Shown here one piece after another: positions 1 through 64,000 of a DNA stretch of 64,000 nt. Where the stretch lies: the NCBI GenBank assembly GCA_965205675.1, contig OZ242186.1, positions 1,568,001-1,632,000 of the forward strand. Direction: 5' to 3'. Below the pieces are notes generated by a model that searched no databases, was not told the origin of the DNA, and worked only from the letters and a program-made list of their open reading frames with translations. Within the stretch, counting starts at the first letter, position 1. The number at the start of each line of letters is the position of its first letter. Source of the DNA: Nitrosopumilus sp. (GTDB lineage: Archaea; Thermoproteota; Nitrososphaeria; Nitrososphaerales; Nitrosopumilaceae). The position numbers and the translations under genes were made by a program.

Positions 1-135
1 AGATAAAGTAAGATCTTCTTTAATTTTTGGATGATTTGATTTGTGTTTTTAAGGTATGATGCATCTTGTAGATTTTTAATTAATTATTTTCTTTTAGAAA
101 TAGATTTTTATTCAATTTACAAGAATACGTTGCAG

Positions 136-1803
136 ATGGGTCTTAATTATTATCAAATCAAGAAAGATATTCTCAGAGCCCGTAAATTAGTGATAAAGGG
201 AATCAATACTGCAGGATCTGGCCATCCTGGCGGTTCATTTTCGATGGCCGAAATTTTAGGATGTTTATTTAACAAGTATCTAAAATTTGATCCTAAAAAT
301 CCTCAATGGGAAGATAGAGACCGTTTAGTTTTATCCAAAGGACATGCTGCTCCAGGATTATTTTCTAACATGGCAGTTGCAGGATATTTCCCAGAATCTG
401 AAATTGAAACATTACGAAAATTTGGCAGTAAATTACAAGGACATCCAGATTTAAAATGTCCCGGAGTCGAATTTTGTGGAGGCTCTTTAGGTACTGGCTT
501 GTCATACTCTGTTGGCATTGCACTTGCAGCAAAAATTGATTCCAAAGATCATCATGTATACACAATCATTGGGGATGGAGAGTCTGATGAAGGACAAGTT
601 TGGGAGGCGGCCATGACTGCTGCAAAATACAAGGTTGACAATCTTACAGCGTTTCTTGATAGAAATTTCATTCAACAGGATTCATACACTGAAAAAATTA
701 TGCCTCTTGATGAAAATTTAGAGGGTTCTAATATTTCTGAAATGTGGAAGGATACATCACGTTGGAAAACTGGTGATAAATGGAGATCATTTGGTTGGAA
801 TGTTATTGAAATAGATGGACATAGAGTTGAACAAATTGATGCAGCTGTTGCAAAAGCAAATGCAACAAAAGGAGTCCCCACAATAATAATTTCAAGAACA
901 GTCAAAGGCAAATCTGTTGAACATATGGAGGATAATCCTCAATGGCATGGAAAAGCTCCCGATTCAGATGTTGTTCCCATAATTAATTCTGAATTAGATT
1001 CGCAATTCATGATTGCACCTTCTATTATTGCAGGAGACATGACAAATTTAGAGAATGAAATTAAAAGATGTATAGCTGGCAGAGCAGATTACATTCATCT
1101 TGATGTAATGGATGGGCAATTTGTTCCGACAAAAACATTTGATCATAATAAAATCAGGGAATTAAGGCCATTAACGGTAATCCCATTTGATACTCATTTG
1201 ATGATTAATGATCCTGTAAAACATGTAAAAGACTATGTTGATGCTGGTAGTGATATTGTTACTGTCCACGCTGAAGTTATTAACGAATCTAGTTTTGGGG
1301 AAATTCATGATATTTTAAAATCAAATCAAGTGGGTGTAGGTTTTTCAATAAATCCTGGTACTGAATTGCCTGAATGGTCATACAAATTCTTACAATCCAT
1401 TGATCAACTAATTGTAATGTCAGTAGTACCGGGAAAATCAGGTCAGAAATACATTGAAGAAACACATGAAAAAATGTCTAGACTAGGCTCTATTTTGAAA
1501 CAACATAGTTTTTCGGGATATATCGAGGCTGATGGGGGTGTCAATCTAAAAAATATAGATTCGATATTTGCTGATGGCGCACGTGTTTTTGTTGGAGGAG
1601 GTGCAATTATTGGTCAGCAAGATGTTCGAGTTGCTATTAGGGATTTTAGAGATGAGATTCTAAAATCAAGACGACGTGGACTGCTTGCTAAAGCAAATGA
1701 TCTGGGGGGAAGTGAGCTGACAAACAAATGGATTGGATTACATGTAATTGGAGGAAAACAAGATCAAATTAAAAAAATTGCACAGGGGGCAGGATACATT
1801 TGA
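136..1803 (+). CDS. Transketolase N-terminal (TPP-binding) subunit fused to ribulose-phosphate 3-epimerase
   Basis: GSGHPGGSFS, LSKGHAAP, LQGHP and GDGESDEGQVWEA transketolase motifs, then IAPSII, IHLDVMDGQFVP, DTHLM, MSVVPG and EADGG RPE motifs. ATG at 136 is more plausible than the ORF-track start at 43. Confidence 0.93.
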   Translation: MGLNYYQIKKDILRARKLVIKGINTAGSGHPGGSFSMAEILGCLFNKYLKFDPKNPQWEDRDRLVLSKGHAAPGLFSNMAVAGYFPESEIETLRKFGSKLQGHPDLKCPGVEFCGGSLGTGLSYSVGIALAAKIDSKDHHVYTIIGDGESDEGQVWEAAMTAAKYKVDNLTAFLDRNFIQQDSYTEKIMPLDENLEGSNISEMWKDTSRWKTGDKWRSFGWNVIEIDGHRVEQIDAAVAKANATKGVPTIIISRTVKGKSVEHMEDNPQWHGKAPDSDVVPIINSELDSQFMIAPSIIAGDMTNLENEIKRCIAGRADYIHLDVMDGQFVPTKTFDHNKIRELRPLTVIPFDTHLMINDPVKHVKDYVDAGSDIVTVHAEVINESSFGEIHDILKSNQVGVGFSINPGTELPEWSYKFLQSIDQLIVMSVVPGKSGQKYIEETHEKMSRLGSILKQHSFSGYIEADGGVNLKNIDSIFADGARVFVGGGAIIGQQDVRVAIRDFRDEILKSRRRGLLAKANDLGGSELTNKWIGLHVIGGKQDQIKKIAQGAGYI

Positions 1804-2774
1804 ATGAACCAATAATGACGGACATGCGTTCAGAATATTCTAAATCTTTGATTCAATTGGGAAAAGAAAATCCAAATGTTGTTGTTTTAGGTGCAGATAC
1901 AACTGATTCATTGAAAACCTCCAAATTTGAAAAGAAGTTCCCTGATAGATTTTTCAATGTAGGCATTGCCGAGGCTAATCTTGTTACAATATCTGCAGGA
2001 TTGGCCATGTCAGGAAAAATTCCTTTTGCTAGTACTTATGCCATATTTTTACCTGGTAGAGCAGTTGATCAGATCAGAAATAATGTTGCATATCCGTCAC
2101 CTTTAGGAAAAAAAGGACTTGATGTGAAATTAGTTACATCTCATGGGGGTTTGTCAGTAGGGCCTGATGGTGGATCACATCAACAAATTGAAGATATTGC
2201 AATAATGAGAGCAATACCTAATTTCAGAGTTTTCATCCCTGCAGATACTATTGCAGTTTCAAAGTTAACTTCATTGATGAGTAGAGAGTATGGGCCATTT
2301 TACATGAGAATGGCCAGATCAAAAACTCCTCTCATTCATTCTGATTCTCAAGAATTTCAAATTGGTAAAGGTATTACTTTGCGAGATGGTTCTGATTGTA
2401 CAATTGCTGCATGTGGTATTACCGTTAGAATGGCTTTAGAAGCTGCTGAATCATTACAGCGAGAAGGAATTTCTTGTAGAGTTTTAGATATGTTTTCAAT
2501 TAAACCGACAGACCATGAAATTTTAGAAAAAGCTGCCAGAGAAACGGGGGGTATTGTAACTACTGAAGAGCATAATATTATTGGGGGCATGGGTTCAGCC
2601 GTAGCAGAATCTGTTTCTGAATCTTATCCTGTGCCCATTAAGAGAATCGGAGCACAGGATATGTTTGGAGAGTCTGCACGGGATAATGAGATTCCTTTAC
2701 TTTTAGAGAAACACGGGATAACATCTTTTAATATAGCAAAACAAGTTAAAGAAATTAGGAGTAAAAAATTATGA
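1800..2774 (+). CDS. Transketolase C-terminal subunit
   Basis: FNVGIAEANLV, GPDGGSHQ and EEHNIIGGMGSAVAE motifs; overlaps upstream stop. Confidence 0.93.
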   Translation: MNEPIMTDMRSEYSKSLIQLGKENPNVVVLGADTTDSLKTSKFEKKFPDRFFNVGIAEANLVTISAGLAMSGKIPFASTYAIFLPGRAVDQIRNNVAYPSPLGKKGLDVKLVTSHGGLSVGPDGGSHQQIEDIAIMRAIPNFRVFIPADTIAVSKLTSLMSREYGPFYMRMARSKTPLIHSDSQEFQIGKGITLRDGSDCTIAACGITVRMALEAAESLQREGISCRVLDMFSIKPTDHEILEKAARETGGIVTTEEHNIIGGMGSAVAESVSESYPVPIKRIGAQDMFGESARDNEIPLLLEKHGITSFNIAKQVKEIRSKKL

Positions 2775-3436
2775 AAATTTTCCTAGATACTGCAAATCTT
2801 GAATCTATTAAAAAATTTAATGATATGGGATTGTTAGATGGAATTACGACTAATCCTTCTCTCATGTCAAAAGAAGGCGGCAATCCAAAAGATGCCATGG
2901 AAGAAATTACAAAAATAATCAAAGGCGACGTAAGTCTAGAAGTTGTCAGTACTGAATACTCTGGAATGATGCAAGAAGGTAAACGTCTTCGTCAATATGG
3001 AGACAATGTTGTAGTTAAAGTTCCTATGACTCCAGATGGACTAAAAGCATGCAAGTCTCTTTCTTCTGAAGGGATTCCGGTTAATGTCACATTGATCTTT
3101 TCTGCAAACCAAGCTTTACTTGCTGCAAAATCTGGTGCAAAATATGTTAGCCCATTTATTGGAAGATTAGACGATGTTGGCCAAGATGGAATGCGATTAA
3201 TTTTAGAAATTAAAGAAATTTTTTCAAATTATGATTTTGGAACTCAAATTCTTGTTGCAAGTGTTCGTCATCCACTACATGTAGTTGACGCTGCAAAAAT
3301 AGGTGCTGATGTTGTTACATTGCCTCCTGGTGTATTAAATAAAATGTTATTACACCCATTAACAAAAATTGGCTTGGAGAACTTTCTTGCTGATTGGGAC
3401 AAACTAAAATCTGGAAATTCTGATATCAAAATATAA
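2771..3436 (+). CDS. tal: Transaldolase / fructose-6-phosphate aldolase family
   Basis: IFLDTAN, GITTNPSL, VVVKVP, NVTLIFS, YVSPFIGRLDD, ASVRHP. Confidence 0.92.
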   Translation: MKIFLDTANLESIKKFNDMGLLDGITTNPSLMSKEGGNPKDAMEEITKIIKGDVSLEVVSTEYSGMMQEGKRLRQYGDNVVVKVPMTPDGLKACKSLSSEGIPVNVTLIFSANQALLAAKSGAKYVSPFIGRLDDVGQDGMRLILEIKEIFSNYDFGTQILVASVRHPLHVVDAAKIGADVVTLPPGVLNKMLLHPLTKIGLENFLADWDKLKSGNSDIKI

Positions 3437-3496
3437 TAAAATTTAGAGAATAACATCAAACAAAAATTCCAAAAATGAAGAATTGATGTAATTCTA

Positions 3497-3757
3497 TTAT
3501 CCTTTACTTTTTCTAGAACCTGTACCTCTACCTGTACTGATTGTTCTACCTTTTGTACTGGCAGATTTCTTTGATTCAGGCATATCTCCTAGCTTTCTAG
3601 AACCAGTTCCGCGACCTGATGACACCGTTCTATTTGATGCTGCTTTCTTTCTTGCTTCTTGGATCTTTTTGAAATCATCTCCAGACCATTTTGAAGCATC
3701 GTCGTCAACTTCAATAGTTCCTGTGCCTCTGCCTGTTCTAATTTTAATTTTCCCCAT
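3497..3757 (-). CDS. Small basic hypothetical protein with three GRGTG repeats
   Basis: 86-aa ORF with RTGRGTGT, SSGRGTGSRK and STGRGTGSRK. Confidence 0.7.
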   Translation of the reverse strand: MGKIKIRTGRGTGTIEVDDDASKWSGDDFKKIQEARKKAASNRTVSSGRGTGSRKLGDMPESKKSASTKGRTISTGRGTGSRKSKG

Positions 3758-3823
3758 AGTCTAGATAAAATTATCTTGTATTTATCTAAGCTCATTTTTG
3801 CAAATAACTCTAGATTTTTTATT

Positions 3824-4846
3824 TTAACTACTGATCCAACCCAATTTTTTAAAATATGTAAACATCATGATTGCAGGTATCGCCGATGCAATTATTACAA
3901 CTATGAATGTTGTAAATGGCCCTAAAACCATCGAGTTATCTCCAATACCTCCGGGCAGATCAACATTCATTCCATAAAATGTCCCAATCACTGTTGATGG
4001 AATTGCCAAGGTGAAAATTATTGTCAATACTGCAAGGACTTTGTTAGTTTTTTCAGTACTTAGCACAAAATCGGTATCTTTGTAAATTTCCATAGTTTCC
4101 CTTGATTCTTCTAACGTTTCAATCACTTTGTCAATGTGGTCAATTACGTCATCATAGTATAATGTGAGTTCGTCATCTTCACTGCCTGGAAATCGTTTTA
4201 CATGTTTTGCTATTTCTAGCACAAATTTCTTTAATGGATTAGATATTCTTCTTAATTTGTTAATCTCTCGTCTAAGTAGAGCAATACTTCTTGCTACTGG
4301 TTTTGTTTCATCAAAAACCCGATCTTCAATTTCATCTAGATTTGCAATAATTTTTCTTGACGTATGCAACAGATCATCTACTAGAACATCTATAATCTCG
4401 TGAAGTAACAATCCTGAAGATTTACCTAGCAATCTTTCTTTTCTTTGTTGATCAGAATGAGTTTTACAAATTTCCACTAATTCTACTAGAGGTTTAAGAT
4501 CTCCTTGATGAACAGTAACTAGGAAATCTTTTCCTATGAATATTGATAACTGACTATTTTTTGATACTCCTATTTTTTGTGCCAGTGGTGGAAAATGAAG
4601 AATTACAAAGAAATGATCATCATAACTGTCTAGTTTTGGGAGTTCAAATTTAGTCATACAGTCTTCTATGTTTAATGCATTGAAATTGTATTTTTCAGCT
4701 AATTTTTCAACATCATTTCTATCAGGATTTTGCAAATCAATCCACACAAATTTCTCTCCTTGAATGGTCTCCATCTTATTTTCAATAGGAGTTTTCACTG
4801 ATTTTTTATTCGAGCGTAATCTACTTGTAAGGAATCCTTTTTTCAT
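3824..4846 (-). CDS. corA: CorA-family magnesium transporter
   Basis: WIDL motif, two C-terminal TM helices with the YGMN signature. Confidence 0.93.
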   Translation of the reverse strand: MKKGFLTSRLRSNKKSVKTPIENKMETIQGEKFVWIDLQNPDRNDVEKLAEKYNFNALNIEDCMTKFELPKLDSYDDHFFVILHFPPLAQKIGVSKNSQLSIFIGKDFLVTVHQGDLKPLVELVEICKTHSDQQRKERLLGKSSGLLLHEIIDVLVDDLLHTSRKIIANLDEIEDRVFDETKPVARSIALLRREINKLRRISNPLKKFVLEIAKHVKRFPGSEDDELTLYYDDVIDHIDKVIETLEESRETMEIYKDTDFVLSTEKTNKVLAVLTIIFTLAIPSTVIGTFYGMNVDLPGGIGDNSMVLGPFTTFIVVIIASAIPAIMMFTYFKKLGWISS

Positions 4847-5122
4847 GTCGAAAAATATCTTAATCTAACAAATTTAAAGCGATCGCTACGATATAATCAA
4901 AATTAGTTTAATTTTTAAATTTGAGGCCGATCTAATTTGAATGATTTACTACAACCATGGAAGAAAATAATTAATGCCTGTCCAAACGAGCCCTATCGAT
5001 ATTGCCATTGCAATCCACCACTTTCGCATATATCAACTCTTACCTAGTCAATAATAAATCTACAGTCTGATTTTCATCATAATCTTAAAGATTATTACTG
5101 GATGATCAAATTTCTTTTTTGT

Positions 5123-5195
5123 GGCCCTCGTAGTACAGTGGTTAGTATAGAGGATTGTGGATCCTCGGACAGGAGTTCGATTCCCCTCGAGGGCC
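5123..5195 (+). tRNA. tRNA-His (GTG)
   Basis: Acceptor stem GCCCTCG/CGAGGGC, anticodon arm GAGGA-TTGTGGA-TCCTC, GTTCGATTC T-loop; a G is encoded at position -1. Confidence 0.93.
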
Positions 5196-5205
5196 CCTCC
5201 GATTT

Positions 5206-5574
5206 TTAAAAAATACCGAATTTGCTTGATTCCATCTCTTCTTTGATGGCAAGTTTGAATCTAGGCGATTTAGATTCCACATTCTTTGTTAACCATGACA
5301 AAAATTTTTTCTCATTTCCCTTGCCTTTCAATTTTTCAAAATCTACGCCCATCATTTCGATTAGTCTCTCAATTAATGATCTGTTCACACTTAACACAAA
5401 AAAATGCCATCCAAACGCAAACTCTGAATCAGTCATAACAAAATCATTCTCACCATGCACCATTTCCTCCAAAAGGGATAATTGATGAGTCAGTGCCTTG
5501 CTTGTTTCATCATAATCTACTGCAGAAACATTGATGTTTAATCTACTGTTCATGTTTGATTTAGATAAAAACAA
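5206..5574 (-). CDS. Hypothetical protein (start may be a few codons downstream)
   Basis: Open 122-aa ORF in a co-directional core run. Confidence 0.65.
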   Translation of the reverse strand: MFLSKSNMNSRLNINVSAVDYDETSKALTHQLSLLEEMVHGENDFVMTDSEFAFGWHFFVLSVNRSLIERLIEMMGVDFEKLKGKGNEKKFLSWLTKNVESKSPRFKLAIKEEMESSKFGIF

Positions 5575-5593
5575 GATAAAAAGATTACACAGA

Positions 5594-6355
5594 TTATTCT
5601 TTTAAAAGATATTCAAAATCAATATCAAAATGTATTTTCATAATGCTAATGTATGTTTTAATGGATTCTGGAATTTCTTCTCCACATGCTACTCCTAATT
5701 CTCTAGCATTAATCCAAATTATCAGTGTCTGAATAATTGTCAGAAATCTATCATTTTTAACATCTGGCGATCCAATGGATTTGGTGTACCTTTCAGCAAA
5801 TTCCCATGCTGTAACAAAATCTACACATTTTACGCCAAAAATTGTTAATAGTTGTTCTTGCATATTTTGTGCTTTTTTAAATGGAGTTTGATTTATGATG
5901 TAAGGAAATTCCACCTTATTTGGAAGACAGCCTAGAAGAGGGCCCCAAATAGTAATTATCTTGGTTTTAGGTTTTAGTGCTTCAAATTTTTCCATCATAC
6001 TATGAATTATGCTCTCATCTGTAAACCAGAATAAAATCACACTGGCTTCTGAAATATCTGATTCTTGTATATCTTGACAAATTAATTCTGCCTTGGTATT
6101 ATTTTCTTCAAGAGTTTTCTTTGTTTGTTTTATTTTTTCAGGATTATTATCTATTCCAACTGCTTTTTTGACACCAAATTCTTTAACAGCTAATTGAATT
6201 CCTTTTTCATCTTGACAGCCTAAATGATAAAAAATATCTTCTTTATCTAAATTCACAAATTTAAAAATCTCCCTAAATGATTTTTCAGGTAGCTGGACGT
6301 CTTCACCACTAAGTAAATTGTCTGGTAATGTTTCTAAATATTCTTCAATTTTCAT
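5594..6355 (-). CDS. Class I SAM-dependent methyltransferase-like protein
   Basis: DIFYHLGC, AVGIDNN and DISEASVILFW resemble motifs I/II/IV. Confidence 0.75.
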   Translation of the reverse strand: MKIEEYLETLPDNLLSGEDVQLPEKSFREIFKFVNLDKEDIFYHLGCQDEKGIQLAVKEFGVKKAVGIDNNPEKIKQTKKTLEENNTKAELICQDIQESDISEASVILFWFTDESIIHSMMEKFEALKPKTKIITIWGPLLGCLPNKVEFPYIINQTPFKKAQNMQEQLLTIFGVKCVDFVTAWEFAERYTKSIGSPDVKNDRFLTIIQTLIIWINARELGVACGEEIPESIKTYISIMKIHFDIDFEYLLKE

Positions 6356-6380
6356 TGTGTTTGGTATAATAAACGAGAAT

Positions 6381-6659
6381 TTATTCTCTTATGCTTTCTA
6401 GCTTTGAAACTGCTTGCCATAATTGAGTTCTTACGTATGATGGCATGTTAGGATCTTGTGTAACATCATCTAGTAGACTAATGGTATTTGCGGCCCTAAC
6501 TGATAGAGAATATTCTGGATTATTTAGATCTGCAATCAAGTCTGTAATTGATTTTTTTATTGTTTTTGGAGTAGAGTTGCTGGCTGTAATTTGTTCTAAT
6601 GTCTCAATCGCTTCCTTCATGGATTCTTTATTTTGAGTATCGTCAACCATTTTTATCAT
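6381..6659 (-). CDS. UPF0147-family archaeal protein
   Basis: VRAANTISLLDDVTQDPNMPSYVRTQLWQAVSKLE signature. Confidence 0.85.
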   Translation of the reverse strand: MIKMVDDTQNKESMKEAIETLEQITASNSTPKTIKKSITDLIADLNNPEYSLSVRAANTISLLDDVTQDPNMPSYVRTQLWQAVSKLESIRE

Positions 6660-6686
6660 CTTTTCTTAAAAATTAGAAGTATATAG

Positions 6687-6995
6687 TTACATCTCTACAA
6701 AAACATTGTCTGATTCTACAACAACATTATATGGTGTCAAATCTCTAATTTTTGCTGGGAATTTCATTAATTTGCCAGTCTTACAATCAAATTCTGCTGC
6801 GTGCCACCCACAAGTAATGGTACACCCATCTAATTTTCCTTCAGATAGGCTAGAACCTGAATGAGTACATGAGTCATCTGTTGCACAATACTCTCCATCA
6901 ATATTTGCTACTAATATGTCTCTACCATCAACTGATAGTTTGATCATTTTTCCAGGAGTAATATCTGATGTTTTACCGGCAATAACTTTACTCAT
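6687..6995 (-). CDS. Rieske [2Fe-2S] ferredoxin
   Basis: CTH...CGWH Rieske ligands. Confidence 0.9.
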   Translation of the reverse strand: MSKVIAGKTSDITPGKMIKLSVDGRDILVANIDGEYCATDDSCTHSGSSLSEGKLDGCTITCGWHAAEFDCKTGKLMKFPAKIRDLTPYNVVVESDNVFVEM

Positions 6996-7035
6996 TGAAG
7001 TTTTTATCTAATCATTCTTAATAATTTTTTGTATA

Positions 7036-7824
7036 ATGGCAAATCTAGAAATTCGAGAGGCAAATGATTCAGATAAAGTTTCAGTTTTAGGATTTTGTAA
7101 AAATACTTTTTCATGGGGTGATTATATAGAACATGTTTGGAATTTTTGGTTATCAGAAGGTTATTTGTTTTTAGCTCAAAAACCAAATCCTGTTGGAATT
7201 TGTCATGCATTTTATTCTGACAGTCAAATCTGGATTGAGGGAATTAGAATTGAATCCTCCTCTCGTCGTCAAAATATTGCCTCTAAACTGATAAGACACA
7301 CAGAAATTATTGGTTCGAAGAAAAACCTTTCTTTTTCATACATGTTAATTGATACAGAAAATTCTATTTCGATTTCAATGGCAAATTCTTTAAACTATGA
7401 AATTTTTCAAACATGGAATTTTTACTCTATGGAACCAAAAATTAACTTAAATCACAATGCTACCTTTGAAAGATCGTTTAATCACAAATTTTATACTCAT
7501 TATGTCAAATCTTGGAGATGGCTTCCACTTGATGAAACAATACTAGAATCTCTTCATGAACAAAACCGAATTGTTTATTCTAGCATTGGTGGGAAAAACT
7601 CTGTTGCCATTCTCACGGATTCTGAACATTTTGGGAAAACTCTTATTGTCACTTTATTTTCTGGTTCTGATGAATCTGTATGTGAAATTCTTTCTTTTTT
7701 GCAAAATTTTGGTTGGAATAAAGACTATAAAAGAATCCAAATCTTAACTCAAGAAAAATTACCAAATTTTGATTCCTTGGAATCCAAAATTTTATTTTAT
7801 TTAATGAAAAAATCTTTGAATTAA
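7036..7824 (+). CDS. GNAT-family N-acetyltransferase
   Basis: WIEGIRI...RRQNIASKL motif A; N..S..MA..LNY motif B. Confidence 0.8.
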   Translation: MANLEIREANDSDKVSVLGFCKNTFSWGDYIEHVWNFWLSEGYLFLAQKPNPVGICHAFYSDSQIWIEGIRIESSSRRQNIASKLIRHTEIIGSKKNLSFSYMLIDTENSISISMANSLNYEIFQTWNFYSMEPKINLNHNATFERSFNHKFYTHYVKSWRWLPLDETILESLHEQNRIVYSSIGGKNSVAILTDSEHFGKTLIVTLFSGSDESVCEILSFLQNFGWNKDYKRIQILTQEKLPNFDSLESKILFYLMKKSLN

Positions 7825-8690
7825 TTCGATTTAACGATTTTTATTGTATTGTTCAAAATTCCCAGATTCTCAATTTCCATTTCTATTTTATCCCCATCTT
7901 TTAAGAACACTGCATTTGGTTTGTTTAACATAACTCCAGATGGAGTTCCTGTAGAAATAATATCTCCTTTCTCCAATGTCATTACTTTGGAAATTTTTGA
8001 AATAATTTCTGGAATTTTAATGAACATATTATTTGATGAGGAATTTTGTCTTAATTCTCCATTTACTTTGGTTGTCATTTTGAGATTTTGGGGATCTTTG
8101 ATTTCATCTTTTGTTGTAATCCATGGTCCACAAGGTGCAAATGAATCAAAACTTTTTCCTCTTGTGAATTGTTTATCTTTGAATTGGATATCTCTTGCTG
8201 AAACATCATTGAATACCATATATCCAAAAATTGCATCAAAAGCAGCCTCTGCGCTAATATTTTTACAGTTTTTTCCTACAATCAATGCTAATTCTACTTC
8301 ATAATCTAACTGTGTAACAAAGTCTGGACACACAATATCTGAATTCGTGCTGTTTAGTGCAGTTCGTGGTTTTATAACTAAGGCAGGATCTTCTGGTACT
8401 GGTAACCCTTGTTCTTTAGCATGATCGACATAGTTGAATGCTAAACAAATTATTTTGTTAGGATTGGGAATCGGCGATAATAATTTATATTTTGAAATGT
8501 TTTCTGCATATGGCAAGTCATTGACTTTATTTTTAATTTCATCATACCATCCATCAAAAAGAAAATTCTTAATATTTTGAGGAATTGGCACGCCTGTCAA
8601 GTAAGTAATTTCATCTTTAGTTGATACTTTATCCCCGTTAACAAAGCCATATGTTTCATTATTATCATGTACTAGTCGTGCAATTTTCAT
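7821..8690 (-). CDS. Fumarylacetoacetate hydrolase family protein
   Basis: NYVDHAKE, LDYEVELA, NDVSARD, GKSFDSFAPCGP, GDIISTGTP. Confidence 0.92.
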   Translation of the reverse strand: MKIARLVHDNNETYGFVNGDKVSTKDEITYLTGVPIPQNIKNFLFDGWYDEIKNKVNDLPYAENISKYKLLSPIPNPNKIICLAFNYVDHAKEQGLPVPEDPALVIKPRTALNSTNSDIVCPDFVTQLDYEVELALIVGKNCKNISAEAAFDAIFGYMVFNDVSARDIQFKDKQFTRGKSFDSFAPCGPWITTKDEIKDPQNLKMTTKVNGELRQNSSSNNMFIKIPEIISKISKVMTLEKGDIISTGTPSGVMLNKPNAVFLKDGDKIEMEIENLGILNNTIKIVKSN

Positions 8691-8696
8691 AATGAA

Positions 8697-10406
8697 TCAC
8701 TTGTGTGTAAAAATGGCTTGATTCTGTGAATCTTTTCTACAATATCCAAATCTAACAAACTGAATTTCCTCTTCTTCTTTTAATTGTAGATAATATGGTT
8801 CTGTATAAACGTCTAATTCTTCTAAACTATTTTCATTAAATTCTTCATCATTAAACAATGTTTTTGGGATAACCATCTTTATTGCATGTGCCGTTTTCTG
8901 CGGAATCCACTGAATTTTTGGAATATCATTTATTTTTCCATCTTTAACAAATTCTCCCTCTAACTCTATGCCTTGTTTAGTGATAGATACATTGCCTAGT
9001 CCTAAAAGACGAATTTGTGTTCCTTCTTTGATCGTTTGTGCATCTTCTCCAGAAATGTAAAAATTCTCATCAATTTCAATAGTTCGTGTTCCCATATCGT
9101 TTATGGGATGATTTGGAATTTCAACAGAGGATGCTAACAAGTTTTTTACTCTGAGTTTTTTTGCGTTACTTACCATGAATAGTCTTATACTGTTTGGATC
9201 GATAAATTTTCGATTAAAAGCTTCTAGTGCATCAAATGGTGCCAGAGTATTTGCCTTAGTTAATCCCAATGACATGATAAATTTCCTAATCGCTTCGGGT
9301 TTGATTCCTCTTCTTCTTAATGCCTCTAAAGTTGGGAGTCTTGGGTCATCATACCATGAGACTTTTCCTTCTTCAATCAGGGGTTTGATGATTCTTTTTG
9401 ATATTGGCATTCCTTTGAATTCTAGTCTGGAGAAAAAGCCTTGTGTTGGTTTTCGCATCTTTAATGCATCTAAAATCGCATCAATTAGTTCTTTTCTCAA
9501 TTCAAATTCTTTTGAACGAAAAGCATGAGTAACTCCATCAATACTATCTTCTATTGCTACGGCCATATCGTAACTTGGCCATATTCTATATTTTTCTCCT
9601 AATGTGTAATGTTTTCCTTCTATAATTCTAAACAAAACTGGATCTCGCATAACTGCATTATCTGCTTTCATGTCTCCACGAAATCTAACGATGGCATCCC
9701 CTGGTTTGAATTTTGTATTCATCTTTTCCCAATTTTTATTATTTTTATCAATATTTCCTGTACTGCATTTACATGCTTTTCTCGCTCTTCTGTTTTTGCT
9801 GATATCTTCTCTTTTACAAGTACAAACATATGCTTTTCCCGAATTAATCATCTCATTTCCTTTTTCATAAAATAACTCCATATCATCTGATGTACTTTTT
9901 ACGATATCAAATTCTATTCCCAACCATTCCAGTCCTACTTTGATAGCAGCATGATATTCCATTCTCTCTACTTCGGGATTTGTATCATCCATTCTTAGAA
10001 TGAATTTGCCACCATACATTTTTGCATATTCTGAATTAATGATAGCAGCTTTGGCATGACCTATGTGTGGATATCCATTAGGCTCTGGAGGAAATCTGGT
10101 TATCACTTTTCCTTGTTCTGCATCTTTTAATTCTGGAAGTCCTTCCCTTTCTTCAATTTTTTCTTTAGGTGCTAAAATTTCTGGAAAGTTTTCTTTAATT
10201 TCTTTTTCTTGTTCTTCTGATGATAATTGGTTAACTGATGAGACAATTTCAGAAATTCCCCCTGCAATTTCATTTACTTTATTTCTAAATTCGGGCTTTA
10301 TTCCTAAAATTTTTCCTAAAATTATTTTATCTCTAGTTTCTCCTCCATGCTCAAAAGCATTTTGCAGAGTCATCTTTCTAATTTCTTTTCTTAATTCTTC
10401 ATCCAT
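8697..10406 (-). CDS. gltX: Glutamyl-tRNA synthetase (archaeal type)
   Basis: RFPPEPNGYPHIGH (HIGH), LRMDDTNP, ISKR, WYDDPRLPTL, QFVRFGY. Confidence 0.96.
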   Translation of the reverse strand: MDEELRKEIRKMTLQNAFEHGGETRDKIILGKILGIKPEFRNKVNEIAGGISEIVSSVNQLSSEEQEKEIKENFPEILAPKEKIEEREGLPELKDAEQGKVITRFPPEPNGYPHIGHAKAAIINSEYAKMYGGKFILRMDDTNPEVERMEYHAAIKVGLEWLGIEFDIVKSTSDDMELFYEKGNEMINSGKAYVCTCKREDISKNRRARKACKCSTGNIDKNNKNWEKMNTKFKPGDAIVRFRGDMKADNAVMRDPVLFRIIEGKHYTLGEKYRIWPSYDMAVAIEDSIDGVTHAFRSKEFELRKELIDAILDALKMRKPTQGFFSRLEFKGMPISKRIIKPLIEEGKVSWYDDPRLPTLEALRRRGIKPEAIRKFIMSLGLTKANTLAPFDALEAFNRKFIDPNSIRLFMVSNAKKLRVKNLLASSVEIPNHPINDMGTRTIEIDENFYISGEDAQTIKEGTQIRLLGLGNVSITKQGIELEGEFVKDGKINDIPKIQWIPQKTAHAIKMVIPKTLFNDEEFNENSLEELDVYTEPYYLQLKEEEEIQFVRFGYCRKDSQNQAIFTHK

Positions 10407-10423
10407 GCTCTTACCTATTACAA

Positions 10424-11404
10424 CTACACACTTCGCTTGACTACAAAATCCAATAATGAGATTAGTTCTGTTTTTGCAGATCCTGAATACTTTTCTAGTG
10501 ATTTTTCTGCTTTTTCTGCATATTTTAGAGCCTGTCTTCTTACATTTTCTTCAATTCCCAGAGAACGAATAATATTTACAGCTTTGTCTAGCTCTTTTTT
10601 TGTTATCTTTGGATTTTTAAATGCTTTTAGAATTATTTTTTTGTCATTACCTTTTGCGGATTTTATTGCCATTAGAATTGGTAGTGATTTTTTACCTTCT
10701 CTTAGATCATTTCCTACGGGTTTTTTTGTAATTTTAGGATCTCCCATTACTCCAATAAGATCATCTGTAATTTGAAATGCAATCCCCAAATTCCTACCAA
10801 ATGATGAAAGATTTGAAATATCTTTTACTTTGTTTGTTGCACAAATTGCCCCCATTGCACATGACACATCAAATAGTGCGGCTGTTTTTTTGCCAATCAT
10901 TGTGATGTATTCTGCCTGTGATGGAATCTTTGTGTCTTCAGCCATTTTTACATCCAGCAATTGGCCTTCACATACATCTACACAGGCCTTTGCAAGTCTA
11001 GAAACTAGTTGCATAGTGGCATTTGCTGATAATTTTGAATCTGTAATAATTTGAAATGCTTTTGAAAACAAAACATCTCCTGCAAGAATTGCAATTGGCA
11101 TACCAAATTTTTTATGAACTGTAGGAACTCCGTGACGTATTTCATCATTATCCATAATATCATCATGAACTAGTGTAAAGTTATGTATCATTTCTACTGC
11201 ACTTGCAGCAGGCATTGTATTGTATACTCTACCCTTTAAAATTTGACAACTTCTAATCACCATGTATGGTCTGAGTCTCTTTCCACCATTTACAATTAGA
11301 TGTCCTGCAGCATCATAGAGTTTTTTTGGATTGCCTTTTAGCTTGGAATTTAGATACTTGTTTACCGTTTTTGCATTTTGTTCCATCTGTTTAGTTTTTT
11401 TCAT
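10424..11404 (-). CDS. Geranylgeranyl diphosphate synthase (polyprenyl synthetase)
   Basis: GGKRLRP, FTLVHDDIMD (FARM), FQITDDLIG (SARM). Confidence 0.93.
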   Translation of the reverse strand: MKKTKQMEQNAKTVNKYLNSKLKGNPKKLYDAAGHLIVNGGKRLRPYMVIRSCQILKGRVYNTMPAASAVEMIHNFTLVHDDIMDNDEIRHGVPTVHKKFGMPIAILAGDVLFSKAFQIITDSKLSANATMQLVSRLAKACVDVCEGQLLDVKMAEDTKIPSQAEYITMIGKKTAALFDVSCAMGAICATNKVKDISNLSSFGRNLGIAFQITDDLIGVMGDPKITKKPVGNDLREGKKSLPILMAIKSAKGNDKKIILKAFKNPKITKKELDKAVNIIRSLGIEENVRRQALKYAEKAEKSLEKYSGSAKTELISLLDFVVKRSV

Positions 11405-12041
11405 CTACTAATCCCCATTTATCATCTGAGAGATGAATTTTAATTGCTTTTTGTAGTTCATCCTTAACTTCAATATCCATCCATGTAGATAAGACATTTG
11501 TGTACTTTTCAAGCATAGATTTATCTGATTTTTCTAATAATTTTAGTGCAATAAGCATCCACGGACAGTAAATTTTTGGATTTTCTTTTAATTTTGCAAC
11601 TAATTCTTTAGAGGAAATCCATTTTATCTCGTCAATTTCCCCTGCAATTTCTTTTAGTTCTGTAGATTTATCAATTACCCCGATTAATGTTCCACATATC
11701 TCATTTTCAGATCCTATATCTTTGTATGGAGCATGGTATTCGAATTTATGCAAATAATCTAAATTATCACAAATACCCAATTCTTCAGGCATTCTTCTTT
11801 CTCCTGATGACACATACGTTTCGGATTTTCTTGGATGGCTAGCAAATGTTCCGTCCCAATCATTTGGCCATAGCATTTTTTCTTTTGCTCGTCTTGTTAG
11901 AACTAATCTTCCTTCATTATCAAATAATAATGCAGTAAATGCCCTGTGTAATTTTCCATTTGGTAAATGACACTTTACTTTTTCTTCATTGCCAATCGGA
12001 TTATCATTTTTATCAACTAAAATTACAAATTCTTCAGACAT
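11391..12041 (-). CDS. idi: Isopentenyl-diphosphate delta-isomerase, type 1 (Nudix fold)
   Basis: LHRAFT, ASHP, RRMPEELG, ENEIC, CPW; likely start MSEEF at 12041. Confidence 0.88.
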   Translation of the reverse strand: MSEEFVILVDKNDNPIGNEEKVKCHLPNGKLHRAFTALLFDNEGRLVLTRRAKEKMLWPNDWDGTFASHPRKSETYVSSGERRMPEELGICDNLDYLHKFEYHAPYKDIGSENEICGTLIGVIDKSTELKEIAGEIDEIKWISSKELVAKLKENPKIYCPWMLIALKLLEKSDKSMLEKYTNVLSTWMDIEVKDELQKAIKIHLSDDKWGLVDEKN

Positions 12042-12786
12042 TTTTTTTACCTCTAAACATTGTTCCTTCAAATGTCTTATTTTTAATCGCTTTTACAATT
12101 CTTTCGGGTTTGTTACCATTTACAAAAAACACGTTCATTCCCATTTTTGCAATTTTAAATGCTTCTCCAACTTTTCTAGTCATTCCTCCAGTTACATCCA
12201 TTTTATTTTTAGAGATTAATGGGCGCTCTCCTCTTAGTTCGTAAATTAATTTTTTTGATTTCAAGTCTGAATATAGTCCATCTTCATTTAATACAAAAAT
12301 ACAGAGTTTGGGTTTTAGAATTTTTGCAAGATGAGTCATAATTTTATCTCCTGATAAAATGTATGTTTTTTTTTGACCATACCATAATGCATCGCCATAT
12401 GTGACTGGAATCAAGCCTGATTTTGCAATTTTTTCCATCTCCTTAATTTTTTTAGTTATGGGTTTATTTCCAGACATGAAATCAGTTGGAGGAAGAGAAT
12501 ATGGATTTATTTTATTTTTTAGTAATGAATCTAAAATAATTTTATCTAATTCAATCATTGAATTTTTAACAATTGCAACTCCTCTTGGTTCATATTTCTT
12601 TTCTTTTGTATGCATATCATATTTTACAGACCAATAATGTCCATAGGATCCTCCTCCATGAATAACGATTATTGGTTCATTAATTTTTTTCAAGCTTTGA
12701 GAAAGATTGTCAATTATTTTTTTCCTTGCAGATAATGGTTTTTCTTTATTTGTAATGATAGAACCTCCCAGTTTTATCAGAATCAT
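12034..12786 (-). CDS. ipk: Isopentenyl phosphate kinase
   Basis: KLGGSIITNK, HGGGSYGH, SGD, DVTGGM; located in the mevalonate cluster. Confidence 0.9.
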   Translation of the reverse strand: MILIKLGGSIITNKEKPLSARKKIIDNLSQSLKKINEPIIVIHGGGSYGHYWSVKYDMHTKEKKYEPRGVAIVKNSMIELDKIILDSLLKNKINPYSLPPTDFMSGNKPITKKIKEMEKIAKSGLIPVTYGDALWYGQKKTYILSGDKIMTHLAKILKPKLCIFVLNEDGLYSDLKSKKLIYELRGERPLISKNKMDVTGGMTRKVGEAFKIAKMGMNVFFVNGNKPERIVKAIKNKTFEGTMFRGKKNV

Positions 12787-12809
12787 ACATTTTAAAATTA
12801 TCTGATCAA

Positions 12810-13751
12810 TTAAAAAGTATTCAGACCTTTAAAATCAATCTTAACTGAAAAACAATTATAATTATTGTCTTTGAATTGTTTTATAGTTTGTTCTAAATTC
12901 GATTCGTCTGTAAGTGCATAAATACATCCTCCTCCACCTGCACCTGTAATTTTTGCCCCAAATGATTCTCGTCGGCCTATTTGAATCATTTCTCTTAGTG
13001 TATTATTTGAAATCCCTATCGTTTCAAGATATTCTTGATTTTCTTGAACTTTGTCACCTAATCCTTTAATGTTGTTTTCCTTCAGTAATTCTAAAACTTT
13101 TTCCACTAATTTTGATTCTTTATCACACAATGAAGAAAATCCTGCTTCATCTTTTTCTTTAAATCGTTTCACTTCATTTACTACTAATTCTGTCGAATGT
13201 TCTATGTCTGAATTGGCAATTACTAGATGAAAATTAGGCTCAAATTCTATTTTGTGAAACCCTTTTTTCTTGTTGTATTCCATTATTCCTCCGTATGTAC
13301 ATACAGTGCAATCTGCTCCAGATGTATTTTTAAAAATTGTTTTTTCAGCTTCTATTGCTAATTCTAGAATTTCTTCTTTAGATGGTTTTTTGAACAGTCC
13401 TGCAATTGCTGCTGCACCTGCAACACAACATGCAGATGATGATCCTAAACCCATTCCTAATGGAATGTCTGATTCAACAACAATTCTAATTCCGGTATTT
13501 TGATTTTTTATCATCTTATTTCCTAAATAATAAAATGGTTTTAATGGTGAATTAATTTCTGAAATTGTTTTTTCAGATCCTAATTCCAAATTCCCAATAC
13601 TTGATTTAATGGAAATTTTTCCGTCTTCTGTTTTCTCTGCTGTAACTGTAATTCTCTTATCAATTGCACATAAAATTGCTTTTACTCCATACACAACAAA
13701 ATGTTCTCCAAAAAGAATTACCTTTCCAGGGGCAGAAGCTTTGGATTTCAA
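12810..13751 (-). CDS. mvk: Mevalonate kinase
   Basis: APGKVILFGEHFVVYG, PLGMGLGSSSA, KITGAGGGG. Confidence 0.93.
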   Translation of the reverse strand: MKSKASAPGKVILFGEHFVVYGVKAILCAIDKRITVTAEKTEDGKISIKSSIGNLELGSEKTISEINSPLKPFYYLGNKMIKNQNTGIRIVVESDIPLGMGLGSSSACCVAGAAAIAGLFKKPSKEEILELAIEAEKTIFKNTSGADCTVCTYGGIMEYNKKKGFHKIEFEPNFHLVIANSDIEHSTELVVNEVKRFKEKDEAGFSSLCDKESKLVEKVLELLKENNIKGLGDKVQENQEYLETIGISNNTLREMIQIGRRESFGAKITGAGGGGCIYALTDESNLEQTIKQFKDNNYNCFSVKIDFKGLNTF

Positions 13752-13777
13752 TTAAACCCTTGAAAAATCTAAAAAAG

Positions 13778-14401
13778 TTATTCGATTTCCTCTTCGATAA
13801 TCTTTGTTTCAAAATCATCGATTTCCTCTTTCATTGGTTCATCTTCTTTCAGTTCACCTCTTTCAATTAAGACTTGACGTACCAATAACCAGTAAACTGT
13901 AGCTAGAGCTTTTCTTCCTCTATTGTTTGCTGGAATAATTACATCCAGATTAGATGTGATGTTGTCTGTATTTGCAATTCCTATAATTGGAATACCTGCA
14001 TTTGTTGCTTCGATAATTGCTTGTTCATCTACTTGTGGATCTGAAATTAAAATTAATTTTGGTTCAATATAGTATGGCAATGAAGGATTTGTCAGAGTTC
14101 CGGGCATGAATCTGTTTAGTAACTTTTTAGCGCCTAAACTCTCACAGAATTTTTCAATTGGAGTTTCGGCATATTGTCTACCTGAACATACGATAAGATT
14201 TTCGGCGCCTAATCTATTGATGAATTTGGCTGCGATTTGAATTTTTTCTAAGGTGATATCCAAATCGAGCATGTATAGTCCTTCAGGACTTGCTTTGGTG
14301 ATGAATGGTTTCATGAATTTGGTCTTAACCTGGGTTCCTACCCTGATTCCGGTAGCTAAAACCTTTTTTTTAATGTCAGTTGCTTCAGTTTGTTGACTCA
14401 T
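13778..14401 (-). CDS. rps2: 30S ribosomal protein uS2
   Basis: RFMPGTLTNP, IPANNRGRKALA; likely start MSQQ at 14401. Confidence 0.95.
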   Translation of the reverse strand: MSQQTEATDIKKKVLATGIRVGTQVKTKFMKPFITKASPEGLYMLDLDITLEKIQIAAKFINRLGAENLIVCSGRQYAETPIEKFCESLGAKKLLNRFMPGTLTNPSLPYYIEPKLILISDPQVDEQAIIEATNAGIPIIGIANTDNITSNLDVIIPANNRGRKALATVYWLLVRQVLIERGELKEDEPMKEEIDDFETKIIEEEIE

Positions 14402-14408
14402 GACGATT

Positions 14409-15647
14409 TTAAATCTCTGCCATACCACATATTAAATCATGCTCTGATAATCGTAATAATTCGTTGAGTTTTGCCACCCTTTCTCCTCCCACAATGCCCA
14501 CTTTGAGCATTTTTGACTTTGTGGCAAGACCAATATGCGATATTTGTGAATCTGTAGATTCTCCTGATCTATGGGATGTGATTAGTTTGATATTGTTTTG
14601 AGTTGCTTCATCAGCAAATTCTAAAGCATCAAAAAGACTACCTGCTTGATTTACTTTTAAAATAGCGGCATTACATGATTTACCTTCAATTGCTTTTTTC
14701 AAGATATTCTTGTTTGTGACAGTGAGATCATCCCCTGTAACCAATGTGTTTGGGAATTTTTTTGTCAATTCTGACATGTCTTCAAATGCTTCTTCATGAA
14801 CTGCATCTTCAGCATAAATTAATTTGAATTTTTCAATAATATTTGCAGCAAAATCAATTTGCTCGCCAGTAGAATTTTCAAATCCTGCCCTGTCATAGAC
14901 ATACTTTGCTTTATCTTTATTCCACTGTGTTGATGATGCAAAGTCAACTCCTAATGATACTTCTTTTCCTAAAGTAAATCCTAAATTTTCACAGGCTTTT
15001 GCAGATATTTCTAATGCTTTTTGATTTTCTAATTTTGGTGCCCAACCTCCTTCATCTCCCCGACCATTTGTAAAATTGGGATCTTCTTTTTCTAAAACAC
15101 AACGTACTTCCTTATGTACTGACAAGTTAGTTTCAATTGCATCTTTGATAGATTTTGAGCCTATAGCACAAATTAGTATCTCCTGAATGTCGGGCGTTCC
15201 AGGACCTGCATGTGCTCCCCCTCCCAAAATATTTCCTAAAGGATACGGGAATTTGAATGAAGATTCTGATGAGAGTGTTTTAAACAATGGTTCGCCGGAT
15301 GCTTTTGATGCTGATTCCATGGCTGCAATGGTAACTGCAAAAGCTAGTGCCCCTCCAACAATTGAATAATTTGTTGAGCCATCTATATTTTTTAAAACAT
15401 TATGAATTCCTTGTAAATCTGATGATTCTAGACCAACAAATTTTTGAGAATTTTCTTTTAAAATTTTGAGACTTTCTTCAGGATTTTTGTTTGGAAAACT
15501 AACTGCTTCGTATTTTCCCACACTTGCACCTGATGGTGCACAGACTCTTCCTAAAAATTCATTATCTGATTGAACATCAACTTCAACTGTTTTACTACCT
15601 CGACTGTTGTATAAAATACGTCCTTCAATCGAGGATATTTTTGCCAA
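14409..15647 (-). CDS. eno: Enolase
   Basis: NSRGSKTVEV, APSGASVG, GDEGG, TGDDL, ILKVNQAG, SHRSGES, GERVAKLNEL. Confidence 0.95.
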   Translation of the reverse strand: MAKISSIEGRILYNSRGSKTVEVDVQSDNEFLGRVCAPSGASVGKYEAVSFPNKNPEESLKILKENSQKFVGLESSDLQGIHNVLKNIDGSTNYSIVGGALAFAVTIAAMESASKASGEPLFKTLSSESSFKFPYPLGNILGGGAHAGPGTPDIQEILICAIGSKSIKDAIETNLSVHKEVRCVLEKEDPNFTNGRGDEGGWAPKLENQKALEISAKACENLGFTLGKEVSLGVDFASSTQWNKDKAKYVYDRAGFENSTGEQIDFAANIIEKFKLIYAEDAVHEEAFEDMSELTKKFPNTLVTGDDLTVTNKNILKKAIEGKSCNAAILKVNQAGSLFDALEFADEATQNNIKLITSHRSGESTDSQISHIGLATKSKMLKVGIVGGERVAKLNELLRLSEHDLICGMAEI

Positions 15648-15648
15648 G

Positions 15649-15885
15649 TTATTCTAACTCAGATTGAACTTCTTGTTTTCTTCTCTGAATTGCTTCGTAG
15701 AATGGAATTACTTGTTGTATTGTTTCTACAGTAGTCAAAAGCATTCTTCTGCAACAATATCTTTCAAGACCTAAAGAATCGAGAGTTTTTGTAGAATTTT
15801 CACCTGCTTTAAGTTTATTTTGATAATCTTCAAATTTATCAGCAATTAATTTTCCACAAGTTAAACATCTAACAGGAATTAACAC
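15649..15885 (-). CDS. rpoN: RNA polymerase subunit Rpo10 (N)
   Basis: IPVRCLTCGK...RYCCRRMLL; probable GTG start at 15885. Confidence 0.95.
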   Translation of the reverse strand: MLIPVRCLTCGKLIADKFEDYQNKLKAGENSTKTLDSLGLERYCCRRMLLTTVETIQQVIPFYEAIQRRKQEVQSELE

Positions 15886-16131
15886 GAACAAAAAAGTAAC
15901 CAAGGATTATAAAAACTATTGAAAAACGTGGATTAATCTCATAGTTTCGCTTTTTTTATTTCATAGAGTTATGACTTTTACGCCTAATCTCCTACCTTCT
16001 CTTCAAATAATCTCTGACATTATGACATCTGCCATTTCATGATTTGTTACACAGATCACTAGAATTTACCACATCCTTCATGTATTTTGTTGGGTTAACT
16101 GATCAAAAAGTTTTTTGTTTTGGAATTATTT

Positions 16132-16158
16132 AGTTCACGAACTTTGTCTTTTCGCTAT
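16132..16158. mobile_element. Orphan terminal repeat of the TATAGCGA-type (IS630-like) MITE family
   Basis: GTTCACGAACTTTGTCTTTTCGCTATA resembles the ends at 32328-32463 and 51912-51939. Confidence 0.5.
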
Positions 16159-16417
16159 ACTCTATCAGATTTGGAAACTGTGTCTACATCTCTTGAACTG
16201 CTGATATATTGAACATCATCGTCAGTAACTAAGAAATTATAGGATTTCGTTTCCAATCAGTTGTTTAAATCAGTGTTTTTTTATTAGTTGATAGTTATTC
16301 TTATTTTATGAAATAAAATTATAAAATTAGAATAAATATTATAAAGGCGTTATGAATTACAATTTGTAATAACATGTATAACAAAATAAAAAAATACAGA
16401 TCATTTTATTTGCTTCT

Positions 16418-17554
16418 TTGATTGTTGCAATGATATTACCATTTAGTATAATTGACATTGCAGAAGCAGAGGTCAACAATAAAAACCCTAAAGATAAAAC
16501 TTTGGAAAGAATCCAAGAAAAAGTAGAACGTGAATTAGTCTTAAAAGAACAAAAATCACTTGACATTGAGGAAAAAGATTTAAAGAAAAGAATCAAATCT
16601 GAAAAAAATATAAGTGAAAAAATAAAGATCAATAAACGAATTGCTGAAATAAAATCTCAAAAGGATGAAATTGAAAGAATCAATCACATGAAAGATATTC
16701 CAAAAACACAAGTGGAAAGACTAATCCATCAACAAGATACTTTTGAAAGAAAGTTATTGAATTCTGATGCAGTAAAATTTGTTACTAGTATAGGTATAGA
16801 CATCACTAGTAAAGAAATTCAAATTGGATTGAATAAAAATATTGTAAATTCTGATAATATCGATTTAATTGTTTCAGAACTTGAACAAATGATGCCTCAA
16901 AATATAAAATGGCATGTTGTTTATTCTACTCCTGCAGAAGCATTATCTTGTAATCAAAATGAATGTACTCCGATAATTGGAGGAAATTACATCAAAGTAT
17001 CTGGAATGGAGGCTGCTTGTAGTTTCGGTTTTCAAGCCAAGAAGGGTTTAACACGGGGTTGGATAACTGCAGGACATTGTGCAGATGGTAGAGTTGGAAG
17101 CAGTGTAAAAGACTATTCAAATGATAATATTGGAACTGTAAGTTCTGAGAAATCCTATTGGGGTAATTGTGACTGTGCATGGATTACAAGTGGTTCGAGT
17201 ATAGCCGACAACAAAGTATATGGTGGTGGGACTCACATAATAACCAAAACTACTTCGGCTTCTGGACAACAAAACGACACTATTATGAAATCAGGTCAAG
17301 GAGGGGGTGTAGACTTTGGAACAGTTTCAGCAATTCATGTAACTGTTTTGAATGTGGCTCAAGGTGAGTACGTCAGAGATCTTGTAAGATCTAACACTGT
17401 AATGGCACATGGTGATAGTGGCGGTACTGTTGTTGAGAGTGGTGATAAAGGTGATTTGTATGGAATTGTTGCCACACATGATTGGTGGGGATATTATCAC
17501 ACACCAATTGATCAAATCACATCTCAAATGGGCATAACTGCTGTCTTAAATTGA
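16418..17554 (+). CDS. Secreted S1 (chymotrypsin / alpha-lytic-like) serine protease with pro-region
   Basis: CSFGF, ITAGHC, DCAWI and GDSGG catalytic motifs; hydrophobic N-terminus; probable true start at 16374 is out of frame (see findings). Confidence 0.85.
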   Translation: MIVAMILPFSIIDIAEAEVNNKNPKDKTLERIQEKVERELVLKEQKSLDIEEKDLKKRIKSEKNISEKIKINKRIAEIKSQKDEIERINHMKDIPKTQVERLIHQQDTFERKLLNSDAVKFVTSIGIDITSKEIQIGLNKNIVNSDNIDLIVSELEQMMPQNIKWHVVYSTPAEALSCNQNECTPIIGGNYIKVSGMEAACSFGFQAKKGLTRGWITAGHCADGRVGSSVKDYSNDNIGTVSSEKSYWGNCDCAWITSGSSIADNKVYGGGTHIITKTTSASGQQNDTIMKSGQGGGVDFGTVSAIHVTVLNVAQGEYVRDLVRSNTVMAHGDSGGTVVESGDKGDLYGIVATHDWWGYYHTPIDQITSQMGITAVLN

Positions 17555-17602
17555 GGAATTTTCTTCTTCTATATATTTTAATAAATTAAAAATCAATAAA
17601 AT

Positions 17603-17860
17603 ATGACAAATAAAAAAATTATACTTTTTGTGTCAATAGTTGTTTTAATTTTATTAATTGTAATGACTATGGTTATTCCAGCATATTTGTATCGTCAATC
17701 AGATGATCTTCTCACAATTAACTATGTTTGTACAACAGGACTAAAACCAGATGCTTTTTCAGCTTGGAAAGCATATAACAATGGAACCCATACTATTGAT
17801 ATGGATTCGTGTGTCTGGATAAAAAATGTCCATGTTACATCTGCTTATAATGGAACATAG
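17603..17860 (+). CDS. Small membrane-anchored/secreted protein with two Cys
   Basis: MTNKK followed by a hydrophobic helix; directly follows the S1 protease. Confidence 0.65.
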   Translation: MTNKKIILFVSIVVLILLIVMTMVIPAYLYRQSDDLLTINYVCTTGLKPDAFSAWKAYNNGTHTIDMDSCVWIKNVHVTSAYNGT

Positions 17861-17862
17861 AT

Positions 17863-18193
17863 GTATGTATCAAGCTTCACACATAAATCAATACCATTAC
17901 ACAAAAAATCAAAGATCAACTAAATCATTCTACAATACATGTCAGAGCGTGGTCATGAGAGAATCATCTTACAATTACAAGAAAAAGTAAAACAACTCAC
18001 GCAAAAATTATCATACTATGAAAATCCACACTCACCACCATCAAAAAATTCACTTGAATGGAGAAAACAGAAACAAGATGCAAAGAAAAACAGAGATTCT
18101 GATTCTGGCAAATCAAAACGTGGTGGTATACCCGGTCACAAAGGTGCAACACAGAAATTCACCCCAACTATACTGTCTAACAAATATTCATGA
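17863..18193 (+). mobile_element. IS66-family left-end fragment (truncated transposase)
   Basis: TIR GTATGTATCAAGC at 17863; near-identical to the reverse complement of ~50230-50540; YYENPHSPPSK motif. Confidence 0.8.
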
Positions 18194-18325
18194 CCCAAAA
18201 TCTTCCAAATTATGCTAATTCCTGAAATTTAAACTTGAATCTACAATGTACGTAAACCGAGTTCAGAATAGGATAACGAATTTTTGTTATTGAGTATGGT
18301 TTCCAAAAGGCTCACCACAGTTCAA

Positions 18326-18574
18326 TAGACCTCTTGCGTAATTACAAACAAAATCTTATCTTTCATTGAATTTAATTTCAAATAATTTCTGAGATTATGG
18401 AATCACATCAAAGTGCTGCTGAGTCACTCCAGTAAAAGAGAGAGATGATCTTGGCTTTTTTGAGAATTGCTTGTATGTTAACATGAAATGTGTTAGGTTG
18501 TTCTTAGCTTTGGATCTTGTTGTGAATGAATTTGTGTAATATGGTAAAATATGTCTAATTGCGCAAGAGGTCTA
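18326..18574 (-). mobile_element. Internally deleted IS5-family (ISL2-like) element
   Basis: Both TIRs present (TAGACCTCTTGCG); interior matches the ends of the 20789-21865 copy. Confidence 0.85.
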
Positions 18575-18663
18575 GTTAATGAGTGAATGGATGTTTTTGA
18601 TTTGTAGTCTTTGGATTTAATCTTGTTTTGTTCTTTGAGTGTACAGTTAGTGTACAGTTCTCT

Positions 18664-18715
18664 GTTGTACTCTCTGGTACAGTTGTACTCTCTGGTACAG
18701 TTGTACTCTCTGGTA
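18664..18715. repeat. 18-bp tandem repeat (GTTGTACTCTCTGGTACA x ~2.9), encodes PESTTV on the minus strand
   Basis: Directly visible. Confidence 0.9.
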
Positions 18716-19032
18716 TCTTTGATTTGATGATTACCGTATTTGTATTGGCATATACCTCCAACTCATCATTCTTTTTCAAATTAAGCAGCCTTGCAAACTC
18801 TATTGGAATGGTAACCTTTGTGGAATAGTATCTCTGATTCTGATATGTCTTTGAGTTTTTGCCTTACTTTAACAGGTGTCGAGTCTTTTAGCTCCTTTTT
18901 GTGCAGTCGTATGGTCCTAGTCTTTTCAGATGATGTAGCATGCAGTATTATTCCGTCTTGCAGTTGCATACCCTCTGCTGTTTTGTAGGGGATTATGACA
19001 TTGTATGAATCATGTCGCTGTATTCCATAGTT

Positions 19033-20274
19033 TGGTCTGGTCCCCTCTAGAGTAGGACCAGTAGCATACATACACTTTTCAGATAACTTGGGAGGCTTAC
19101 CCTCATGGTAAAGAGCAAATTCACATCAGCAGAAAAGTCAAGAGTGGTTTTAGAGTCACTAAACACAAACATTGCAACTGCAGAGTTGTGCAGAAAGTAC
19201 AATATTCATCCACAGACATTCTACCAATGGAGGGAACGATTTGTAGAAGGTGGCAAGGCATCATTAAATGGCACACCAAACGGAGATGTCTGCAAGAATC
19301 TGCAAAAGGAAAATGATTCCCTCAAAAAACTAATCGGCGAGATCACAATTGCCAATGACATTTTAAAAAAAACGTTGGAGAACCAGAAAAGATGACTGCA
19401 GTGAATCAACTGAACAAACACATCAGTTTGAACAAGTCATTGTTATTAATTGGAGTCTCAAAATCCAAATGGTATTACTCAAAGTCACCAAGAAGGATTC
19501 AGACAGATCCTGCAGTAACTGATGTAGTTCAAAAGATTGGAAAACAAAGGCCAACTTATGGAACCAGACGCATGGCATCCCAAGTCTCAAGGGAACTGAA
19601 CAAGCCTGTAAACAGAAAACAAATCAGAAGAATATTTCACAAATTGGGCTGGATTGAGCCTAAAAAGACCAAAAATGACATCATCAAATCTGCCAGAACA
19701 TTATTCAAGCCTGATGCACCAAACCAGTTGTGGCAGACAGACATCACATATGTCTGGTGTGGGGTTGACAGATGGTGCTACTGCTTTAACGTGATTGATG
19801 CATTTAGCAGGAAATGGATTTGGCATTCATTTGATGTGGCAGCTCCAAAGAGCACTGCAATTGACAGCATCATTAATGCAGTAGCTACTGCAAAGCCTGA
19901 TTGCACAAAACTGATTCTCAGAACTGACAACGGTTCGCAATACAACAGCCGAGATTTCAGAAAAGCAGTTGTTCTACTTGGAATAAGACACGAATTCATC
20001 TGGCACCACACGCCAGAACAAAACGGACATGTCGAATCATTCCACAAAACACTCAAGAAGGAATACTTGTGGAGGTACGAGTTTGCAAACTATCAGGAAG
20101 CCGAAGTTGCTCTAGAGAAAGCACGAATCGATTACAATGGTTCCAGGATTCATTCAGCGTTAGGATACCTTACTCCTGATGAATTCATGGAGTTATGGGA
20201 GATGAAAACATAAATGAATCAGACTGTATGTAAGATTATGCAAAAAGTGGTACTAAAAACAGGGGTCCACTCCA
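19033..20274 (+). mobile_element. IS3-family element, apparently intact (orfA 19105-19395, orfB 19392-20213)
   Basis: TG...CA ends with imperfect TIRs (TGGTCTGGTCCCCT / TGGAGTGGACCCCT), 4-bp TSD AGTT, HTH OrfA, rve DDE OrfB (WQTDITY, RTDNGSQY, VESFH), A8 slippery site at 19365-19372. Confidence 0.93.
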
Positions 20275-20457
20275 AGTTTTCCTTTTTTATCTTTGAGAAT
20301 ACCTGAAGTTTTGGCATTATCGTATCATGAGAAAAATTGAATTTAAAGGAGGAAAAAAGTGTTCTGTTGCATGCTGTAATTTTTCACTCTTGATTAAAAT
20401 CCCCTGACAAAAACCTCGCTAATGCCAATACAAGTTAATTCAAGCAATAAATAATCA

Positions 20458-20694
20458 TTGGGACTTGCCTTCGTTATGGAAAAACGCAAACTCTTAGGAG
20501 TTGTGATATTTGTTCTATGTATCTTGGCTTTCTTTCTGTATGCCTACCTGCTAATGCTCTCTGAATGGAGTCCCATTGTTTTACAGCTATCCATTTTGAT
20601 GATTGCAGGAGGAATATTGGGAGTCATTGCATGGATTGGCTACGTCATGGCTACAACAAAACAGACCCTATCCACAATAGATGATAAAAATTAG
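20458..20694 (+). CDS. Small two-TM membrane protein
   Basis: Two hydrophobic helices, C-terminal WIGYVMATT. Confidence 0.65.
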   Translation: MGLAFVMEKRKLLGVVIFVLCILAFFLYAYLLMLSEWSPIVLQLSILMIAGGILGVIAWIGYVMATTKQTLSTIDDKN

Positions 20695-20788
20695 TTCAGA
20701 GAAGAGTTGTATTTTACCAATGCTTGCAGGTCTTGCATTTTGGGTCTTGGAGATTATACAGAAACCTGCAATCATTAGAAATAAATAC

Positions 20789-31607: not shown

Positions 31608-32327
31608 TGTTCTATCACTAACTATGAAATCCTCCACCGTCGTCCAAGCACAACCAATACCATGTGATACAGCCTCTGCCTGTACAACCGAACCAATTGT
31701 CGTAGTTATATGCACAGTATTGTGTGTATTTTGAGATGTCATGGATATTTCATAATCGCAGGACGACAAAGTCGTAGTTATATGCACAGTATTGTGTGTA
31801 TTTTGAGAGCCACAAGAAGATCCATGCATGGTCATTTCTTGAGAAGAACCATGACCTAGTCCTTCGTGTATTGTAGTTGAAGGAGGACTAGCTAGAAGCT
31901 GATGTTCGCCGACACCAGTTTCCCATACAGATGCCATACAAGTATCATAAGTACAACTTTTAGGTTCGCCATAAACAACTGAATGGTGGAGTGCATCAGA
32001 CCAAGCAAATGCCCTAGGTAGAACTGACTCTAACCAGTTTGAAGCTACGGTTGGCACGTCACTTGCATCTAGTTCATATGCTCTGGTATCTAGAATTTCT
32101 TGTAACACATCACCATCACATGTGTCTTGATATTTACAATGTGCAATGTTTACGATGACATTCCAGTATTTAGGATCTTGTGCAAACAATTCATCGGGAA
32201 CATTGCCTTGTTCTGCCAATCGATTAAAGTTTTCAGCAATTTGTTCGGTAAATCTTGCAAATTCTAGGCCTGTGATATTTTCAAGTTTCTGGTCAATTTC
32301 AGATATTGTATCCGGTGATCTGTATTG
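31608..32327 (-). pseudogene. Cys/His-rich probable secreted protein truncated at both ends by mobile DNA
   Basis: ORF 31569-32342 starts within a MITE and stops within the IS3 end; internal 38-bp direct repeat at 31699-31736 and 31771-31808. Confidence 0.6.
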
Positions 32328-32463
32328 TATAGCGACGATCAAAAGTTCGTGAACTAAATAATTTCAAAAAACTAGAAATCAGTTGATCTTGCCTATAGGT
32401 AAATACGAATAAACAAATTGAAACACCTAAAAAATAACCCACGAACTTATGCTTCTCGCTATA
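32328..32463. mobile_element. MITE with TATAGCGA...AAGTTCGTG inverted ends (IS630-like)
   Basis: TATAGCGACGATCAAAAGTTCGTG / CACGAACTTATGCTTCTCGCTATA. Confidence 0.65.
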
Positions 32464-32533
32464 TATCTAACCAACTATGGAATTTTCTGAGCGGTTCACT
32501 AGAATTATAAAAACCATGCAAGAAATTTCCGTT

Positions 32534-32621
32534 GCGGACGTTGCCCAGCCTGGCCAAAGGCGCTAGCTTGAGGGGCTAGTCTCTCAGGAGTACGTGGGTT
32601 CAAATCCCATCGTCCGCACCA
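32534..32621 (+). tRNA. tRNA-Leu (GAG)
   Basis: GCGGACG/CGTCCGC acceptor stem, CTAGC-TTGAGGG-GCTAG anticodon arm, long variable arm, GTTCAAATC, ends ACCA. Confidence 0.95.
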
Positions 32622-32633
32622 TAGATCTTTAAT

Positions 32634-33257
32634 CTATTTCTCTAATTTTTGTAAAATTTTGATTAACTCAGTTCTTCTTTTTTCTTCAGTAATTACAGAT
32701 CTAACATCATCTACTAGAATTCTATTTACATCGATTTTCCTTCTTGCCTCTTTTACAACTTTGTCATACATTGAAAAAGTGTAAAGTTGAAGATACAAGT
32801 TTTCCATTATTTCAAAAATCCTCGCTGCCTCATCAATTTTATCCATTCTAATTTTATCAAATACCTGTCTTTTCAACTCACCAACACAATCAAGTAATCC
32901 TAAAACATATGATTCTGGCATTACTGCCAATTTTTTATCTGATGGAATTTCTTTTTTCTCTACAATTGCAATTAAACATGCAGCCTCTACAAATTCTTGT
33001 TCAGGTGTAATTAGATATCTTCTTAATCCACCTATTGCTTTTTTCTTATATTTTTTTAATAATGTCTCTGCTTGTTTTAGATTATTTTTTCCAGTTATTA
33101 GATCTCCTTTGTGAACCGCAATAATTGATTTACTGCAGAGGATTATTATTTCTCTTGTGTTTTTTAATAAAAATTCTCTAGAGTCTTGAGTAGTTCCTAA
33201 ATCTTTTGCAATTTTACTTAAGGATGGTTTTACATTTTTTAATGTCATGTTTACCAA
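32634..33257 (-). CDS. Translin/Trax-family protein
   Basis: QEFVEA and YVLGLLDCVGELKR motifs. Confidence 0.88.
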   Translation of the reverse strand: MVNMTLKNVKPSLSKIAKDLGTTQDSREFLLKNTREIIILCSKSIIAVHKGDLITGKNNLKQAETLLKKYKKKAIGGLRRYLITPEQEFVEAACLIAIVEKKEIPSDKKLAVMPESYVLGLLDCVGELKRQVFDKIRMDKIDEAARIFEIMENLYLQLYTFSMYDKVVKEARRKIDVNRILVDDVRSVITEEKRRTELIKILQKLEK

Positions 33258-33371
33258 TGTTTTGAAACTAGGATAAAGTCGTTTGCTAAACAGGCTTTTG
33301 ATATCAAATTCCCATTTGGAGATGGATAATACGCTTTAGTTCATAATTCTTACATAATGCCAATATTGAAG

Positions 33372-33578
33372 TTATGGAAATCTTCCTTCATCGATTAATT
33401 CTTTGTATACTGTTGATTCAATACGGCTTTGTGCTGAGCTACATTTACTACACATGCCTGTTTCATCAGGATTTTCTTTAATTTTCTTCTCACATTCTAC
33501 ACATTTGTTAATGCCTTTTTTGAACCCCATACCTCTGATGGGATAATTGTTATTCATAAAACATTCCCTTTTAGACAT
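33372..33578 (-). CDS. Small Zn-finger-like protein
   Basis: CVEC...CSKC. Confidence 0.6.
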   Translation of the reverse strand: MSKRECFMNNNYPIRGMGFKKGINKCVECEKKIKENPDETGMCSKCSSAQSRIESTVYKELIDEGRFP

Positions 33579-33626
33579 AGTTCATACTTTCAAAGCTCTT
33601 ATTTTGGATATAATTTCATAAAAGAT

Positions 33627-34274
33627 ATGAGAATTACTGTTGATCAAATGTACAATATTGAAAATAAAGGCCATGACATGGGATTTTTGAAAAAATTTAT
33701 GATGGAAAATGCAGGAGCTGCAGCAGTTAGACGATTACTTGAAAAAATTGGCAATGTGGAATCAAAAAATATTTTGATTTTTGTAGGATTGGGTAACAAT
33801 GGAGGTGATGGTTTAGTAATGGCAAGACATCTGGCAGGCTATACTGCCAAAGTTACAGTAATGCTTCTTGGCAATCCTGATAAAATAAAAACTGAGGAAA
33901 GTAATTGGAATTGGTCAATTTTAGAAAAAATGCCGTCTGTGAAATTATTGAGTGGTGATTCTTTGAAATTTGATTTTAATCCTGATGTGATAATTGATGG
34001 CATTTTAGGTACTGGAATTTCTGGAGAGATTAGAGAACCATATGCATCTGCAATAGACTATATCAATAAAACAGATTGTTACAAATTTGCAGTGGACGTT
34101 CCATCGGGATTAGATCCACAAACGGGAGCAACAGCAAATATTTACACAAAATGTAACATGACAGTTACTTTTCACAAAATGAAAGAAGGCATTCCTAAGC
34201 GTAAAGATTTGACTGGGGAATTGTTTGCAGAAAAAATTGGAATTCCCCCAGAAGCTGAAGAGGGCATATTATGA
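33627..34274 (+). CDS. nnrE: NAD(P)HX epimerase (YjeF N-terminal)
   Basis: MENAG, GNNGGDG, DGILGTG, AVDVPSG. Confidence 0.92.
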   Translation: MRITVDQMYNIENKGHDMGFLKKFMMENAGAAAVRRLLEKIGNVESKNILIFVGLGNNGGDGLVMARHLAGYTAKVTVMLLGNPDKIKTEESNWNWSILEKMPSVKLLSGDSLKFDFNPDVIIDGILGTGISGEIREPYASAIDYINKTDCYKFAVDVPSGLDPQTGATANIYTKCNMTVTFHKMKEGIPKRKDLTGELFAEKIGIPPEAEEGIL

Positions 34275-34879
34275 GAGTACATCAAATTCAAGTCGGGAAC
34301 ATGCAGAATTTTTCATATCTTGTTGAGGATGAAGATACTAGCCAAACAATCATAATTGATCCTTCTTGGGATTTGATAGAATTAGAAATGATCATTAAAG
34401 AAAATAACTTGAAAATCAAATACATTGTAAACACACACCATCATTTCGATCATACTCTGGGAAATGATGAAATGGTAAAATCTACCAAAGCCCCCATAAT
34501 CCAACATGAAAATTCAGAATTAAAGCATGATATCACAGTAAAAAATGGTGATTTCATTGAATTTGGAAATTCAAAATTAAAAGTGCTTCACACTCCTGGG
34601 CATTCTCAAGATAGCATTTGTCTTGTAGGCGATGGAAAAATTTTTTCTGGTGATACATTATTTGTTGGAAATTGTGGTAGAATTGATTTGCCTGGAGGTT
34701 CTGCAAAAGATCTCTATCATAGTCTATTTGATATTTTGTATAATTTAGATGAAAATTTAGTCATGTATTCAGGCCATAATTATGGATCTTCTAGGATTTC
34801 TACTCTGGCACAAGAAAAAATTACTAACCATGTAATGCAAAAACGGACTGAACAAGAGTTTCTTGACATGATGGGTTAG
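34271..34879 (+). CDS. Glyoxalase II-like metallo-beta-lactamase hydrolase
   Basis: THHHFDH, HTPGHS, SGDTLF, GHNY. Confidence 0.9.
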   Translation: MRVHQIQVGNMQNFSYLVEDEDTSQTIIIDPSWDLIELEMIIKENNLKIKYIVNTHHHFDHTLGNDEMVKSTKAPIIQHENSELKHDITVKNGDFIEFGNSKLKVLHTPGHSQDSICLVGDGKIFSGDTLFVGNCGRIDLPGGSAKDLYHSLFDILYNLDENLVMYSGHNYGSSRISTLAQEKITNHVMQKRTEQEFLDMMG

Positions 34880-35952
34880 TGATTCTGATGGAAAATTTTG
34901 AATTATTTGGAAATAAAGATCAAGGCAAAAACTTTCTTGAATCTATAAAATCTGGAAAATTTCTTTTTTCATTTGTCATCTCTTATACTGAAACATGCGA
35001 AATCCCTGGAATTACTTTTGCAGGCATAGATAGGGATTCAATTCAGTTTACTCCTCCTGCAGATGCTGAATATCTTCATTATGGATATTGTAAAACAATT
35101 GATAAAATTCCAATGACCCCTGACGGTAAGCCAACTCCCGGATTACTTACTAAAGCGGCATTGGAATCTGCCAGTATTCCTCATTTAACAATAAATGCAG
35201 GTAGTAAAATCCATCCACAACTCCCATTCATGGATACAGGTATGACGTTTGGAAAAAATATTTCAGTTCAAGACGCTATGACTGATACTCAAGTATCTCA
35301 CGCTGTAGATTATGGAAGAATTGTTGGTAGAAGTATGGCATCACTTACTGATTGTTTAGTAATTGGTGAAAGTATTCCTGGAGGTACTACTACTGCGCTA
35401 GCTGTTTTGAAAGCATTAGGTTTTAATGCTAAAGTTAGTTCAAGCATTCCTGATAATCCAATTGAATTAAAAAATCAAATTGCTAAATCGGCAATAGAAA
35501 GAATAGACTCTGATCATCCATACAGTATTGTAGCAAAAGTTGGTGATCCTATGATTCCTTTTGTGGCAGGAATGTTAAGTTCAGCATCTAGTGTATCAAA
35601 TGTCATGTTAGCTGGCGGAACACAGATGGCAGCTGTTTTGGCATTTGCATCCAAAATTGGATTTAATAAAGAAAATACTGCAATAGGAACAACTTCTTAC
35701 ATCACTGATGATAGCAGTGCAAATTTCACTAGCATTATAAAAGAAATTACGGATATCCCTGTAATTTCGGTAAATCCGGGATTACAAAATTCGCGTTATT
35801 CTGGTTTGAAGGCATTTTCTGAAGGATTTGCAAAAGAAGGAGTGGGAGCTGGTGGAAGTATTATTTCTTCAATGATTAAAACTGGAAATAATTCTACAAA
35901 ATTTTTAGATCTCGTGGAGAAAGAGTATCATAGATTATTTACTTCACTGTAA
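34879..35952 (+). CDS. cobT: Archaeal nicotinate mononucleotide-dependent phosphoribosyltransferase CobT
   Basis: GESIPGGTTTA, GDPM, LAGGTQMAAV, KEGVGAGG. Confidence 0.88.
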   Translation: MILMENFELFGNKDQGKNFLESIKSGKFLFSFVISYTETCEIPGITFAGIDRDSIQFTPPADAEYLHYGYCKTIDKIPMTPDGKPTPGLLTKAALESASIPHLTINAGSKIHPQLPFMDTGMTFGKNISVQDAMTDTQVSHAVDYGRIVGRSMASLTDCLVIGESIPGGTTTALAVLKALGFNAKVSSSIPDNPIELKNQIAKSAIERIDSDHPYSIVAKVGDPMIPFVAGMLSSASSVSNVMLAGGTQMAAVLAFASKIGFNKENTAIGTTSYITDDSSANFTSIIKEITDIPVISVNPGLQNSRYSGLKAFSEGFAKEGVGAGGSIISSMIKTGNNSTKFLDLVEKEYHRLFTSL

Positions 35953-37699
35953 CTGATTTTGCAAGATTTCTAGGATAATCCGGATCAGTATCTTTCTCAA
36001 GTGCTGCATAATATGATAATAGTTGAATTGGGATTATCGTTGAAATTGGATACAACACTTCATCTATTTTTGGAACTTGTATCCAATAATCATAAACGTT
36101 ACTTTCCATATCTGAAACTCCAATAATTTTTGCTCCACGTGCTTTAATCTCTCTTGCACTTGTAAGTGTATCAGCATACGTTGAATCATTTGGATTGATA
36201 ATTATTACGAAAACATTTGAATCCATCAATGCAAGTGGGCCGTGTTTTAATTCCCCTCCTGCAATTCCTTCGGCATGAATATATGTTAATTCTTTTAGTT
36301 TTAGTGCTGCTTCTATAGCAATAGGATAATTTATTCCTCTACCTAAAATATAAACATCTGAAATTTCTTTTAATTCTTTTGCAATCTGTTGAATTTTTGT
36401 TGGATTCTCTAATATTTTTAAAACTGATTTTGAGAAATTTTCAAAATTAATTGTTATGTTATTGTTACTTAATTTTTTGACAATTTTATATAATATTACG
36501 AGTTGTGATGTAAAACTTTTTGTTGCAGCTACTCCAATTTCAGGTCCACAATTCATTCCAATTGCTACATCTGCTTCACGTGCAAGCGATGATGTCATTA
36601 AATTAACAATTGCAATAATTTTACAATTTGCTTCTTTGCCAATTTTTACTGTATCTAAGACGTCTGCACTTTCTCCACTTTGAGATATTGCAATTATGAC
36701 GGAATTTTCCTCAATACTGTCTGGTGCAAATTGGAGTTCACTTGACATAACTGGATCGACTTTGACTTTGACATATTTTGATAAAATCTGTTTTGCGATA
36801 AGTGCAGAATTGTAACTGGTTCCACTTCCAGTTACATAGATATTTTTTGCATGTTTGATATAATCTGCAGTTGTTTCAATTGCTTCTTTAGTTTTTTCTC
36901 CTGCTTTCAATATAGTTTCATGTTGCTCGTAAATTTCTTTTAATGTAAAATGGGCATAATCTCCTTTGTATGCATCACCAAATTCTTTAGATACTTTTGT
37001 GATTCCATATTTTGCATGTTCTCCTTGAAAATCTAAAATTTGAAATTTATTTTTATCTAATATCACAAAATTTCCATTTTCTAAATAAATTGCATTATCT
37101 GTAAACTCGATGAATCCTAAAACATCGCTTGACAAAAAGAAATCATTTTGACCGACTCCTATGATTAGCGGCTCATGAAATCTTGCAGCTGCTAGTTGGC
37201 CATTTTCAAATATTGCAACAAATGCATAATGCCCTTTAATTTCTGAGACCGTTTTCAAAATTGTTTCTTTAACATCTTTTGTTTTTTCATAATGTTTTTG
37301 AAGCAAGTTTGCAATAATTTCACTATCAGTTTCACTTTTGAAATCATATCCTTTATCTTGTAATTGTTTTTTTAATTCTTCAAAATTTTCTATTATTCCA
37401 TTATGTACTATGGCAATTTTTCCGGAATTGCTTGGATGTGGATGTGCATTAAAATCAGTTACTTTTCCATGAGTTGCCCATCTTGTGTGTCCAATACCGA
37501 TTTTCCCTGGAAGGGAATCAAGTTGAATTTTTGAATTGACGTCGTCAACTTTCCCAATCCCTTTTTTTAATTCAATTCGATGATCAGATTCTGTTGCAAT
37601 TCCCACACTATCATATCCACGATATTCCATTCTTTTTAGCCCCCTGACAATTATAGGTGCTGCAATTTCATTCCCACAATATCCAATAATCGAACACAT
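35939..37699 (-). CDS. glmS: Glutamine-fructose-6-phosphate aminotransferase
   Basis: N-terminal Cys, EYRGYDS, HTRWATHG, SQSGESAD, ELKHGP, PRNLAKSVTV. Confidence 0.97.
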   Translation of the reverse strand: MCSIIGYCGNEIAAPIIVRGLKRMEYRGYDSVGIATESDHRIELKKGIGKVDDVNSKIQLDSLPGKIGIGHTRWATHGKVTDFNAHPHPSNSGKIAIVHNGIIENFEELKKQLQDKGYDFKSETDSEIIANLLQKHYEKTKDVKETILKTVSEIKGHYAFVAIFENGQLAAARFHEPLIIGVGQNDFFLSSDVLGFIEFTDNAIYLENGNFVILDKNKFQILDFQGEHAKYGITKVSKEFGDAYKGDYAHFTLKEIYEQHETILKAGEKTKEAIETTADYIKHAKNIYVTGSGTSYNSALIAKQILSKYVKVKVDPVMSSELQFAPDSIEENSVIIAISQSGESADVLDTVKIGKEANCKIIAIVNLMTSSLAREADVAIGMNCGPEIGVAATKSFTSQLVILYKIVKKLSNNNITINFENFSKSVLKILENPTKIQQIAKELKEISDVYILGRGINYPIAIEAALKLKELTYIHAEGIAGGELKHGPLALMDSNVFVIIINPNDSTYADTLTSAREIKARGAKIIGVSDMESNVYDYWIQVPKIDEVLYPISTIIPIQLLSYYAALEKDTDPDYPRNLAKSVTVK

Positions 37700-37739
37700 T
37701 ATGATCTTCTTTAATAATTGGGGTTATTTACGGATAAGC

Positions 37740-38342
37740 CTATTTTTTTGATTGTTCAGTTGAAGAATTTTCATTTTTTGGTGCTTCATCCAGAGTATCT
37801 TCAGTTGTTTCAGCAGTTTCTGTTATTGGATCTTCTCTCTTTGTCTTCTCTAATACTTGAGGGATTTTTGATTCTGGTGCAAAATGAACGCTTTGTTCTT
37901 CTTCAACTGTTACTATATACGATGGAATGTTTACTTTCCTTTCGCCAATCATTATGTGACCATGAATTACTGCTTGTCTTGCTTGATATGGTGTTTTAAA
38001 TCCAAGTTTCTTTGTAACAATAGTTTGTAATCTTCTTGAAAGTAAATCAGTTGCATTTAAATTTAACACATCATCTAATGTTGCATCATCACTTACCAAT
38101 CCAATTCTTGTAAGAGATTTCATCAAGATTGGCTCTTTTTCTGCTCTAATTTCTTGTCTTAGTGCAAGCAATGATCTAGCTTGATGCCTTACACGCGATA
38201 ATTCTGTATGGGCTTTCCATAACTCTCTTTTAGTTCTTAATCCAAATGTTCCTATAGTTTTCAACTCACCCATTTTTAATTCATAATTTAGTGGTCTTTT
38301 TGGTTTTCTCCATACTTTACGTGGATATTTTGGATCTCCCAT
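37740..38342 (-). CDS. rps4: 30S ribosomal protein uS4
   Basis: MGDPKYPRK, RRLQT, ARQAVIHGHI. Confidence 0.96.
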   Translation of the reverse strand: MGDPKYPRKVWRKPKRPLNYELKMGELKTIGTFGLRTKRELWKAHTELSRVRHQARSLLALRQEIRAEKEPILMKSLTRIGLVSDDATLDDVLNLNATDLLSRRLQTIVTKKLGFKTPYQARQAVIHGHIMIGERKVNIPSYIVTVEEEQSVHFAPESKIPQVLEKTKREDPITETAETTEDTLDEAPKNENSSTEQSKK

Positions 38343-38351
38343 TCAAATCAC

Positions 38352-38909
38352 TTATTCTTTTTTCTCCACTACTGGAGTTTCAGCAGGAGGAGGGACTGCA
38401 CCTTCTGCAGGAGCTGCTACGGCAGGGGCACCTGCACCTCCTTTCTTAACGGGAGCTGCCAATCCACCTTTAGCTACGCCGACTGCTCCTCCTTTTCTAC
38501 CTGATGTTCTAGTTCTTTGTCCTCTAACTTTAAGACCGCTTAGATGACGATAACCTCTCCAACTTGCAGTAACTCTTTCTCGTTCAATATCGTTTCTTAA
38601 TGTAAATGGAATATCTGATGTTAGTAAATGTAAATCTGCACCAGTTTCAATATCTTTTCTTCTGTTAAGGAACCATGGTGGAAAATTACTTTCAATTGGA
38701 TCTGTGATTAATTTTTCAATTGCTTTGACATTTTCATCTGTGAGATTACCGATGTTGGAATTTGGATTAATTTTCAAAGTATCAAGAATCGCAGTTGCAA
38801 AATTAAAGCCTAGGCCTTTGATTTGGGTTAATCCAATCACAACTTTTTTCTCCCCTTTAATGTCATTTCCGACAATTCTAACAATATGTCTATATTCTTG
38901 TGCGCTCAA
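38352..38909 (-). CDS. rps13: 30S ribosomal protein uS13
   Basis: [29 protein letters not shown]. Confidence 0.96.
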
Positions 38910-39034
38910 GTATTCAAAAATTCAAAGAATCCCAGATAAAAACCATGCTAGGCATCAAATTAGAGGGTTTTTAAAATATGTTGCAATTCTAGGTTTCAAG
39001 ATCGTACTTGGAGTTCATATTTTGTTGTTCTGAA

Positions 39035-39187
39035 TTATCTATAGTCTTCATCACTTGTCCAGTCATTGCCCTGAACATTCCATTGGTTACATTTACAGCA
39101 TTTTTTGATACCTCGCTGAGCGTCAATATCTACACAAAAACAATGTACACCTTTACCTGATAGATCCTTACTGCAAAGTTTTTGCAT
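39035..39187 (-). CDS. 50-aa Cys-rich small protein (below the ORF-track cutoff)
   Basis: MQKLCSKDLSGKGVHCFCVDIDAQRGIKKCCKCNQWNVQGNDWTSDEDYR. Confidence 0.55.
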   Translation of the reverse strand: MQKLCSKDLSGKGVHCFCVDIDAQRGIKKCCKCNQWNVQGNDWTSDEDYR

Positions 39188-39271
39188 GTTTTTACTGGAT
39201 AATTTTTCTTAATTATCTTATTGGAATGATGTATTCAAAAAGTTATAACTTTCTAAAATCTGTATCTTATC

Positions 39272-39583
39272 ATGAGTGATACATATGATCGAGAAAAAAT
39301 TGTAAATTGTATGTTTGATCCTATAACTTCATCTATTTTAGCAGAATTAGAAGACGGTGAAAAAGAATGCTTATTTTTGGCCAAGCAATCAAATATTTTG
39401 GAATCTGAGGTTTTAGAACGATTATCTTATTTGATTGAGCATGGATTTATTTCTAAAAATTGTAACGATCGAAAATGCGTACTTGTAGCAAATTCTGATA
39501 AACTTACAGGCATTATAGAAGATGATGATAATTTTGATGCTGCTGTAAGTGGATTAGAAAAAATGGATAGTTATCTAAACTAG
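39272..39583 (+). CDS. Winged-helix-like protein
   Basis: FDPITSSILAELEDG...RLSYLIEHGFI (ArsR-like pattern). Confidence 0.65.
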   Translation: MSDTYDREKIVNCMFDPITSSILAELEDGEKECLFLAKQSNILESEVLERLSYLIEHGFISKNCNDRKCVLVANSDKLTGIIEDDDNFDAAVSGLEKMDSYLN

Positions 39584-40093
39584 TTTTTTTCTATTTCGGA
39601 TTTCATATATTCCGCTAACAAGTAGTCCCATCATTCCAACAACAATGATGACAAATGAAATAATGGAAAGAATGAATTTTTTATCTGTATCTGGAAGAGG
39701 GCCAATTGCACCTGTCACATAAATTTCTTCATTTGTAGTGCTTTGAATTACTAATTGATATGTTCCAGATTCAAATATTTCAAATTCTTTTTCAATGAAT
39801 TGTTCATTGATATCTTGGGAAATAATTTCGATGTTTGTTGGGTCTATTATTTTTGCAGATATTGTATTTTTTTCAAACTCCATTATTTGAACTGCAAAAA
39901 TACCTCTTGGTGTTTCTTCTTTATGCATATCTACTGAGACGGTAACTGTTTCACTTGTTGTTACTTTTCCATTTCCTTGTTTAATTCCCTCCAATGTAAC
40001 TTGATTTTCAATTACTGATGTTATTAATCCTCCCACAATTAATATTCCAAAAATTACAATTAACAATCCTGATTTTTGCATAGATTTAGGCAT
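39575..40093 (-). CDS. Hypothetical membrane protein (N- and C-terminal TM)
   Basis: Hydropathy pattern. Confidence 0.7.
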   Translation of the reverse strand: MPKSMQKSGLLIVIFGILIVGGLITSVIENQVTLEGIKQGNGKVTTSETVTVSVDMHKEETPRGIFAVQIMEFEKNTISAKIIDPTNIEIISQDINEQFIEKEFEIFESGTYQLVIQSTTNEEIYVTGAIGPLPDTDKKFILSIISFVIIVVGMMGLLVSGIYEIRNRKKLV

Positions 40094-40101
40094 AATTCGC
40101 T

Positions 40102-40182
40102 TTAGTTTAAACCTAATTTTTCAAAATTTATTAGCCTTGTATAACAAAGTTAGATTAGGCTAAAAAAGTTAGCTCAGGGTAA
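40102..40182. promoter_or_regulatory. Putative DtxR/MntR-type metal-regulator boxes
   Basis: TTAG-N6-NTAA at 40131, 40150 and 40169 (19-bp phase), plus TTAG-N7-CTAA at 40102, upstream of the MCO/ZIP operon. Confidence 0.55.
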
Positions 40183-40197
40183 CTTTAAATAAAGATT

Positions 40198-41271
40198 TTG
40201 GATTTTTTGGATATCTTGCAAATTGGACGATCAATTATTATGATTTCATTACTTGTAATAATAATTAGTTTTTCAACAATTGTGTTTTTTCCCATATCTG
40301 ATGCTCAATCCAAATCTAAAACATTTGTAACTCATTCAGGTGCGGTAATCCAAACATCTGGTGACGTTTTAGATCCATTATACACTGTATCTACAGTTGA
40401 GTTTGATCCAATGAAATATCTGAGAGATTTCAACTATGGACGAATTTCTCAAACACCTGATGATAAAACTATTAGAGAATTTACGATAGTTGCTGAAGAC
40501 GATAAAATTATGGAGGTTTCCCCTGGTGTATTTTATAACGTTTGGACTTTTAATGGAACTGTTCCAGGTCCAACTATTAGAGCAACAGAAGGAGACTTGC
40601 TTCGAATACATTTCATCAATAATGGCTCTAAAGAACACACAATACATTTCCATGGGATTCATCCTGCGGGAATGGATGGCGTATTTGAACCTGTAGGAGG
40701 CAATGGTGGACAATTCATATATGAATTTGAAGCTGGACCTGTTGGCGTACATCCCTATCACTGTCACGTTATGCCTCTTGAGGAACACATAGTTCATGGT
40801 CTTTATGGTGTTTTCATAGTTGATCCAAAAGAAGATCGTCCACCTGCTGATGAAATGGTTATGGTGTTAAATGGATTGGATACTGATTTTGATGCTGAAA
40901 ATAATTTTTATGCTGTAAACACTATTCCATTTTATTATCAACACCATCCAATTCAGATCAACACTAATGAGTTAATCCGAGTTTATGTTGTTAATATGGT
41001 TGAATTTGATCCTATCAATAATCTACACCTACATGGAAATTTATACAAATACTATCCTACCGGAACGGATCTTGTACCTTCTTTTTACACCGATATGATC
41101 ACTTTATCTCAAACTGAGCGTGGAATAATGGAATTTCAATATGATTTTCCAGGAAAATACCTTTTTCATGCTCATAAAGTTGAATTCTCTGAAAAAGGTT
41201 GGGTTGGCATCTTTCTTGTAAATGATTCAGATGAACAAAATATTCCGGTACTAGATTATGGAACTTCGTGA
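40198..41271 (+). CDS. Two-domain multicopper oxidase
   Basis: HTIHFHG, YHCHVMPLEEHIVHG, HLHG, FHAH; N-terminal TM/signal. Confidence 0.88.
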   Translation: MDFLDILQIGRSIIMISLLVIIISFSTIVFFPISDAQSKSKTFVTHSGAVIQTSGDVLDPLYTVSTVEFDPMKYLRDFNYGRISQTPDDKTIREFTIVAEDDKIMEVSPGVFYNVWTFNGTVPGPTIRATEGDLLRIHFINNGSKEHTIHFHGIHPAGMDGVFEPVGGNGGQFIYEFEAGPVGVHPYHCHVMPLEEHIVHGLYGVFIVDPKEDRPPADEMVMVLNGLDTDFDAENNFYAVNTIPFYYQHHPIQINTNELIRVYVVNMVEFDPINNLHLHGNLYKYYPTGTDLVPSFYTDMITLSQTERGIMEFQYDFPGKYLFHAHKVEFSEKGWVGIFLVNDSDEQNIPVLDYGTS

Positions 41272-42436
41272 TAATTCATCAAGAGGCAAAGTTGTTGCAA
41301 GTGGAATTATTCCATTTCTTTTTGTTATTTTGATGATGGTGTATATTTTTGGTCCAGGTGCAGATTTACTAGATTTTGGAATTCTTCTTCCTGAAATCAC
41401 AATTGAAAAGATAGATTTTCTTGATTCTGAAATTCAAGCAACTGTTAGAAACACAGGTCCTATTCCTGTAGAAATTGTTATGGCTGATGTAAATGATCGA
41501 ATTCAACCTGCTGCAGTTGAACCTGATGGGTTTTTAGATAGATTTGAAATTGCTTTAGTTAGAATCCCTTTTGAATGGAATGAAGCAGAACCATATTTTA
41601 TTGGTATTACCATTGAGGATGGAACCCGGTTTGAAAAAGAAGTCCCAGCAGCTGCTCCTGCATTAGAATGGTCTTTGGATCTTGCAATATTTTTTGCAAT
41701 AATTGGAACGTATGTTGGAATAATACCTGTAATGATTGGATTGTTGTGGCTCCCATTTATTAAAAAAATTAATAAACAAAAATATCATTTCTTTTTAGCA
41801 TTAACTGCAGGATTATTACTTTTCTTGGCAGTTGATTCTATTGAAGAGTCAATTGAAGTTTCTGATGAAAATTTGGCTGATAGTTTCAATGGAACATTAC
41901 TTGTAGCTACAGTAACTGTGTTGTCTTTTCTTGCATTGTATTATTCTGGAAGCAAACTTGTAGATAAAGCTGGCTCTTCAAAATTCACAAAACCTGTAGC
42001 TGTTGGACTGATGATTTCTATTGGTATTGGATTACATAATTTTGGTGAAGGTCTTGCTATTGGATCTGCTGTAGGTATGGGATCCATAGCATTCAGTACA
42101 TTTTTGATTGTAGGATTTGCATTGCATAATACAACTGAAGGCCTAGCTATCGCTGCCCCCATGTCCCAAGGCAAGATGATGTTCGGAAAATTAGCTGCCA
42201 TGGGAATGATTGCTGGCAGTCCTGCTATTTTTGGGGCATGGATTGGAGGTTTTGTTTATTCCCCATTTACATCGGTAATTTTTCTAGCAATTGGTGCAGG
42301 TGCAATTTTTCAAGTTATACTTGTTATTATGAAATGGATATATGATGAAAATGACAAAAAACTATCCAATATTGCTGTAATCTCAGGATTTGCTATTGGG
42401 ATGCTAGTGATGTATCTTACTAGTATTTTAGTCTAA
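41258..42436 (+). CDS. ZIP-family divalent metal permease with extracytoplasmic domain
   Basis: GLHNFGEGLAIG and ALHNTTEGLAI. Confidence 0.9.
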   Translation: MELRDNSSRGKVVASGIIPFLFVILMMVYIFGPGADLLDFGILLPEITIEKIDFLDSEIQATVRNTGPIPVEIVMADVNDRIQPAAVEPDGFLDRFEIALVRIPFEWNEAEPYFIGITIEDGTRFEKEVPAAAPALEWSLDLAIFFAIIGTYVGIIPVMIGLLWLPFIKKINKQKYHFFLALTAGLLLFLAVDSIEESIEVSDENLADSFNGTLLVATVTVLSFLALYYSGSKLVDKAGSSKFTKPVAVGLMISIGIGLHNFGEGLAIGSAVGMGSIAFSTFLIVGFALHNTTEGLAIAAPMSQGKMMFGKLAAMGMIAGSPAIFGAWIGGFVYSPFTSVIFLAIGAGAIFQVILVIMKWIYDENDKKLSNIAVISGFAIGMLVMYLTSILV

Positions 42437-43785
42437 TTTGGCTCAGGATGAATTGTAATCACTGAATTTTTGATTTCTGTTCTAATAGCATGTTCAATTT
42501 CTGATGTTAAATCATGAACTTTTTCAATCGATAAATCTTTGTTAAATGAACAATCTATGTCTATTTTGAGAATATTTTCAAATTTCAATGATAATATTCT
42601 ACCAATTGTTTTAATGTCTGGATATTTTTCTAATATTATTTTGATTTTTTCTTCAGTTTCTACATCTTCCATATTGAGATTTTCGGGAACTGCCACAAAA
42701 GGCTCTAAATGAATAGTTACATGTTCAATTTCTGGAATTTGTTCGTGAATTTCACGTTCAATTATTTCGGAAATTTTGTGTGCTGATGACAAATTAATTT
42801 CTCTATCCACCATGACATGTAAATTAGAATATGTTTTATTTTTTGCTTTATGTGTAGTGACATTATGAACTCCTCTCACCCCTTTTACATTTTTTGCAAT
42901 CTCTAAAATTTTTGCATCTAATGGAACATTTTTCCAATTTGGTTCGAAATGAACTGTGGTTGACGCATTTGGAATGTTATTTTTTATGTTTCTCTCAACA
43001 CTATCGCTAATTTCATGTGCTTTATCAAAACTAGTATCTCCTCTTAATGAGACAGTGACATCTGCAAAAATTATATCACCTGATTTTCTCATTAGTATTG
43101 AACCTGTATCAACCACTCCTTCTGTAGCTATTGAAATTTCTCTAACATGTTTCACCAATTCTGGAGATATTACATCAGTCAAATCCAATGCTGTTCTGTA
43201 TACTAGTTTTAGACTCAGTATTGCCAACAAAACTCCTAGGATTAGCGCTGCGATAAAATCTCCGAAATACAAACCATAGGATACTAAAACAATCCCAGCA
43301 ATTGCAACTAGGGTGGAACCAAGATCCATAAATGCATGATAAAAATCGGCTTTTAGAGTTGCCCCTCCAATTTTTTTAATTGTTCTTCTCAACAGAATAA
43401 TTCTGAAAAAGTCAATTCCCATTGTATATAGTCCGCCAATTACTGCAAATAACCCTGGTAAAACACTTGGAGGTGGACTTTGTAGCCTGTTGATGGATTC
43501 ATAAATGAAAAAACAAGCAATCAGAAAAATCGCTATTCCCCCAATTAATCCTCCTAAAGATTCAATTTTTCCATGTCCGTATGTGTGCTCTGCATCTGGC
43601 GGTTTAATTGCCCATCTTGCAGCCAAAAGCAAAACTAGAGTAACTACACTGTCTAGTAAAGCATGAATACTATCTGTAATTAATGCTAAACTATTTGAAA
43701 TTAATCCAAAAATTAACTCTACTAGAAATGCTGAAAAAATGGCTAAAAGTGAAATCTGTAAAACTTTGGTTCTCTGAACAAACAT
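42433..43785 (-). CDS. Cation diffusion facilitator transporter with repeated C-terminal dimerisation domains
   Basis: SLALITDSIHALLD, HTYGHGKIE, HAFMD; repeated (V/I)H.EP endings. Confidence 0.92.
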   Translation of the reverse strand: MFVQRTKVLQISLLAIFSAFLVELIFGLISNSLALITDSIHALLDSVVTLVLLLAARWAIKPPDAEHTYGHGKIESLGGLIGGIAIFLIACFFIYESINRLQSPPPSVLPGLFAVIGGLYTMGIDFFRIILLRRTIKKIGGATLKADFYHAFMDLGSTLVAIAGIVLVSYGLYFGDFIAALILGVLLAILSLKLVYRTALDLTDVISPELVKHVREISIATEGVVDTGSILMRKSGDIIFADVTVSLRGDTSFDKAHEISDSVERNIKNNIPNASTTVHFEPNWKNVPLDAKILEIAKNVKGVRGVHNVTTHKAKNKTYSNLHVMVDREINLSSAHKISEIIEREIHEQIPEIEHVTIHLEPFVAVPENLNMEDVETEEKIKIILEKYPDIKTIGRILSLKFENILKIDIDCSFNKDLSIEKVHDLTSEIEHAIRTEIKNSVITIHPEPN

Positions 43786-43914
43786 TACTTTTGATAATCT
43801 GAATCATGTATTACATTTTTCTAAGGAATGGGGATATGTTGTATGGCAAGATGAAGAAATTGTTGTAGTTCCAAAAATTGTTTCTTTAAATAACAAAATC
43901 ACTACAAAAAATTA

Positions 43915-44571
43915 TTGGGTTTAAGGGAAATTGGACTAAAAGAAGAATATCGTTCAGACAGAGATGATATTGTTGCAGAATTCTTTCTTCCTTGTCTAAG
44001 TAATTGCGTTGAGTATAACAGATGTGTGGATTTTTTATCAATTCAAACACTATCTACGTTTTCTGTAGCATTTGAAAATTTTGCAGAAGGTAAAGCAAAA
44101 TTAAGAATGATTACAGGTCACAGATTTAGAACAATTGACTTGAATTTATTTGCAAAGCTCTTTTCTGAGAAATTTACAAAATCATTTGAAGGTAAACTAA
44201 TTAAAGATGCTAAAATTCAAAAGCTTCAAGAGATTGTAAATCGAGGACAGGTAGAATTAAAAATTGCAATACCAAATTCAGAAAGAATCACAGATACATT
44301 TTCAGAAAGGATTGGAATTTTTAGAGATGAAGAAGATCAAACAGTGTCGTTTACAGGAACATCTAAAGAATCATTTTCAGCTCAATCAAGAGATTTTGAA
44401 TCTGTAGATGTATTTACATCATGGAATGATAAATCAAGGGTAGAAAGAAAAGTAAAAGACTTTGAAGAATTGTGGGAAAACAAAACAAAACATGTAAAAG
44501 TTTATGATTTTATGTATGCAGAAGAAAATAATCTTTTAAAATATTCATCAGAATGGATAATGAAGGATTAA
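43915..44571 (+). CDS. Stand-alone homologue of the PLD-like N-terminal domain of SF2 helicase/restriction proteins
   Basis: EYRSDRDDIVAEFFLPCL, ERIGIFRD..VSFTGTS, FESVDVFTSW, FEELWEN; HKD His not evident. Confidence 0.6.
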   Translation: MGLREIGLKEEYRSDRDDIVAEFFLPCLSNCVEYNRCVDFLSIQTLSTFSVAFENFAEGKAKLRMITGHRFRTIDLNLFAKLFSEKFTKSFEGKLIKDAKIQKLQEIVNRGQVELKIAIPNSERITDTFSERIGIFRDEEDQTVSFTGTSKESFSAQSRDFESVDVFTSWNDKSRVERKVKDFEELWENKTKHVKVYDFMYAEENNLLKYSSEWIMKD

Positions 44572-45167
44572 AACTCAAAAGATTCTTCTAATCTTGCCTT
44601 ATTTGCAAAGAAACTCATACGATTAATTTTGTAATAAATTATCTCACCTCTTCTTTCGATGACTGCAATAATTGGTTCTTTTCCCATTTGAGTGATTTCT
44701 TCAATCTTTTTCTGCAAGGTCCTCATTTTTTCTTGTTGGCCCTCATTAAGACCAAAAATTAAAAATTTTGCTCCTTTTTCACCATAATGTCCTCTTTCAT
44801 AGACTCTAAAATCATAACCAAATCCAAAGCCATCTTTAACCACATATCCTTTATTTCGTAAATCTCGATAAATCAAAAATTTGGTAAGAATTTCAGAATC
44901 AATCGTTTGACAGATATTCATAAAATAATCAAATTTAATTTGTTTTTTGTTCTTTTTCAAAATCAATCTTTTTGTATACAATAGATAGAGAGTCTCAAAA
45001 GATTTTAGAAATAGTATTTCTTTTTCAATTTCTCCAAATCCTTTCATATCTAATTCATGAATCATATTCTTGTCCAAAATACGAGTTTGATCAGAAATTA
45101 ATTCTCCATGAACTAGAGAAATCTCTTCCATAATAAAGTCAAAATCAAATGATTTCCATATAAGCAT
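44568..45167 (-). CDS. endA: tRNA-splicing endonuclease subunit
   Basis: YRDLRNKGYVVKDGFGFGYDFRVYERG. Confidence 0.85.
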   Translation of the reverse strand: MLIWKSFDFDFIMEEISLVHGELISDQTRILDKNMIHELDMKGFGEIEKEILFLKSFETLYLLYTKRLILKKNKKQIKFDYFMNICQTIDSEILTKFLIYRDLRNKGYVVKDGFGFGYDFRVYERGHYGEKGAKFLIFGLNEGQQEKMRTLQKKIEEITQMGKEPIIAVIERRGEIIYYKINRMSFFANKARLEESFEF

Positions 45168-45230
45168 TGGAGAATACTCAAAAATGCTTGGTTAACCGTT
45201 AAAATATGGGTATTTTGACTTGAAGATATA

Positions 45231-45740
45231 TTGCATGGTGCTAATTATCGAGATGGGAAAGGACAAGTCTTTACAAGAAAAGAATACATCAAAGGTAAAC
45301 CACAAATTAAAATTGCAAAATTTCAAGGAGGAAAAAGAGGAACGTATCAGTATTGTGTTCAATTATTACTAAATGAGAAAATTCAGATTAGACATATGGC
45401 TATTGAATCAACAAGATTGGCAGCAAACAAAACTCTAGAAAAAACAACAGGGGAAACAGGATATTATTCAAGGTTGAGAATATACCCACATAATCTTCTA
45501 AGAGAAAATAAACAGATTGCAACGGCAGGTGCAGACAGAGTTTCAGAAGGAATGAGAAGATCATGGGGAAAAGCAGTTAGTCTAGGAGCCAGAGTAAAAC
45601 AAGGACAATGCATTATGGAATTGTATGTTAACGGTGATACTCATTTAGATGCTGCAAAAAAAGCACTTCACGGATCATGTGTAAAACTACCAGGAACACC
45701 ACTAATCAAGGTAGTTAAATGGAACAAGTTATCACCATAA
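45231..45740 (+). CDS. rpl10e: 50S ribosomal protein uL16 (L10e)
   Basis: RIYPHNLLRENK, GADRVSEGMRRSWGK. Confidence 0.95.
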   Translation: MHGANYRDGKGQVFTRKEYIKGKPQIKIAKFQGGKRGTYQYCVQLLLNEKIQIRHMAIESTRLAANKTLEKTTGETGYYSRLRIYPHNLLRENKQIATAGADRVSEGMRRSWGKAVSLGARVKQGQCIMELYVNGDTHLDAAKKALHGSCVKLPGTPLIKVVKWNKLSP

Positions 45741-45995
45741 ATTATCTAAATCAGGTTTCTTGGTTTTGATAAATTCCATAAATTCATTAAATTCTTGTTT
45801 GGTCGGGTTTCGATTTAGAATTCTTTTTGATTGATAGTAAAATGTATTATAGATTCGTCCTACAACAATACCCAACGCAAAAGATTTTGAATCATCTACA
45901 CCAGAAAGTAGTTTAATCAATTCTTTGATCTCATCTTTGTTAGATAGAGAGTCTTGGATTTTTTGTTCTATTTTCTTTAGTAAGATGTCATCCAT
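45732..45995 (-). CDS. Hypothetical protein
   Basis: 87-aa ORF, FALGIVVGRIYNTFYYQ. Confidence 0.65.
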   Translation of the reverse strand: MDDILLKKIEQKIQDSLSNKDEIKELIKLLSGVDDSKSFALGIVVGRIYNTFYYQSKRILNRNPTKQEFNEFMEFIKTKKPDLDNLW

Positions 45996-46424
45996 GATGA
46001 TGATTCTTAGTTCAAATAGTTAATAAAACAGTTTAATTGTAGACGTCATGATGTTTTGTTTATCAAAACAAATATTTTTGCGCCTAGTCGCTACTTTTTC
46101 TTCAGATAATCAGAAAGTATCATATCTGCCATCTCTGAGACATCCACATCTTCTCTCACGGCCAAACATGGGGCATGCAAAATGGTTTTCAAATAACGTA
46201 TTTTATGCTGAAACATAGCGATTAGAATTTGATTGTGTGAGATCATGTATAAAAGAAATAAGAGAAAAAATGAACATCATAGACACTGCCAATAAGATAT
46301 GATTTTTCACAATATTCTATAAAACAGGATCTTCATAAAGTCCTATAAAATAATCGTGTGTTCCTATTGGAAGGACGGATTCACGGATTTTACAGTTATT
46401 AAAGGGGATTTTTCTAATCTCAAT

Positions 46425-46880
46425 ATGCCTAGTTATCAAGATCAAACGTGGATCAGATTATGGAAAGAAAACTCTCCTAAAATACGTGAACGAGTAGTTG
46501 GATGGCGTAAACAAAATGCAGTTACTCGTATTGATAAACCAAGTAGATTACAAAGAGCAAGAAGGTTAGGTTACAAAGCAAAACAAGGTATTATTGTAGT
46601 TAGAATGAGAGTTGGTACTGGAGGTATGAGAAAACAAAGACCTACGGGGGGTAGAAGACCAAAGCATCTTGGTGTTACAAGAATTAAGGCCGATGATGAT
46701 ATGAAAATTGTTGCAGATAGGAGAGTCATCCAAAGATATCCCAACATGAAGCTTTTAGGTTCTTATTTTGTCTATAAAGATGGAAAACATTATTGGTTTG
46801 AAGTTATTCTAGCAGATCCTGATCATCCTAGAATTGCACAAGATAAAGAATTAACCAAAAGAATTCCTAGAACTGCATAA
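46425..46880 (+). CDS. rpl15e: 50S ribosomal protein eL15
   Basis: RARRLGYKAKQG, GRRPKHLG, WFEVILADP; ATG at 46425. Confidence 0.95.
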   Translation: MPSYQDQTWIRLWKENSPKIRERVVGWRKQNAVTRIDKPSRLQRARRLGYKAKQGIIVVRMRVGTGGMRKQRPTGGRRPKHLGVTRIKADDDMKIVADRRVIQRYPNMKLLGSYFVYKDGKHYWFEVILADPDHPRIAQDKELTKRIPRTA

Positions 46881-46881
46881 A

Positions 46882-47439
46882 TTGAAAGCGATATTATTTG
46901 TATCTGTATTATTCATTTTTATATTAACTCCTGCATACGGTCAATCACTATCTGATACAACTGGATTAATAAATAGATTGGATGTTAAAACTGGTGGCCA
47001 TTCCTTTGACATCAAAGTCACTTCAAATTTTGACATCTCAAATTTCGAATTTGATAAAGATGAGAAAAAATTAACCCTTTACATTACAAGTAGTTTGGAA
47101 AATAATTTAGGTGAAATACTTGTCCCTCTAAATTTTTTGAGTGGAAATCTTACATTCTTTGTCAACGATCAACAATATTTCCCAAAGATAAGTACCAATG
47201 AAAAAATTTCTTTTGTGACCTTAAATTTTACTGGTTCTGGAGACAATAAATTAGAACTTTTTGGAACTACGTATCTTTCAGGCTTAGTTGATAGAAGTGA
47301 TATAAATGCCAGTATTGGTAATACATTACAAAAAAAAAATACTTTTGATGATTCTTTTAATTGGATAATTATGGTAGGATCTTTGATAGTTGTTACAGGA
47401 TTTATTATAATGAAATTCAAAAAAAAGAAATTAAACTAA
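46882..47439 (+). CDS. Secreted/membrane-anchored protein (thaumarchaeal cell-surface type)
   Basis: Signal peptide, C-terminal TM followed by a KKKK tail. Confidence 0.7.
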   Translation: MKAILFVSVLFIFILTPAYGQSLSDTTGLINRLDVKTGGHSFDIKVTSNFDISNFEFDKDEKKLTLYITSSLENNLGEILVPLNFLSGNLTFFVNDQQYFPKISTNEKISFVTLNFTGSGDNKLELFGTTYLSGLVDRSDINASIGNTLQKKNTFDDSFNWIIMVGSLIVVTGFIIMKFKKKKLN

Positions 47440-47483
47440 GGTGATTATAAACATAGTATCCGCAACTAATTCTATCTAATTAT

Positions 47484-48551
47484 TAGACCTCTTGCGCAAT
47501 TAGACATATTTTACCATATTACACAAATTCATTCACAACAAGATCCAAAGCTAAGAACAACCTAACACATTTCATGTTAACACACAAGCAACTCTCAAAA
47601 AAGCCAAAATCCCTTCTCTCTTTTACTGGAGTGACTAGGCAACAGTTTGATGTGATTCTAAAGGATGTCAGAAAGAATCATCGTATCACAGAACAAAAGA
47701 GACTGTCTCAAAGACAGAGAAAAAGAGACGTCATGGCCCTGGGAGAAAGTTTGATTTGAGTCTTGAAGACCAGCTTGTAATGTTGTTTGTTTACTATCGG
47801 ATGTACCTGACATGTGAATTGACAGGATATCTGTTTGGATTAGACCAGAGCAACGTCTACAGAAACATCAGATATTTAGAGCCTGCAGTAAGAAAAACAG
47901 TTCCTATTCCTGCAAAACTATACTCTGATTCCAAAAAAATGATGTACAGCAACTCCAACTGTTCTTTCCTGAATTAATTGCAATGACTGATGGGACAGAG
48001 CAGCAAATCCCAAGACCCCAGAACAAAAAGAAAAGACTCACTATTCAGGCAAAAAAAACACACAATAAAAAACCAAACACCGTAAACCAGAAAGGTGAGA
48101 TAATCCACAAACCCCCACATTCTCCAGGTAACATGATTATGCCATACTGAAAATCAGACATCCAGAACTGCCCGAAGATGTGATGATATTTTATGACCTT
48201 GGGTATTTGGGAGTGGAAAAAGATTTTCCAGAACAGACAAGCATTCTACCATACAAGAAAAAGAAAGGAAAAAAACTGACCATACATCAAAAGGAATGGA
48301 ACAAGATACAGTCAAGAATCCGAATAAAAGTAGAACATATTATCTCTCAAATCAAAAAGTTTAGGATTAATTCTGAGACATTTAGGAATAGATTGTGCAG
48401 ATATGATGCAATAAGTGACATCGTATGTGGAATTGTAAATTTCAAGACAAGATGGAAGCAAGAGTTTGTTGTGATTCCATAAGATTAGAAATTATTTGAA
48501 ATTAAATTCAATGAAAGATAAGATTTTGTTTGTAATTACGCAAGAGGTCTA
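47484..48551 (+). mobile_element. IS5-family element with multiply frameshifted transposase
   Basis: Both TIRs present; ORF pieces at 47574, 47756 and 48180 match 20858-21775. Confidence 0.88.
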
Positions 48552-48642
48552 ATATATAACAACTATATTAGTATTATGAAACTAATTACATAATATTAAG
48601 GAACTAAGTAAATAATAAATAGATGGAAATGTTACCAGTAAC

Positions 48643-48996
48643 ATGATGTCTGAAACAGTATCTAAAACAATCGCCGAGTCTGATGGGAAAGTTCTGGAAC
48701 TTGGACCATTAGAAGATACATTTCCATGTTCCAGATCAAAGATTCTGGACTTTCTAATTGTGTTTGATGATTATGACTATTCGATTTCAGATATTGCGAG
48801 ACATTCTGGAATATCATTCAAAACTGCTCTGAATGAAGTACGAACACTTGAATCAGAATCTCTCATAACAAGAACCAGGAGATCAGGTAAGGCAATAATG
48901 TACAAACTTAATTTGGATTCAAAACAGGTCCAACTAACCAGTCAACTTGCAAAAGAGATTGCAGTTAGACGGATAAAAGAATCAAAGAAAAAATAA
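48643..48996 (+). CDS. ArsR-like winged-helix regulator, paralogue of 22542-22895
   Basis: SRSKILDFL..DYSISDIARHSGISFKT...TRRSGKAIMYKLN. Confidence 0.8.
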   Translation: MMSETVSKTIAESDGKVLELGPLEDTFPCSRSKILDFLIVFDDYDYSISDIARHSGISFKTALNEVRTLESESLITRTRRSGKAIMYKLNLDSKQVQLTSQLAKEIAVRRIKESKKK

Positions 48997-49142
48997 TCTA
49001 AGGTTTATTTTTAATTAATGCTTTGATTTGAAAAATACTAATCAGGAATTTGTACTATATGGAAATTATGTCGCTTATCCATTTGTATCCTCTTCGGCCC
49101 AATTGGGGTTATATCATCTCTGATCGTTTTTGTGGCAATTCT

Positions 49143-50540
49143 GTATGTATCAAGCACTTTAGATGTATTTTGCCATCTCAGAAAACATATTCAACTCCCT
49201 TATCCTCCATGTTTCAAAGCATGTTAAAAATATAGAAAGCATCCTCATTCCCTGATTGCTTTTCATCTGTCCGCGAACATTTCTCTGCATGATACACTTT
49301 TGAATAGAATTTTCAGTGTCATTGTTAGTTGATGGAATACAGGGATATTTCACAAATGTAAACAGACTATTTCTTGCAGTTTTTAGTTTCTTACCAAACT
49401 GAATCATTTCTTTATCACCTGACATGTATTGACATATTATAGAATCTGTTTGTTTTAGTAAATTCAACGCATATCTTTTACGTTGTTTCTCTGAATGTTC
49501 TTGTATGCTATACCGTCTTGCACGATGCAATGGTTTTGAGAGTTTTCCATAAATGGTTTTAGCCTGTTTATCATTTGATTTTCTTGCAAGATATTTTGCA
49601 TCACGCTGCAGATGTGCAGTGCATCTCTGTTTTACATTATCACAAAATACCGTTCTGTATGGAGCATATCCATCAGATATTAAAATCCCTGAGAATTTCT
49701 TCCAACATTTTTTTAGGATTTTAGCACCTCTACTGTACTCTAAAGTGTGATGAGCTTCTGTTTTGCTTCTTGCAACCTAACACCCAATCCAGTCTTTCCG
49801 TCAATTGGAAATGCTGTCTCATCCATTCCAAGAATCTTTTCAGTCACGATTTCACTACTAATGTCATGGTACAATGGTTCTAACATAATACTGCCAGTGC
49901 GAAGAATAGATTGTACTGTAGTGCAGCTAATTTTCAATCCATATCTTTCTTGAAGAGTTACTCTAATGGTATCGTATGGCATTCTCTTTGAGAATAATGA
50001 GACTGCCTCACGTATTGCAGAAGCATCAAAGCATCCACATGGTGGAAGATTTCCATCTGTCTTGAAACTATCAGAGCAGTTCTTGCAATTATACTGATAC
50101 AAGACATGCTCAGTTGCAATGTATTGAGTTGGTGGAGGGATTTCAACCATTATTCTTTTGACAGTCTTGGTTTGAAGGATATCTTCACTTCCACATTTGG
50201 GACATTCTAAACATTTGTGATGTATGGTACTTAGTTGGGGTGAATTTCTGTGTTGTGCCCTTGTGACCGGGTATGCCACCACGTTTTGATTTGCCAGAAT
50301 CAGAATCTCTGTTTTTCTTTGCATCTTGTTTCTGTTTTCTCCATTCAAGTGAATTTTTTGATGGTGGTGAGTGTGGATTTTCATAGTATGATAATTTTTG
50401 CGTGAGTTGTTTTACTTTTTCTTGTAATTGTAAGATGATTTTCTCATGACCACACTCTGACATGTATTGTAGAATGATTTAGCTGATCTTTGATTTTTTT
50501 GTGTAATGGTATTGATTTATGTGTGAAGCTTGATACATAC
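49143..50540 (-). mobile_element. IS66-family element (single-ORF type), transposase frameshifted
   Basis: 13-bp TIR GTATGTATCAAGC at both ends; CPKCG/CKNC Zn finger, GMDET, PSTNNDTENSI. Confidence 0.85.
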
Positions 50541-50874
50541 TATTTTTTATCTCTATAAAGAATAACTTTTGAAATATAATCAGCTGATTAATCATGGTTG
50601 CATGTATGAATCCTTTAGTACAGATAGAAATGTGTTTATCATGACGTAGATCATTTGTAATTTTTTTTCTGACTAAATCATAGATTGGTTCTATTTCAAC
50701 TCTATAGAATCCATACTTATTTTTCTCTATTGTATATTTCAAACATGGATATTTGTCGTGATAATATTGTAAAGCATTAGATATCTGTTCAAATAATTTA
50801 TCATATATTGGATTAGTAGGCCATACCAAATCAGTTTCAGTATGATTTTCTAATCTGAATAACATTTTAAACAA
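50541..50874 (-). pseudogene. Hypothetical protein, 3' end replaced by IS66
   Basis: ORF 50479-50874 reads into the IS66 end at 50540. Confidence 0.5.
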
Positions 50875-51663
50875 TTAGGAAAGGGAGTTTATTTCCAATT
50901 GATTGTGTATGGAATAGTTTTGTCTTGGATCATCAACTCTATCCATGTCTACAGTGCGAACAGAAGAACTAGTTGGAAAGTATTGAACGTTACCATTTTC
51001 ATCTGTTGAAATTACAGTGCCATATTGGTTTTCCATATTGTGTTCGTAAGAATAATTCACATTAAGGCGTTTGTTTGCTTGCATCAACCAAAATGGATCC
51101 ATCCAATCATGAGAATTTCCAACTGTTAGTAATTGATTTCCCATATATCCATCACGAAGTTTTTCCCATATTGGAGCAAATGCATGACATGTCCATAAGC
51201 CTGAATAACAATCATATCCATAACCTGATTGAAATTTTACTTCTGGTACAACATCACAGTCACTACATCTATGAGATACAAAACTGACATTAGAAATAGA
51301 ATCATCATGTTCAGATTCTTCTTCTGCCAAGTGATGTTCAGCAGCTATTTGTCTCCAATATGCTTTGTTGGTTTCATATTCTTCAACAGTTGGAATACCT
51401 AATGTACGCATTGTTTCTTTGATGTCGTCAAACTCTGCTTCTAATTCACTGATTTGTTGTTCATTAGTTATTACTTTTAACAACTCTTGAATTTGAACAC
51501 CTCTATTACCTAGTGTGTCTATTTCTTCAGTGACATTAGTTACTGGTCCAATTTTTTCTGTAAACTCTTCTTCTCCTGGTTCTTGTGCAAATGAGTTTGT
51601 CATTCCAATTGGAATTAACAAAATCAATGCCAAGAAAGGAATTGTGTATTTTATTTTGTTCAT
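50875..51663 (-). CDS. Secreted hypothetical protein sharing its leader with the S8 subtilase
   Basis: Signal peptide + PGEEEFTEKIGPV; acidic helical region; Cys-containing C-terminal domain. Confidence 0.75.
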   Translation of the reverse strand: MNKIKYTIPFLALILLIPIGMTNSFAQEPGEEEFTEKIGPVTNVTEEIDTLGNRGVQIQELLKVITNEQQISELEAEFDDIKETMRTLGIPTVEEYETNKAYWRQIAAEHHLAEEESEHDDSISNVSFVSHRCSDCDVVPEVKFQSGYGYDCYSGLWTCHAFAPIWEKLRDGYMGNQLLTVGNSHDWMDPFWLMQANKRLNVNYSYEHNMENQYGTVISTDENGNVQYFPTSSSVRTVDMDRVDDPRQNYSIHNQLEINSLS

Positions 51664-52391
51664 GTTATTAGATTAATAAAATTAGTCCTAGCTAATAAAA
51701 TGATCCTTGATTATTCGATCATATAATATCAGTTTAACCTAAATGGTTCTGGTAAAAAACAGTGATCAAGATCACCAAATTTTAACATCAGGGTTTGTAA
51801 CATGGCATTCTCAATCAATTCGCGCATAAAATAATCTTATATCTGGGAAAATCTATGTTGGAAGAAAAACCTAATAGACGGATCACCAAAAACTACCAGA
51901 ACCTGCAAAGATGTTCACGAACTTTTGATCGTCGCTATATGTTTTTTGATTATTTCCATGAGAGTATCATATTTTCTGTCAGGTACAACTTTGTTTCCTA
52001 ATTATACAATCTAGGCTCAAAGTATCATTGAAGAAGACTTGGATCATAAATTTTCAGGCTCAAATAGTGTAATTGGGAAACAAAGTTCACTGATCAGAAA
52101 AGATATAGATAAAAAATATTAAAGAAAATACTTCAAAACTCTAGACAGGTACGCAAGAGGTCTATTTGATAATAACCCTCACAACTTAAAATCTGCAAGT
52201 GAATCGGAGAATAATTGATTTACTTCGTGATTTGATGCCAAAATCAACTGAGGGAAAAATATTGTTTGGTGGTCTAATAGTTTTAGGATTGTTAGTGTTG
52301 AGTAAAAAATAATAATTTATTTATTTTCTATTAATTTTTAATGATTTTTCATGTTAAGCGTATACGTTTGACTGCTGTTAATTAGATAAAC

Positions 52392-53057
52392 CTAACCTTC
52401 ATTAAGCAATTTTTGAATCATTGAACCAATCTGTCCAGATTGCCCAAATGATACCTCTCTGAGAATTCCTTTTCTATCTACTAGTATCATTGAAGGCGTT
52501 CCCTGCAGGGCAAATTTCTCAAATGTTTCTGCTGAATATTCTTTTGATTTCATGTAATTTTTTACTCTTTCAATGATCTGATTTTTGTATTCATCAGGTT
52601 GAGAATCAAATTCAGGAATTTGTGGATAGATAAATTCCATAATTTTTTCTTGGCTTATTCCTGTTGATGTTTTTGTAAGATTGTCCATTGCTAATGGAAA
52701 TGGAATTTTAAACGATAGTTTGTTTCCTTCTTGTAATTGACCATATGATGAAAGGGCATCTTTGGTGTCTCCAATTACTTCTCCTGTTTTTGCAAGCAAT
52801 TTCAAATTGTCTAATGTATTTTTATCAAAATCCTCAAAAGCTGTTGCTAGACCTAAAACTCGAACTCCTTCATCTTTGTATTTGTTGTAAATGTTGATTG
52901 CCTCCGGAATTGCATGCATAAAACATCCTGGACAATTTACTTGAAAAACTTCTAACAATACAATGTGATCTTTTTCTTGATCAAAATTGGTTGGAGCTCC
53001 TTGTACCCATTCTGATACTCCGAAATTTGGTGCCCTTTCACCTAGCTTCACACCCAT
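52392..53057 (-). CDS. Thioredoxin-fold redoxin (AhpC/TlpA-like)
   Basis: FQVNCPGC and LQGTPS. Confidence 0.85.
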   Translation of the reverse strand: MGVKLGERAPNFGVSEWVQGAPTNFDQEKDHIVLLEVFQVNCPGCFMHAIPEAINIYNKYKDEGVRVLGLATAFEDFDKNTLDNLKLLAKTGEVIGDTKDALSSYGQLQEGNKLSFKIPFPLAMDNLTKTSTGISQEKIMEFIYPQIPEFDSQPDEYKNQIIERVKNYMKSKEYSAETFEKFALQGTPSMILVDRKGILREVSFGQSGQIGSMIQKLLNEG

Positions 53058-53111
53058 AATAAATTACTGAATTTTTTCCATTAAATACATACCTAAGTTG
53101 TAAGTAGAATA

Positions 53112-54205
53112 TATACCCCAGATCATAAGTCTTTTCAATTTATTGTTCTTGCAAAATACTGATACATATTCAAATTAAATTTGTGGGTTCTAAAATATTC
53201 CATAACTGTATGCCTCATTTCATGAATAGATTCATAAAATTCTGATTCAACATTAGCATGTTTGCACTGTCTCCAAATCTCTTCAATCATACTCAAATGC
53301 GGGGAGCCTCTTGGAAGATATGCCAGTTTGACATCTTTGTTTTTGTGCAGATATTCTTTTACACCATTAGCTTTGTGTTGTGGCGCTCTATCGACGATAA
53401 CAGATATTTTTCCAAATTTTCTACGAGCTGCCTCCAAATAATCCATAAATGCAATTGTGTTAAATTTTTCATACGATCTAAAAAAACTTTGATTGCCATC
53501 ATTTCCATAAACCAAAAATCTTTGGTGCGATCCTCTCCAACATACAATCATTCGTTGATGTGTATCTGTCCAGTATTTTTTACCAAGACGTACATCGTCT
53601 ACAAATACAGACTCGTCTTGGATAAATACTGTAAAACCTTTCTTTTTTGCCTTTTCTATGCGTGAAATGATGCGGTTTTTCCACTTGCGGCACGTATCCT
53701 TGGATGCTGCTCGCACATGTACCTTTTGTGGAACCTTTGGTTTTAGATTCCATTTGTGCATCAAACGACGCACATGAGTGATATGATATGTAATGCGTGT
53801 TCTGTAAAATATGAATTGTATCAGTTTTTTTGGAGTCATTCCATCTGAAATTCTCTTAAATGTACGCTCTATTTTTTGTAATTTTTTGTGTGAGATTAAT
53901 GGCGGACGGCCCGAACGAGGGAGATCCTCCAGGCCCCCCAATCCATATCTTTCAAATGAATCTATCTAATTCCTTACAGAATTATATGTACAAAACATTT
54001 GGTTGGCAGTTTCAGCAATTGTGGATTCATTGATTTTAATCTTACACATTGCATGTAATCTTGTTTTTTTGTGAATATTTTTTTCTTTTTTGTAGGCCTG
54101 GAGTAACTCGTCATTTGTGATGTCCATGAAATTATTTCTAACTACTGATCAAAAAGTATTGCTATTTGTTTTGAAAAATTGCAAAGAATTATGCTCCAAG
54201 GTATA
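53112..54205 (-). mobile_element. IS630-family element, transposase interrupted near the N-terminus
   Basis: TA-ended TIRs TATACCCCAGATCATAA / TTATGCTCCAAGGTATA; RSGRP, IQDES, VDRAPQH, LPRGSPHLSMIEEIW. Confidence 0.88.
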
Positions 54206-54471
54206 CATCAAAAGGAATGGAACAAGATACAGTCAAGAATCCGAATAAAAGTAGAACATATTATCTCTCAAATCAAAAAGTTTAGGATTAATTCTGAGAC
54301 ATTTAGGAATAGATTGTGCAGATATGATGCAATAAGTGACATCGTATGTGGAATTGTAAATTTCAAGACAAGATGGAAGCAAGAGTTTGTTGTGATTCCA
54401 TAAGATTAGAAATTATTTGAAATTAAATTCAATGAAAGATAAGATTTTGTTTGTAATTACGCAAGAGGTCT
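54204..54471 (+). mobile_element. IS5-family 3' fragment into which IS630 inserted at TA
   Basis: Identical to 48283-48550, starting at TACATCAAAAGG. Confidence 0.85.
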
Positions 54472-55442
54472 CTTCAAAAGAACTGAAATTTGATTCAATA
54501 ACTGTTGAATCAATACCCATTGATCATTCATTACCTAGAGTATTTGGATTTTTGATTCATACTTCTGAAGGTGATATTGGATACACGGCTGATATTAGAT
54601 TTCATGGAAGAAATTCTAACAATAGTCAAAATTTTGTTGATGAATGTGGTTTAGAAAATCTTGATTATCTTTTATGTGAAGGAACGAGAATTAACAAACA
54701 AGGTAGTATTACTGAATTTGATGTTGAAGATAAGGTTGCTGATATAATTGGAAATACTGAAGGTTTAGTTGTATGCACATATCCAACTAGAGATCTTGAT
54801 AGATTGCTTTCGTTTTATAATGCATCTAAAATAATGGAACGTGATTTAGTCATAGATACAAAACAAGCTTATCTGTTAAAATTATTTCAAACTACAAATG
54901 ATTGGAGACATATTTATCCTTCATCTGTAGATTCAGATATCAAAGTATTTGTTTCAAGGAAGTCTTGGGGTTTGTTGGTTCATTCTAAATATTCTATGAA
55001 TGAAATTCAATCAGATTATAAAAATTGGGAACGTGAATTTTTAGATTATTCTAATTTTGTAGATTATACGGATATTAAAAAAAACCCTAAAAAATATCTT
55101 TTTTATTGTTCTGATTTCCAATTACAGAATCTTATAGATATACAACCAGATGAAAAATCAAGTTATATTCGTTCATCCACAGAACCGTTTAACGATGAAA
55201 TGAAGATTGATCAAGAACGAATTAAAAGATGGTTAATTCATTTTGGATTAATATCAAAAAGTGGTAATTGGAACACAATTCATGTATCAGGTCATGGGCC
55301 AGGTGATCAAATTAAAAAAGTAGTTGATGAATCTAATCCTAAAACATTGATTCCAATTCATGCTGAGCATGAAGATTATTTTGACGTCTTACATAATCAT
55401 GTCCAAAAAGTTACATTGAATCAAACTCTTCAAATTAAATAA
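54472..55442 (+). pseudogene. 5'-truncated MBL/beta-CASP (RNase J-like) hydrolase
   Basis: IDHS, YTAD, CEGT, HVSGH and PIHAEH present; HxHxDH absent; first ~18 codons of the ORF come from the IS5 end. Confidence 0.75.
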
Positions 55443-55615
55443 TTTTTGAGGATGTGTATGGGACTTTAATAATGTATAAGATACTTTGATGCTCTTCGGG
55501 CCCATTATTTCCCATTAGTTTTAAAATGAGCAAATCAAAAATAAACTGGCTGCAATGAAGAATCAGAGTTATATCTGAATGATGATTGGAAGGCATTTGA
55601 CTGAGCTGCCAAAAC

Positions 55616-56203
55616 TTATTTGTTAATTTGTTTTTTTAATACAGTTCCATCAATTGGATTTTGTTCAAACAAAGCCTCTGTAATTTGTAAAATATTGATA
55701 ACAGAGTGCATTTTTATACCTAATTCTAATAATGCTTTATCAACACCCTCCATCCTATTTACAATAACATAAGCATCTTTAATTGTGATATTTTCTTTCA
55801 AAGATTTTACTGCATTAACAGCTGAACCTCCTGTGGTTGCAACATCATCTATCATTACAACTTTCATGCCATCATGAATTTTCCCTTCCACTGATTTTGA
55901 TGTTCCATAGTCTTTTGGCTTCTAACATGGATTAGAGGTTTGACAGTTTCAATTGCCAGTGCTGAGGCAATCACTAAACCTCCTGTTGGGACTGATACAA
56001 TTGAACCAAAATCATCCAGTCCCATATCTTGATGAATTTGATTTTCAAGATATTTTACCCTCTTTCTAAATTCAATAGGATAACTTGACACTTATCTTAA
56101 ATTCACATAATACGAACTATGCTTTCCGCTTGCCAGTGTAAAGTCACCAAATTTCATGATGTCATTTTGATGCAAAAAGGTTGCAAACTCTCACAAATTC
56201 CAT
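55616..56203 (-). pseudogene. pyrE: Orotate phosphoribosyltransferase pseudogene
   Basis: FGDFTLASGKHSSYYV, VPTGG and VVMIDDVATTGGS in different frames; early frameshift, in-frame TAA after VNLR, second frameshift after HVRS. Confidence 0.88.
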
Positions 56204-56244
56204 ACAAAAGTTAACTACACTGGATTTATTTTGTTTTGTATTGA

Positions 56245-57336
56245 GTGATAATTATGCCTGAAATCTGGTTAAATTATGGTATCACTGACGTTGTTTTAGA
56301 TATAAAGGCTGAAAATTTAGAGCAGAAAATTGATTCTGAAGGAAAAATCCTAGACGATACGGCGATCACTGAAAAACTAGACACTTTGGATTTGTCAAAA
56401 CCAATGGAACTTGTAGTACTACACAATTCAAAATCTATTCTAAAAATTATATCTTCTCTGTTTACACTATGTGAACAAAAATCCAAACCATTTCCAAAAA
56501 TACTAACTGACAAAAAAATTCTAAATCTAGTAAAATCCGGACTGCCTGAAGGAAGCTCAATTAACGAATTTGGAGATGTTGGTATTTCAAATTCCAATTT
56601 GGTGTTTATGGGTGAAATGGAGTTTAATGGGTTATTTGGATATGAGACTATTTGTACACGTCTTATCAAAAAATTCGGCCAAGAATCAATGCTATCTGCA
56701 TATGCCAAGAGAAAGGGAAATCTTCCTACTCCAGGCCAATATACTGAAAGTCTAACTGAAGCAAAAAAATTTGCCGATAGTTTTGAGATTCAAGGAATAG
56801 AAATCATTGCAAATTCTGAAGGAATCGTTGATTTTACAATTGATCATCCCTCAGAAACTATAACCTCTGTAAAAATTCTTGAATCTAATTCTATCAAAGA
56901 TGTTGGTCAACACAAAACGATGGTGATAAGCACTGGAAAAGATGCTAGTAATGACAATCTCGGAAATTCTTTTTCATCTCTTTGGAATTGTTCTAACGCC
57001 ATCAAAAAAGATGGTCTTGCTATTCTAATTGCTGAATGTAAAGGTGGATTGGGCTCTGATACACTACAGCAATACATTGAAGATAGATTAACAATAGAAC
57101 AATTACGAAATCCTAGCAAATACATTAACGGGATGGAAGATTTATTATTTCTTTCAGAAATTCAAAAGAATTTTCAAATAGGACTAGTATCTATTTTACC
57201 TGAATTTTATGTCAAAAAACTAAACATGGTTTCTATGCAAGGTATAAAATATTCTATGGATTACATTCTTAAAACACAAGGAGCTCGTCAGAAAGTAGCA
57301 ATAGTTACTGATGGTGCTAGATTATTGCTAAGATAG
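56245..57336 (+). CDS. Conserved hypothetical protein, distantly LarA/DUF2088-like
   Basis: EIWLNYG start, KDGLAILIAECKGGLGS, DGARL end. Confidence 0.55.
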   Translation: MIIMPEIWLNYGITDVVLDIKAENLEQKIDSEGKILDDTAITEKLDTLDLSKPMELVVLHNSKSILKIISSLFTLCEQKSKPFPKILTDKKILNLVKSGLPEGSSINEFGDVGISNSNLVFMGEMEFNGLFGYETICTRLIKKFGQESMLSAYAKRKGNLPTPGQYTESLTEAKKFADSFEIQGIEIIANSEGIVDFTIDHPSETITSVKILESNSIKDVGQHKTMVISTGKDASNDNLGNSFSSLWNCSNAIKKDGLAILIAECKGGLGSDTLQQYIEDRLTIEQLRNPSKYINGMEDLLFLSEIQKNFQIGLVSILPEFYVKKLNMVSMQGIKYSMDYILKTQGARQKVAIVTDGARLLLR

Positions 57337-58440
57337 TATGCCTGGTAAAAATTCTGATGGCAACGGTGCACACAAAACTGCTAATATTATAATTCCAACA
57401 TATGCTAATTTTCTATTTCTCGGAAGTGGTGAAACATCATCTAATGGAGATGCACTAGGATTTCTTCTACTCAATATGAAAATCAACATTGCCATTGGCC
57501 AAAAATTTAACAAAACAAGAACACCTAAACTTGCATATGTTGCATAAGTATGTGTTTTTGAACCCATTAGCGTTCTAGATAAATGACCTCCATCTAATTG
57601 CCATGCAGGTAATAAATTGATGAATGTAATCAGATATCCCACCCACGCCGCAAATATGAAAGGAGTCATGTATATTGTATTTCCATATAATTCTCCTTTT
57701 CCAAACATTGCTAAACTAACAGTTAGTAACAATGGCTCACCCAAACTCCAATCTCTCAATCTTGGATCATTAAATACATCCCCTGTAATTTCTTGTTCTA
57801 AAATTGGTGCAGTATATGCTCCATAAACTGAGACAATAATTGCAATTGCTAATCCTGCAATTGGGCCAGCAATAGCAACATCAAATAAAATTTCTCGATT
57901 AATGGTTAATCCTCTTGATTGAATGAATGCTCCAAATGTTGGAATGCCATATACTGGAATTCCTGGAAGGAAATAGGGCCAAGTTGTTTTTAGTTTGTGT
58001 TTTTTTGCTGCAATCATGTGACCTAGCTCATGTACTCCTAAAATTCCCATGAGTGCCAATACATAAAATAATGAAATCGATAATGGATCTCCCAACTCTA
58101 CGATCGTATTCGCTAACGATGTTTTGTAGTATCCATCAAATATAACAAATCCTATGACCACTACAAACAAAATTCTTGGTATCCATGCCGAACCCAAAAA
58201 CCTTCGTCGTTTTCTTGGAGGGAATTTCTGAACAATCACGTAGAGTTCCCCATTTTCTACCTTTTCTAATTTGGAGACATACCTCATATCCTCTAACTCC
58301 CTTGCTAAACTCTCAAATTTGGATTTGAAATCTACATCTTCAATTTTAAACTCTAATGAAAATTCAGTTTTGATAAAATCACTGACCTCAAATATAGAAT
58401 TAACTAGTGAAATAATATCTTCTTGTGAGGGATCTTCCAT
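57328..58440 (-). CDS. Site-2 protease (M50) membrane metalloprotease
   Basis: HELGH, AIAGP, NLLPAWQLDGG. Confidence 0.92.
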   Translation of the reverse strand: MEDPSQEDIISLVNSIFEVSDFIKTEFSLEFKIEDVDFKSKFESLARELEDMRYVSKLEKVENGELYVIVQKFPPRKRRRFLGSAWIPRILFVVVIGFVIFDGYYKTSLANTIVELGDPLSISLFYVLALMGILGVHELGHMIAAKKHKLKTTWPYFLPGIPVYGIPTFGAFIQSRGLTINREILFDVAIAGPIAGLAIAIIVSVYGAYTAPILEQEITGDVFNDPRLRDWSLGEPLLLTVSLAMFGKGELYGNTIYMTPFIFAAWVGYLITFINLLPAWQLDGGHLSRTLMGSKTHTYATYASLGVLVLLNFWPMAMLIFILSRRNPSASPLDDVSPLPRNRKLAYVGIIILAVLCAPLPSEFLPGILS

Positions 58441-58845
58441 CTCTCTTAAGATTGGATTTTTCCATTAAATGGTCTTTTCATCAGTACTTTTGATGTTATT
58501 TATTTACTATAATAAACATAATAAATCAGGGTAAAATCTGCATTTGGTTATGTTGTAATATCAAAAATAATAGACAAAACAATACCTGATAAATTAAGAC
58601 CGATATTTTATGATCTAAATTGAGTTACTTTTCAATCTACTGAAAATCTGTTTCTTCATGACTTTAAAAGTATTTTCTGATAAATGAATGATTTTTTAAT
58701 TTTAAAAGTTCTATTGATTAAGCCATTTATTAAAATTCCAGATAGGCTCATAGTTTTAGACAAATTTGATCTTGGTTTTCATTATCTGCATTTGCAGATC
58801 TTAAAGGATTAATATTCAAAATCATAATAATTAATCACGGAAAAG

Positions 58846-59832
58846 TTGAAACCGAATCACACATTTCCAGATATTTCACGCTCAGAATACCAAGAAATCA
58901 AGGATTTTATCAATCAAAAATATAAAATTCAGATTTTAGAAAAAACCTCATCCGGACTAGAAGAGGCTTTTGATATTTTGAATGAATCCATCAAGGTTCA
59001 TTATTATACAAAAGGAAAATTGCTCTTTCAGGCCAGTCCCACAAACAAAACATATGCAAATTTGGTTTCAGACATAGATAGGAAATTTTCTTTAAATTTA
59101 CTTGAGGAGATAGAAACTTCAACTGAGATTCCTTCTGATGTGAAATATTATGTGGGATGTGATGAGTCAGGAGCGGGAGAAACCTTTGGGTCTATGTTTT
59201 TAGGATGTGTCACAATAGATGCAGATAATTTAAAAAATATTGAAGAAGTTTTTGATATCCAAAACATCAAGATGCTTGAAGAATATGAAATACTAGAAAA
59301 ATATAAGGTAATCAAAAAATTTTGTAAAATTTTTGTGAAAAAATGTATTGCATCAGAAATTGATGAAACTAGTAAAAATACACTTCTTGATAGAAAATAC
59401 AAAGAGTTGTTAAACGAGGCAACTCCTGAAAAAGAAAAGGCATGTGTGATAATTGATGATTATGGAATTCAAAGAGAATTGAAATCATTTGTAGATGATC
59501 TTCAGCGTATAGGAAATACAGTAATTGTTGTTAACAAAGCAGATGAAAAATATGCGATATGTCAGGCAGCATCAGTAATTGCAAGAAAAGAGAGATTTGC
59601 AGAAATGCGAGATATTGACAGAGAATTCAATCTGCAAGATGAATTGGGGAGAAGAGTTTTTCCAGGATCAGGTAATGCTGGAAATTCACAGACTGCTCAA
59701 TATTTAGAGACATTTATGAAACAAAATCCTGGCAAAGAACTTCCTCCATTTGTCAGAAGGAAATGGCGTAATGTACAAAAATTATTGCAAGAAAAATCAA
59801 ATCAGAAAATCTCACAATTTTTTGGAGAATGA
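58846..59832 (+). CDS. RNase H2-family nuclease with an RNase HIII-like N-terminal extension
   Basis: GCDESGAGETFG, IIDD, KAD, AASVIARKER, GSG, LPPFVRRKW; N-terminal VHYYTKGKLLFQ. Confidence 0.8.
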   Translation: MKPNHTFPDISRSEYQEIKDFINQKYKIQILEKTSSGLEEAFDILNESIKVHYYTKGKLLFQASPTNKTYANLVSDIDRKFSLNLLEEIETSTEIPSDVKYYVGCDESGAGETFGSMFLGCVTIDADNLKNIEEVFDIQNIKMLEEYEILEKYKVIKKFCKIFVKKCIASEIDETSKNTLLDRKYKELLNEATPEKEKACVIIDDYGIQRELKSFVDDLQRIGNTVIVVNKADEKYAICQAASVIARKERFAEMRDIDREFNLQDELGRRVFPGSGNAGNSQTAQYLETFMKQNPGKELPPFVRRKWRNVQKLLQEKSNQKISQFFGE

Positions 59833-60378
59833 GTCAGTTCTGCAATTCCATCCTTGTCTAGTTTTCTTGTCTGTGGATCACACCATACCTTGACGTACTT
59901 TGCTGGAATTTTTTTAAATTGATAAATGATTGAGAAATTGTATTTCTTAGCCATGGTTCTACCGTTATGTGATTTTTTTCCATGTTTGATGTTCATTTTT
60001 ATAAAAAAAGAAAAGTTGGTTAAGGTTTTTCTACAAAAAATTGTTTTGCCTTTTCAATATCTAGAGATTCTTTATCCCATTGTTTATGATATTTATCATC
60101 ATCGCCAAGATCAAAGGTAGTTTGGATTACTTGTACTTGAATAGTTCTTTCCATGTATGGAATCATTGGTGGATTTATCAAGATAAATCAAAATTTGATC
60201 TGAGGTTTATTCCAAATCAAAGGATCGGATATTTGGGTATAAACTACACACAAGTTGTTCAACTGGCAGTTCTCTTCCCAGATAATGTCTCAACTGTAGA
60301 TATTCATGACGGAGGATGTATTGTGGAATAGTCAAACCACTTGCAGAACTAGTTGAGAATGTCTTGTGTGATCTTGTA

Positions 60379-60520
60379 TAGACCTCTTGCGTAATTATAG
60401 CGATTTTTTCTCAAATTTTGTATTTTAACAGAATTCATACCTGAAAATTCAAATTTCTCAACTCATTTGAAAAATCCTGCAGCAAAATTCACGCCTAGAA
60501 ATAATTACGCAAGACGTCTT
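60379..60520. mobile_element. MITE with IS5-type TIRs and an unrelated interior
   Basis: TAGACCTCTTGCGTAATTAT ... ATAATTACGCAAGACGTCT. Confidence 0.7.
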
Positions 60521-60539
60521 ATATGATGATGGTTCACTG

Positions 60540-60915
60540 TACCAGTTTAACAGCAAGAAAAATCCGAGATTGATTATTCCAATGAAGTAATACAGATGTA
60601 CGCCACCAAAGAGAATCAAATCCGTAGAGTTTTACAATTCTGTAACGGGTCAAGAGTTGTACAAAGATAGGGAAATCTCAATTGGGTCACTATTTCAAGT
60701 AATCAAAGATATGTTTGATATCAGAACAGTCCCTGTAAAAGTATTATACAATACCAAATCATTTGTATTGATTTGTGTATTGGTGTATTAATTGAGTGTA
60801 CTACAACTGCGTCATTGGGGTAGAGAATCCAAGGATTATAAAGAGAATGATTTGTTGTTAGAGAATATTCTAGATTAAAATTTTATTTTTGTAAATCACT
60901 ATGCCCAGATCTCAA
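60540..60915 (+). pseudogene. Degraded DDE transposase C-terminus and IS end
   Basis: GQELYKDREISIGSLFQVIKDMFDI resembles a Y-R-E-K region; 3' end repeated at 23905-24000. Confidence 0.5.
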
Positions 60916-60969
60916 ATAAACATGATAAAAAATAACGATTAAATTTAAGAATTAATATATTTTTATCAA

Positions 60970-61044
60970 GCTCCTATAGTGTAGTCCGGTTAAGCATTTT
61001 GGCTTCTCAAGCCAAAGACTCGGGTTCAAATCCCGATGGGAGCA
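60970..61044 (+). tRNA. tRNA-Glu (CTC)
   Basis: GCTCCTA/TGGGAGC acceptor stem, TTGGC-TTCTCAA-GCCAA anticodon arm, GTTCAAATC. Confidence 0.94.
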
Positions 61045-61170
61045 TTACACATATGGTTTCATACTCCCCCCCCCCTGTTCTACTATCAACTCATCCCAAT
61101 ACTCTCCAACACATCAGAATTGATGCAAAATAAACAAGTCCCAGATAATTCTTGCAATTCTTTTCATTTC

Positions 61171-61477
61171 TTATTGCAGTTCTTGCAGAATCCACACTTG
61201 AGCCATGCAAAGAATCTCTCCATACATAACGAATCTTGTTATATTTTTTGTATGGCTTATTTTTTTTGTTGCTTCATCATTATTTTTTCTAAATGGAATA
61301 CCTAGATTGATGTTTCTGTCTCTCAAATAATTTCTGATGTATTTTGCATCATAACCTTTGTCTGCATAAACTGAAACAATTTCCCTCACCATCTACAAAA
61401 TCAAAGATGTTTTCTATTACATCAATGAATTTTGTGGAATCATTGATATTTGCAGAACCCATTACAATAGATATCCG
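61171..61477 (-). pseudogene. IS5-family (different subgroup) transposase fragment
   Basis: VYADKGYDAKYIRNYL...IP motif. Confidence 0.7.
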
Positions 61478-61810
61478 CAGTACTTGGGAAAGTGACTATC
61501 TGACATCTTCCAAATAGTATTGGGATTTTATTCCACTAAAGAAATCAACGATGACAATCTCAAAGATGCGCTTGAGAATTTCAATTGTAATTATTGGATT
61601 TATGTGATTAATAGAACAGTTATCCCTTAACATGACATTTGCAAATGCTTGAGTTGTTGAATTTCTAATGTGTGCAAAATCAAGATTGCTATGATTCACA
61701 TTTGATGGAGAAGCACACCTCCTTCAAGCTTTTTCTATCCAAATTTTTTGTTTAACTGATGAAATAATGGTTAGTTTGTGATCTAAATTGAGTTACTTTC
61801 CCAAGTACTG
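61478..61810 (-). mobile_element. Internally deleted ISH3-type element
   Basis: TIRs CAGTACTTGGGAAAGT(G/A)ACT at both ends; end shared with 23870-23900. Confidence 0.75.
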
Positions 61811-61890
61811 TTGATGGCGTGTATTTTACTCCTACGTTAGTAGAATTGTTTAAGGAATTTAAGAAAGTGATATACAAATTTCAAATATAA

Positions 61891-62565
61891 TCAGTCACAA
61901 TAAAACTGTTTTTCTTTTTCAAAAGCAAAAATCAGTGTTTTGTCTTGGGTAATTAATCTGACACCCTCAATAGTCAAAGCCTTTTGAAGTAATATGGAAT
62001 CCGTTTCTGAAAGAGGCGTTCCTTTGCCATTAACATATTTTTTAGATTCATATAGTTCCTTGGCACGTAACATTTCTTCGGATGCATAATCTATTGTGAC
62101 ATGAGTAACATTTGCAATCTTTTCTAATTTATCGCTTATTTCATTTGCATCTAATCTGCGATTAAACTTGTCTGATTCCATATGTTTTGTCTCAATCAAT
62201 ATTCTATCCAATATGACTAATTCTACATTATCATTTGGGTTAATTCCTGCAAGTTCATGTATTGACTTTCCATCGAGTAGTTGATGTATTATCATGGTAT
62301 CAAGTAAAAGTTTAGTGCTTTTTTTGACGTTTGTTTGATCAGTTTTGATAATAATTTTCGATAGACTATGATCTATAATCGCATGCGTTTTACCAAAAAT
62401 ATTTGCTTTGCCTCCTGTAGGTTCAGCTAAAAGATTGCCACAAAACTTGCAATTGATAATGCTTTTTGCCATGGTAAATACAACACTTGTCAAATTACAT
62501 GAATTGCACTCAATTTCTACAAATCTACTTTTTGGCTCTGGGATGAGAACATTGCTGCCTTTCAA
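61891..62565 (-). CDS. eS27 (S27e)-like Zn ribbon fused to a PIN ribonuclease domain
   Basis: IPEPKSRFVEIECNSC..VVFT.A...INCKFCGNLLAEPTGGKA (eS27); LLLDT, ILIE, LSETD, LITQDKTL (PIN acidic residues). Confidence 0.82.
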   Translation of the reverse strand: MKGSNVLIPEPKSRFVEIECNSCNLTSVVFTMAKSIINCKFCGNLLAEPTGGKANIFGKTHAIIDHSLSKIIIKTDQTNVKKSTKLLLDTMIIHQLLDGKSIHELAGINPNDNVELVILDRILIETKHMESDKFNRRLDANEISDKLEKIANVTHVTIDYASEEMLRAKELYESKKYVNGKGTPLSETDSILLQKALTIEGVRLITQDKTLIFAFEKEKQFYCD

Positions 62566-62623
62566 CTATTGACAATTAATCTTCTAAAATAATATGTTTT
62601 TGATTGAATTAGTATTATAACAA

Positions 62624-62761
62624 TCAAACATTTACACGAATCTGACCAGTAAGCAATTTCTGCATCAGATCCTTCTTTAGAATTTCTAATTTTTCCTTGT
62701 ATTCTTGATTCTTTTGGATATATACGTCAACTCCCGACAGGATTGACGCAATAATTAGCAT
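62624..62761 (-). pseudogene. hsdS: C-terminal relic of type I RM specificity subunit
   Basis: IASILSGVDVYIQKNQEYKEKLEILKKDLMQKLLTGQIRV is a typical HsdS terminal conserved helix. Confidence 0.75.
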
Positions 62762-62835
62762 TCAAATATTTTGGTTCGTAATTTTATACGTAAAATTGGC
62801 AATATTTTTAATATTTTTTGCAAGAATGAACGATT

Positions 62836-63042
62836 ATGAGTTCAACAATACAGAAAAAAACATACACAGTTGTAATAGCTAAGGATGATGAGGATGGCGG
62901 ATTTGTTGGCAGATGTGATGAATTACACGCAAATTCACAGGGTGAGACATATGATGAAATTATGGAAAACATGAAGGAGGCCATAGAGTTAGCAGGAGAA
63001 GACAAACATAGTGAATTCAATCCACTTGTCATCCAAAAGTAA
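62836..63042 (+). CDS. hicB: HicB-family antitoxin (short form)
   Basis: YTVVIAKDDEDGGFVGRCDEL.ANSQGETYDEIMENMKEAIEL. Confidence 0.88.
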   Translation: MSSTIQKKTYTVVIAKDDEDGGFVGRCDELHANSQGETYDEIMENMKEAIELAGEDKHSEFNPLVIQK

Positions 63043-63275
63043 TGTCAAAAATTCCCAAAGTCACGGGTAATGTCATGATTAAATATTTGATCAAAAAAGG
63101 ATTTGTAATAACGCATAGAAAAGGAAGTCATGCAAGGCCAAGTACCAGTGATCTTTTTACAACTATTCTCGCAGGCAACTGCATCTTAAAGACCGGTACG
63201 ATGTTGACAATATACGACATAGGCATGACACGGAATGATTTTGTTACCGAGTATGACAGAGGAAATGTAAACTAA
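63042..63275 (+). CDS. hicA: HicA-family mRNA interferase (possibly degenerate)
   Basis: IKYLIKKGF...RKGSH...LKTGT; TAATG overlap with hicB. Confidence 0.78.
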   Translation: MSKIPKVTGNVMIKYLIKKGFVITHRKGSHARPSTSDLFTTILAGNCILKTGTMLTIYDIGMTRNDFVTEYDRGNVN

Positions 63276-63323
63276 CGTATTATAAAATGCTGTAATCGTA
63301 AAAATCAAAATAATCCAGTTTAG

Positions 63324-63718
63324 TATACCCCAGATCATAAGTCTTTTCAATTTATTGTTCTTGCAAAATACTGATACATATTCAAATTAAATTTGTGCGT
63401 TCTAAAATATTCCATAACTGTATACCTCATCTCATGAATAGATTCATAAAATTCTGATTCAACATTAACATGTTTGCACTGTCTCCAAATCTCTTCAATC
63501 ATACTCAAATGCAGGTTGGCAGTTTCAGCAATTGTGGATTCGTTGATCTTAATTATACACATTGCATGCAGTCTTTCCTTTTTCTTACCGTATTTTTCTT
63601 TTTTGTAGGCCTGGAGTAATTCGTCATTTGTGATGTCCATGAAATTATTTCTAACTACTGATCAAAAAGTATTGCTATTTGTTTTGAAAAATTGCAAAGA
63701 ATTATGCTCCGAGGTATA
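63324..63718 (-). mobile_element. Internally deleted IS630 copy
   Basis: Same TIRs as 53112-54205; in-frame join of the N- and C-termini (ORF 63347-63640). Confidence 0.85.
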
Positions 63719-63889
63719 AACACATGTGCAAAAATAAACATTCTACAACTTTGTCTTTTCGCTACAAGTGATGCAAAAAGAAGTATTGCTGGGTTAGCAG
63801 TACTTGCACATCTTTTTGAAAAATGTAAGGTATTTGAAAAAGAGTATGAGATAATATTTGACAGAGAAAAATTTCTAGTTCAAATAACA

Positions 63890-64000
63890 GACCTCTTGTG
63901 TAATTGCAGATAAAACCTCTTCTTTCATTGAATTTAATTTCAAATAATTTCTGAGATTATGGAATCACAACAAACTCTTGTTTCTGTCTTGTCTAAGTTG
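63890..64000 (-). mobile_element. Diverged IS5-family end running off the window
   Basis: AGACCTCTTG.GTAATT...CTTTCATTGAATTTAATTTCAAATAATTTCT. Confidence 0.75.

Follow-up and report, generated by a model that had tools for sequence, protein, structure and literature searches.

A mobile eS27-PIN fusion gene of Nitrosopumilaceae beside a relic of hsdS

A patch of relics around the fusion gene

The window, that is, the whole 64,000-nucleotide stretch of Nitrosopumilus DNA that was analysed, is AT-rich with a GC content of about 33%. Its last part holds a patch of relics that begins after the RNase HII gene (rnhB), and about 1,750 of the 4,170 bases that follow this gene are IS or repeat debris. 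Within the patch lies a gene that fuses an eS27 ribosomal protein domain to a PIN domain (eS27-PIN), together with the 3' end of an hsdS gene on the same strand and a divergent hicBA-like pair. The features are as follows (L001 to L008 denote related loci described below).

58846-59832, RNase HII gene (rnhB)
60380-60519, MITE-like element of 140 bp with 19-nt terminal inverted repeats (95%) that resemble the IS end at 63891
60553-60918, decayed repeat, with two further copies in L005 and a partial one at window positions 23899-24003
60970-61044, plus strand, tRNA-Glu (CTC), about 850 bp from the end of the eS27-PIN gene
61086-61458, minus strand, frameshifted relic of an IS5-family transposase (NCBIfam transpos_IS5_2, E 3e-8)
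61891-62565, minus strand, eS27-PIN fusion gene, 224 amino acids, TTG start at 62565
61909-62313, minus strand, VapC-fold PIN domain, residues 85-219, with predicted catalytic residues D89, E125, D189 and D208 (with T206)
62377-62550, minus strand, eS27 (S27e) zinc-ribbon domain, residues 6-63, with Cys20, Cys23, Cys39, Cys42 and the PEPKSRF motif intact
62586-62601, minus strand, AT-rich 16-mer, putatively BRE/TATA-like, a candidate archaeal promoter of the gene's own
62624-62752, minus strand, hsdS relic, the last 42 codons of a type I specificity subunit (conserved C-terminal helix)
62780-62797, AT-rich palindrome with 7-bp arms and a 4-nt loop upstream of hicB, a possible operator
62836-63042, plus strand, hicB-like gene, 68 amino acids, without a DNA-binding domain
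63042-63275, plus strand, hicA-like gene, 77 amino acids, GSH motif kept, C-terminal half diverged
63324-63718, minus strand, internally deleted copy of a DDE_3/HTH_33 element (Pfam), the full element being at 53112-54205
63869-64000, IS end with five further copies elsewhere in the window

The IS5-family relic matches an IS of L005 in both DNA and protein, and the DNA of the deleted copy at 63324-63718 is 97% and 92% identical to the respective ends of the element at 53112-54205; we take both copies of the latter to be of IS630 type. The first-pass annotation had described the region as an eroded defence island near tRNA-Glu. An eroded patch of defence and mobile genes is indeed what we found. 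No duplicated tRNA end (att site) of at least 14 nt, which would mark integration at the tRNA gene, is present within the window. The far end of such an insertion could lie beyond base 64000, and an island at tRNA-Glu is plausible.

The ORF at 62624-62761 on the minus strand (45 codons), missing from the list of open reading frames, had been proposed to encode the C-terminal helix of HsdS, and this identification was confirmed by homology to HsdS proteins. The PADLOC model Specificity_I matches residues 4-44 with an E value of 1.5e-13, and of 95 longer proteins taken as candidates 75 match the relic at E<=0.01, the best of them with 2e-21, and 73 of the 75 carry PF01420; identity to full-length HsdS reaches 93% over about 42 amino acids. 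Pfam and NCBIfam alone miss the relic. Homology starts at codon 4 (62752), and the first three codons are unrelated to hsdS, whereas all 52 full-length proteins compared have EQQK-like residues at these positions. The ATG at 62761 was therefore supplied by the intergenic region upstream of hicB, which makes the ORF a deletion junction; a functional peptide of 45 amino acids is not favoured, given that its start codon is non-hsdS DNA. The helix carries the family majority residue at 37 of 40 positions; the 52 full-length proteins do so at 26-40, with a median of 36. The relic is thus as close to the majority as typical intact copies are, which suggests that the truncation is probably recent. 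An HsdS profile detected no other piece of the gene, target-recognition domains included, in any frame of the window. The remnant is a relic and not a subunit, and it stops, as first annotated, 58 bp before the TTG start of the eS27-PIN gene on the same strand.

The divergent layout of hicB and hicA likewise agreed with the first description, and the hicB stop overlaps hicA by one base. Two short overlapping genes are consistent with a HicAB pair, in which HicB has a partial RNase H fold and HicA a dsRBD with a GSH motif. The assigned identities are consistent with our searches, with both genes below Pfam cut-offs. The hicB-like protein matches HicB_lk_antitox of Pfam (E 0.028), PDB entry 2yzt (E 8e-8) and the HicB structure 6u0i (E 0.086); it differs from HicB of known systems by the lack of a DNA-binding domain. 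The hicA-like protein matches Pfam HicA_toxin over residues 12-32 (E 0.0025) and is assigned by the atlas (0.88, with 197 shared features), while no HicA was among its matches in a PDB search. HicB was considered as an antitoxin of the PIN domain and rejected, as its gene runs divergently, forms a pair with hicA and is missing from the other loci; no hicBA pair lies beside any of the eight related PIN loci. HicA and HicB have also been reported to form an exclusive pair (PMC2701414). The hicBA pair is unrelated to eS27-PIN. The hsdS scrap, hicBA and what is left of the IS elements probably just share a defence patch in decay. The region as first framed is ordinary genome erosion.

The eS27 and PIN domains

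Residues 6-63 of the fusion protein are eS27 (Pfam PF01667, E 9e-17; NCBIfam PRK00415, E 3e-19, 68.3 bits). The domain matches eS27 in the PDB with an E value of 2e-13 and superimposes on an eS27 structure with Z 8.0 and an rmsd of 1.6 Å over 54 residues; its identity to solved archaeal eS27 is 41-44%, with all four cysteines in common. The zinc-ribbon fold, the C-x2-C...C-x2-C pattern and the P-x-S-x-F motif are present, and the four cysteines are complete in 14 of 14 fusion proteins with a full N-terminus. Compared with the ribosomal protein, the fused domain has a nuclease of 140 amino acids attached and falls just under the 70-bit equivalog cut-off of PRK00415. The same holds for 13 of the 14 fusions (59.8-68.3 bits), the exception being P0100 with 73 bits, while five stand-alone eS27 proteins score 92-110 bits. 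The central motif is altered, the N-x-Q stretch of stand-alone eS27 is replaced in the fused form, and a family-specific Met follows the conserved Phe; the ribosomal interface of the fused domain may therefore have changed. Fused eS27 has thus moved away from the ribosomal consensus, and in a manner particular to this family.

Pairwise comparison of the six genes for which DNA was available gave 57-81% identity in the eS27 part and 44-76% in the PIN part, the eS27 value being the higher one in 15 of 15 pairs. Synonymous sites among these six genes are near saturation, and the two observations together indicate that the eS27 module is actively maintained; the comparison thus shows selection on the eS27 part. 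We considered whether the fusion could be a read-through or an assembly artefact and rejected this, as the same continuous frame is shared by 11 other proteins. Neither a Pfam search nor fold comparison revealed an ATPase or other sensor domain in the protein, and no PADLOC model matches it.

Pfam finds no PIN domain in the window protein itself. The domain was identified through homologues (Pfam E 1e-4 to 0.12), the atlas and its fold, and a PDB sequence search with the PIN profile gave no match, Nob1 included. When the AlphaFold model was compared with known structures, the top 16 rows were PIN/VapC-type entries, led by VapC20 of M. tuberculosis (Z 11.8, rmsd 2.9, 118 aligned residues) and followed by PAE0151 of P. 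aerophilum and AF1683 of A. fulgidus (Z 10.5-10.6). Utp24 (Z 8.7) and Nob1 (Z 8.3) gave weaker matches than VapC20, the range for Utp24, Nob1 and Utp23 being 7.7-8.7. Foldseek matched the domain to 2fe1 with an E value of 7e-4. VapC20 is, by its PDB title, a toxin that cleaves the sarcin-ricin loop. The VapC-type proteins (Z 10.5-11.8) have the same fold and share the four acidic active-site positions with eS27-PIN; however, identity to them is only 14-21%, the eS27-PIN protein stays below the Pfam PIN and NCBIfam VapC cut-offs, and it differs from them by its N-terminal ribosomal-protein domain and by having no neighbouring VapB. D89, E125, D189 and D208, assigned by motif position, constitute the predicted catalytic site. 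These four residues and T206 are kept in 17 of 17 eS27-bearing rows, some of them near-duplicates, and the four are mostly kept across 64 family rows, near-duplicates included.

The AlphaFold model (mean pLDDT 79.5, pTM 0.61) consists of two folded domains joined by a linker of low confidence (residues 66-80, pLDDT below 50). No confident packing of eS27 against PIN was seen in this single-chain model, a weak indication given its alignment of 12 sequences.

Related loci and the wider family

Scanning GTDB species genomes yielded eight related loci from 61 candidate stretches, all from Nitrosopumilus sp. or Nitrosopumilaceae archaeon entries. Five encode eS27-PIN, two encode the same PIN domain behind a K/R-rich tail, and one is cut at a contig start; the tailed forms at L004 and L006 are close relatives that have the basic tail only and no eS27. 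The nine copies, i.e., the window and the eight loci, occupy eight distinct neighbourhoods, and only L007 and L008 share a site. With only eight loci among the GTDB species genomes and eight neighbourhoods among nine copies, eS27-PIN is shown to be mobile within Nitrosopumilaceae. Some copies look settled and not bound to an island: L007 and L008 lie at a common site beside conserved genes, behind a DinG-type helicase, and the L002 copy lies between a multi-HTH gene and rps17e. Searches of phage and plasmid collections, which hold few archaeal elements, returned no match.

The association with a type I restriction-modification (RM) operon that had been suggested for eS27-PIN did not recur at these loci. 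None of the eight shows a type I subunit: no hsdM, hsdS or hsdR was found among their 221 ORFs by PADLOC (best five families for eight multi-hit proteins), an HsdS profile and tblastn over all six frames gave none, and neither did 131 flanking fragments. This survey covered L001 from the gene onwards, no upstream DNA being present there, and 2.1 kb of upstream DNA at L005. As a weak proxy for a shared contig, the lengths listed for the contigs of 12 eS27-PIN proteins were compared with the 75 listed for HsdS matches, and no two were equal. The Pfam ResIII match at L007:7720-9384 was examined as a possible RM gene and rejected, as Helicase_C_2 scores better and the protein is a helicase of DinG/XPD type. 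The arrangement hsdM-hsdS-X-hsdR that had been anticipated was likewise not recovered in the window itself, where no hsdR remnant lies behind eS27-PIN and 68 fragments covering 58.2-64 kb contained no remnant of hsdM or hsdR. The eS27-PIN family does not depend on hsdS.

What PADLOC and the neighbourhoods did reveal is a looser company. Defence-like or mobile neighbours lie close by in five of the eight loci, a figure obtained without a background control. They comprise a NucS-like PDC-S11 nuclease at L001, a PDC-S34 HAD protein directly upstream at L003, two resolvase-like nucleases at L004, IS elements, a second PIN gene and a CARF fragment at L005, and at L006 a CARF-wHTH gene, an Abi_2-like gene and a cluster of TGT, PCNA, DpdK-like and helicase genes. 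PADLOC models also match housekeeping genes in the related loci, and we treat the link of eS27-PIN to defence or mobile neighbours as a lead only.

The adjacent antitoxin gene (RHH, AbrB or HTH) that defines VapBC is absent, the upstream neighbour in the window being the hsdS relic, and no antitoxin family was found among the 131 flanking fragments of the eight loci (L001 without upstream DNA). Solo toxin homologues are reported to be common (PMC2701414), so that a missing antitoxin is not in itself remarkable; an antitoxin of a novel family, or one acting in trans, is possible. The AT-rich 16-mer lies inside the 58-bp gap between relic and gene and recurs with 14 of 16 matches upstream of the genes at L003 and L005, at -28 and -38, a level reached by 1 of 125 unrelated upstream regions; it is absent upstream at the other five loci. 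As L003 and L005 have no hsdS, this recurrence points to a self-contained cassette, and the word itself suggests that eS27-PIN carries its own promoter.

Searching 1.84 billion proteins with a PIN-only profile, we obtained 47 representatives at 50% identity. The family tree was built on 54 of 64 rows, 10 with a short or motif-less PIN match being omitted and three duplicate proteins having been removed earlier. Within it the same PIN domain is combined with eS27 (17 rows), K/R-rich tails (16), C-terminal zinc ribbons (6) or TPR (1), and some members have no accessory module. Of 11 proteins examined, all have a net positive charge in the N-terminal module and nine a net negative charge in the PIN domain, as expected if the module supplies RNA binding; the eS27 module carries +2 to +5, whereas most tails carry +4 to +18. 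The eS27 forms cluster in trees, with P0100, the protein with a near-canonical eS27 (73 bits), standing apart. On a tree of 33 chosen rows, forcing all 15 eS27 rows together was borderline rejected (p-AU 0.048), and 14 eS27 rows group with a support of 37. P0100 may thus represent a second fusion event, the alternative being one fusion with later losses.

Possible modes of action

On the features tested, eS27-PIN falls outside VapBC, Nob1 and the PrrC-type guards. By analogy, we infer that it works like a nuclease of the VapC or Nob1 type. Archaeal Nob1, which acts at site D of 16S rRNA, likewise combines a PIN domain, a flexible linker and a zinc ribbon that anchors the enzyme on the small subunit; the anchoring is described at helix 40 of that subunit's rRNA, and the ribbon alone is reported to bind this rRNA (PMC3326319). 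The order of the domains is reversed, with PIN N-terminal and the ribbon C-terminal in Nob1, and Nob1 is conserved across archaea, whereas eS27-PIN is patchy and mobile and its ribbon is a recognisable copy of eS27. In the small subunit of archaea, ribosomal eS27 is described as a small protein of beta-barrel fold that has two other proteins as partners (PMC9932298).

We tentatively favour, at a shade below balanced confidence, a stand-alone mobile RNase of Nitrosopumilaceae that has borrowed eS27 as an anchor on the small subunit, in the manner of the zinc ribbon of Nob1. The RNase activity, ribosome binding, target, trigger and defence role that we infer for it would fit together as follows. 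The zinc ribbon would dock on the small ribosomal subunit, the simplest case being the eS27 site in particles that are still assembling, are damaged or lack eS27, and the flexible linker of about 20 residues would give the acidic VapC-fold PIN domain reach to nearby rRNA or ribosome-bound RNA. Cleavage would then slow or stop translation under stress or infection. Restraint without an antitoxin could come from expression from the gene's own promoter and from competition with normal eS27, which the host genome presumably keeps. If docking at the eS27 site is real, mobile genes would have a novel, antitoxin-free means of controlling translation, and nature would have provided a probe with which to study the eS27 site as archaeal ribosomes assemble. 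The gene would be a candidate for defence or dormancy in ammonia-oxidising archaea, which are important for the nitrogen cycle. Both parts of the protein are well known, but no description of an eS27/S27e-PIN fusion, with a conserved ribosomal protein as the putative targeting domain of a VapC-fold nuclease, was found in searches of open-access papers.

Several observations sit uneasily with the anchor reading. The scores of 13 of the 14 fused eS27 domains lie below the cut-off and their central motif is altered. The interchange of eS27 with simple basic tails would fit a generic grip on RNA equally well. Furthermore, the copies at L007/L008 and L002 look settled, and the protein has no PADLOC model.

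It is tempting to go further and regard eS27-PIN as a 'Trojan ribosomal protein' that takes the place of normal eS27 in the small subunit, brings a VapC-type nuclease onto the ribosome and so arms it for self-destruction, the fusion having perhaps arisen twice. We consider this rather unlikely; if true, it would make the gene an antitoxin-free translation kill switch in a single gene, with a core ribosomal protein as the delivery vehicle, acting on infection or stress.

Improbable, in our view, is a reading in which eS27 serves as bait or as an intramolecular inhibitor that holds the PIN domain shut, as in a fused toxin-antitoxin or a guard. Release would come from a drop in zinc or from a viral protein directed at the small subunit or at the host's eS27. 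Such a lock would agree with the lack of an antitoxin-family gene adjoining any of the eight loci, with an eS27 part that is more constrained than PIN and yet drifts from the ribosomal consensus in its own way, and with the defence-like neighbours at several loci. However, eS27 and PIN are not confidently packed against each other in the single-chain model (weak evidence, from 12 aligned sequences), and the close relatives at L004 and L006 do with a basic tail in place of eS27. VapB-type inhibitors plug the active site, and the basic eS27 module is unlike them.

Improbable to the same degree is that eS27 was captured by chance as a basic RNA handle for an ordinary solo PIN RNase that acts on tRNA or mRNA. 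This reading would accommodate the exchange of N-terminal modules within the family, the changes at residues that typify stand-alone eS27 and the solo toxin homologues, reported to be common (PMC2701414). If eS27 were a mere handle, however, one would not expect it to retain identities of 57-81% and a score close to the eS27 cut-off amid synonymous saturation, nor does this reading sit well with a module that is less charged (+2 to +5) than most of the tails (+4 to +18) or with P0100, whose eS27 is near-canonical and possibly the product of a second fusion (p-AU 0.048).

Less probable again is a housekeeping accessory, i.e., a Nob1/Utp24-like nuclease for rRNA processing or ribosome quality control in some lineages that is neither a toxin nor a defence protein. 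The two-domain logic resembles that of Nob1, the fold matches Utp24, Nob1 and Utp23 at Z 7.7-8.7, the gene is apparently tolerated without an antitoxin, and L007 and L008 keep it at one site with synonymous saturation. Against this, the distribution is very patchy (eight loci), the eight sites differ from one another and often lie close to IS and defence-like genes, and the fold is nearer to VapC toxins than to Nob1.

PrrC belongs to a nuclease class different from PIN. Its embedding in a type I RM locus, on which the first-pass annotation had drawn, is confirmed, the locus being of type IC (PMC12707154). Antitoxin-free couplings of PIN genes to type I hsdM/hsdS have been recorded too, as sporadic and unconserved arrangements (PMC5499597). 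What our locus shares with PrrC/EcoPrrI and with PIN-hsdM-hsdS is that the gene for a predicted RNase follows hsdS immediately and in the same orientation, and this holds in the window genome only. The least probable reading is the one first proposed, in which eS27-PIN was an accessory RNase embedded in RM, acted like PrrC as a guard set off by inhibition of the type I enzyme, and outlived the deletion of most of the hsd operon: the co-oriented, recently truncated hsdS end 58 bp upstream and the two precedents (PMC12707154, PMC5499597) speak for it, but type I subunits are lacking at all eight related loci and hsdM/hsdR remnants in 58.2-64 kb, the gene is intact and under selection at sites without RM, the 58-bp gap holds a promoter-like word common to homologues, and the protein has no ATPase or sensor domain. 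The window copy alone may well have followed a complete hsdS at an earlier time. The hsdS scrap looks like a neighbour by circumstance and not a partner, and the interest of the locus lies in the fusion protein.

Restriction-modification remnants and half-size HsdS proteins

A fragment of a type II/Eco57I-like methyltransferase, 99 aa long, lies amid IS elements at window 21913-22212 on the minus strand, and gave a PADLOC MTase_II match (E 2e-29). Together with the hsdS relic upstream of eS27-PIN, this makes two restriction-modification (RM) relics and shows the erosion of RM genes to be a general feature of the genome. Among the HsdS matches to the hsdS relic, truncated or half forms seem frequent: P0073, P0076-P0078, P0080, P0081 and P0087 are half-size proteins of 190-225 aa with one TRD and the conserved helix, and some of these begin within the conserved repeat.

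A further eS27-PIN fusion and the L006 element

If any of the fusions is recent or arose independently, the likeliest is P0100, an eS27-PIN protein of 227 aa. Its eS27 part clears the ribosomal cut-off at 73 bits (cut-off 70 bits, NCBIfam model PRK00415), the His after the conserved Phe is retained, and the protein is placed apart in the PIN tree. Beside the eS27-PIN of the related locus L005 we found relics of two genes belonging to the following element of locus L006, which carries the basic-tail PIN.

L006:5822-20398, element with a CARF-wHTH regulator, many tiny ORFs, and basic-tail PIN, Abi_2-like, TPR and MBL genes

After these come genes for TGT, for PCNA-like and DpdK-like proteins and for a helicase, and the whole looks like an archaeal Dpd-related cluster. 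The window itself holds a beta-CASP/RMMBL nuclease-like ORF of 341 aa (54417-55442, plus strand), with an IS end overlapping its 5' end; it is 34% identical to L006:11882-13300, inside the element.

Repeats and other genes of the window

The two halves of a 212-bp sequence (window 23792-24003) recur as a pair that flanks tRNA-Glu (60816-60918 and 61694-61810), with their order exchanged and 76-80% identity, and are possibly abutting IS ends. Just downstream of eS27-PIN, a 343-bp stretch (61473-61815) containing a 67-codon ORF lies between 25-nt inverted repeats (88%) and is probably another small non-autonomous element.

At window 24041-30128, a 1598-aa subtilase (Peptidase_S8, P-domain, Ig) is followed directly by a 432-aa serpin; GC is higher there and IS copies lie on both flanks. 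Serpins and numerous transposases are on record for sponge-associated Thaumarchaeota (PMC7848895), which hints at a host-associated lifestyle.

A 218-aa protein is encoded between conserved genes (43915-44571, plus strand); a Pfam search of it returned no match, and PADLOC PbeA models matched it over their N-terminal third (E 6e-46).
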